Positions 1 to 32,000 are shown, counted from the first letter of the stretch. The stretch is DNA of 32,000 nt from Microcystis aeruginosa NIES-843 (GCF_000010625.1 NC_010296.1:5610001-5642000), one strand, 5' to 3'. Notes: a model not told the origin generated them from the sequence alone. Numbers and translations: made by a program.

Positions 1-647
1 ACAAAGTCATGCAGCAGAGACAATCTATCTAACTCAAAAGTGTTTTTCTGGATAATTTGACCAGTGGAGTCAGACTTATAGAGATTTAAACTAACTTTGG
101 CACTGATTGTCACCCCGAAATTAAAAATCTCTCCTCTGGACAAATCTAGCTTAGGATGAGCGGAAAAAGTTTCCTTTGCTTGTAAGCTAGATAAATTATC
201 TAAGCCTAGGGTTTCTAAAGATTGTAAATCTAATTTATGGGGAAAACCCCCTTCCCAGAGAGCTAATAATTTATCGGGTAAAGCTAACACCGAGGTATTA
301 GCGGCATTTTTTACCTCTTTTCCCCAATTATTCCAAAAGAAGCCGGGGGCATTCATGCCATAATTAGGAAATAAATATTGATTAGCGGCACTTTCTTGCT
401 GATAACCGGCAGTCTGGACATAACGATAGGTGGCACTGACTCCCTTATCATGAAAATGTACAGCTAAAACTGCCCCATCTCCGTCAAACCAATGACCAAC
501 TTTCTGCTTACCTCTTTCTAATCTCCCCGGACCATTGCGATAGAGACTACCCCGCAATCCGTCAGGAATTTTCCCCGATAATAAGGTTAATTGCGTTTCA
601 GAAAATTCCACTGCTGGTTTTTCTAAAGATTTTGCCCAAGCTTTCAT
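1..647 (-). CDS. Carotenoid cleavage oxygenase (RPE65/CCO family), N-terminal ~215 aa; the 3' end lies outside the window
   Basis: Not in the ORF track. Hand translation of the reverse strand from ATG (645-647) runs to position 1 with no stop: MKAWAKSLEKPAVEFSETQLTLLSGKIPDGLRGSLYRNGPGRLERGKQKVGHWFDGDGAV...LLALWEGGFPHKLD...FSAHPKLD...LLHDF. The GHWFDGDG, ALWEGG, SAHPK and HDF motifs are typical of carotenoid oxygenases. Confidence 0.8.
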   Translation of the reverse strand, partial: MKAWAKSLEKPAVEFSETQLTLLSGKIPDGLRGSLYRNGPGRLERGKQKVGHWFDGDGAVLAVHFHDKGVSATYRYVQTAGYQQESAANQYLFPNYGMNAPGFFWNNWGKEVKNAANTSVLALPDKLLALWEGGFPHKLDLQSLETLGLDNLSSLQAKETFSAHPKLDLSRGEIFNFGVTISAKVSLNLYKSDSTGQIIQKNTFELDRLSLLHDF

Positions 648-762
648 AGATTTGTTTTTTACTGATTACATAGTTAAGTATAGCCCTAGGCTAGGTTCAA
701 TGACGATAACTTAGGCAGTTTACCAGTTAATTAGTATTCACCACAACCGATCAATTATGTCA

Positions 763-1455
763 TTATAAAGTATCGGGATCAATTCCCAGATAACGGATAT
801 ATTCAGCTAAACGTTCAGCTTTAAGACGCTCTTGTTCTAATTGTAAACTTGCTTGTTCAGCTTTAAGACGCTCTTGTTCTAACCTTTGAGATAATTCGAT
901 AGAAGTCAAAAATTTCTGACCATCTAAACTATAAATTTCTAACTCATCTTCTCTCAATTCAAATCGGATATTTAACCGAGGACTAACCCATCCCTTAATC
1001 TCAGGTATAGAACTTAATAGTCCTTTCTGTCTCAACCATCCTTGAAAATTATGATAATCGGGATCATAGAGATAGTATTCTTCCACTCCATAACGTTGAT
1101 AAAAGAGGAGTTTTCGCTCCATTTCTTCTAAACTATTAGAAGGGGAGAGAATTTCAAAGACCACTTGAGGAGCGATGTTATCTTCTTGCCATTGTTTATA
1201 GGAACCCCTTCTTCCTTTCGGACGACCAAATACTACCATAACATCGGGAGCAACTGGTCCGGTAATTTTTTTATCTTGGACGGGATACCAGAGGAGATCT
1301 CCCGCAATAAAAACGTTAGGAGAATTAGCAAAGAGAATCTCAAGATTTTCTTTAATTTTCACGATCCATTCGTATTGTTCGGTATTATCGGCCATGGGTT
1401 TACCGTCACTATCGGGGTATTCAATATCTGGATCAATAGCTGGTGTAAAGGTCAT
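763..1455 (-). CDS. Uma2-family (DUF820) PD-(D/E)XK-fold putative endonuclease, tandem copy 1 (230 aa)
   Basis: ORF track. The core PDVMVVFG...VVFEILSPSN...E matches the Uma2/DUF820 pattern common in cyanobacteria. The C-terminal tail is a coiled coil, LEQERLKAEQASLQ. Confidence 0.8.
   Translation of the reverse strand: MTFTPAIDPDIEYPDSDGKPMADNTEQYEWIVKIKENLEILFANSPNVFIAGDLLWYPVQDKKITGPVAPDVMVVFGRPKGRRGSYKQWQEDNIAPQVVFEILSPSNSLEEMERKLLFYQRYGVEEYYLYDPDYHNFQGWLRQKGLLSSIPEIKGWVSPRLNIRFELREDELEIYSLDGQKFLTSIELSQRLEQERLKAEQASLQLEQERLKAERLAEYIRYLGIDPDTL
816..884. repeat. In-frame 42-bp repeat (about 1.6 units) in the 3' part of Uma2 copy 1
   Basis: CAGCTTTAAGACGCTCTTGTTCTAATTGTAAACTTGCTTGTT is followed by a partial second unit. 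Confidence 0.9.
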
Positions 1456-1476
1456 AATTTCTGCTCCTTTAAATAT

Positions 1477-2211
1477 TCATAAAGTCTCGGGATCAATTCC
1501 CAGAGAACGGATATATTCAGCTAAACGTTCAGCTTTAAGACGCTCCTGTTCTAATTGTAAACTTGCTTGTTCTAATTGTAAACTTGCTTGTTCAGCTTTA
1601 AGACGTTCTTGTTCCAATTGTAACCTTGCTTGTTCAGCTTTTTGGGATAACTCGATAGAACTTAAAAATTTCTGACCATCTAAACTATAAATTTCTAACT
1701 CATCTTCTCTCAATTCAAATCGGATATTTAACCGAGGACTAACCCATCCCTTAATCTCAGGTATAGAACTTAATAGTCCTTCCCGTCTCAACCATCCTTG
1801 AAAATTATGAGAATCCGGATCATAGAGATAGTATTCTTCCACTCCATAACGTTGATAAAAGAGTAGTTTTCGCTCCATTTCTTCTAAACTATTAGAAGGG
1901 GAGAGAATTTCAAAGACCACTTGAGGAGCGATGTTATCTTCTTGCCATTGTTTATAGGAACCCCTTCTTCCTTTCGGACGACCAAATACCACCATAACAT
2001 CGGGAGCAACCGGTCCAGTAATTTTCTTATCTTGGACGGGATACCAGAGCAAATCCCCCGCAATAAAAACGTTAGGAGAATCAGCAAAGAGAATCTCAAG
2101 GTTTTCTTTGATTTTCACGATCCATTCGTATTGTTCGGTATTATCGGCCATGGGTTTACCGTCACTATCGGGGTATTCAATATCCGGATCAATAGCTGGT
2201 GTAAAGGTCAT
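1477..2211 (-). CDS. Uma2-family (DUF820) putative endonuclease, tandem copy 2 (244 aa)
   Basis: Same protein as copy 1. I place the start at ATG 2209-2211 (MTFTPAID), which has AAGGAG 8 nt upstream, rather than the TTG start at 2229 in the track. Confidence 0.8.
   Translation of the reverse strand: MTFTPAIDPDIEYPDSDGKPMADNTEQYEWIVKIKENLEILFADSPNVFIAGDLLWYPVQDKKITGPVAPDVMVVFGRPKGRRGSYKQWQEDNIAPQVVFEILSPSNSLEEMERKLLFYQRYGVEEYYLYDPDSHNFQGWLRREGLLSSIPEIKGWVSPRLNIRFELREDELEIYSLDGQKFLSSIELSQKAEQARLQLEQERLKAEQASLQLEQASLQLEQERLKAERLAEYIRSLGIDPETL
1530..1640. repeat. In-frame 42-bp repeat with an extra 21-bp half unit in Uma2 copy 2
   Basis: Unit at 1530-1571, 21-bp half unit at 1572-1592, diverged unit at 1593-1634. 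Confidence 0.9.
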
Positions 2212-2232
2212 AATTTCTGCTCCTTTCAATAT

Positions 2233-2862
2233 TCATAAAGTCTCGGGATTAATTCCCAGAGAACGGATATATTCAGCTAAACGTTCAGCTTTTTGGGATA
2301 ACTCGATAGAACTTAAAAATTTCTGACCATCTAAACTATAAATTTCTAACTCATCTTCTCTCAATTCAAATCGGATATTTAACCGAGGACTAACCCATCC
2401 CTTAATCTCAGGTATAGAACTTAATAGTCCTTCCCGTCTCAACCATCCTTGAAAATTATGAGAATCCGGATCATAGAGATAGTATTCTTCCACTCCATAA
2501 CGTTGATAAAAGAGTAGTTTTCGCTCCATTTCTTCTAAACTATTAGAAGGGGAGAGAATTTCAAAGACCACTTGAGGAGCGATGTTATCTTCTTGCCATT
2601 GTTTATAGGAACCCCTTCTTCCTTTCGGACGACCAAATACTACCATAACATCGGGAGCAACCGGTCCGGTAATTTTCTTATCTTGGACGGGATACCAGAG
2701 CAAATCCCCCGCAATAAAAACGTTAGGAGAATTAGCAAAGAGAATCTCAAGGTTTTCTTTAATCTTCACGATCCATTCGTATTGTTCGGTATTATCGGCC
2801 ATGGGTTTACCGTCACTATCGGGGTATTCAATATCTGGATCAATAGCTGGTATAAAGGTCAT
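2233..2862 (-). CDS. Uma2-family (DUF820) putative endonuclease, tandem copy 3 (209 aa, no coiled-coil repeat)
   Basis: Same protein. Start moved to ATG 2860-2862 with an upstream AAGGAG. The C-terminal repeat is missing (SQKAERLAEYI). Confidence 0.8.
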   Translation of the reverse strand: MTFIPAIDPDIEYPDSDGKPMADNTEQYEWIVKIKENLEILFANSPNVFIAGDLLWYPVQDKKITGPVAPDVMVVFGRPKGRRGSYKQWQEDNIAPQVVFEILSPSNSLEEMERKLLFYQRYGVEEYYLYDPDSHNFQGWLRREGLLSSIPEIKGWVSPRLNIRFELREDELEIYSLDGQKFLSSIELSQKAERLAEYIRSLGINPETL

Positions 2863-2883
2863 AATTTCTGCTCCTTTCAATAT

Positions 2884-3660
2884 TCATAAAGTCTCGGGAT
2901 TAATTCCCAGAGAACGGATATATTCAGCTAAACGTTCAGCTTTAAGACGCTCCTGTTCTAATTGTAAACTTGCTTGTTCAGCTTTAAGACGCTCCTGTTC
3001 TAATTGTAAACTTGCTTGTTCAGCTTTAAGACGCTCCTGTTCTAATTGTAAACTTGCTTGTTCAGCTTTAAGACGCTCTTGTTCTAACCTTTCAGATAAC
3101 TCAATAGAAGTCAAAAATTTCTGACCATCTAAACTATAAATTTCTAACTCATCTCCTCTCAATTCAAATCGGATATTTAACCGGGGACTAACCCATCCCT
3201 TAATCTCAGGTATAGAACTTAATAGTCCTTCCTGTCTCAACCATCCTTGAAAATTATGAGAATCCGGATCATAGAGATAGTATTCTTCCACTCCATAACG
3301 TTGATAAAAGAGGAGTTTTCGCTCCATTTCTTCTAAACTATTAGAAGGGGAGAGAATTTCAAAGACCACTTGAGGAGCGATGTTATCTTCTTGCCATTGT
3401 TTATAGGAACCCCTTCTTCCTTTCGGACGACCAAATACTACCATAACATCGGGAGCAACTGGTCCGGTAATTTTTTTATCTTGGACGGGATACCAGAGGA
3501 GATCTCCCGCAATAAAAACGTTAGGAGAATTAGCAAAGAGAATCTCAAGATTTTCTTTAATTTTCACGATCCATTCGTATTGTTCGGTATTATCGGCCAT
3601 GGGTTTACCGTCACTATCGGGGTATTCAATATCCGGATCAATAGCTGGTGTAAAGGTCAT
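2884..3660 (-). CDS. Uma2-family (DUF820) putative endonuclease, tandem copy 4 (258 aa, longest coiled coil)
   Basis: ORF track. Same core, with three and a half 14-aa LEQERLKAEQASLQ units. Confidence 0.8.
   Translation of the reverse strand: MTFTPAIDPDIEYPDSDGKPMADNTEQYEWIVKIKENLEILFANSPNVFIAGDLLWYPVQDKKITGPVAPDVMVVFGRPKGRRGSYKQWQEDNIAPQVVFEILSPSNSLEEMERKLLFYQRYGVEEYYLYDPDSHNFQGWLRQEGLLSSIPEIKGWVSPRLNIRFELRGDELEIYSLDGQKFLTSIELSERLEQERLKAEQASLQLEQERLKAEQASLQLEQERLKAEQASLQLEQERLKAERLAEYIRSLGINPETL
2937..3088. repeat. In-frame 42-bp repeat, 3 full units plus a partial unit, in Uma2 copy 4
   Basis: Units at 2937-2978, 2979-3020 and 3021-3062 are identical. A partial fourth unit follows. Confidence 0.95.
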
Positions 3661-3799
3661 AATTTATACTCTGAGGTTATTTGTCTGAAAATTATAATTC
3701 TAGCAGTGAGGTTAACTTTCCCCTGTAGTCCCAAAATAACATCGCCAATAACGTTGATCAAAAGGTTTGTGTACTTTTGTTAAAAAGTAAAAGTTTTTT

Positions 3800-3828
3800 T
3801 TGACAAAAAGAACGACTTGTGCTATGGT
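3800..3828 (+). promoter_or_regulatory. Sigma70-type promoter candidate upstream of the DUF29 gene
   Basis: TTGACA (3800-3805), a 17-nt spacer ending in TGC, then TATGGT (3823-3828), giving an extended -10-like TGnTATGGT. It lies ~110 nt upstream of the ATG at 3940. Confidence 0.4.
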
Positions 3829-3939
3829 AGAATTCTCTAACTTGGCAAAAATTCCCCAGACTAGAAGCCGATCGAACGATAGCGATCGAGGGTTATAATC
3901 GAGCCATTACCCCGCGCTCCCAGTCGGGAAGATAAATCT

Positions 3940-4410
3940 ATGATGACCGCTCTCTACGAGGAAGATTTTGTTCTCTGGACGGAAAAAACCGCCGAACTGT
4001 TAAAGCGAAAAGAGTTTGACCGGGTGGACTGGGAAAACCTGATCGAGGAAGTGGAGTGCATGGGAAAAAGCGAGAGACAGGCAATAACGAGTTTATTAAC
4101 CGTTTTAATCGAACACTTACTCAAACTATCCTATTGGGAATCGGAAAAAGAACGGAATGCCCGTCACTGGATAGTGGAGATCGCGGCTTTCCGAGCGCAA
4201 TTAGAACAAAAAATAGATAGTGCCACCCTCGTCAACCATGCCCGCGATTCTTGGGACAAAGCCTATGTAACCGCCAGAAAATCCCTGATTAATGCGCGTA
4301 TAGTCGATAAAAATGCGATTCCCCTAGAGTCTATATTCACCCTCGAACAGGTATTAGACGGGGATTGGTTCCCCATCGATATCGAACCTTTTCTGGAAAC
4401 CCGCCCATAA
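3940..4410 (+). CDS. DUF29 domain protein (156 aa)
   Basis: YEEDFVLWTEKTAELLKRKEFDRVDWENLIEEVECMGKSERQAITSLLTVLIEHLLKLSYW matches the DUF29 pattern (YExDFxxW...LDxENLIEEIExLGxSE). Confidence 0.8.
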   Translation: MMTALYEEDFVLWTEKTAELLKRKEFDRVDWENLIEEVECMGKSERQAITSLLTVLIEHLLKLSYWESEKERNARHWIVEIAAFRAQLEQKIDSATLVNHARDSWDKAYVTARKSLINARIVDKNAIPLESIFTLEQVLDGDWFPIDIEPFLETRP

Positions 4411-4499
4411 AAAATTTTTCGCTATTTTATCCCAAGTAAACTAACTTTATTTACCATAGAAATAGAGAGTTTTCCTAGTAATTAGCCTCCTGAGGATAA

Positions 4500-5036
4500 C
4501 TACCTGAGATCGATCAAAATGGGATTTAATAAAAATAAGGCCGCATGACTAGCCATTTCTTCTGATAAATAAATCTTTTTATATTTAATAATCCCCGTTT
4601 CCAGAAAAGAATCCCTTAACATTGCTTTTGTCCCACTATTAAAATCCGCTTCGTAAAAAACTTCTTTAATTCCCGAAGAAATAATTAGTTTTAAGCAGGA
4701 AATACAGGGTTCTAAAGTAACGTAAATACTAGCCCCTTGGGTAGAAATACCGTGTTTGGCCGCTTGAGCGATCGCATTAGCTTCGGCATGAATTGCCCGA
4801 GAGGGAATTTCTCCGGATTCTCGACAGGTTCCCAAACCGGGATAACAAAAACCCTGGGCAGTACAATGAACCGTTCCTGATGGGGAACCATTGTACCCCG
4901 TGGCTAAAACCTGCCGATCTTTGACAATTACCGCACCGACGGGAAAAGCTAAACAGGTGGATCTGGTGGCGGCTAATTTAGCGATCATTAAAAAATATTC
5001 GTCCCAAGTCGGTCTTTTTTCTTCAGAGTTGATCAC
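4500..5036 (-). CDS. dCMP (deoxycytidylate) deaminase, ComEB-like (178 aa)
   Basis: The zinc-binding deaminase motifs HAEANAI and PCISC are present, along with the N-terminal WDEYFLMIAKLAATRSTC that is typical of dCMP deaminases. Confidence 0.85.
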   Translation of the reverse strand: MINSEEKRPTWDEYFLMIAKLAATRSTCLAFPVGAVIVKDRQVLATGYNGSPSGTVHCTAQGFCYPGLGTCRESGEIPSRAIHAEANAIAQAAKHGISTQGASIYVTLEPCISCLKLIISSGIKEVFYEADFNSGTKAMLRDSFLETGIIKYKKIYLSEEMASHAALFLLNPILIDLR

Positions 5037-5054
5037 GGTTTCATACCAAGCTAG

Positions 5055-5106
5055 AAAAAGCGAAAAAGAGGGGGTTATCTCTGATAGCTTACCACTAGAT
5101 AACCTC
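5055..5106 (-). terminator. Rho-independent terminator candidate downstream of htpX
   Basis: On the minus strand GGTTATCT pairs with AGATAACC (plus-strand 5097-5104 and 5073-5080). The hairpin is followed by CTCTTTTTCGCTTTTTC. Confidence 0.5.
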
Positions 5107-5124
5107 TAAAAATTAAGAACGGGA

Positions 5125-5976
5125 TCAGGTTAATAATTCCTGTTGAATGCGACGGAGATTTTCGATTCTTGCCTCGGTGGATGGGTGAGTAGCGAATAAA
5201 TTAGCCAGAAACTGCCCCGAAAAAGGACTGCTAATTAACAGCGGTTCAAAGGCAGGATTGGCATTTAAGGGCATTTGACGACCGATCAATTCTAAACGGG
5301 TTAAAGCCCGGGCTAAAGCTTCGGGATTCTCGGTCAAGCGAGCGGAACCAGCATCAGCCTCGAATTCTCTGGTACGAGAGATAGCCATCTGAATCACAGT
5401 GGCGGCAAGGGGGGCGAGAAAGATGGTAAGTAGTAAACCGATGAGATTGCCCCCTTGACGATGGCGAGAATTGCCAGCAAACAGGAAACCATAACTCAGC
5501 ATTCTGGCGAGGTAGGAAATCGCCCCGGCAACGGTGGCCGCAACAGCTTGGGTTAAGGTATCCCGGTTACGCACATGAGTTAATTCGTGGGCGATAACTG
5601 CTTCTAATTCGTCGGCGGGCAGCAGGTTTAAAATGCCCTCGGTAACGGCGACGGCGGCGTGTTCGGGATCTCTGCCGGTGGCGAAAGCATTAGCGGCGGG
5701 GGTGGGGACGATATAAAGTTGCGGCGTGGGAATATTGGCTTGACGAGAGAGATTTTCCACCATTTGGTAGAGTTCGGGGGCTTGTTGGCGGCTGACTGGT
5801 TGGGCTTGGTAAGCGGCCAGAGCAATGCGATCGGAGAAGTACCAAGAACCGATATTAGTAATGGCGGCGATTACTAAACCAATTAAAGCACCGCCCTGAC
5901 CAGCGAGCGCGTAGCCAATAGCGACAAGTAAACCGGCTAGTAAACCCAATAAAGCAACAGTTTTAAGCTGATTCAT
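5125..5976 (-). CDS. htpX: M48-family zinc metalloprotease HtpX homolog (283 aa)
   Basis: HELTHVRNRD contains the HExxH motif. There are N-terminal and central TM segments, and the downstream EFEAD and THPS motifs fit HtpX. Confidence 0.85.
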   Translation of the reverse strand: MNQLKTVALLGLLAGLLVAIGYALAGQGGALIGLVIAAITNIGSWYFSDRIALAAYQAQPVSRQQAPELYQMVENLSRQANIPTPQLYIVPTPAANAFATGRDPEHAAVAVTEGILNLLPADELEAVIAHELTHVRNRDTLTQAVAATVAGAISYLARMLSYGFLFAGNSRHRQGGNLIGLLLTIFLAPLAATVIQMAISRTREFEADAGSARLTENPEALARALTRLELIGRQMPLNANPAFEPLLISSPFSGQFLANLFATHPSTEARIENLRRIQQELLT

Positions 5977-6026
5977 CTTTATTTATCTTAGGAAGTGAGA
6001 GGTATAAAAGATGTGGGGAGACCTTT

Positions 6027-6065
6027 CAGTTATCAGTGAACAGTAATCAGTGATCGGTGATTAAC
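6027..6065. repeat. Degenerate heptamer array (CAGTTAT/CAGTGAA/CAGTAAT/CAGTGAT)
   Basis: Read directly. It is followed by GGCAGGGGGCAGGGGGCAGG at 6069-6088. Confidence 0.85.
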
Positions 6066-6219
6066 GGAGGCAGGGGGCAGGGGGCAGGAGTCCGTTTTTG
6101 TAACGGGGATTTATGCCCCGCTCCAAAAACTTTTCGCCTTAAGGCGAGGTTTTAGACCTGATTTTGTCGATAATATTACTCAAAACTCAGTGGTTAGTGG
6201 TCACTAGCCCCTTCTAACC

Positions 6220-6247
6220 GATAACTGATAACTGATAACTGATAACT
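6220..6247. repeat. (GATAACT)x4 heptamer array, the inverse complement of the CAGTTAT family
   Basis: Read directly. Confidence 0.9.
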
Positions 6248-6521
6248 GGTTAAGGCCTAGCATAAAAACTGAAAAAAACTCGAAAGTTAATAATAATTTA
6301 AAGAATTTGACGCCGGAGAATAATCAGATTTTGGCTGATAGCTAAACCCTGACGGCTGGCAAAATAACAGAAATTCTTAAGAAGCTAAAGGGTTTAAATC
6401 CCCAGAGAGAGCATTGTAGAATGAAGCGGTTAGTTATCTACTAGAAGATAGGACTTTTCCGTCCCAGCGAAACAATTCTATTCAAATCTTTAACCCAAAT
6501 TGCCAAGGAGACTGAGTTTTA

Positions 6522-7265
6522 ATGTCTGTTAATTTTCTGGGAGTTGGTTTGTTTCACCCTCTCCTTACCCCTTATCTCGCCCTCCATATTCCTGACGGCT
6601 TTTTGAGTCCACCGGTGAGTCTATTTACTTGGATAATTGCCGTCGTCCTGATTGGCTTTTCTCTCAAAAAAGTGCGCGGTCACTACGCTGAACGGGCTGT
6701 ACCTTTGATGGGAGTTTGTGCCGCCTTTATTTTTGCCGCCCAGATGATTAATTTTCCCATTCCGGGGGGAACCTCCGGACATTTATTAGGGGGGACTCTT
6801 GCGGGGGTTTTACTCGGTCCCTGGGCGGGTTCTTTGGTGATGGCGGTGGTTTTTATCGTTCAAGCTTTATTTTTTCAAGATGGCGGTTTAACGGTTTTAG
6901 GGGCGAATATCGTCAATATGGGTTTGATCGGGACGTTTGGCGGTTATTATCTCTATCTAGGGATTAGGAAAGCCCTCGGTTTTTCCAGTTGGCGCGGTAT
7001 GGCGATCGCTGTTGCCCTGGCCGCTTGGACAAGTGTGGTGGTGGCAGCGTTGGTTTGCGCGCTGCAATTGGCTTTATCGGGGACTGTACCGCCTTTAGTC
7101 GCCCTTTTTGCCATGTTATCTTGGCATATCCTCATCGGCATCGGGGAAGCGGTGATTACCGTTTTCGCTGTCGGTTATATCTGGCGAACCCGTCCCGATC
7201 TTCTCTACGATCCGCCCCATTCCGTTAATACTTCTGTTCCCCCTGCCTACGCTTCTCGTCAATAG
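6522..7265 (+). CDS. cbiM: ECF transporter substrate-capture component CbiM/NikM (247 aa)
   Basis: HIPDGFLSPP motif and a multi-TM protein. It is followed by PDGLE, CbiQ and CbiO genes. Confidence 0.8.
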   Translation: MSVNFLGVGLFHPLLTPYLALHIPDGFLSPPVSLFTWIIAVVLIGFSLKKVRGHYAERAVPLMGVCAAFIFAAQMINFPIPGGTSGHLLGGTLAGVLLGPWAGSLVMAVVFIVQALFFQDGGLTVLGANIVNMGLIGTFGGYYLYLGIRKALGFSSWRGMAIAVALAAWTSVVVAALVCALQLALSGTVPPLVALFAMLSWHILIGIGEAVITVFAVGYIWRTRPDLLYDPPHSVNTSVPPAYASRQ

Positions 7266-7444
7266 ACCTCTTGTAAAAATCAAAAATTGTTGTTAGGGTC
7301 AGGAGTCGGTCGTCAGGAGAATTAAGAATGAATAATAATCAATTAAATGGTCTATTTAAGGATTTTAGGCAATTTAATCCTTATTTTTACCGTTTTTGAA
7401 CCCTCAAAAATTAATTATGCAAGAGGTTTAATAAAGATTAGCCC

Positions 7445-7768
7445 ATGAATATTCGCAGAAATAGCCAATTTTTTCTGATTGGCCTAGTATGTTCCCTAAT
7501 TATCGCCGTTTTTCTTTCTCCCTTTGCCAGTCCCGATCCCGACGGACTCGATCGAGTGGCGGAAGACTTGCAATTTAGCAAAAAAGAAGACCCTAACGCC
7601 CTAGGTAGTCAATTACCTTTCGCCCGAATTTTTGATGGTTATGCCCTCAAAGGTGTTCCCGAAGGTGTCGCCACTCCCCTCGCCGGTTTTCTGGGAACTC
7701 TTGCCACTTTCGGCATCGCTTGGGGTATCGGTAAATTAGTGATTGCAAAATCCCAAAATCAGGAGTAA
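7445..7768 (+). CDS. PDGLE-domain membrane protein (CbiN/NikL-like accessory component, 107 aa)
   Basis: N-terminal TM helix, then SPDPDGLDRVAEDL (the PDGLE-type motif) and a C-terminal TM helix. It sits between cbiM and cbiQ. Confidence 0.7.
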   Translation: MNIRRNSQFFLIGLVCSLIIAVFLSPFASPDPDGLDRVAEDLQFSKKEDPNALGSQLPFARIFDGYALKGVPEGVATPLAGFLGTLATFGIAWGIGKLVIAKSQNQE

Positions 7769-7776
7769 GGAGTCGA

Positions 7777-7816
7777 GACGTGGGGACGTGGGGACGTGGG
7801 CAAGTGGGGAAGTGGG
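7777..7816. repeat. Octamer array (GACGTGGG)x3 plus CAAGTGGG and GAAGTGGG
   Basis: Read directly. Confidence 0.9.
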
Positions 7817-7833
7817 GCATTTAGCTGAAATTT

Positions 7834-7881
7834 CCCTAAACCCCTAAACCCCTAAACCCCTAAACCCCTAAATCCCTAAAT
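7834..7881. repeat. Octamer array (CCCTAAAC)x4 plus (CCCTAAAT)x2
   Basis: Read directly. Confidence 0.9.
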
Positions 7882-7892
7882 CCCCTTTCTAA

Positions 7893-7916
7893 CTGATAAC
7901 TGATAACTGATAACTG
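7893..7916. repeat. (CTGATAA)x3 heptamer array abutting the cbiQ start
   Basis: Read directly. Confidence 0.9.
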
Positions 7917-7921
7917 AATAA

Positions 7922-8695
7922 ATGCTACATATTGCTACTTTTTCTTGCGAAAATGAGTGCCAAAATTTCGGTTTTTGGCAGAGACTCGCGCCCCATACCC
8001 GGGTTTTAGTTACTCTTTTGTTAGTTTTTGCCACAGCCTTAACGCCGAATGGTAGCTGGGAAACTTGGGGGATTTACGGATTAGGATTAATTATTTTAAT
8101 TCTGATCAGTCGGGTGGCTATTCCCGTACTTTTACAAAGAGTAGCGATCGAATTTGTCTTTATCGGTGTGGTTTTATTGGGAACTCTTTTTCGTGATGGC
8201 GGCGAAATTCTTTGGTCTTGGGGATTTTTGCGGATAACTAGCGAGGGATTGCTAGTTTTAGGCAGTGTCGCCCTAAAAGCTTTTCTCTGTCTTTGTACGG
8301 TCAATATTCTGGTTTTAACGACAGCAATTCCCGACCTGTTGCAAGCATTAGTTACCCTGAAAACTCCCCCTTTATTGGTGGCAATTTTGGCTTCTATGTA
8401 CCGTTATCTAGCTGTTTTGATCGCTGAATTTAATTCCATGCGAAGGGCAGCAATTGCGCGCAATTTAATGAGTAGTCCCCGATGGCAACGGCTGCTAGTG
8501 GGACACATGATCGGCGCTTTATTTATCCGTACCTACGAACGTGGCGATCGCATTTATCAAGCCATGTTATCGAGGGGTTACACCGGTTCCTTGCCCTCTG
8601 TACAGGTTCCCCAAAGCAAGCTGAAAGATTATCTCGCTATAATTTGCATAGTAATTCTGATCCTCTGGGGTCAAATGGTACATCTACTCAGGTAA
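7922..8695 (+). CDS. cbiQ: ECF transporter transmembrane (T) component CbiQ (257 aa)
   Basis: Multi-TM protein with the ...RRAAIARN... and YERGDRIYQAMLSRGY region typical of CbiQ/EcfT. Operon context supports the call. Confidence 0.75.
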   Translation: MLHIATFSCENECQNFGFWQRLAPHTRVLVTLLLVFATALTPNGSWETWGIYGLGLIILILISRVAIPVLLQRVAIEFVFIGVVLLGTLFRDGGEILWSWGFLRITSEGLLVLGSVALKAFLCLCTVNILVLTTAIPDLLQALVTLKTPPLLVAILASMYRYLAVLIAEFNSMRRAAIARNLMSSPRWQRLLVGHMIGALFIRTYERGDRIYQAMLSRGYTGSLPSVQVPQSKLKDYLAIICIVILILWGQMVHLLR

Positions 8696-8709
8696 AAGTC
8701 TCGTTTTTC

Positions 8710-9516
8710 ATGCACCACAACCCGATTTTTATTGAAAACCTAGTTTATACCTATCCTGACGGCACAGAAGCGTTAAAAGGTATTAATTTAGCCATTGAAG
8801 CTACGGAAAAGGTAGCTTTGGTCGGGGCAAATGGATCGGGAAAATCCACCTTATTACTGCATTTTAACGGTATTCTCCCGCCGCAAACGGGTAAAATCAC
8901 CGTCGGTCCCTACCAAGTTAAACCGGAGAATTTAGAAAATATCCGCAATTTTGTCGGTTTAGTCTTCCAAAACCCCGACGATCAGCTATTTATGCCCACT
9001 GTCTGGGAAGATGTGACTTTTGGACCGATGAATCAGGGAATTCGGGGAGAGGATTTAAAACATCGCTGTCATCATGCTTTACACGCGGTGGGATTGGATT
9101 CCCAGCATTACGGTAAGAGAAACAGTCAGAATCTATCGGGGGGTGAAAAAAAACGCGTGGCGATTGCGGGGGTTTTAGCCATGTTGCCCCAGGTCTTAGT
9201 TTTTGATGAACCTAGCGCCCAACTGGATCCCCGATCCCGTCGGCAATTAATACAACTATTGGCCACTTTACCCCAAACTCAAGTGATCGCCACCCACGAT
9301 CTCGATCTGGCTTTAGAACTATGCGATCGCACGGTGGTGTTAAGTCGTGGTCAGGTGGTGGGAGAGGGAGAAACCGCTAAGATTTTAAGTAATCGGGAAT
9401 TTTTGGAAGAACACGACCTCGAAACACCCCTTTGTTATAGTCGTCCCTACTGTGCGATCGCTGATGCGCCCTCACAAGTCAGTGATCAGTTATCAGTTAT
9501 CAGTGATCAGATGTGA
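8710..9516 (+). CDS. cbiO: ECF transporter ATPase CbiO (268 aa)
   Basis: Walker A GANGSGKST, signature LSGGEKKRV, Walker B VLVFDEPSAQLD and an H-loop ATHD. The start is set at ATG 8710, 15 nt after the cbiQ stop. The 8482 start in the track would overlap cbiQ by more than 200 nt. Confidence 0.85.
   Translation: MHHNPIFIENLVYTYPDGTEALKGINLAIEATEKVALVGANGSGKSTLLLHFNGILPPQTGKITVGPYQVKPENLENIRNFVGLVFQNPDDQLFMPTVWEDVTFGPMNQGIRGEDLKHRCHHALHAVGLDSQHYGKRNSQNLSGGEKKRVAIAGVLAMLPQVLVFDEPSAQLDPRSRRQLIQLLATLPQTQVIATHDLDLALELCDRTVVLSRGQVVGEGETAKILSNREFLEEHDLETPLCYSRPYCAIADAPSQVSDQLSVISDQM
9480..9510. repeat. CAGTGAT/CAGTTAT heptamer array inside the 3' end of cbiO
   Basis: CAGTGATCAGTTATCAGTTATCAGTGATCAG encodes the C-terminal tail SDQLSVISDQ. 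Confidence 0.9.
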
Positions 9517-9627
9517 GTTTTCAGTTCACCGATTACTCTTTACTGGACGGCTACGCCGTGCCTTTGGCAACACTGAAAAAAAGCTCCCTTTTCCCCTCTC
9601 ATAGACAGTCTTAACGAGTGATTTAGA

Positions 9628-9823
9628 TAGGGTATGCTGAATAAATCTAAAAACCTTGTTTGGTAAGACTTTTAGACTTTTTGTCAATCAAAAAGTACCA
9701 GATATGGGAGTGATCGGGGGGAAAATTCCGGGACTTTTTCCCTGCAAATTAGGTAATTGACCTCCTCAAAATCGGTAAAACCCCACACCCCACACCCTGT
9801 CCCCACGAAAAACTTTTTCAGCA
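9628..9823 (+). repeat. Copy A of a ~200-bp dispersed (MITE-like) repeat
   Basis: Aligns by eye along its whole length with 21348-21556: TAGGGT(A/C)TGCTGAATAAATCTAAAAACCTTGTT...TTTTGTCAATCAAAAAGTAC...GGGAGTGATCGGGGGGAAA...AATTAGGTAATTG...GGTAAAACCCCACACCCCACACCC...GAAAAACTTTTTCAGCA. Confidence 0.85.
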
Positions 9824-9849
9824 GCTCCTAGATGGTCAACAGCTTACCG

Positions 9850-10071
9850 CTACTTAGCGGTTAATTTTGGGGATTCTAAGGGAGAATGATGTAATAACAT
9901 TAATTGATTTTCTTGTAAGATTTCGATAGCATAAGCAAGGCCAGAAGTATCGCTAAATTCAACTTCAAAAACATTTGGCTCATAGACTTCTACAATTGTT
10001 CCCACTTGCCCGCGATATAATCCCAATTGGGGTAAGTCTTCTAATAAAGCAACCACATCTAAGAGTTTCAT
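9850..10071 (-). CDS. DUF4926 domain protein (73 aa)
   Basis: MKLLDVVALLEDLPQLGLYRGQVGTIVEVYEPNVFEVEFSD matches the DUF4926 pattern (D.V.LL.DLP..GL..G..GTIVE....EVEF). Confidence 0.7.
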   Translation of the reverse strand: MKLLDVVALLEDLPQLGLYRGQVGTIVEVYEPNVFEVEFSDTSGLAYAIEILQENQLMLLHHSPLESPKLTAK

Positions 10072-10083
10072 TTCATCATCTCC

Positions 10084-10368
10084 TTAAAGTACATAACAAG
10101 TAACTAAACGGGGAAATTTTTCAGCATTTCTGATTATCCAAACACTGGGAATAATAGCCGTTTTGTTTTGATGATTCAGGGGAAAGTCAATAATATACTT
10201 TTGTCCATATTCCCACTTCTGCAAGAAGTCTGTGGATAGCTTGCCTGAGTAAATACTGATGTCCGATGCACAATTTTGAGATTTATTATCGGTTTCTTGC
10301 ATAGAAGAGAGGACAAAAGCCAGCAAGTCTGACATTCTTAGGATAGGTAGCACGAAAATCGAGGCCAT
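10084..10368 (-). CDS. DUF6883-like protein with a divergent or truncated N-terminus (start uncertain)
   Basis: The C-terminal YGQKYIIDF...SVWIIRNAEKFPRLVTCYVL matches the DUF6883 C-terminal signature (YGQRY.(I/V)DF...W(I/V).R....PRL.TCY(I/V)L). The N-terminal half lacks the usual motifs, and the annotated start is only 8 bp from the divergent HEAT gene start. Confidence 0.5.
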   Translation of the reverse strand: MASIFVLPILRMSDLLAFVLSSMQETDNKSQNCASDISIYSGKLSTDFLQKWEYGQKYIIDFPLNHQNKTAIIPSVWIIRNAEKFPRLVTCYVL

Positions 10369-10376
10369 TTCTCACG

Positions 10377-11567
10377 ATGCAAGCTCTGCTAGAAAAAGCT
10401 CAGATAGCGTTGAATAAAAAGGACTGGGAGACAGTAAACGCCAGCATACAGCGACTTTTAAACCAAAAAGATGCGATTGAACCGATTATTAACGATGAAA
10501 TCCTCGATTTAGCCCTAGAAGCTTTACAAAAATGTGATTTTCAACAGCGATGGGAGATAGCGAAACTATTTCCTCAAATCGGTCAATCGGCGATCGCTCC
10601 TTTAATTGCCCTGTTAGAATCCGAGGAACAAGATGGGGAAATGCGCTGGTTTCTGGCGAGAATTCTCAGTCAATTTGACGATCAAGCCTGTATTCTCGCT
10701 CTCAGTCAATTATTGCAAAGATCGGAGGAGGAGGAACTCAGGCAAATGGCTGCGGCCGCTTTAGCTAATATCGGTAGTTCTGCGATCTCTAGTTTAGGAC
10801 AATTACTGTCCGACTCGAACAGGCGTTTTTTAGCCGTACAAGCTTTATCACAAATTCGCCGGCCAGAAATTATCGAACCGCTTTTAACTGTAGTTAAGGA
10901 TCAATCTAGCGCCATTCGGTCCATGGCGATCGAAGCTTTAAGCAGTTTTCACCATCCCCAGATTACTGCGATTATCCTCGATGCTTTACGGGATCCAGCC
11001 ATCGCTGTGCGACGGGAAGCAATTAAAGCTAGTAGTTACCTAGGGACGAATTATCCCCAAGCAGATTTAGTTAACCATCTGCAACCTCTGTTATTCGATA
11101 TCCACCTCGATATCTGTCAAGAAACTGCGATCGCTCTCGGTCGTATCGGCACAGCAACCTCAGCCAAAGCTTTAAACCCACTGCTGCAATCTTCCTTAAC
11201 TCCCGATAGTTTAAAATTAACTGTAGTGCGAGCATTAGGCTGGATCGAGGATGGGGAAGCTTTAAATTATCTAGAAAAGGCTTTATATAGCGAAAATGTC
11301 TTGATTTGTCGGGAAATTATCGCTATTCTCGGCCGGCAAACCTCCCAGAAATTACGCCGACAAGCAGGGGAAATTCTCCGTAATTTTTATCACTCCCGTC
11401 CGGCGATCCTCGCTGATACGGGAGTTAAACAGTCTCTAGCGATCGCTTTAGGAGAATTAGATCGGGACAATAAAAGTATTTTGCTGACTTTAGCAGCCGA
11501 TGGGGAAGCAATCGTCCGTCTCCATGCTCTCAGCGCCCTGAAAAAGCTAGATCATGGGACTATATAG
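10377..11567 (+). CDS. HEAT-repeat (PBS-lyase-like repeat) protein (396 aa)
   Basis: Recurrent units of ~30 aa, such as ...VR..A..ALG.IG...A...L, are typical HEAT/PBS-lyase repeats. Confidence 0.7.
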   Translation: MQALLEKAQIALNKKDWETVNASIQRLLNQKDAIEPIINDEILDLALEALQKCDFQQRWEIAKLFPQIGQSAIAPLIALLESEEQDGEMRWFLARILSQFDDQACILALSQLLQRSEEEELRQMAAAALANIGSSAISSLGQLLSDSNRRFLAVQALSQIRRPEIIEPLLTVVKDQSSAIRSMAIEALSSFHHPQITAIILDALRDPAIAVRREAIKASSYLGTNYPQADLVNHLQPLLFDIHLDICQETAIALGRIGTATSAKALNPLLQSSLTPDSLKLTVVRALGWIEDGEALNYLEKALYSENVLICREIIAILGRQTSQKLRRQAGEILRNFYHSRPAILADTGVKQSLAIALGELDRDNKSILLTLAADGEAIVRLHALSALKKLDHGTI

Positions 11568-11662
11568 GGTTGGCTGAAAAACTTTTTGCCGCAAACCCTA
11601 AGTAGGAGAATTGCCAGATCCTGTCTTTTGCACGAGTGCCTGTTGCCTCTTGCCTTCAGAAG

Positions 11663-11702
11663 CTGATAACTGATAACTGATAACTGATAACTGATAACTG
11701 AT
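11663..11702. repeat. (CTGATAA)x5.7 heptamer array abutting the stop codon of the GH57 gene
   Basis: Read directly. Confidence 0.9.
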
Positions 11703-13943
11703 TTAAGGTCTTTGCAGCAAGATTAATTCTTCAACGGGGAGGAAATCATAGTATTGACCTTGATTGGCTAAAACTGCGATTAAATGGAGACGAGCATCGG
11801 GTTCAATGTGTAATCCTTCCCAGGGGACAGCAATTTCCAAACATTGATTAAAAGAAGCTTTGGCACTACTAGGAACTCGCTGCCAAGTAAAATATTCTTG
11901 AGCGACTTCTAACCAAGTAAATTCCGTGATTAAATTTATTCCTAGATGATGATGATAACCGTAATCGAGGGGCGATCGAGGGGGAATATCTGCTAAGGGA
12001 ATTGGACTTTGCAGACGATGCACTTCGTCATAATACCAATATAAATGCACTTCAGGCGGGATATCTTTGCCTAATTCTGCCCCCGGTTTCCAATCGAAAC
12101 GCAGATAAAAATTGAGGTGATCCCAACCGAAAAAGAGTCTTTGTACTAAGGAAGTCCGGTGCATTGTACCACTGGCGCCGCCAATTTCGATCCGTCCAGC
12201 TTTATCCCAATCCTGTTCGTCCCCAAAACCGTCGATAATGGGGTGAATAAAAGCTAGTGGACGATTACTTTGTTTATCTCTGTGTTCTTCCACCGGTTCG
12301 AGCAAATAGGAGGGAATTGGCTCATTTAAAGCTTGATAGAGGGCGATCAGGTGTTCGCGGAAAAGTTGGTCAAAAATTGCGTCATGATTGGAGGAATGGC
12401 CATAACCAAACCACCAAAACCAATCGGAACCCTCCGCTGCATACAATGCTTCCCACGCATCGGGGTTATTATCTTCCGTCGCTTCTGGGTGATTAGCGAG
12501 GGTTTGACGGGCTAAAATTAGATATTCCCAAGCTTTATTTTTAGCGGGATCGCCGATCCAAGTGGTAAAATTGGCATCGATCCAAGAGCCGCTATGAAGT
12601 TTATTGACAGGAATTTTTGCATTAGCGGGAAAGCGATCGAGATATTCGGAGACGGTGACTAATTCGATCGCTTGGTGGTCGCTTAAAAGTTGATAAAGAT
12701 TCTCTAGGAAGGGTAAACCGTCTTGATGATAGTTTTCCCAGCAGTTTTCGCCATCTAGCGCAATGGTAACTAACCAGGGTTTTTCTAGGGTCGTGGTTTC
12801 TGCGTTGGTTTTCAGTTGTTCGGCGATCGCTTCTAGGTGTTTAACTAAGTCTGTAGCGGCCTCTTGCGCTTTCATGCCACTATAGCTAAATCCGATCAGA
12901 TCCGAGAGACGATGATCGCGGAAAACCATCGATAAATTGCCGTTGCTAGTTTCCAGACAGTAGGGACGATAAAGCAATTCTGGTTCGCTAATATTGCCTT
13001 TTTCGTCGCGATGAAAGTAATGTCCCAGAGACCAACCTAACACCCCCTCATCGGAACATAACCACTGAAAACCCTGTTTAGCGACAGCGGGGAGAATCGC
13101 GGGACTAACGGATTGTTCCGAGGGCCAAAGTCCTCGAGGATGTTTATCAAAGCGATCGATATAGATTTGCCAAGCTTTCTGGAGATGGCGGGAAATATCT
13201 TCAGGATAGTGGAAATATTGCCGAGGAAGGGTCATATTCGGCACTGCTACCCGGCCGGCTTCCGAGTTGGCCAGCAGGGGTAAAATTGGATGGGTGTAGG
13301 GACTGGTCATGATTTCTAGTTGTCCGGTTTCCTGCATTAACCGGTGTTGCGGCAAGATACGACGCAGAATTTGACGCTGTTTGGAGATAATTCGCTGGCG
13401 ATCGCTTAAAGTGAAGTTTTTTCCCTGTTCTAACCAGGCAGCGATTTCTGGGTCACTGTGAAAGATAGGATCGATCCAAGCGAGGTTATGCCAAGCCAAG
13501 AGATCGCTATAATCTTGGAGATGCCAATGGCTAATACACCAACTATGACCGTTTTCTTGACGCTGTGCGTATAATTGCCCGTAACGGGGGTGCGGATCGA
13601 TCAGGGTACGATGGTTAGCATCGAAAAAGTGTTCGAGGATAAAGTGTTTTTGTGCCAGGGTTAACTGCGCTTCTGGGGTGACGGTGAGGGCAAGATAGGG
13701 GTCTATAGCTAGTCCGTTGACGTAATCCTCTAATTGCAGGATTAAAGAGGGGACAAGGTTGACAGTTTGGTGTAATTTGGGAAAACGTTCTAGAATCAGG
13801 ATTAAATCGAGATAATCTTTCACCCCATGCAGTCGCACCCAGGGTAAGCGATATTGTCCCGAAGCATCGGTGCGAGTTTGACAGGATTTGTAGAGGGGTT
13901 GGTGTTGATGCCAAATAAAAGCGACGTAGAGAGGATAGGCCAT
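11703..13943 (-). CDS. Glycoside hydrolase family 57 protein, long form (746 aa)
   Basis: N-terminal FIWHQHQP motif, ALDGENCWE (nucleophile region) and GSDWFWWFG, all GH57 signatures. Confidence 0.85.
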   Translation of the reverse strand: MAYPLYVAFIWHQHQPLYKSCQTRTDASGQYRLPWVRLHGVKDYLDLILILERFPKLHQTVNLVPSLILQLEDYVNGLAIDPYLALTVTPEAQLTLAQKHFILEHFFDANHRTLIDPHPRYGQLYAQRQENGHSWCISHWHLQDYSDLLAWHNLAWIDPIFHSDPEIAAWLEQGKNFTLSDRQRIISKQRQILRRILPQHRLMQETGQLEIMTSPYTHPILPLLANSEAGRVAVPNMTLPRQYFHYPEDISRHLQKAWQIYIDRFDKHPRGLWPSEQSVSPAILPAVAKQGFQWLCSDEGVLGWSLGHYFHRDEKGNISEPELLYRPYCLETSNGNLSMVFRDHRLSDLIGFSYSGMKAQEAATDLVKHLEAIAEQLKTNAETTTLEKPWLVTIALDGENCWENYHQDGLPFLENLYQLLSDHQAIELVTVSEYLDRFPANAKIPVNKLHSGSWIDANFTTWIGDPAKNKAWEYLILARQTLANHPEATEDNNPDAWEALYAAEGSDWFWWFGYGHSSNHDAIFDQLFREHLIALYQALNEPIPSYLLEPVEEHRDKQSNRPLAFIHPIIDGFGDEQDWDKAGRIEIGGASGTMHRTSLVQRLFFGWDHLNFYLRFDWKPGAELGKDIPPEVHLYWYYDEVHRLQSPIPLADIPPRSPLDYGYHHHLGINLITEFTWLEVAQEYFTWQRVPSSAKASFNQCLEIAVPWEGLHIEPDARLHLIAVLANQGQYYDFLPVEELILLQRP

Positions 13944-14126
13944 GATAATACCGAGGAAAAGTGCATATAACAGGCTTTAAAGCCGTTATATTAGATAATA
14001 ATGGACAATAAAGCCCATTATAGATTCTTAAAAGTTGATTTCGGTCACTACCATAATCCTATCAACTGGTTTTGAGGGGGTATCGTCTCTTTGTATTTGT
14101 TAAAGGATCGGCTCCTCTGGTGTTGA

Positions 14127-14312
14127 TTATTTGCAGTTCAGCAGTAGAATCCCTAATACTATTTTTCGGTTCTTCGTTACTTGGTATGGTTCGATCAGGG
14201 GGCATAAATCGGCTAAATCCTTATCTGGCAAGAGACTTAATTGATTAGCTCGTTCTAGATTGAAAACAATTGGCAAAAATCGAAGCAATGTCTTTCTATA
14301 TAATGGTTTCAT
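14127..14312 (-). pseudogene. Duplicated 5' fragment (leader plus the first ~47 codons) of the Ser/Thr kinase gene at 23412-25112
   Basis: Positions 14164-14363 align without gaps to 24964-25163, an offset of exactly 10,800 bp, with about 11 mismatches by hand count. The ORF diverges after ...QVTKN and stops after 61 aa. Confidence 0.6.
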
Positions 14313-14363
14313 CCCTTATAACTCCCGTCCATTGCATAACACAAACCGAAGAACCTATTTTTC

Positions 14364-14405
14364 TTACTGATTACTGATTACTGATTACTGATTACTGATT
14401 ACTGA
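14364..14405. repeat. (TTACTGA)x6 heptamer array
   Basis: Read directly. Confidence 0.9.
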
Positions 14406-14490
14406 AAAACCCCCATCACCTCGATCGACAACATTTTTCAGGATGATAGGATAAGCTGGAATTATCGAAACCGTAGAAATAATAGATAAA

Positions 14491-14784
14491 ATGAGTAATC
14501 TCCTCTGGCCGCCTTTTCTCAAGAAAGCTTACCGTCAAGAACCAATAACTAGCTTTATCTTTACCGCAGCGGCAGTAGATGTCATCATCGGGGTTGTAGG
14601 ACAAAGATGGACACTGCTATCTTTAGGGGCAACGATTATGGCGATCGCTATCTTCGCTAGGTGGCAACAGAGTCAAAAAACCAAGGCAATCAACAGAGAA
14701 GAAGCGGCGAGATATTATTTACCGCCCCAATCGGGTCAAGTAGCTTTACCAACCCTGAAAAACGAAAAAAATCGACCTTCTTAG
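14491..14784 (+). CDS. Small hypothetical membrane protein (97 aa)
   Basis: ORF track. Two hydrophobic segments (ITSFIFTAAAVDVIIGVVG and LLSLGATIMAIAIFA). I recognise no functional motif. Confidence 0.45.
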   Translation: MSNLLWPPFLKKAYRQEPITSFIFTAAAVDVIIGVVGQRWTLLSLGATIMAIAIFARWQQSQKTKAINREEAARYYLPPQSGQVALPTLKNEKNRPS

Positions 14785-14871
14785 CTCAAAAATCTGACCT
14801 TGCTTGGCAATCAATCCCCTCAAAGGCTAGAATCTATAGCACGGTTCATTTGTTAATATTCAACTAAATTT

Positions 14872-15942
14872 ATGAAATTCCGATTTATGGGTGGGGAGAA
14901 ACTTGTCGGGGCAATTGTGGTCAGTGTCTTAACCACGCTGGCAATCGGGCAACATCAGCTTAGTCAGGCCCAAAGTCCCATTGCCCCCGCTCGACCCGCG
15001 GCTGCAAGTGGCGAAAAAAACCCAGAAACTATCCTGGTAGAAGGTTTAGGCAGACTTACCCTCGCTAAAACCTTAGAAGGGCAACAATCCACCCCTAATG
15101 CTGTGATTTTCAGCCCCGATAACCAATTAGTTCTCGCTGGTGGTAGTGATACGGATCCTCTCCTGAGAATTTGGTCGGTAAAAACAGGAGAAAAAGTCTC
15201 CCAAACTCGCGCCCAAAGAACCAGCGTCAAAGCTTTAGCCATTAGTCCCAACGAAAGATTATTAGTTAGTAGCGGTTTAGATGGTTCTATTAATTTTTGG
15301 AATCTGCTGGAAGGCAAGTATTTAGGAATTGCCCTCGAACACGGTAATACTGTCCTCGCCCTTACGGTTACTCCCGATGGTAAAACGTTAATTAGTGGTG
15401 GTTTGGAAGGAATTCGCCTCTGGACAGTGCAACCTCCCCGCCGTCCCCTCTATCGTTTAAATTGGGTGGGTAATTTTGTTTATTCCCTAGGGATGAAGTC
15501 CGATGGTGTCACCCTTGCTAGTGGTCATGAAAACGGTGAGGTAAATTTTTGGGACATCCGCGAGGGCAAATTTTTGTCGAAATTTTCCGCCCATCCCCAA
15601 GCGGTTAGCAAGCTTTTATACAGTCCCGACGGCAAAAATTTAATTACGGGTAGTTTAGACCGCACGATTAAAATCTGGGATACGAGCAATAATAAGTTAT
15701 TATTTACTCTCATCGGTCATACGGCCCGAATTCGCTCCTTGGCACTCCATCCTAACGGACAAATTCTCGCTAGTGCCAGTAATGACGGTGTGCGTTTATG
15801 GGATGTGACGACGGGTAAACAGTTGGCCTGGTTTGATAATAATTCCGACTGGGTGGAATCCCTGGCTTTTAGTCCCGATGGGCAGTATTTGGCTAGTGGT
15901 AATTATGATTTTAAAATTCGCCTCTGGCAATTCGTCCGTTAG
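14872..15942 (+). CDS. WD40-repeat protein with an N-terminal signal or anchor sequence (356 aa)
   Basis: About seven repeats ending in W(S/N/T/D)(V/L/I), for example LRIWSV, INFWNL, IRLWTV, VNFWDI, IKIWDT, VRLWDV and IRLWQF. The N-terminus is hydrophobic. Confidence 0.85.
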   Translation: MKFRFMGGEKLVGAIVVSVLTTLAIGQHQLSQAQSPIAPARPAAASGEKNPETILVEGLGRLTLAKTLEGQQSTPNAVIFSPDNQLVLAGGSDTDPLLRIWSVKTGEKVSQTRAQRTSVKALAISPNERLLVSSGLDGSINFWNLLEGKYLGIALEHGNTVLALTVTPDGKTLISGGLEGIRLWTVQPPRRPLYRLNWVGNFVYSLGMKSDGVTLASGHENGEVNFWDIREGKFLSKFSAHPQAVSKLLYSPDGKNLITGSLDRTIKIWDTSNNKLLFTLIGHTARIRSLALHPNGQILASASNDGVRLWDVTTGKQLAWFDNNSDWVESLAFSPDGQYLASGNYDFKIRLWQFVR

Positions 15943-15958
15943 GCAAAAATATCTTCAT

Positions 15959-16663
15959 TTAGCCTTTAACCACTTCTAGAAAAGCTGATTTAGCCGCTGC
16001 CTGTTCCGCTGCTTTTTTGCTTCTGCCAGTTCCCACTCCTAATTTCTGATCATTTAACCACACTTCCGCACAAAAACGTTCTTGATCTAAACTATTGATT
16101 TCTTTTACTAAATATTGCGGCAGTTTTTTGTATGTTGCTTGTGTCCACTCCTGCAAGGCATCCTTATAATTCTGTCGGGCCGGATCTCGACGAATTTCGG
16201 CCGCTTTTTCCCTTAGTGGTTCATCTAGCCAAGAACGCACTAAAACCATAGTCTGTGTACTAAGATATAATGCTCCCAAGACCGCCTCAAAAGCGTCTGC
16301 TAGTCGCGAAATTCTCCCCGCTTGATCGATACTCGTACTACTTGATACCAACAAATAACGCTCGAAACCGTAGCGATCCGCAAATTCCGCCAGAGTGCGA
16401 TCGCTAACCATCATCGATCGCAGGGCGGCAAATTCTCCCACTAGCGCCTCCGGATAGGTTTCTAACAATACCTCCGCCGCCGCCAGTCTTACCACAGAAT
16501 CGCCCACAAATTCCAATTGTTCATAATTCTTATCACGGGAAATACTGGGATGAGTTAGAGCTAAATCTAATAAATCCCACTTGACGGGGACATCAGCCGA
16601 TAAACCCAGCTTTTCCACTAGGGTTTTTAATTGTTTTTGGCGACGCGGATCACTTAAGGACAT
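15959..16663 (-). CDS. rnc: Ribonuclease III (234 aa)
   Basis: RNase III signature EQLEFVGDSV, plus a C-terminal dsRBD (KDALQEWTQ...GRSKKAAEQAAAKSA). The start is set at ATG 16661-16663. The longer start in the track only translates the GGGGTGT repeat (PHPTSPHPTPY). Confidence 0.85.
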   Translation of the reverse strand: MSLSDPRRQKQLKTLVEKLGLSADVPVKWDLLDLALTHPSISRDKNYEQLEFVGDSVVRLAAAEVLLETYPEALVGEFAALRSMMVSDRTLAEFADRYGFERYLLVSSSTSIDQAGRISRLADAFEAVLGALYLSTQTMVLVRSWLDEPLREKAAEIRRDPARQNYKDALQEWTQATYKKLPQYLVKEINSLDQERFCAEVWLNDQKLGVGTGRSKKAAEQAAAKSAFLEVVKG

Positions 16664-16677
16664 GGGAGCGGGGAGCA

Positions 16678-16731
16678 GGGGTGTGGGGTGTAGGGTGTAG
16701 GGTGTGGGGTGTGGGGAAGTGGGGTGTGGGG
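16678..16731. repeat. (GGGGTGT)n G-rich heptamer array with variants
   Basis: Read directly. Confidence 0.9.
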
Positions 16732-16816
16732 AGACCACTTCGTGCGCGTTGCGGGGGGAGATGGGGAGAATAAATCAAAGCAATCTCCTATCTCCTGAAT
16801 ACTGACTCGGAGAATA

Positions 16817-16858
16817 CTGATAACTGATAACTGATAACTGATAACTGATAACTGATAA
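16817..16858. repeat. (CTGATAA)x6 heptamer array, ending 11 nt before the rnpB 3' end
   Basis: Read directly. Confidence 0.9.
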
Positions 16859-16869
16859 AGGAGAGAGTC

Positions 16870-17366
16870 AGACATAAGCCGAATTCTGTATTTCCCAACA
16901 GCAGTAAAATCGCTTTTACCTTTGTTGGAATAGAGGTTATCTATCTGGGATAATTGTCACCAATTACCTCAAGCGGTTCCTAAGAACGGGACAGGAAAAA
17001 GACCAACCTTTGTCCCTCCACCTTGCTCCCCACCGGGGTTTACCGAGCCAGTACCTCTCGATACTGCTGGTGCGCTCTTACCGCACCTTTGCACCCTTAC
17101 CCCCAATCAGTTATCAGTTATCAGTTATCAGTTATCAGTGGAAAGTTATCAGTGGAAAGTTATCAGTTATCAGTGAATTTACTTTCGTTACTGTTTACTG
17201 ATCACTGTTTACTAATCACTGAAAAAAGGGGCGGTATTTTTCTGTGGCACTATCCTCACGCTCGCGCGCACTGGACGTTATCCAGCAAGTGTGGTCTTTC
17301 GGGAGTTCGGACTTTCCTCGCAATCATTGATCAAATGATTCCGCAACCTCTAGACCAACTCTCTCC
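16870..17366 (-). ncRNA. rnpB: RNase P RNA (bacterial type A), about 497 nt
   Basis: The reverse strand reads GGAGAGAGUUGGUCUAGAGGUUGCGGAAUC...GCGAGGAAAGUCCGAACUCCCGAAAGACC...GUGCCACAGAAAAAUACCGCC...GGUAAGAGCGCACCAGCAG...GGUAAACCCCGG...ACAGAAUUCGGCUUAUGUCUGACUCUCUCC. It contains the universal P4 strands GAGGAAAGUCCG and ACAGAAnnCGGCUUA. The 5' GGAGAGAGU pairs with the 3' ACUCUCUCC to form P1. Confidence 0.9.
17108..17221. repeat. Heptamer-repeat block (CAGTTAT family and TTACTGA-like units) inside rnpB
   Basis: Read directly. On the RNA strand it sits immediately 3' of the conserved ACAGAAAAAUACCGCC, which is the P12 position. Confidence 0.85.
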
Positions 17367-17422
17367 TATTCTCTAGTATGACTTACCAGAGACTCGATCG
17401 CTCATATATCCTAGTCAATAAT

Positions 17423-17450
17423 CAGTGATCAGTAAACAGTGAACAGTGAA
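17423..17450. repeat. Degenerate heptamer array (CAGTGAT, CAGTAAA, CAGTGAA)
   Basis: Read directly. Confidence 0.8.
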
Positions 17451-17516
17451 AAGACAGCAGGAAACTGCTATTTAATACTGCTCGCTTAATACATACTGCT
17501 CACTTAAAACTCAAAT

Positions 17517-17542
17517 CTGATAACTGATAACTGATAACTGAT
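17517..17542. repeat. (CTGATAA)x3.7 array abutting the hydrolase start codon
   Basis: Read directly. Confidence 0.9.
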
Positions 17543-17544
17543 CA

Positions 17545-18372
17545 ATGTCGATCGCTCTAAACGTTAACATTAAAGGTAATGGCTATCCGATCCTCTGTCT
17601 GCACGGTCATCCCGGTTCGGCAGCCAGTATGTCTGTATTTACCGATCATTTTTGCCAACGCTGGCAAACCCTGGCCCCGGATCTGCGCGGCTACGGTAAA
17701 AGTCGTTATCGCCGCGATTTTCAGCTAGAAGAACATCTAGAGGATTTAATCGGGCTGCTCGATCGCCAAAAAATCCAGCAATGTTTAATTCTCGGTTGGT
17801 CTTTGGGGGGTATAATCGCACTGGAATTAGTATTGCGGCATCCCGATCGCTTTCCTGGTTTAATTCTAGTGGCCTCGGCCGCGCGGCCTTGGGGTAGTCA
17901 TCCTCCTATCACCACCACAGATTTAGTTTTGACGGGGATGGCGGCAATTCTCAATCAGATTAAACCGGGATGGTGTTGGAATATTGATACTTTTGCTCGT
18001 CGTTCCCTGTTTCAGTACCTTTTTTCACAACATCAAGCGATCGCCTATCAATATCTCGCTCAAGATGCTGTTCCTGCCTACTTACAAACTTCTCCCTTTG
18101 CCGATCGCGCTTTAAATCGGGCTTTAAAAAAAGGTTACAATTGTTTAAAATCTCTTGACAAAATTACAATTCCCTGCCTGGTTCTGGCGGGGGCAAATGA
18201 TCGCCATATTACCAATGCCTCTAGCCAAGAAACGGCCGAAAAACTGAAACTGTCTCGGTGGAAATGTTACCCAGATACGGCCCATCTGTTCCCCTGGGAA
18301 ATCCCCGACTTAGTTTTAGGGGACATTGATAATTGGTTAGCGGAGCATTTTAGCGATAAACTGGCAGAGTGA
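17545..18372 (+). CDS. Alpha/beta-fold hydrolase (275 aa)
   Basis: HG-type oxyanion motif LHGHPGS, nucleophile elbow GWSLGG and a C-terminal ...DTAHLFPWE with the catalytic His. Confidence 0.8.
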   Translation: MSIALNVNIKGNGYPILCLHGHPGSAASMSVFTDHFCQRWQTLAPDLRGYGKSRYRRDFQLEEHLEDLIGLLDRQKIQQCLILGWSLGGIIALELVLRHPDRFPGLILVASAARPWGSHPPITTTDLVLTGMAAILNQIKPGWCWNIDTFARRSLFQYLFSQHQAIAYQYLAQDAVPAYLQTSPFADRALNRALKKGYNCLKSLDKITIPCLVLAGANDRHITNASSQETAEKLKLSRWKCYPDTAHLFPWEIPDLVLGDIDNWLAEHFSDKLAE

Positions 18373-19504
18373 AGTGAAAACTACTGCCGTGGTCAGGGAC
18401 ACTATCCACCCAAATTTGACCGTAGTGGGCGCGAATAATCTTGCGACAGACCGATAAACCGATGCCATAACCTTCTTTACCCTCATCCCGTTTGAGACGC
18501 ACATGACCCTCAAAAATATGCTCTTGTTTTTCTTCGGGGATGCCGGGGCCGGTATCACTGATGCTCACCTGTACTTTTTGAGTAGTACGATGGAGGACAG
18601 AAAGGGTAATTTCGCCGCCGGCGGGGGTATATTTGATCCCATTCTCCAGGAGATTAATAATCACCTGTCGGATTAACTCCTCATCAGCATAGACGGGGGG
18701 CAGATCTTGGGGGATATCGCTTTGGAAAATTAAAGTCTTTTCCTGAAAAGTATCGGTAAATTGAGACAAAATTTCCTGACAGAGAGATTGCAGATAAAAT
18801 TTACTCTGGTGGAGAGTGAATTGCGCCGCCATGCTCTTAGAAGCTTGTAGAATATCTGTGATCAAACGGTTCATAATCCGAAACTGTTTGCGGGCCTGTT
18901 GGTGCAGTTGTTCTCGTAATTGCAGACTGCGCTCAGTATCCGGTTGATGATAGGCTAATTCTAGGGTTTCCACAGCGATGGAAGCAGCGGTAAGAGGACT
19001 GCGTAAATCGTGGGCTAACATAGCCAAAATTTGGTCTTTAAATTTTAATTGTTCTAATAATTCTTCCTTTTCTTGTTTGAGACGAAAAACCTCATCGGCG
19101 ATGCGGATGAGTTCGCCCGAATGTTCCACCTCTTGAAGTTGTGCATCCTCAGCGTGATGATTTTTGACCTCCTCTTTAATCGCTTTTTGCCAACGTACCA
19201 ACCATTTTTTAAACTGTTCCACCAGATTACTGCCTGCGAGGGTATGACGGGGACCAGGGGCGATTTTGACCAGGGCCGGGGTAGCTACAAGGCGAAAATG
19301 TTCGACTAAATGAGGTTGCTGGCGAATTTCGATGATCTGTAGGTCAATTGGGTAATCAGACTTTAAAGACTGGAGATAGGACTGAATTTGACGGATAATT
19401 TCTTGAGAACTGGGACGGTCATCAACAAACAGCAAAAGTTGAATCGAGAGAGGCGTTGTCGTCTCTCTTCCTAAAGCAGTCAGTGGCTCGTTAGATGGGA
19501 GCAT
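18350..19504 (-). CDS. sasA: Adaptive-response sensor histidine kinase SasA (KaiB-like N-domain, HisKA and HATPase; 384 aa)
   Basis: The N-terminal thioredoxin/KaiB-like segment LLLFVDDRPSS...LVATPALVKIAP, the H-box LAMLAHDLRSPLT, an N-box LLENGIKYTP, and G-boxes DTGPGI and GYGIGLS. Confidence 0.85.
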   Translation of the reverse strand: MLPSNEPLTALGRETTTPLSIQLLLFVDDRPSSQEIIRQIQSYLQSLKSDYPIDLQIIEIRQQPHLVEHFRLVATPALVKIAPGPRHTLAGSNLVEQFKKWLVRWQKAIKEEVKNHHAEDAQLQEVEHSGELIRIADEVFRLKQEKEELLEQLKFKDQILAMLAHDLRSPLTAASIAVETLELAYHQPDTERSLQLREQLHQQARKQFRIMNRLITDILQASKSMAAQFTLHQSKFYLQSLCQEILSQFTDTFQEKTLIFQSDIPQDLPPVYADEELIRQVIINLLENGIKYTPAGGEITLSVLHRTTQKVQVSISDTGPGIPEEKQEHIFEGHVRLKRDEGKEGYGIGLSVCRKIIRAHYGQIWVDSVPDHGSSFHFTLPVYR

Positions 19505-19651
19505 CGGAAAATTAGTAAACCTAGGGATTGACGAGATCGATCGATGATCGATCGACTTTTATCATATTCTTTATTGTAGAAGCTTAAGATAGTATAAAAT
19601 CTACTCAACCTAATCTTAAAGTTTTATTCCTTAATTCTAAGAAGAAATCCT

Positions 19652-21241
19652 ATGGCTTTTGGCTATGTTGCCCTAGTTCTCCACGCGCATCTCCCTTTCG
19701 TCCGCCATCCCGAAAGCGATTACGTCCTCGAAGAAGAATGGTTATACGAAGCAATCACAGAAACCTACATCCCTCTCCTGCAAGTTTTTGAAGGTCTCAA
19801 GCGGGACGGTATCGATTTTAAAATGACCATGAGCATGACTCCGCCTTTGGTGTCGATGCTGCGGGATCCGTTACTGCAAGAGCGTTATGAAGAACACTTA
19901 GGCAAGTTAGAAGAATTAATTGCTAAAGAAATCGACCATAATCAACATAATGGCCATATTCGCTACTTAGCCGAATATTACGCTGAATCTTTCCAAAGTA
20001 TCCGACAAACTTGGGAAAAATACGATCGAGATCTGGTCAAAGCCTTTAAACAATTCCTCGACAGTAATAACCTAGAAATTATCACCTGTGGTGCGACCCA
20101 TGGTTATATGCCCCTGATGAAAATGTACCCACAAGCGGTGTGGGCGCAAATTGAGGTGGCCTGTCAACACTACGAAGAAAATTTCGGTCGTCGTCCCAAG
20201 GGCATTTGGTTGCCGGAATGTGCCTACTATGAAGGGGTAGAAAGAATGTTAGCCGATGCGGGCATTCGTTACTTCCTCGTCGATGGCCACGGTATTCTCT
20301 ACGGTCGTCCGCGTCCCCGTTACGGCAGTTACGCGCCCATTTTCACAGAAACTGGGGTGGCTGCTTTCGGTCGTGACCATGAATCTTCCCAACAGGTGTG
20401 GTCTTCCCAAGTCGGTTATCCGGGGGATATAGTTTATCGGGAATTCTATAAAGATTTGGGCTGGGAAGCGGAATACGAGTATATTAAGCCCTATATCATG
20501 CCCAACGGTCAACGCAAGAATATAGGCATTAAATACCACAAAATCACTAGCCGGGACGGTGGTTTATCGGAAAAAGGGCTTTATGACCCCTACTGGGCCA
20601 AAGAAAAAGCCGCCGAACACGCGGGCAATTTTATGTATAATCGCGAGCGGCAGGTGGAGAGTTTAGCGGGAATTATGGGCCGTCCTCCCCTGGTTGTTTC
20701 TCCCTACGATGCCGAGTTATTCGGTCACTGGTGGTATGAGGGACCCTGGTTTATTGATTTTCTGTTCCGCAAGTCTTGGTATGACCAAAATATCTACCAA
20801 ATGACCCATTTAGCCGATTATCTCCGGTCTAACCCGACCCAGCAGGTCTGTCGTCCTTCCCAATCCAGTTGGGGTTATAAGGGTTTCCATGAATACTGGC
20901 TGAATGAAACTAATGCTTGGATCTATCCTCACCTACACAAAGGCACGGAACGGATGATTGAATTAAGTCATCATGAAGCGGAGGATGAATTGCAGGAACG
21001 GGCTTTAAATCAGGCGGCCCGGGAGTTATTATTAGCACAATCTTCTGATTGGGCGTTTATTATGCGAACCGGTACGATGGTTCCCTATGCTGTCCGGCGC
21101 ACTCGTTCCCACCTGCTGCGGTTAAATAAAATCTATGAAGATGTGAAATCCGAGAAGATTGATGCCGGTTGGCTGGAAAAAGTCGAGGAAATCGACAATA
21201 TTTTCCCCAATATCGATTATCGCGTCTATCGACCCCTGTAA
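19652..21241 (+). CDS. GH57-family 1,4-alpha-glucan branching enzyme-like protein (529 aa)
   Basis: LHAHLPFVRHPE, GIWLPECAY (nucleophile Glu region) and SPYDAELFGHWWYEG, as in GH57 branching enzymes. Confidence 0.85.
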   Translation: MAFGYVALVLHAHLPFVRHPESDYVLEEEWLYEAITETYIPLLQVFEGLKRDGIDFKMTMSMTPPLVSMLRDPLLQERYEEHLGKLEELIAKEIDHNQHNGHIRYLAEYYAESFQSIRQTWEKYDRDLVKAFKQFLDSNNLEIITCGATHGYMPLMKMYPQAVWAQIEVACQHYEENFGRRPKGIWLPECAYYEGVERMLADAGIRYFLVDGHGILYGRPRPRYGSYAPIFTETGVAAFGRDHESSQQVWSSQVGYPGDIVYREFYKDLGWEAEYEYIKPYIMPNGQRKNIGIKYHKITSRDGGLSEKGLYDPYWAKEKAAEHAGNFMYNRERQVESLAGIMGRPPLVVSPYDAELFGHWWYEGPWFIDFLFRKSWYDQNIYQMTHLADYLRSNPTQQVCRPSQSSWGYKGFHEYWLNETNAWIYPHLHKGTERMIELSHHEAEDELQERALNQAARELLLAQSSDWAFIMRTGTMVPYAVRRTRSHLLRLNKIYEDVKSEKIDAGWLEKVEEIDNIFPNIDYRVYRPL

Positions 21242-21268
21242 TCTTTGTTAGAGATTAATAAAAATTTT

Positions 21269-21305
21269 GGTGCGTTATGGTTTGTAACGCACCTTGTTGC
21301 TTTCT
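21269..21305 (+). terminator. Rho-independent terminator candidate after the GH57 branching-enzyme gene
   Basis: A perfect 9-bp stem, GGTGCGTTA (21269-21277) with TAACGCACC (21285-21293), and a 7-nt loop. It is followed by TTGTTGCTTTCTG. Confidence 0.55.
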
Positions 21306-21347
21306 GATTCACTCATTACTTGAGCTCCTGTAGATTTCTGCACTATC

Positions 21348-21556
21348 TAGGGTCTGCTGAATAAATCTAAAAACCTTGTTGGGTAAGACTTTTAGACCTT
21401 TTGTCAATCAAAAAGTACTGGAGCTGGGAGTGATCGGGGGGAAATTTAGGCACTTTTTCCCTGAAAATTAGGTAATTGGCCACCTCAAAACTGGTAAAAC
21501 CCCACACCCCACACCCCACACCCCACACCCTGCCCCCAGGAAAAACTTTTTCAGCA
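21348..21556 (+). repeat. Copy B of the ~200-bp dispersed (MITE-like) repeat
   Basis: Aligns with 9628-9823 in the same orientation. It carries two extra CCCCACA units. Confidence 0.85.
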
Positions 21557-21676
21557 AACCCTATCTACAAAAATAGTACCCAACTTATCGAAAATTTGGG
21601 TTAAAACCCCGTCGTTTTACGACGGCTTTTCCTGATTTTTAATGTAGCACTTAAGAACTTCCAGTGGCGCACCTCT

Positions 21677-21730
21677 CAGTTATCAGTTATCAGTTATCAG
21701 TTATCAGTGGGTAAGTTATCAGTTATCAGA
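21677..21730. repeat. (CAGTTAT)n heptamer array with one interruption
   Basis: Read directly. It ends CAGTTATCAGATGTGAGTTTT, the same junction seen at 9501-9520. Confidence 0.9.
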
Positions 21731-21797
21731 TGTGAGTTTTTAAGTGTGCAGTATTAAATAAGTAGTCGTGCAAAATTAATTTCCTAGTGAAGATAGG

Positions 21798-21825
21798 CAA
21801 GAGACAAGAGACAAGAGGCAAGAGG
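21798..21825. repeat. (CAAGAGA)x2 (CAAGAGG)x2 heptamer array
   Basis: Read directly. Confidence 0.85.
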
Positions 21826-21882
21826 TGGTTAGATATGTGTAATTAATTTTGCTTAGGTACTTAGAAGTTTCCTACTGTCTTT

Positions 21883-21909
21883 TTACTGATTACTGATCAC
21901 TGATTACTA
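21883..21909. repeat. TTACTGA/TCACTGA heptamer array
   Basis: Read directly. Confidence 0.85.
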
Positions 21910-21972
21910 ACCGACTTGGCATTATTGACAGACCTAGTTAGAATAGAGTACAGACACAAATATCTTAACCCA

Positions 21973-23214
21973 ATGAAAGCGAGGTATCAATACCGTATTT
22001 ACCCAACAGACCAACAAAAGAGGCTTTTGTCTCAATTGTTCGGGTGTGTGCGCATTGTCTGGAACGATACCTTAGCTTACTGTCAAGAACTCTATCGACA
22101 AGGGGAGAAAAAGCCAAAATATACCGAGTTATCTAAAAGACTAACTCAAATTAAAAAGACGACAGAAAAAGTCTGGCTGACCGAGGTTTCTTCTATCCCT
22201 TTACAACAGTCTTTGAGAGACTTAGAGACAGCCTATTCTAACTTTTTTGCATCTTGCAAGGGAGAGAGAAAAGGAAGAAAAGTAAAACCTCCTAAATTTA
22301 AGAAGCGTAAATCTAAACAATCAGCGAGATTTACTGACAATGGTTTTACCATCAATCAATATCACGTTACTTTAGCCAAAATCGGTGATTTAAGAATCGT
22401 TTGGAGTCGCCCATTACCCTCTAAACCTTCTAGCGTTACCGTGATTAAAGATGCAGCAGATCGCTATTTTCTCAGCTTTGTTGTCGAGATTCAGCCCGAA
22501 ATACTTCCTAATAACGGGGAGTCCGTGGGAATCGATCTAGGGATTGCTACTTTTGCGACTCTCTCAACAGGGGAAAAGATAGACGCACCGAAACCGTTAA
22601 AGAAACAATTAAAACGGCTAAGAAAGGCACAGAAAAACCTTTCTAGAAAGCAAAAAGGAAGTAACCGACGGGAAAAAGCTAGGAAACGAGTAGCTAAAAT
22701 CCACGCAAAGATTAAGGACACTCGTACTGATTTCTTGCAGAAACTATCCACTAGAGTTGTTCGTGAAAATCAAACGATAATTTTAGAGGATTTAAACACA
22801 TCGGGAATGGTTAAAAATCGTAAGTTATCCCGTGCCATATCAGACTTAGGATGGCGTTCTTTCCGAGATATGCTATCGGCAAAATCTGATAAATATGGGC
22901 GTAATTTTCGGATAATTTCCCGATGGGAGCCAACGTCTCAGCGATGTTCCTGTTGTGGGAATATTGGCGGGAAAAAAGCGTTAAATATCCGTGAGTGGGA
23001 ATGTCTTTTCTGTGGGACTTTTCATGATCGAGACGTGAACGCCGCAATTAATATCAAGGTCGCCGGTGGGCAATCGGAGACTTTAAACGGGCGTGGAGGA
23101 CAGCATAAGACTTCTGTTAAAGAAGCAGCATCTCGTGAAGCGTCAACCCAGCGGTCGGTCGTTCAATTAAGTTTGTTTGATCTGCCGGTCATCACCGTCC
23201 GGCCCCGGCGGTGA
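21973..23214 (+). CDS. tnpB: IS200/IS605-family TnpB (OrfB) RNA-guided endonuclease-like protein (413 aa); no tnpA is present
   Basis: The N-terminal YQYRIYPTDQQKRLLSQLFGCVRIVWN, RuvC-I GIDLGI, RuvC-II IILEDL, a zinc finger CSCCG...CLFCG and RuvC-III HDRDVNAAINI. The start is set at ATG 21973 rather than TTG 21916. Confidence 0.85.
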   Translation: MKARYQYRIYPTDQQKRLLSQLFGCVRIVWNDTLAYCQELYRQGEKKPKYTELSKRLTQIKKTTEKVWLTEVSSIPLQQSLRDLETAYSNFFASCKGERKGRKVKPPKFKKRKSKQSARFTDNGFTINQYHVTLAKIGDLRIVWSRPLPSKPSSVTVIKDAADRYFLSFVVEIQPEILPNNGESVGIDLGIATFATLSTGEKIDAPKPLKKQLKRLRKAQKNLSRKQKGSNRREKARKRVAKIHAKIKDTRTDFLQKLSTRVVRENQTIILEDLNTSGMVKNRKLSRAISDLGWRSFRDMLSAKSDKYGRNFRIISRWEPTSQRCSCCGNIGGKKALNIREWECLFCGTFHDRDVNAAINIKVAGGQSETLNGRGGQHKTSVKEAASREASTQRSVVQLSLFDLPVITVRPRR

Positions 23215-23411
23215 GGATGTCAAAATACAGAAGTAGGCATTGGGAATGGATGATGGCTAATAGCGAAAGTGAAGAGCGGCAGATAGCTTTGGCAATATAC
23301 ACAAATATTAGTCCCGTCCGCTGTCCGCTCGACTGCGCTGTTATGGGGCATATTCATCGATTACCCCAAAATTACATCCGTTTCAGCAACTCATCATACC
23401 CCCCTGATTTT

Positions 23412-25112
23412 TTAGGGCTGCCCGGCCAGTTCCGACTCTAATTTGGCCAGAATCTGGGGTTTAAGTTGCTCGAGTTTCTGTTTTAACATCCGCTTGCTAA
23501 TTTGCGGGCTGCCCACTGAGGCTAATTGACTATCTCTCACCCATTGCTGCAAAATTTGGCATTGATTGGCGGGAATATTAGCGGTGATCACATTTTCACA
23601 GATAGGGCCGCCTTCGAGGGGGAAAAATAAAATCCAGTATTGACCGGTTTCGGCGAGGGTTTTGGTCATTTTTTGACCTTGGGGGGTTTTTAAGTCCAAA
23701 TAACAGGGCAACCAGCGGGGTCCCCATTGACGATGATAGAGGACAGTAATCCAGAGAATCATCGGGTGAGGTGTGGGTAAAAAGAGGAATTGATTATAAC
23801 GGACACTAGCAACCCGGACGGCGATATCCTCTCGAGCCAACATTACCCATAAACTGGCAAAAACGCCGTCAGCAGCCCGGAGACAGCGTGAGAAGACAAT
23901 TTTTTGGCGCGGTTTATCCTCGGGCCAACTGGACTTGAGACAGATATCCCTCGCATTAGCAGCAGAAACAATGGTTTGATTTAAATCATCAAGGGTTTTG
24001 ATTTTGCTGGTGTAATCGTCGGTTTTTTTGACTATTTCATTTTTGACTAGGGGTTCAAGTCGTTCGAGACGTTGTAGTATATCTGTAACACTTGAAGGGC
24101 GATCGCTGGGTGCTTTGGCCAAGCAGCGCAGGATTAACTGTTCTAATTCTGGCGGTAATTGCAAGCTAGAATTAAAGGAACGGGGTTCGGCGTAGTGGTG
24201 AACCTCATACCAACTGCCAAAGGAGGGATTATTGGGAAAAACGGGCGTTTCTCCCGTGAGCATCTCGTACATCATAATCCCAAAACTGTAGATATCGGAA
24301 CGATGATCGAGTTCTTTACCTTCCATCTGTTCTGGGGAACAATAGGCTAAGGTTCCCATAAACGATTGGGTTTGGGATTCTCCTGATTGGATGAGTTTAG
24401 CGATGCCAAAATCGAGAATTTTCACCAATTCCCCTAATCCTGAGTCCTGAATCACCATAATATTGCTTGGTTTGATGTCCCGGTGAATAATCGGACACAT
24501 CTCCCCTTGCAAGATAATACCGTTATGGGCGCATTCCAGGCCGAAACAAATCTGACGGGTGAGATTGAGAAAGCGCGGGAGGGGCAGCGGCTGATGTTTG
24601 ATGATTTCACTCACGCTCTCCCCCGGCAAAAATTCCATGACGTAGAAGGGGACTTCCTTGTCATCTACACCATAATCACGAACTTTAACAATATGAAGAC
24701 TTTTTTCGCCTAAAAGTGCCGAAATAGTCGCCTCTCGCTCGAAGCGCTCACGCATTCTTTGGCTGAGGAGAGTTTGCGAGAGTAATTTCACGGCGACGGT
24801 TACGCCACCTAATAGTTTATCTTCTGCTCGATATACTTGTCCCATGGCGCCGCTACCGATCAACTCGACCAGTTGGTATCGATTGGCAAGTAAGCTCCGA
24901 TGTCTAGATTCTGCCGACATAGCTAGGCTACTGTGTGAATTATAGTGAGTCTGGTGGAGAGAGTTTTGGTTCTTCGTTACTTGGTCTGGTTCGAGCAGGG
25001 GGCATAAATCGACTAAATCCTTATCTGGCAAGAGACTTAATTGATTAGCTCGTTCTAGATCGAAAACAATTGGCAAAAATCGCAGCCATGTCTTTCTATA
25101 TAAGGGTTTCAT
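23412..25112 (-). CDS. Ser/Thr protein kinase (Hanks type) with an unassigned C-terminal domain of ~200 aa. The start is uncertain: 25112, or ATG at 24920.
   Basis: GSGAMGQVY glycine loop, VAVK, HRDIKPSNIMV, DFGIAK and GTLAYCSPEQ. The first 64 codons belong to the duplicated segment also found at 14127-14312. Confidence 0.85.
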   Translation of the reverse strand: MKPLYRKTWLRFLPIVFDLERANQLSLLPDKDLVDLCPLLEPDQVTKNQNSLHQTHYNSHSSLAMSAESRHRSLLANRYQLVELIGSGAMGQVYRAEDKLLGGVTVAVKLLSQTLLSQRMRERFEREATISALLGEKSLHIVKVRDYGVDDKEVPFYVMEFLPGESVSEIIKHQPLPLPRFLNLTRQICFGLECAHNGIILQGEMCPIIHRDIKPSNIMVIQDSGLGELVKILDFGIAKLIQSGESQTQSFMGTLAYCSPEQMEGKELDHRSDIYSFGIMMYEMLTGETPVFPNNPSFGSWYEVHHYAEPRSFNSSLQLPPELEQLILRCLAKAPSDRPSSVTDILQRLERLEPLVKNEIVKKTDDYTSKIKTLDDLNQTIVSAANARDICLKSSWPEDKPRQKIVFSRCLRAADGVFASLWVMLAREDIAVRVASVRYNQFLFLPTPHPMILWITVLYHRQWGPRWLPCYLDLKTPQGQKMTKTLAETGQYWILFFPLEGGPICENVITANIPANQCQILQQWVRDSQLASVGSPQISKRMLKQKLEQLKPQILAKLESELAGQP

Positions 25113-25187
25113 CCCTTATAACCCCCGTCCATTACATAACACAAACCGAAGAACCTTTTTTTCGGGCTAAAAGCATCATTTTTAACA

Positions 25188-25343
25188 TATATAGCAATTC
25201 CCATAGTTGTGAGGTACAGAGTCTTAGGTTTTGAGGAGTCAGGATTCAGGATTCAGGATTCAGGATTCAGGAGTCAGGAGTCAGGATTCGGGATTCAGGA
25301 GTTAAGATTTTGGTGTACCTCATGAGATTGGGAAACGCTATAT
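25188..25343. repeat. Palindromic element: imperfect inverted arms of ~30 bp flanking an 11-unit (AGGATTC/AGGAGTC) heptamer array
   Basis: Heptamer array at 25234-25310. TGAGGTACA (25210-25218) pairs with TGTACCTCA (25314-25322). The outer arms, TATATAGCAATTCCCATAG versus ATTGGGAAACGCTATAT, are partly complementary. Confidence 0.75.
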
Positions 25344-25489
25344 TTTCAGGCATTTTTAGTCATTGCCCCTTGCATAATTAATTTTTGGGGGTTGAAAAAA
25401 TGAAAAAACTAAGTATAAAGTACCACAAAATCTCTAAATAGACAATTTGATTGATTATTATTCGTTCTTGATTCTCCTGACTTGAAAGA

Positions 25490-25534
25490 GGGTGTGGGGT
25501 GTGGGGTGTGGGGTGTGGGGTGTAGGGTGTGGGG
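25490..25534. repeat. (GGGGTGT)n G-rich heptamer array
   Basis: Read directly. Confidence 0.9.
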
Positions 25535-25728
25535 AAGGAAACCTCTTTCATCTGTGGGGGTGAAAATTTTTTCATCGGGACTGCCTAGGGACTCCTAAAC
25601 CACCACTACAGGCAAATCCCTAACCCCTGTAAAACTTTTTTGCCGAAAGTGACCGATCTGCGTAATAATTCTTTAATAAAGATTTGTAAACTTGAAAATG
25701 ATTATCCTTTCGCAGTGCTAGAGATTTA

Positions 25729-26643
25729 ATGAGACGACTAATTGCGATCGAAAAAGCTCTGCTCATCGGTCATATCGTATCGATGGCTTTTGGACTAGCG
25801 GGATTGTTGCTAGTTTTGCCCCATCCCGAATTTGTGGCCAATTTACCAGATTTTGGCAAAACTGCCTTTGCTTGGTCAATGGCCGGGGGGGGTGTGGTGT
25901 ATATGGTGTTAGGAATGGCAGCGGTGGCTGTTTATGCCTATCGGACTCTAGGAGTGTGGCACTGGTTAGGATTCATGGTTCCCGCTATCAGTTTATCCCT
26001 TTGTAGCGAACTTTTGGGAACCAGTACCGGCTTTCCTTTCGGTCATTATCGTTATCTTTCGGGCTTAGGTTACAAAATTGCGGGTTTAGTACCCTTTACT
26101 ATCCCCCTATCTTGGTTTTATCTCGGTTTTAGTGCCTATATTATCGCTCGTGTTGGTTTATCCACTCTTGCTATACCCCAGTGGCTACAAAATCTAGGAG
26201 CGATCGCTATCGGGGCGGTATTATTAACTTCCTGGGATTTTGTCCTAGATCCGGCCATGAGTCAAAGTACCATCCCCTTCTGGATTTGGGAACAACCGGG
26301 GGCCTTCTTTGGGATGCCCTATGAAAATTTTACTGGTTGGTTCGGTACAGGTTGTGTTTTTATGACGGTAGCCACTTTAATTTGGCAAGTGCAACCGGTG
26401 AAACTGCCAAGTCAAGATTTAACCCTGCCTTTTGTGATGTATTTGGGTAATTTTGGCTTTGCTACGGTCATGAGTATCGGTGCTGGTATTTATCCGCCGA
26501 TTTTCTTAGGATTACTCACCGGTATTCTGCCTTTAATACTCCTCTATAATCGCGCCAAGGCTGTTGCTTCCGGGCAAACAGTGGCAACCAGCGAAGTAAC
26601 AACCCTAAAAATCCCCGTTGTTTCGGTGAGAGGAGCCAAATAA
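25729..26643 (+). CDS. cruF: Carotenoid biosynthesis membrane protein, DUF422/CruF-like (gamma-carotene 1'-hydroxylase candidate; 304 aa)
   Basis: Polytopic membrane protein with SWDFVLDPAMS and FGMPYENFTGWF motifs resembling the CruF/DUF422 family. A GT2 gene follows immediately, as with cruF-cruG in other cyanobacteria. The assignment is by recall and has not been searched. Confidence 0.55.
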   Translation: MRRLIAIEKALLIGHIVSMAFGLAGLLLVLPHPEFVANLPDFGKTAFAWSMAGGGVVYMVLGMAAVAVYAYRTLGVWHWLGFMVPAISLSLCSELLGTSTGFPFGHYRYLSGLGYKIAGLVPFTIPLSWFYLGFSAYIIARVGLSTLAIPQWLQNLGAIAIGAVLLTSWDFVLDPAMSQSTIPFWIWEQPGAFFGMPYENFTGWFGTGCVFMTVATLIWQVQPVKLPSQDLTLPFVMYLGNFGFATVMSIGAGIYPPIFLGLLTGILPLILLYNRAKAVASGQTVATSEVTTLKIPVVSVRGAK

Positions 26644-26644
26644 G

Positions 26645-27835
26645 TTGTTAACTGAGATAATTCTCGGTGCATTCTGCCTGGGGCTACTGCTGTCTCAGGC
26701 TGTTGCCTTTTTTATCCTTCTTTCCCGTCTGCTAAAAGGGGCGCGTCGTCGTCCTCCCCTGACTCCCCAACCCCCCACCCCGGAGATGTTAGGGACAGTA
26801 AGCGTGATTGTGCCGACGTTAAACGAAGTGGCCAGGATTGACGGTTGTTTACAGGGATTGAGTCAACAGAGTTACGAAGTGCGAGAAATTCTGATTGTCG
26901 ATAGCAATTCCCAAGATGGTACGCGGGAAAAAGTCAAAGAGATAGCGGCAAAAGACCCCCGCTTTCGCTTGAAAACCGATTATCCTTTGCCCCCCGATTG
27001 GGTAGGTCGTCCCTGGGCGTTACACAATGGTTTTTTGTTTAGTTCTCCTAAAAGTGACTGGATTTTGGGCATTGATGCCGATACCCAACCCCAAGCAAAT
27101 TTAGTGGCTAGTTTAGTTAAAGCTGCGATCGCAGAAGGTTACGATTTAGTTTCCCTGTCGCCGCAATTTATCCTCTCCTATCCGGGAGAATGGTGGTTAC
27201 AGCCAGCTTTATTGATGACTTTGCTCTATCGCTTTGATGCGGCCGGAGTGCGCGAGCAAGATCCCGAAAGAGTGATGGCCAATGGTCAATGTTTTCTCTG
27301 CCGGCGGTCAGTTTTAGCGGCTTTAGACGGTTATAGCGGGGCAAAAGGTTCTTTTTGCGATGATGTCACCCTGGCCCGTCTAGCGGCAACGAAAGGCTAT
27401 CGGGTGGGATTTCTCGATGGGGCGAAGTTGATTCGCGTGCGGATGTACGAAGGACTTAAGGAAACTTGGCGCGAATGGGGCAGATCTCTTGACCTCAAAG
27501 ATGCCTCCTATCAGGGGCAATTATGGGGCGATTTAGCTTTATTAGCTCTTACTCAGGGATTACCGATAATTATCACTCCTTTACTGCTCACAGCTTTGAT
27601 TTTTGGCTACAATTTCCTGAGTTTAAAAATTGTCTTGACTTTAAACCTGCTGCTGTTATTGATTCGTTTTGCCCTTTTATTGGCTGTCTCTCCTAGCTAC
27701 TATCGGGGCGAAAAAGTCAATCTATCTTCAGGATTATTTTGGCTATCTCCCCTAGCAGATCCGCTGGCAGTTATCCGCATTTTTGTCTCTGCTTTTACCC
27801 GTCCCCAAAGTTGGCGCGGTCGAGTGTATCAGTAA
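26645..27835 (+). CDS. cruG: Family-2 glycosyltransferase, CruG-like (myxol 2'-O-glycosyltransferase candidate; 396 aa)
   Basis: VSVIVPTLNE, a GIDADT DxD motif, an N-terminal TM helix and C-terminal TM helices. The TTG start is 1 nt after the cruF stop. Confidence 0.55.
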   Translation: MLTEIILGAFCLGLLLSQAVAFFILLSRLLKGARRRPPLTPQPPTPEMLGTVSVIVPTLNEVARIDGCLQGLSQQSYEVREILIVDSNSQDGTREKVKEIAAKDPRFRLKTDYPLPPDWVGRPWALHNGFLFSSPKSDWILGIDADTQPQANLVASLVKAAIAEGYDLVSLSPQFILSYPGEWWLQPALLMTLLYRFDAAGVREQDPERVMANGQCFLCRRSVLAALDGYSGAKGSFCDDVTLARLAATKGYRVGFLDGAKLIRVRMYEGLKETWREWGRSLDLKDASYQGQLWGDLALLALTQGLPIIITPLLLTALIFGYNFLSLKIVLTLNLLLLLIRFALLLAVSPSYYRGEKVNLSSGLFWLSPLADPLAVIRIFVSAFTRPQSWRGRVYQ

Positions 27836-27952
27836 TATTTTTTGATATCCGTAAAGAGGTTGATGTACCTTGTAGTCACAATTAAGACGGTCAATGAGGC
27901 GAACTCATCAGACCACTATTTACTCCTTCTACATAATAATTGAGGCTCAACT

Positions 27953-28345
27953 ATGGACCCTATTTCTCTGATTCTTGCTGCTTTAGGGGCTGGTGCGCTC
28001 GCTGGCGCTAAGGATACCGCAGGAACAGCTGTTAAAGATGCCTATCAGGGTTTGAAGACTTTAATTAAGAAGAAGTTTGAAGGCGATGTTCTGGGACAAG
28101 CGATGGTAGATGCCAAACCAGAAGAAATCAAGCAAGCTGAAGGTTTGTTAAAAGATAAAATTACCAAAGCTGGTGCTGATCAAGATCAGGAAATCATTAA
28201 AGTGGCTCAGGATTTACTCGATCAAGTCAAAGAACAGCCCGGTGGACAGGAGATAATCAATCAAACTCAAACTAATACGGTGAGCGGCGTAACTGTTGGT
28301 GGAAACTTTGAATTTAAGCCAGTTCAAGAAGGCAAGAAGAGTTAA
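27953..28345 (+). CDS. Small hypothetical protein (130 aa) with a Gly/Ala-rich hydrophobic N-terminal helix and a charged helical body
   Basis: ORF track, with GAGG 8 nt upstream of the ATG. MDPISLILAALGAGALAGAKDTAG is followed by K/E/D/Q-rich sequence. I recognise no enzymatic motif. Confidence 0.65.
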   Translation: MDPISLILAALGAGALAGAKDTAGTAVKDAYQGLKTLIKKKFEGDVLGQAMVDAKPEEIKQAEGLLKDKITKAGADQDQEIIKVAQDLLDQVKEQPGGQEIINQTQTNTVSGVTVGGNFEFKPVQEGKKS

Positions 28346-28484
28346 GAAAGCGTGAATTTGAATAAGGGTTCGGTAAAATTTGACCACTTAAACAAAGATT
28401 AGAAGGAGTGCTGGATTTAGCTGAACCGACAGCCATTTGTTGCATCTCTGGTCCCTAAAACAAAACATCGGAGATGCCACTACT

Positions 28485-30824
28485 ATGAGCCAGTCAATTC
28501 CAGACCGTCAATCTCAGGAACAAGATAACCTGATTAAAGATACTAACGTTAGCGGTGATTTAATCTTCGCTCCCGTTCAAATTGGTACTAAAATTGAGAC
28601 TCAAATTGTCCAGATTTCAGTTGCTAAAGTTACGCAGCAACCATTGATTAAGGATTCACCTTATCAAGGACTGAAAAGATTTAATGTCAAAGACAGAGAT
28701 CGCTTTTTCGGTAGAGATAAGTTAATTGCCAGATTATTTGAGGCGGTGAATCGGAGCAACTTGAGTTTAGTGTTAGGGGCTTCTGGAAGCGGCAAGTCCT
28801 CTGTGGTGCGTGCGGGGTTAATTCCTGAGTTGGAAAAATCTCTGGAGTCTCAAACATTTTATGACTTCATCTTTACACCCAATCAAGATCCCTTTGAGTC
28901 CCTATATCGGTGTTTACTCAGTGAGGAGAAGAATTATAACTTCAGTAAATCAGACGCTAAGATTGCCCTAGAAGCAAAGGCAAATACGTTAAAAGAAGTG
29001 ATTCGCACCTTAAGGAACGATGGGGAACGGTGGCTAATTTTTGTCGATCAATTTGAGGAATTGTTCACTATTTGTGACGATCCAGATAAACGCAAAAATT
29101 TTATTTCAGGTCTGGTTGAAGTTGCTAAGTTTGGTGATAGTTCTGTCAAGATTGTACTGGCAATGCGGGCTGACTTTCTGGAGCAATTGAGTTTCTATCC
29201 CGATTTAGGTGCTATTGCCAATCAAAATAATATTCATCTGGTCACTGAAATGTTTCCAGATGAACTGCGACAGGCGATTGAGCAACCAGCAGCCAAGCAT
29301 GGGGTCGTGTTTGAAGAAGGGTTAGTTGAACAAATTATCAAGGAACTTGATGGACAAAAAGGTTATCTTCCCTTATTGCAATATACCCTGAATTTGCTTT
29401 GGAAAAGTGAATGCCAAACTCGCGGTGCTGATGGTCGCTTTGAGATCGAAGACCGTATCTTAAACAAGAAAAGTTATGCAGCGTTAGAGGGGGTAAGGGG
29501 AGCATTGCAAAAGCGGGTCAACGAGATATACAGCAATTTGAACCAAGACGAACAGACAACCACTAAGCAAATATTTTTGAAGCTAGTTAATTTTGTTGAT
29601 ACTGATTCAGGCAGTAGAGCAGTGAGCAGACGAGCTTATCGAAATGAATTTGTCGGTAAATCAGTAGAAAAGCTCCTCGAAAAGTTCATTAATAAAGAAA
29701 AGTTGCTAGTTAGTAGTAGCGAGTATTCTAGTACGGAAGAAATGCAAGCGAGTGACAGCAAGCGTCTGAAACAACTTCCAACCGTAGAAATTGCCCATGA
29801 AATTTTGCTCTCATCTTGGGATGAGTTAAAAGACTGGCTTGAAGAGGAAAAGGATGCAATTATCTTCAAAAATTGGTTGGCTGATGAGACAATACGGTGG
29901 CAAAAAATTCGTTTAGAGGATGAGTCTAAAGCTCAGGATGAACTCTTGAAGGGCTATCAATTGGCTAAGGCTGTAGAGTTGAGAAAGAACGATGCTTTTA
30001 AAAATCTTGATGGCTTAAGACCAGAAGAAAGTGAATTCATTGATGCCAGTGTCAATTGGCAACAGCAACAAGAGCAGCAAAAGAAAAACCGACGACGAAA
30101 TACCATTGTAAGCCTCGCTACTTTTTCAGTCATTTCTTTGGGGCTGGCCAGCTTTGCAGGAATTCAACTATTGAATGTTAAGAAGGCTAAACAAAGTACA
30201 CAAGAAGGACTTATTCGCTCTGCTTGGATAAGTCTTAAGCCATCAAAATGTGATGAAAAAGAATCTATCCGTGGATTTCGCTATCTCTACTGTATTATCA
30301 AAGAATTTGATGTTTATCGTCAATTAATTTTGAGTTCTGACTTACTTATTTTTAAAGAGGGTGGTCCCCATGATCGTAAAGCTTTGAATCTTGACAGTGC
30401 TGACAAGTTTGGTTATTACAACCCAGAATTTTTAGAATGGATTCAAAAGAAAGCCATTAACCCTAATGACGGCAAATTTAAGGAGCCAATCCAACTAGCT
30501 TACAATGATAAAATTAAAGTAGTAGCAAGATCTCTCTACCAAACACATAAAATTTTGTTCCCAACTCCTGAAGGATCTGATGAGTTTAAAGCAATCAAGA
30601 AGAAATATCAAGATCACCTTATAAAACAGGATCTTCCAAAGTATTATTTCGAGTACAAGTTCTGGGAACTCGTACAGAAGGAGGATACCCCTAAACACAT
30701 AACAGTGTCATCAGCAGGTTTTTGGGTTCGGCGCTCTATTGATGGAACAGAAAAACAGTTTTTTGATATCTTGACACAACTTCTGGAAATCTATGATTCA
30801 GAGTGGCTGAGTGAACACGAGTGA
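28485..30824 (+). CDS. STAND-like P-loop NTPase with one TM helix and an unassigned C-terminal domain (779 aa from ATG 28485; 795 aa if from TTG 28437)
   Basis: SPYQGLKRFNVKDRDRFFGRD, Walker A GASGSGKSS (from nt 28776), Walker B LIFVDQFEELF (from nt 29034), MRADF, LPLLQYTLNLLW and EIAHEILLSSWDELKDWLEEE. A TM helix TIVSLATFSVISLGLASFAGIQLL lies at nt 30102-30173. GGAGA sits ~10 nt upstream of ATG 28485. Confidence 0.8.
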   Translation: MSQSIPDRQSQEQDNLIKDTNVSGDLIFAPVQIGTKIETQIVQISVAKVTQQPLIKDSPYQGLKRFNVKDRDRFFGRDKLIARLFEAVNRSNLSLVLGASGSGKSSVVRAGLIPELEKSLESQTFYDFIFTPNQDPFESLYRCLLSEEKNYNFSKSDAKIALEAKANTLKEVIRTLRNDGERWLIFVDQFEELFTICDDPDKRKNFISGLVEVAKFGDSSVKIVLAMRADFLEQLSFYPDLGAIANQNNIHLVTEMFPDELRQAIEQPAAKHGVVFEEGLVEQIIKELDGQKGYLPLLQYTLNLLWKSECQTRGADGRFEIEDRILNKKSYAALEGVRGALQKRVNEIYSNLNQDEQTTTKQIFLKLVNFVDTDSGSRAVSRRAYRNEFVGKSVEKLLEKFINKEKLLVSSSEYSSTEEMQASDSKRLKQLPTVEIAHEILLSSWDELKDWLEEEKDAIIFKNWLADETIRWQKIRLEDESKAQDELLKGYQLAKAVELRKNDAFKNLDGLRPEESEFIDASVNWQQQQEQQKKNRRRNTIVSLATFSVISLGLASFAGIQLLNVKKAKQSTQEGLIRSAWISLKPSKCDEKESIRGFRYLYCIIKEFDVYRQLILSSDLLIFKEGGPHDRKALNLDSADKFGYYNPEFLEWIQKKAINPNDGKFKEPIQLAYNDKIKVVARSLYQTHKILFPTPEGSDEFKAIKKKYQDHLIKQDLPKYYFEYKFWELVQKEDTPKHITVSSAGFWVRRSIDGTEKQFFDILTQLLEIYDSEWLSEHE

Positions 30825-30827
30825 ACA

Positions 30828-31009
30828 GGGAGCATCTCACTTACGCGATAAGTAATTATACTTAGCCTAAAAGCCACTCTTAATCGTGTCTTGGAACGAA
30901 ATAGAGGCTTTTAAAGACTGCGTACATGGAGAATTAAAACAAGAATTACCCTCGAAAAGCCTATTTTTCCACTAAGTATTTATGCTCATTGCAAAGGTGA
31001 GATGCTCCC
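30828..31009. mobile_element. 182-bp MITE-like insertion with perfect 13-bp terminal inverted repeats and a 9-bp target-site duplication
   Basis: Left TIR GGGAGCATCTCAC (30828-30840) and right TIR GTGAGATGCTCCC (30997-31009). Flanking direct repeats GAGTGAACA lie at 30819-30827 and 31010-31018. Confidence 0.8.
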
Positions 31010-31046
31010 GAGTGAACAAAAGTTGCTGGATACCAATCCATCTCAA

Positions 31047-32000
31047 TTAAAACCGAGGAATATGATTAAAAAGATGACGCATGACGACAAACTCCCAACA
31101 AAATAACGAATAGCCATAACCCTGCTGCTCCACCGTCCTCACCTGAGCTTGTAAACCCTTTAAGGAAAAATCAGGATTCCAACCCGCATATAAACCCACC
31201 CCCACCGGCACATACCGGGAAGCTGTCGCCAGTCCCGATCCCGAAAGACTTGCCGCCACCTGATTGGGAGTTTTCCGATAGATCTGTAAGACCACCTCAT
31301 CCACAATCCCTTGACGCACCCAAGCCAACCAATTTTGATTATATTTATTCACCGCAAAAGAGTGAGGATTAGGCGAAAGACTCACCACCAACTTGGGATT
31401 AATCGCCTTGACATGATCGTGCAACTTGCGGGTTAAATTCGTTAAAGCCTGACTTTTATTACCAAAAACACGCGGAACTGCCCAATGATCATCTAACTGA
31501 ATCCCCGCCAAATCTTTTTCTTTTAAAATATCTTCCATATTCCCCAAAAGATAGGCTTGTACCTGCGGATTCGCCGGATCTAACCAGACATTGGTTTCCA
31601 CCACCGTCTTCCCTGCGGGCGTTTTTAATAGCCAATCCGGATGCTTTTTGGCAATAGGATCCTTAGGGGATAACATCAAACCATACTCAAACCAAGCAAA
31701 TGGTTTCAAACCCTGCCGTAAAGACTCCTTAACCGCTGCCCTCCAGGGATTGCTCAACGGCGGCACAAACAACCAATTCGTCGGACGTTGGGAAGTCGGA
31801 TAAAGCGTTCCCCTAAACCCATAAACACTAAAATACACCCGGTCATAACCCGATCGCGAAAGATGATTTAACACCTCATCTAAGGACGTAGTGTGATGTA
31901 ACAATATCGTGCCAATATTGGTTAACCAAACCCCCTTCATCTGCTCATTTTCCACTGCCTTTCGGGGAGCCGCTCGGTGAGTAACCAACAACAAAAAAGC
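31047..32000 (-). CDS. GHL10/DUF187-like glycoside hydrolase (family-10-like); the 5' end probably lies outside the window
   Basis: KGVWLTN...YDRVYFSVYG...TLYPTS...KPFAWFEYGLM...HPDWL...VWLDPANPQVQAYL...GIQLDDHW resembles DUF187/GHL10 proteins. The reading frame stays open to the window edge. Confidence 0.6.
   Translation of the reverse strand, partial: AFLLLVTHRAAPRKAVENEQMKGVWLTNIGTILLHHTTSLDEVLNHLSRSGYDRVYFSVYGFRGTLYPTSQRPTNWLFVPPLSNPWRAAVKESLRQGLKPFAWFEYGLMLSPKDPIAKKHPDWLLKTPAGKTVVETNVWLDPANPQVQAYLLGNMEDILKEKDLAGIQLDDHWAVPRVFGNKSQALTNLTRKLHDHVKAINPKLVVSLSPNPHSFAVNKYNQNWLAWVRQGIVDEVVLQIYRKTPNQVAASLSGSGLATASRYVPVGVGLYAGWNPDFSLKGLQAQVRTVEQQGYGYSLFCWEFVVMRHLFNHIPRF

Follow-up and report, generated by a model that had tools for sequence, protein, structure and literature searches.

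Few gene families of cyanobacteria are as expanded or as poorly understood as Uma2, which accounts for more than 2% of the genes of Gloeobacter (PMC551604). [quoted passage not shown] Makarova, Wolf and Koonin (2009) reported that Uma2 forms 'cassettes of paralogous genes', with 114 COG4636-COG4636 pairs, and treated the family as a candidate solo toxin (PMC2701414).

The locus described here lies in a 32,000-nt stretch of Microcystis aeruginosa NIES-843 DNA, the whole of which is referred to as the window, and is another case of the tandem Uma2 arrays described in 2005 and 2009. An earlier note on this DNA had considered tandem amplification of such a gene unusual, a view that does not survive the four consecutive Crocosphaera genes and the other tandem duplications already known (PMC551604). 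The array therefore opens no new question, given that both such arrays and the hypothesis of a selfish nuclease go back to 2005. It resembles the Crocosphaera array in its family and PD-EXX-K variant, in the side-by-side position of related copies and in its setting on a cyanobacterial chromosome, and that array too was interpreted as a proliferating nuclease gene duplicated in tandem (PMC551604). The difference lies in what accompanies the description, the paper being without strain comparison, and so without copy-number polymorphism, gene conversion or a uniform 21-nt Shine-Dalgarno spacer. With the Uma2 cassettes (PMC2701414) the locus shares the adjoining of Uma2 to Uma2, and the Microcystis array has no antitoxin-like partner either. 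The Microcystis copies have cores that are 96–99% identical and evolve in concert, which may set them apart from the cassettes.

Tandem arrays under concerted evolution are in general shaped by unequal crossover and gene conversion. The Microcystis array has much in common with them: copy number that varies by strain at a syntenic locus, copies homogenised within genomes, mosaic haplotypes, and a divergent terminal edge beside unique flanking sequence. It differs in being very small (at most four units) and in possessing a private 3' length variant for each unit. In a species that forms blooms, the locus offers a small and well-bounded case of concerted evolution with changing copy number, and we consider it likely that it arose when one ancestral Uma2 (COG4636/DUF820) gene was amplified in tandem in Microcystis, to an extent that differs by strain.

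Results and Discussion

Array layout and the repeated unit

The earlier reading of positions 763–3660 as four head-to-tail Uma2/DUF820 genes was confirmed by four co-directional, intact open reading frames on the minus strand (Table 1), which match Pfam Uma2 (PF05685) at 59.7–61.4 bits against a cut-off of 27 bits. Copies are numbered 1 to 4 by ascending coordinate, such that copy 4 is promoter-proximal and transcribed first. When the window is compared with itself, 300-nt blocks recur with 95–100% identity at spacings of 756, 651 and 798 nt; hence, the array is not due to chance. The shared-residue patterns listed in the note proved correct throughout when the four copies were translated and aligned: FLTSIELS.RLEQERL and LRQ are common to copies 1 and 4, LRREGLL and FLSSIELSQKAE to copies 2 and 3, and GINPETL to copies 3 and 4, with PDYH, LRQK and IRYLGIDPDTL found in copy 1 only. 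The PD...(E)ILSPS core is also kept in every copy, reading APDV...FEILSPS in four of four. Copy 1 keeps the ancestral 3' end (DPDTL, the TAA stop and a unique 3' flank), and the carotenoid oxygenase gene starts 115 nt past it on the same strand. Antisense open reading frames of 105–137 aa are present on the plus strand inside each copy, and were taken as shadows of the repeated DNA.

Table 1. Coordinates of features in and around the Uma2 array.
Feature	Position	Strand	Basis
Uma2 gene, array position 1 (copy 4), 258 aa	2884..3660	-	ORF; Pfam Uma2 61.4 bits
42-nt tandem repeat, 3.7 copies, 99% match, encodes EQASLQLEQERLKA (two heptads)	2934..3087	-	TRF and translation
21-nt spacer ATATTGAAAGGAGCAGAAATT with AAGGAG Shine-Dalgarno	2863..2883	-	Sequence
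Uma2 gene, array position 2 (copy 3), 209 aa, minimal arm of 2 heptads	2233..2862	-	ORF, Pfam
21-nt spacer, same sequence as 2863-2883	2212..2232	-	
Uma2 gene, array position 3 (copy 2), 244 aa, arm of 7 heptads, 'KAEQARLQ' type	1477..2211	-	ORF, Pfam
21-nt repeat within copy 2	1547-1635		TRF
21-nt spacer with one substitution (ATATTTAAAGGAGCAGAAATT; variant base at 1471)	1456..1476	-	
Uma2 gene, array position 4 (copy 1), 230 aa, arm of 5 heptads	763..1455	-	ORF, Pfam
21-nt repeat within copy 1	813-879		TRF
Perfect TATAAT hexamer, 31 nt upstream of first ATG, candidate -10 box	3691..3696	-	Sequence reading
DUF29 gene, divergent, upstream border of locus	3940..4410	+	Pfam DUF29, E 3e-43
Carotenoid oxygenase (RPE65-family) gene, 5' part, downstream border	1..647	-	Translation

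The spacers are indeed 21 nt each and carry AAGGAG, with the sequence ATATT[G/T]AAAGGAGCAGAAATT; the claim that they are identical holds only nearly, two being alike and the third differing at position 1471. The repeated unit comprises the coding sequence, flanked by about 9 nt on its 3' side and by about 12 nt of 5' UTR. The 12 nt at the 3' end of the spacer at 2863–2883 come from the first copy's 5' UTR, and the exact 5'-UTR string GGAGTATAAATT is retained in some spacers of two other assemblies (L089, L090). The ribosome-binding site travels with the unit in this stretch of 5' UTR, so that the same 21-nt spacer stands at every junction. A scan of metagenomes for the exact junction returned four short contigs only.

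The tight, Shine-Dalgarno-bearing spacers are consistent with the operon-like layout previously suggested, and a scan of the window found no terminator-like sites between the copies. A single promoter ahead of copy 4 probably drives all four copies as a polycistronic mRNA; the 60 nt preceding the array are identical in four other assemblies (L088–L091). The TATAAT hexamer in this region could serve the whole array as its -10 box, a role that can only be inferred because there is no good -35 box; our consensus promoter scan demands both hexamers, which is why TATAAT was absent from its output. The scan did list TTGAGA-18-TATAGT sites, at which internal transcription starts might lie.

Protein fold and active site

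Assignment of the proteins to Uma2 and to a nuclease fold, proposed in the note, was borne out by Pfam, by an AF2 model and by Foldseek matches to DUF820 structures, which place them in the restriction-endonuclease-like PD-(D/E)XK fold. The model, made for copy 4 (258 aa), has a pLDDT of 83, and its best matches in the PDB were 9y1l, 6okh, 3ot2 and 1wdj (E 1.5e-7 to 5e-5, probability 1.00). The solved structures all come from structural-genomics work and carry no functional assignment. A sequence search of the PDB gave weak matches only (E 3e-4 and worse), such that fold comparison was needed.

Three residues, D71 (in APDV), E101 (in FEILS) and K115, show no variation in an alignment of 65 sequences or among the four window copies. 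They match the PD-EXX-K site (PMC551604), in which K115, judged by its spacing, would be the migrated lysine, and a metal-dependent nuclease of the PD-EXX-K variant is the predicted product. The literature searched contains no report of nuclease activity for any member of the Uma2 family. Candidate cellular roles are genome conflict or defence, or that of a selfish nuclease.

Copy number among Microcystis assemblies

Strains were compared by retrieving exact matches to the DUF29 protein encoded next to the array, and the locus was bounded across assemblies by the DUF29 gene and the carotenoid oxygenase gene, full-length orthologues of the latter being annotated as PF03055 RPE65 in L008 and L088–L091. 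Copy number at this syntenic locus varies: L009 has one copy, L091 has three, L089, L090 and the window have four each, and L088 retains an internally deleted, decayed remnant. A GTDB genome scan yielded one close Microcystis locus among the matches listed.

The array is also a trouble spot for assembly, as had been anticipated. Contigs of L092, L093, L094 and L097 all end inside the first copy, the L008 scaffold has an N-gap within the array, and one protein cluster contains 179 'partial' sequences. Such frequent breakage of short-read assemblies is what might be expected had the repeat been collapsed or expanded to a wrong copy number, but we regard an artefact in the window as extremely improbable, because the exact layout (258-209-244-230) recurs in the independent assembly L090 and the 5.87-Mb complete chromosome of L089 also carries four copies. 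Furthermore, the four copies can be told apart by length and by 7–20 core SNPs, and all four window proteins are found on a single record of 5,842,795 bp. As a recurrent break point in Microcystis assemblies, the array can be expected to produce truncated 'partial' Uma2 calls during binning and annotation.

Recombination, selection and origin

The mosaic distribution of variants had been attributed to repeated unequal crossover or gene conversion. Evidence for recombination is weak in the window alone (13 informative sites, Rmin 2, p=0.04) and strong when 19 copies from seven assemblies are considered (Rmin 14, PHI-like p<0.0005). Copies within a genome differ at 0–4 sites (the three L091 copies) or 3 sites (L008), and copies of the same tail type differ at 6–19 sites between genomes; copies are homogenised within some strains, and two core haplotypes occupy different array positions in different strains. 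This pattern supports gene conversion or unequal crossover in the history of the array. The two core haplotypes diverge by a dS of ~0.1, which exceeds the expectation for very recent duplication, and some variants may therefore stem from recombination with other strains. Pairwise dN/dS over the core and the 19-aa C-terminus is 0.10–0.31. All copies in the window are intact and under purifying selection, and in the four arrays examined 15 of 15 copies are intact.

In the likely amplification of a single ancestral gene, unequal crossover and gene conversion between copies keep altering copy number, leading to the various states observed (decayed remnant, 1, 3, 4). Over their 5' 570 nt the copies are shuffled or made uniform by the same processes. 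The 3' ends stay distinct, with slippage in the 21- and 42-nt repeats presumably adding or removing whole heptads.

Another origin for the array follows from the hypothesis of Feder and Bujnicki (2005), who report tandem duplications in the family (PMC551604). A selfish Uma2 nuclease would cut or nick near its own gene, and repair would yield both tandem and dispersed copies. Self-inflicted amplification of this kind, which we think unlikely, agrees with the fast change in copy number between strains, with the position of the locus among housekeeping genes without mobile-element context, and with a dispersed, paralogous two-gene locus (L002) that has the same ~35-nt 5' UTR. However, the array borders display no target site, repeat or break signature, and once two copies exist, ordinary homology-driven unequal crossover accounts for all of the variants. 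Orthologues in other genera, among the matches listed, are moreover mostly single-copy and syntenic, unlike an actively proliferating element.

Genomic context

The nearest genes encode DUF29, dCMP deaminase, M48 peptidase, CbiMNQO and carotenoid oxygenase; the immediate neighbours of the array are housekeeping genes and defence-island context is absent. Comparison across genera revealed no conserved partner gene, recurring neighbours reflecting only Nostoc synteny. A type II toxin-antitoxin module was rejected, as the 21-nt spacers contain no extra ORF, no neighbour recurs across genera and DUF29 is divergent; a restriction-modification system was rejected in the light of there being no methyltransferase among the window ORFs scanned. 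DUF29 was itself discounted as a functional partner because it adjoins the array only in Microcystis. Homologues on plasmids are limited to four matches, and tblastn gave no match in 50,697 phage records, an absence that has no bearing on defence either way.

PADLOC PDC-S03 profiles matched the proteins at E values of 1.3e-12, 1.5e-10 and 1.5e-6, in the Uma2 core only and with no curated cut-off; the literature search found no paper on PDC-S03. The match to this phage-defence candidate (E 1e-12) would suit an adaptive amplification for dosage, in which additional copies supply more of a nuclease used in defence or stress and are favoured in some bloom lineages by, for example, phage pressure. 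The occurrence of Uma2 genes in Microcystis CRISPR-Cas loci (PMC11855584, PMC5647855) and the response of Uma2 transcripts in Microcystis to nutrient shifts (PMC13485200) point in the same direction, as do the integrity of all copies, the strong Shine-Dalgarno sequence before each downstream copy and purifying selection. We nevertheless judge selection for dosage to be rather unlikely: the locus lies outside defence islands, PDC-S03 is a candidate system only, and the gene has decayed in one strain (L088).

The heptad arm

The main difference among the copies is the number of whole heptads in their helical C-terminal arm. The window proteins of 209, 230, 244 and 258 aa contain 0, 3, 5 and 7 extra heptads respectively, length differences that are built from 21- and 42-nt DNA repeats, and the arm of copy 4 spans nine heptads from the ..IEL anchor to the G of LGINP. 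The 'diversifying tail' of the earlier note thus varies in heptad number and not, as the low dN/dS values indicate, through accelerated substitution. Members of the 90% identity cluster measure 209, 216, 223, 230, 237, 244 or 258 aa. With BLAST-anchored boundaries, 109 of 111 homologues, and 47 of 52 in a more diverse set, have an arm whose length is divisible by 7, and arms range from 2 to 14 whole heptads across cyanobacteria and purple sulfur bacteria. An exact multiple-of-seven arm in 90–98% of subfamily proteins is possibly a new side result.

The model of copy 4 contains one continuous helix at residues 185–250 (pLDDT 94–97). In the heptad register one position is Ala or Leu in 94%, its partner position is hydrophobic in only 47%, and a clear leucine stripe is seen only in the last two heptads (RAERLAExLRxL). 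The arm ends in a conserved amphipathic module, RAERLAExLRxLGIDP, which most likely mediates dimerisation or docking. The combination of a heptad-quantised arm and a conserved terminal module may be undescribed before, and provides a handle on Uma2 assembly or docking.

From strain to strain the tail types follow the array positions, in the order ...209-244-230, whereas the cores are shuffled; array position 1 is occupied by a 258-aa protein in two strains and by a 209-aa protein in another. Given purifying selection on four copies and tail types that keep their positions, the copies could be non-redundant, which pure neutral amplification does not predict. They might be sub-functionalised isoforms, whose arms of 2, 5, 7 and 9 heptads are kept by selection as conversion homogenises the catalytic core. 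Positional conservation of tails despite shuffled cores, heptad quantisation of the arm across genera and the presence of the same two tail types at the paralogous L002 locus all speak for such isoforms, which we nonetheless hold to be decidedly unlikely. Tails can persist without selection, because the last copy lies next to unique sequence and conversion tracts are stopped by differences in length, and quantisation by heptads is an automatic result of slippage in a 21-nt unit. The variable occupant of position 1 and the existence of single-copy strains (L009) also count against them.

A bolder proposal, and a very doubtful one, is that the arm is a molecular ruler and the array a selected set of graded isoforms, in which arm length would set the reach or geometry between the nuclease and a partner. 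The proposal draws on the whole-heptad arms (2–14) of the subfamily and on the placing of arms of 2, 5, 7 and 9 heptads on homogenised catalytic domains; the partner of the C-terminal module could be the protein's own dimer partner or another cellular structure. If true, this would be a natural diversification of nuclease geometry by repeat slippage and gene amplification. In HsdS, a subunit of type I restriction enzymes, the number of repeats in a helical spacer distinguishes EcoR124I from EcoR124II and is known to change the spacing of the DNA target. The Uma2 arm resembles it in that a short tandem amino-acid repeat, set in an extended helical spacer of a protein associated with a nuclease, changes length by whole units; the resemblance may serve as a lead only. 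Within the loci retrieved, which hold ~2,000 ORFs, the tail motif was found in Uma2 proteins only, including those of a second Uma2 subfamily in L086.

Structure and precedents of the Uma2 array

As the earlier note had described, the array consists of four Uma2 (PF05685/DUF820/COG4636) ORFs in head-to-tail order. They lie on the minus strand, each product scores about 60 bits against the Pfam Uma2 model (cut-off 27), and all four proteins are carried by one public record of 5,842,795 bp. The list of shared residues drawn up in that note was accurate on checking; the inter-copy spacers, which it called identical, are all three 21 nt long (ATATT[G/T]AAAGGAGCAGAAATT), but one carries a single substitution. 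The 12 nt at the 3' end of the spacer derive from the first copy's 5' UTR, so that the 'strong Shine-Dalgarno' was inherited together with the duplicated unit, and GGAGTATAAATT is retained in some spacers of two other strains (L089 and L090). Core sequences differ pairwise at 7–20 positions in the first 567 nt. The window has a G+C content of 43.6% and 16 HIP1 sites, and the proteins that match it best come from Microcystis. Antisense ORFs of 105–137 aa lie opposite each Uma2 copy, recurring because the underlying DNA is repeated; no evidence of coding was found for them.

Features of the window
Feature	Position	Strand	Details
Uma2 copy 4 (array position 1, transcribed first)	2884-3660	-	258 aa
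Uma2 copy 3 (array position 2)	2233-2862	-	209 aa
Uma2 copy 2 (array position 3)	1477-2211	-	244 aa
Uma2 copy 1 (array position 4)	763-1455	-	230 aa
Antisense ORFs	1165-1482, 1921-2238, 2572-2889, 3370-3783	+	
CbiQ gene	7922-8695		
ORF overlapping CbiQ gene	8482-9516	+	344 aa
RNase P RNA	16860-17362	-	RF00010, 243.6 bits
ATCAGTT x9.9	17106-17174		within RNase P RNA match
14-nt repeat	17190-17221		within RNase P RNA match
ORF overlapping rnpB	17023-17376	+	117 aa
KaiB-domain histidine kinase	18350-19504	-	SasA-like clock output
OrfB/TnpB-like gene	21916-23214	+	IS605 family
nSTAND1 NTPase gene	28437-30824	+	PF20703, E 8e-108
Intergenic 7-nt runs (examples)	6215-6248, 7890-7917, 11663-11702, 14364-14405, 16816-16858, 21676-21729, 25234-25309		

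Tandem amplification of this kind had been thought unusual, but it was described earlier. In 2005 COG4636 was presented as a nuclease family that proliferates and may be selfish; the tandem duplications listed for it included a run of four closely related Crocosphaera watsonii genes, one directly after another, and nuclease-induced breaks were proposed as the driver of such duplications (Feder & Bujnicki 2005, PMC551604). Uma2, which 'mostly form[s] cassettes of paralogous genes', was subsequently considered a likely solo toxin (Makarova et al. 2009, PMC2701414). The array is therefore a new, well-documented example of a known organisation. Uma2 genes have also been reported within the hox operon and within Microcystis CRISPR-Cas loci (PMC11855584, PMC5647855).

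Copy number among strains

Searching for exact matches to the DUF29 protein encoded next to the array retrieved the syntenic locus from ten assemblies, and two further examples came from other searches. Gene order at this locus is DUF29, array, carotenoid oxygenase, and copy number varies from a remnant to one, three or four copies.

Uma2 content of the syntenic locus (protein lengths in aa, in array order)
Locus	Source	Content
L009	Microcystis sp. BLCC-F210 chromosome	one copy, 244
L091	draft assembly	three copies, 209-244-230
L089	AP019314.1, 5.87-Mb record	four copies, 209-209-244-230
L090	draft assembly	four copies, 258-209-244-230 (window layout)
L008	metagenome scaffold	244-209-[N gap]-230-type
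L088	draft assembly, 9246-9721	single internally deleted remnant (query 1-110, then 429-571, then tail)
L092, L093, L094, L097	draft contigs	each ends within first copy

Since two other strains also possess four copies, the four-copy state is genuine and one of several at this locus. The suspicion that the array would trouble assemblers was also well founded: it is a genuine break point, at which four contigs end in the first copy and one scaffold has an N gap, and a protein cluster with 179 'partial' members is consistent with such breaks. In one further assembly (L095) the genes upstream of DUF29 are different and include no Uma2 gene.

Recombination among copies

At 49 informative sites in 19 copies, array position is retained from strain to strain by the 3' ends, including arm length, but not by the 5' cores; two core haplotypes (…ACCCACAA… and …GTGCGTGG…) occupy different positions in different strains, and in L091 and L008 one strain-specific core is common to all copies of each. 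Gene conversion or unequal crossover had been proposed from the window copies, which alone give Rmin = 2 and p=0.04; the proposal is supported with other strains added, when the 19 copies give Rmin = 14 by four-gamete analysis (11 for the four full arrays) and p<0.0005 in a PHI-like permutation test. The best explanation is that an intact, selected Uma2 gene has undergone homology-driven amplification and concerted evolution, with probable slippage of heptads in its helical arm.

Microcystis also has a dispersed two-gene Uma2 locus (L002, 9127-10756, and L003-L007) encoding 230 and 251 aa with a 181-nt spacer. Its core DNA is ~88% and its tails ~95% identical to the array; it has the same two tail types and shares ~35 nt of 5' UTR.

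Length variation in the helical arm

Tandem repeats of 21 and 42 nt encode the length differences among the copies, which amount to exactly 0, 3, 5 and 7 heptads (in copy 4 a 42-nt unit, 3.7 copies, 99% match by TRF). Outside the repeats, dN/dS between window copies is 0.10–0.31 (dS 0.04–0.12), which argues against the 'diversifying tail' envisaged previously; array tails change by unit number, not by substitution.

Homologues from many cyanobacterial genera and Chromatiaceae share an architecture of Uma2 core, E/Q/R/A-rich heptad run and conserved RAERLAExLRxLGIDP end. Counted between a core residue anchored by BLAST and the Gly in the end motif, the arm spans 14–98 residues, and its length is exactly divisible by seven in 109 of 111 word-index matches and in 47 of the 52 more diverse 50% representatives in which both anchors were located (150 in the set, 98 unanchored). 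Lengths in the Microcystis 90% cluster are 209, 216, 223, 230, 237, 244 and 258, and single heptads separate the arm lengths of syntenic Nostoc orthologues. Ala or Leu occupies one register position in 94% of cases and a hydrophobic residue its a/d partner in 47%; a clear leucine stripe is confined to the last two heptads. Slippage of 21-nt units alone would yield the multiple-of-seven pattern. Our literature search found no paper on Uma2 that mentions heptads or a coiled coil, and this heptad-quantised arm is the sole element here that might be new.

On the Capilliphycus salinus chromosome (L086), the gene directly after the orthologue (10937-11680) differs in N-terminal sequence and is taken to belong to a different Uma2 subfamily; it ends in the C-terminal module of the orthologue, here RAEKFAERLRELGVNPDEL, so that this tail module is common to both subfamilies.

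Predicted fold and possible role

The AF2 model of copy 4 (pLDDT 83) comprises an alpha/beta core (residues 21-176) and a single helix (185-250, pLDDT 94-97), and Foldseek groups the core with DUF820 structures 9y1l, 6okh, 3ot2 and 1wdj. D71, E101 and K115 are invariant across 65 homologues and fit the PD-EXX-K active-site variant of PMC551604, in which we infer the placement of K115. The array lies among housekeeping genes; no methyltransferase or antitoxin was found adjoining it, nor, in the neighbourhoods of orthologues, a partner gene conserved across genera. An array protein matches PADLOC candidate PDC-S03, for which our literature search found no publication. The most likely role, tentatively, is that of a putative conflict or defence-type nuclease.

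Other features of the window

The RNase P RNA match covers 503 nt against a 367-position model and contains heptamer repeats, which thus seem inserted within rnpB; the overlapping 117-aa ORF is probably spurious. Many further intergenic 7-nt tandem runs belong to the unit families TAACTGA/CTGATAA, G-rich GGGGTGT/ACCCCAC and AGGATTC. The window also encodes a large nSTAND1 NTPase, STAND-type proteins being often linked to conflict systems, an OrfB/TnpB-like protein with HTH_OrfB_IS605, OrfB_IS605 and Cas12f1-like TNB domains, and a histidine kinase whose KaiB domain is N-terminal. The ABC-ATPase gene at the site of the 344-aa ORF encodes 258–260 aa in relatives, so the true start of this ORF is probably further downstream.

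What the first reader, a model, noticed from the sequence alone, without database searches (positions are those of the whole stretch)
27953..30824. Two-gene module: small Gly/Ala-helix protein plus a membrane-anchored STAND-like NTPase with an unknown C-terminal domain (candidate conflict/defence system)
Gene 1 (130 aa) has only a small-residue hydrophobic helix (MDPISLILAALGAGALAGAKDTAG) and a highly charged helical body, with no catalytic motif.

Gene 2 starts 139 nt downstream. It carries the motif series typical of STAND NTPases of multicellular bacteria:
- SPYQGLKRF..DRDRFFGRD before the P-loop
- Walker A GASGSGKSS
- Walker B LIFVDQFEELF
- MRADF, LPLLQYTLNLLW and EIAHEILLSSWDELKDWLEEE

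In relatives known to me this module is followed by WD40/TPR-type repeats or preceded by effector domains. Here it is followed by one TM helix and ~215 aa that I cannot assign.

Small constant partner proteins plus STAND NTPases are the architecture of NTP-dependent conflict systems. This pairing (putative membrane-active small protein, TM-anchored NTPase, novel C-domain) may be an undescribed variant. Any role in abortive infection or defence is inference.
Basis: partly seen in the sequence, partly recalled or inferred. Interest (0 to 1): 0.82.

Follow-up and report, generated by a model that had tools for sequence, protein, structure and literature searches.

The report
Amyloid-coupled cell-death pair with membrane-spanning receptor
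A Microcystis gene pair encodes a small predicted pore-forming "executioner" and a membrane-spanning NLR-like ATPase that share a short amyloid-type motif: a known kind of bacterial suicide/immune module, here with an unnamed, probably outward-facing and highly variable sensor domain.

Summary
Gene 2 is an nSTAND1 NTPase (Pfam E=7e-108).

The last 27 residues of gene 1 match residues 10-36 of gene 2 (0-1 of 5000 shuffles reach the score). In 59 of 80 related loci a gene-1 homologue is followed directly by an nSTAND1 gene. The tail and head motifs fall into matching classes (ARI 0.91-0.94).

This is the Bell/BASS-NLR amyloid-signalling architecture of Dyrka et al. 2020, which has an experimental antiphage analogue (Bab/Agp). 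Gene 1 belongs to the Bell/HetE-N family.

The hydrophobic helix is not unusual: 49 partner proteins have it, and 47 have more K/R before it than after.

The C-terminal domain is an unnamed all-alpha family with no Pfam, PDB or BFVD match. It has 1037 cluster representatives. It occurs as signal-peptide proteins or as the C-terminus of caspase-, TIR- or CHAT-nSTAND1 proteins.

Among Microcystis strains the flanks are 97-100% identical, while this domain is 50-76% identical.

Verdict: a new variant of a known kind. Amyloid formation, cell death and defence are inferred, not shown.

The parts
27953..28345 (+). Gene 1: 130-aa Bell / HetE-N-type small helical protein, the predicted membrane-permeabilising executioner
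   Evidence: ORF. It is 100% identical to an NCBI 'MULTISPECIES hypothetical protein [Microcystis]', and all 119 full or near-full homologues listed carry a precomputed PF20701 hit. In the local Pfam copy, 13 of 33 aligned homologues hit PF20701, best E=7e-10; the window protein itself scores 16.9 bits against a cut-off of 25. AF2 model: helical bundle, pLDDT 79.
27959..28009 (+). N-terminal hydrophobic, small-residue-rich helix of gene 1 (aa 3-19, PISLILAALGAGALAGA), preceded by Asp2; predicted membrane-inserting helix
   Evidence: Coordinates. Helix 3-19 in the AF2 model. A hydrophobic N-terminal helix with an acidic residue at position 2 or 3 is the Bell/HeLo signature described by Dyrka et al..
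28259..28339 (+). Effector-side BASS-like motif (gene 1 aa 103-129, NQTQTNTVSGVTVGGNFEFKPVQEGKK)
   Evidence: Matches gene 2 aa 10-36. AF2 models the tail aa 109-130 as disordered, pLDDT <50. In homologues the C-terminal ~25 aa falls into discrete cassette classes.
28346..28484 (+). 139-nt spacer between the genes; no terminator-like site; GGAG 11 nt upstream of the gene 2 ATG
   Evidence: Sequence read directly. The terminator scan found 0 sites in 27700-31200.
28485..30824 (+). Gene 2: 779-aa NLR-like receptor with the order BASS motif, nSTAND1 NTPase, one TM helix, unnamed C-terminal domain
28512..28592 (+). Receptor-side BASS-like motif (gene 2 aa 10-36, SQEQDNLIKDTNVSGDLIFAPVQIGTK)
   Evidence: Nearly invariant among Microcystis alleles, with a single F/I change, while the rest of the protein varies.
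28593..28631 (+). Receptor-side-only beta-branched extension after the shared motif (IETQIVQISVAKV)
   Evidence: Sequence read directly. Receptors of the other motif classes have equivalent extensions: ITITNYYY, IIYNYFYY, NITYISQ, NQYIITQ.
28659..29906 (+). nSTAND1 NTPase module (aa 59-474), with Walker A at 28776-28802 (Lys104) and Walker B at 29034-29066
   Evidence: Pfam PF20703 E=7.3e-108; motif coordinates.
30105..30173 (+). Single predicted transmembrane helix (aa 541-563), preceded by KKNRRRNT; predicted N-in / C-out
   Evidence: Kyte-Doolittle mean 1.85 over 19 aa. K/R in the 15 residues before versus after the helix: 5 vs 3 here, and a mean of 5.5 vs 1.9 in 49 homologous receptors, 47 of which have more before than after.
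30198..30821 (+). Unnamed all-alpha C-terminal domain (aa 572-779) in the sensor position, probably extracytoplasmic. Conserved motifs: GPH, FG[HY]YNPEFL, GFWVRRSIDGT
   Evidence: No Pfam or NCBIfam hit. AF2 pLDDT 83.5, pTM 0.82, ten helices. No PDB or BFVD fold match: best E>1, TM<0.25. Family alignment A2. 1037 representatives at E<=1e-3. Fused to nSTAND1 in 15 of 16 long members scanned. Most short members start with a hydrophobic signal-like segment.

Best explanation
The two genes form an amyloid-signalling, NLR-controlled cell-death module of the Bell/BASS type.

- Gene 2 is the receptor. A cytoplasmic nSTAND1 NTPase carries a ~27-residue amyloid-prone motif at its N-terminus. One membrane-spanning helix ties it to a C-terminal sensor domain that most likely faces the periplasm.
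- Gene 1 is the executioner. It is a Bell/HetE-N helical bundle whose N-terminal hydrophobic helix is held inactive, and it ends in the same motif.

Proposed sequence of events:
1. A cue is recognised by the variable C-terminal domain.
2. The NTPase oligomerises in an NTP-dependent way.
3. The clustered N-terminal motifs adopt a cross-beta fold.
4. That fold templates the tail of gene 1.
5. Gene 1 releases its N-terminal helix into the membrane and kills the cell, as abortive infection or colony-level altruistic death.

Shown here: the domain identities, the shared motif, the synteny, co-variation of the motif classes, swapping of the sensor domain at the TM boundary, and hypervariability of the sensor among strains.

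Inferred: amyloid formation, pore formation, membrane topology, the trigger, and the defence role.
For: - Gene 2 aa 59-474 is nSTAND1, E=7e-108, with intact Walker A and B.
- Gene 1 family matches HetE-N/Bell. All listed homologues carry precomputed PF20701, and 13 of 33 hit the local model.
- A direct Amycolatopsis homologue (L070) has a BASS3-type tail, KYNTTIGDNAQGVIVGDKAKQKNYF. This is mirrored as KYDVTIERAQGIAIGDNARVHNVF just upstream of the P-loop of the overlapping P-loop NTPase-type gene.
- Gene 1 shows the Bell hallmarks given by Dyrka et al.: about 130 aa, Asp2, a hydrophobic helix 1, a helical bundle and a disordered tail.
- The tail/head motif match is significant.
- In 59 of 80 genome loci the homologue is followed on the same strand by an nSTAND1 ORF, usually within 0-25 nt.
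- Cognate tail/head pairs score a mean of 65 against 34 for non-cognate pairs.
- Independent clustering of tails and heads gives the same classes: ARI 0.91-0.94, against a permutation maximum of 0.26.
- The window motif resembles published BASS2 pairs (VTNTVSGDVSGSVVQARD; VHNEITGGVFFAPVIQGQ), and another class here matches BASS3.
- BASS motifs form prions and fibrils (Dyrka et al.). A Bell-related protein plus an amyloid-motif partner gives abortive infection in E. coli (Bab/Agp).
- The sensor position is modular. The Microcoleus orthologue is 72% identical up to the TM helix and then switches to WD40.
- Among Microcystis strains the flanks are 97-100% identical and gene 1 is 100% identical, but the C-domain is 50-76% identical.
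Against: - No experiment on this family: amyloid formation, toxicity and phage defence are all unshown.
- The window protein itself is below the Pfam HetE-N threshold (16.9 vs 25 bits).
- The AF2 model of gene 1 has no significant fold match in the PDB. A family-profile sequence search also found no match, and therefore none to Bab (PDB code 9H9V).
- The partner is not a NACHT or NB-ARC protein with TPR/WD repeats, as in the published definition.
- The 139-nt spacer is longer than the <=10 nt typical of published pairs.
- The locus sits among housekeeping-type genes (carotenoid synthesis, GT2, GHL10), not in a defence island.
- PADLOC has no model for it.
- dN/dS of the variable domain is about 0.7, so positive selection is not demonstrated.
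- Gene 1 invariance among the compared strains follows from how those contigs were retrieved (exact-sequence look-up).
Confidence: 0.7

Rival explanations
1. The components and their coupling are the same, but the shared motif is an ordinary homotypic adaptor, a beta-strand pairing in the sense of the 'EAD principle', rather than an amyloid template. Gene 1 then acts as a membrane-resident regulator or co-sensor of the NTPase, as Kaur et al. proposed for EACC1, and not as a pore-forming killer.
For: Kaur et al. 2020 describe small constant TM proteins with a glycine-rich helix as possible membrane sensors upstream of variable partners. Gene 1 helix 1 is rich in Gly and Ala. Neither amyloid formation nor toxicity has been tested. 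The receptor itself is membrane-anchored, so a membrane partner could regulate it.
Against: Gene 1 has no EACC1 Pfam hit, and its family matches HetE-N/Bell. The motif composition (N, Q, G, V, T rich; disordered in the monomer model) and its placement (effector C-terminus, receptor N-terminus) are those of BASS motifs that do form prions and fibrils. The closest experimental analogue, Bab, kills through its N-terminal helix.
Confidence: 0.15
2. The pair is a transmembrane signalling device for a physiological cue, such as envelope state, colony formation or polysaccharide turnover, with no role in cell death or defence. The NTPase works as a switch and the small protein as its output.
For: The neighbours are housekeeping-type genes, and the locus is syntenic in Microcystis. 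Stand-alone homologues of the C-domain lie next to glycoside hydrolases in 2 of 3 neighbourhoods examined, and one long member carries a peptidoglycan amidase domain. There is no PADLOC hit.
Against: The same C-domain sits behind nSTAND1 modules carrying caspase, TIR or CHAT effectors, all of which are death or immunity domains. Extreme allelic divergence confined to the receptor within near-identical flanks is typical of conflict genes. Bell-family proteins are death effectors wherever they have been tested.
Confidence: 0.1
3. The two genes are unrelated neighbours and the motif similarity arose by chance.
For: The BLASTP comparison of the two whole proteins reports nothing significant.
Against: Shuffle test: 0-1 of 5000. 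Synteny in 59 of 80 loci. Matching motif classes across loci, ARI 0.91-0.94.
Confidence: 0.02

Closest known systems
Bell-domain / BASS - NLR amyloid-signalling gene pairs (Dyrka et al. 2020, bioRxiv 10.1101/2020.01.06.895854; J Mol Biol version)
   Same: A small (~130 aa) helical protein with a hydrophobic N-terminal helix and an acidic residue at position 2. A ~25-27-aa N/Q/G/V-rich motif at its C-terminus is repeated at the N-terminus of the adjacent, collinear STAND NTPase. The motif is BASS2-like. Occurs in colonial or filamentous cyanobacteria, including Microcystis.
   Different: The receptor NTPase is nSTAND1. Its NACHT match is only E=0.15, so a NACHT/NB-ARC-based screen would miss it. 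It has a TM helix and a non-repeat, unnamed C-terminal domain instead of cytoplasmic TPR/WD repeats. Six motif strings taken from five of the nSTAND1-linked classes found here (FAPVQ, FKPVQ, YAATS, EVKGAQVGD, GVAGT, GDISGG) are absent from their Table S2. The spacer is 139 nt.
Bab/Agp antiphage abortive-infection system of E. coli (Ibarlosa et al. 2024, bioRxiv 10.1101/2024.11.07.622273)
   Same: A two-gene system in which a small Bell-related executioner with a C-terminal amyloid motif is activated by a large sensor carrying the same motif at its N-terminus. It is the only experimentally validated bacterial case and serves as the mechanistic model.
   Different: [quoted passage not shown] Its motif (BASS11) is unrelated in sequence. 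No sequence or fold match was detected between gene 1 and any PDB entry.
HET-S / NWD2 of Podospora anserina (fungal amyloid-controlled HeLo pore former plus NLR)
   Same: The same logic: NLR oligomerisation templates an amyloid motif on a separate helical pore-forming protein encoded next door (as summarised).
   Different: A eukaryotic NACHT-WD40 receptor that is cytosolic, with the HRAM motif and a HeLo fold. No homology to it was demonstrated here.
nSTAND1 conflict systems of multicellular bacteria (Kaur et al. 2021, PMC8195603; DGR-diversified nSTAND1 sensors, PMC10907252)
   Same: The same NTPase clade, the same effector - NTPase - variable C-terminal sensor layout, and a predicted counter-invader role. 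Periplasmic placement of some STAND-linked sensor domains has been predicted before.
   Different: Those descriptions involve EAD/bDLD adaptors or fused enzymatic effectors, with FGE/CLec or WD40 sensors. They do not describe an amyloid-motif link to Bell proteins or this C-terminal domain, in the passages of those papers I searched.

Membership tests
Bell/BASS-NLR amyloid-signalling pair (Dyrka et al. 2020) | Effector is a ~120-140-aa protein with a Bell domain: hydrophobic N-terminal helix, acidic residue at position 2 or 3, helical bundle | tested here: met
   130 aa, M-D-P, hydrophobic helix at aa 3-19, AF2 helical bundle. The family hits Pfam HetE-N in 13 of 33 members, best E=7e-10, and in all precomputed entries. 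The direct homologue L070 in Amycolatopsis forms a BASS3 pair with an overlapping P-loop NTPase-type gene. Caveat: the window protein alone is below the Pfam cut-off (16.9 vs 25 bits).
Bell/BASS-NLR amyloid-signalling pair (Dyrka et al. 2020) | A ~25-aa motif at the effector C-terminus is repeated at the N-terminus of the adjacent receptor | tested here: met
   27-aa ungapped match, 0-1 of 5000 shuffles. Cognate pairs score higher than non-cognate pairs. Class concordance ARI 0.91-0.94.
Bell/BASS-NLR amyloid-signalling pair (Dyrka et al. 2020) | Receptor has NLR architecture as they defined it: NB-ARC or NACHT plus TPR or WD repeats | tested here: not met
   The NTPase is nSTAND1 (E=7e-108) and NACHT scores only E=0.15. 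There are no repeats; the module is followed by a TM helix and an unnamed alpha domain. It is a STAND NTPase in the wider sense.
Bell/BASS-NLR amyloid-signalling pair (Dyrka et al. 2020) | Genes are collinear and closely spaced | tested here: met
   Same strand, 139-nt gap, no terminator-like site. Relatives are mostly 0-25 nt apart. The gap here is longer than is typical.
Bell/BASS-NLR amyloid-signalling pair (Dyrka et al. 2020) | The motif forms amyloid or prion and the receptor side templates the effector side | not testable with these tools
   Indirect only: N/Q/G/V/T-rich composition, a tail that is disordered in the monomer model, and resemblance to BASS2 strings.
nSTAND1 (Pfam PF20703) | Full-length match to the family profile above the gathering score, with intact Walker A and B | tested here: met
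   362 bits against a cut-off of 27.1, profile positions 1-373 of 379. GASGSGKSS and LIFVDQFEELF located.
EACC1 two-gene system (Kaur et al. 2020) | 5' gene encodes an EACC1 domain; 3' gene usually starts with a caspase or cyclase | tested here: not met
   No EACC1 hit for gene 1 at E<=1. Gene 2 has no caspase or cyclase. System description.
Catalogued antiphage defence systems (PADLOC-DB v2) | Significant match to a defence-system protein model | tested here: not met
   Gene 1 has no hit. Gene 2 has only weak P-loop-level hits (mad3 E=2.7e-4, mad8, AbiLi).
Bab/Agp system | Babybell effector homologous to Bab; TPR-GreA/B-C-PIN sensor | tested here: not met
   A profile search of PDB sequences found no match at E<=10 and there is no fold match. 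The partner is an nSTAND1 NTPase. Failing membership does not weaken the claim that it works like Bab/Agp.

The most novel reading that the evidence does not exclude
The nSTAND1 proteins coupled to Bell effectors, including this one, are single-pass transmembrane NLR-like receptors whose sensor domains lie outside the cytoplasm. Those sensors are WD40 propellers, pentapeptide repeats or the unnamed alpha domain found here. The receptors would detect an envelope-level cue (phage adsorption or injection, wall damage, or non-kin contact within a colony) and pass it across the membrane to trigger amyloid-templated activation of a pore former. The alpha domain would be a new ligand-binding module kept polymorphic in Microcystis populations by an arms race.
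Probability: 0.4. Interest if true: 0.8.

Novelty: new variant of a known kind. Interest (0 to 1): 0.58.

Why it matters
Bacterial STAND/NLR immune receptors characterised so far sense phage proteins inside the cell. A large subfamily that spans the membrane and places its variable sensor outside would combine surface-receptor and NLR logic in one polypeptide, wired to an amyloid switch.

The finding also extends amyloid signalling to an NTPase clade that NACHT/NB-ARC-based screens would miss. It defines an unnamed domain family with about a thousand 50%-identity clusters that recurs behind caspase-, TIR- and CHAT-nSTAND1 proteins.

Microcystis forms toxic blooms that are shaped by cyanophages. 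A hypervariable suicide receptor at a fixed chromosomal site is a testable candidate determinant of strain-level phage resistance or kin discrimination.

Tried and rejected
- Whole-protein BLASTP of gene 1 against gene 2 showed nothing. The motif appears only when the termini are aligned locally.
- Profile searches of PDB sequences with the gene 1 family and with the C-domain family found nothing meaningful; the best hits were coiled-coil or compositional.
- Foldseek of the C-domain model against PDB and BFVD, and of the gene 1 model against PDB: no match with E<1, and all TM-scores were <0.3.
- NCBIfam and PADLOC gave no informative hit.
- EACC1 membership for gene 1 was rejected: no Pfam hit.
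- I first thought the TM helix might be what sets this locus apart. This was rejected because the helix is general in the subfamily.
- I tested whether a conserved Cys pair in the C-domain tracks with a predicted secreted or TM context. It does not discriminate, so I do not use it as evidence for topology.
- Gene neighbourhoods of three stand-alone C-domain genes showed no conserved partner, so no function could be derived.
- dN/dS between alleles was about 0.7 and not >1, so positive selection is not claimed.
- I looked in Dyrka et al. Table S2 for six motif strings taken from five of the motif classes found here. They are absent; only family-level resemblance to BASS2 and BASS3 can be stated.
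- P0126, an nSTAND1 fragment joined to the C-domain without a TM helix, is truncated and lacks the GFWVRRSIDGT end. I treat it as uninformative, though it is a caveat for the topology inference.
Full report
**1. The observation**

The window is from Microcystis. The gene 1 product is 100% identical to an NCBI 'MULTISPECIES: hypothetical protein [Microcystis]'.

Gene 1 is at 27953..28345 (130 aa). Gene 2 occupies the ORF 28437..30824. Its ATG at 28485 gives 779 aa, lies 139 nt after the gene 1 stop, and follows a GGAG. Gene callers used the same start in eight other Microcystis contigs.

Pfam assigns gene 2 aa 59-474 to nSTAND1 (PF20703, E=7.3e-108) and nothing to aa 475-779. NACHT scores only E=0.15. 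NCBIfam and PADLOC add nothing.

**2.

The C-terminus of gene 1 (aa 103-129, NQTQTNTVSGVTVGGNFEFKPVQEGKK) aligns without gaps to the N-terminus of gene 2 (aa 10-36, SQEQDNLIKDTNVSGDLIFAPVQIGTK). The local score is 52. Shuffled sequences give a mean of 24.4 (sd 4.8), and 0 of 5000 and 1 of 5000 shuffles reach 52. No other part of gene 2 scores above 31.

An effector C-terminus matching a receptor N-terminus is the signature of NLR-associated amyloid signalling. Dyrka et al. described it for bacteria: small 'Bell' proteins ending in a BASS motif, encoded next to an NLR that starts with the same motif.

**3. Comparative test**

*Cassette-like tails.* An alignment of 33 gene 1 homologues (A1) shows a conserved N-terminal domain of about 105 aa and a C-terminal stretch of about 25 aa that falls into discrete cassette-like classes.

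*Synteny.* A scan of one genome per species returned 80 loci. Most are Nostocales, Microcystis and other cyanobacteria, with one Amycolatopsis. In 59 of them an ORF similar to the gene 2 NTPase follows directly on the same strand, usually 0-25 nt away.

*Motif co-variation.* The last 40 aa of each small protein score a mean of 65 against the N-terminus of its own neighbour, and 34 against the N-termini of other loci. I clustered tails and heads separately. The two partitions nearly coincide: ARI 0.91-0.94, against a maximum of 0.26 in 2000 permutations. Examples:
- NVKYAATSGSGNASISGI with SEYAATSATGNATITITNYYY
- FQGEVKGAQVGDRNTQ with FQNEVKGAVVGEGNIIYNY
- GDVFGVAGTNSGTVNIG with GDLLGVAGHNSGTVNITYI

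The window belongs to a class of five, together with Microcoleus (L004) and three Nostocales loci. The pairing is therefore real and co-evolving.

**4. Identity of gene 1**

The window protein is sub-threshold for Pfam HetE-N (16.9 bits, cut-off 25). However, 13 of 33 aligned homologues hit the model (best E=7e-10), and every listed database homologue but one short fragment carries a precomputed PF20701 hit.

Kaur et al. [quoted passage not shown] HetE proteins'. They describe it in the TPR-GreA/B-C-PIN context. That is the architecture of Agp, whose partner Bab is a Bell relative.

Gene 1 shows the Bell hallmarks listed by Dyrka et al.: about 130 aa, an acidic residue at position 2, and a hydrophobic first helix (aa 3-19). 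The AF2 model is a helical bundle (pLDDT 79) with the last 22 residues disordered.

A direct homologue in Amycolatopsis (L070) starts MDPVSMIVAALVGG...AVKDAYQGLKALL. It ends in a BASS3-type motif, KYNTTIGDNAQGVIVGDKAKQKNYF. This is mirrored as KYDVTIERAQGIAIGDNARVHNVF just upstream of the P-loop of the overlapping P-loop NTPase-type gene. BASS3 is the RHIM-like class first found in Pseudonocardiaceae.

The window motif resembles published BASS2 strings such as VTNTVSGDVSGSVVQARD and VHNEITGGVFFAPVIQGQ. I did not score it with the authors' models.

No PDB fold or sequence match was found for gene 1. The Bab authors themselves note large topological variation among Bell folds.

**5. The receptor's membrane helix**

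The hydrophobic helix (aa 541-563) is not peculiar to this locus. Forty-nine partner proteins have one at the same place, about 400-420 residues after Walker A. The 15 residues before it carry a mean of 5.5 K/R against 1.9 after it, and 47 of 49 have more before than after. By the positive-inside rule this predicts a cytoplasmic NTPase and an external C-terminal part.

In relatives that C-terminal part is usually WD40. I also saw pentapeptide repeats and unassigned domains.

The Microcoleus orthologue of gene 2 is 72% identical through aa 1-540. Similarity stops at the helix, after which it has WD40 repeats. The sensor position is therefore exchanged as a module at the membrane boundary.

**6. 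The C-terminal domain (aa 572-779)**

*No known family or fold.* It has no Pfam or NCBIfam family. With an alignment of 20 homologues (A2), AF2 gives a confident all-alpha model of ten helices (pLDDT 83.5, pTM 0.82). Foldseek finds no analogue in the PDB or BFVD (best E>1, TM<0.25), and a profile search of PDB sequences finds nothing.

*A substantial family.* There are 1037 representatives of 50%-identity clusters at E<=1e-3 and 676 at <=1e-10. The conserved motifs are GPH, FG[HY]YNPEFL and GFWVRRSIDGT.

*Two contexts.*
- Proteins of about 250 aa. Of 75 of these, 53 begin with a hydrophobic signal-like segment, and some of them have a lipobox.
- The C-terminus of long proteins. Of 16 long members scanned, 15 are nSTAND1 proteins, with an N-terminal caspase (4), TIR (3), CHAT (1) or no recognised domain (7). 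One carries a peptidoglycan amidase domain.

*Location.* Most long forms have a hydrophobic segment between the NTPase and the domain. About 78% of all members have one somewhere upstream (a crude hydrophobicity measure).

I conclude that this is a dedicated sensor-position module of nSTAND1 receptors, most likely extracytoplasmic. Its ligand is unknown. The neighbourhoods of stand-alone members gave no conserved partner.

**7. Population pattern**

I retrieved eight Microcystis contigs carrying the identical gene 1 and compared six of them with the window (the seventh, L085, is identical to the window across gene 2; the eighth, L088, breaks off inside gene 2). The pair sits at the same chromosomal site in each, between a carotenoid-synthesis/GT2 pair and a convergent GHL10 gene.

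- Flanking DNA is 97-100% identical to the window.
- Gene 2 is mosaic: 82-95% identical in parts of the NTPase and 50-76% in the C-domain, with indels.
- The receptor-side motif is nearly invariant, with one F/I change.
- dN/dS is about 0.7 in both the NTPase and the C-domain. That is relaxed or diversifying, but not demonstrably positive.

Gene 1 invariance follows from the retrieval method and should not be over-read.

**8. Mechanism**

Best explanation (confidence 0.7): an NLR-controlled, amyloid-coupled cell-death module.
1. The C-terminal domain senses a cue.
2. The nSTAND1 NTPase oligomerises.
3. The N-terminal motifs cluster and adopt a cross-beta fold.
4. That fold templates the tail of gene 1.
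5. The hydrophobic helix of gene 1 is released and permeabilises the membrane.

Shown here: domain identities, the shared motif, synteny, co-variation, modular sensor exchange and allelic hypervariability.

Taken from the literature on related systems: BASS motifs form prions and fibrils and are templated by the receptor side (Dyrka et al.). Bab/Agp causes abortive infection through amyloid signalling and membrane damage (Ibarlosa et al.).

Inferred for this locus: every functional step, the topology and the trigger.

Rivals:
- A non-amyloid homotypic adaptor, with gene 1 as a membrane regulator (0.15).
- A non-lethal physiological signalling device (0.10).
- Chance neighbours (0.02), which refute.

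**9. Comparison and novelty**

The pair works like the Bell/BASS-NLR pairs, and I file it with them in the broad sense. It fails the strict published receptor definition (NACHT or NB-ARC plus TPR or WD). Six motif strings taken from five of the nSTAND1-linked motif classes seen here are absent from Dyrka et al. Table S2.

Predicted periplasmic sensor domains on STAND-type proteins have been mentioned before. In the library searched, I found no paper that links Bell/BASS signalling to TM-containing nSTAND1 receptors or that describes this C-terminal domain. The library is incomplete, so prior description cannot be excluded.

I rate it a new variant of a known kind, with interest 0.58. The transmembrane-receptor reading and the new domain family remain worth testing.

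Noticed in passing
window 28593-28631; L001-L080 receptor N-termini: On the receptor side only, the shared motif is followed by a short stretch rich in beta-branched or aromatic residues: window IETQIVQISVAKV; other classes ITITNYYY, IIYNYFYY, NITYISQ, NQYIITQ. The effector tail has no counterpart. It may be an extra strand needed for nucleation in the receptor oligomer.
   Followed up: no
L001-L080, receptor ORFs about 400-420 aa after Walker A: Nearly all Bell-linked nSTAND1 proteins have one hydrophobic helix with a strong positive-inside bias before their WD40 or pentapeptide domains. This implies that these propellers are periplasmic. That is a general and unexpected prediction for a large class of cyanobacterial 'WD40 repeat proteins'.
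   Followed up: partly
window 30825-31046, compared with L081-L083 and L087: In several Microcystis strains gene 2 runs about 27 codons further (tail NLLDTNPSQLKPRNMIKKMTHD...) and overlaps the 3' end of the convergent GHL10 gene by about 60 nt. In the window gene 2 stops earlier, there is a 222-nt gap, and the longest GHL10 ORF listed by the ORF finder is 315 aa against 334 aa called in the other strains.
   Followed up: partly
L046 7980-11852; L015 6328-6756 and 7959-8396: In L046 (Nostoc sp. CMAA1605) one 1291-aa ORF matches both gene 1 and the nSTAND1 module, an apparent 'all-in-one' fusion. L015 has two Bell-like genes upstream of a single nSTAND1 gene.
   Followed up: no
P0126: A 352-aa metagenomic protein joins the end of an nSTAND1 module to the C-domain through a charged coiled-coil-like linker, with no TM helix. 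It lacks the GFWVRRSIDGT end. It is probably a truncated or decayed gene, but it could be a cytoplasmic variant of the domain.
   Followed up: no
L089, L093, L090-L092; P0251: Stand-alone homologues of the C-domain lie next to glycoside hydrolases (GH10, GH3) or beta-helix proteins. One 1639-aa member also has an N-acetylmuramoyl-L-alanine amidase domain. This is a faint hint of a link to carbohydrate or the cell wall.
   Followed up: partly
window 6215-6248, 7890-7917, 9479-9526, 11663-11702, 14364-14405, 16816-16858, 17106-17174, 17517-17542, 21676-21729, 25234-25309 and others: Many intergenic tandem heptamer arrays (TAACTGA / CTGATAA / ACTGATA family, also GGGGTGT and AGGATTC). They look like the short tandemly repeated repetitive (STRR) sequences known from cyanobacteria; that attribution is from my own knowledge.
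   Followed up: no
window 763-3660, minus strand: Four consecutive ORFs of 215-258 aa on the minus strand contain related 21/42-bp tandem repeats; the 42-bp unit is 99% matched at 2934-3087. This suggests a paralogous family of repeat or coiled-coil proteins.
   Followed up: no
window 23412-25112 (-); L081-L088: The upstream Ser/Thr protein kinase gene varies in called length among Microcystis strains (502, 512, 514 and 566 aa). In some strains toxin-antitoxin genes (ParE-like, YoeB/PhdYeFM) or a Cas12f1-like TNB fragment lie just beyond it.
   Followed up: no
A1 alignment: Bell-body variants and tail classes are uncoupled. P0051 and P0060 share the 'GEPKAEMVLEEHATDPETYEAPLKKK' middle variant with P0112 and P0117 but carry different tail motifs. 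This suggests cassette exchange of the amyloid motif by recombination.
   Followed up: no
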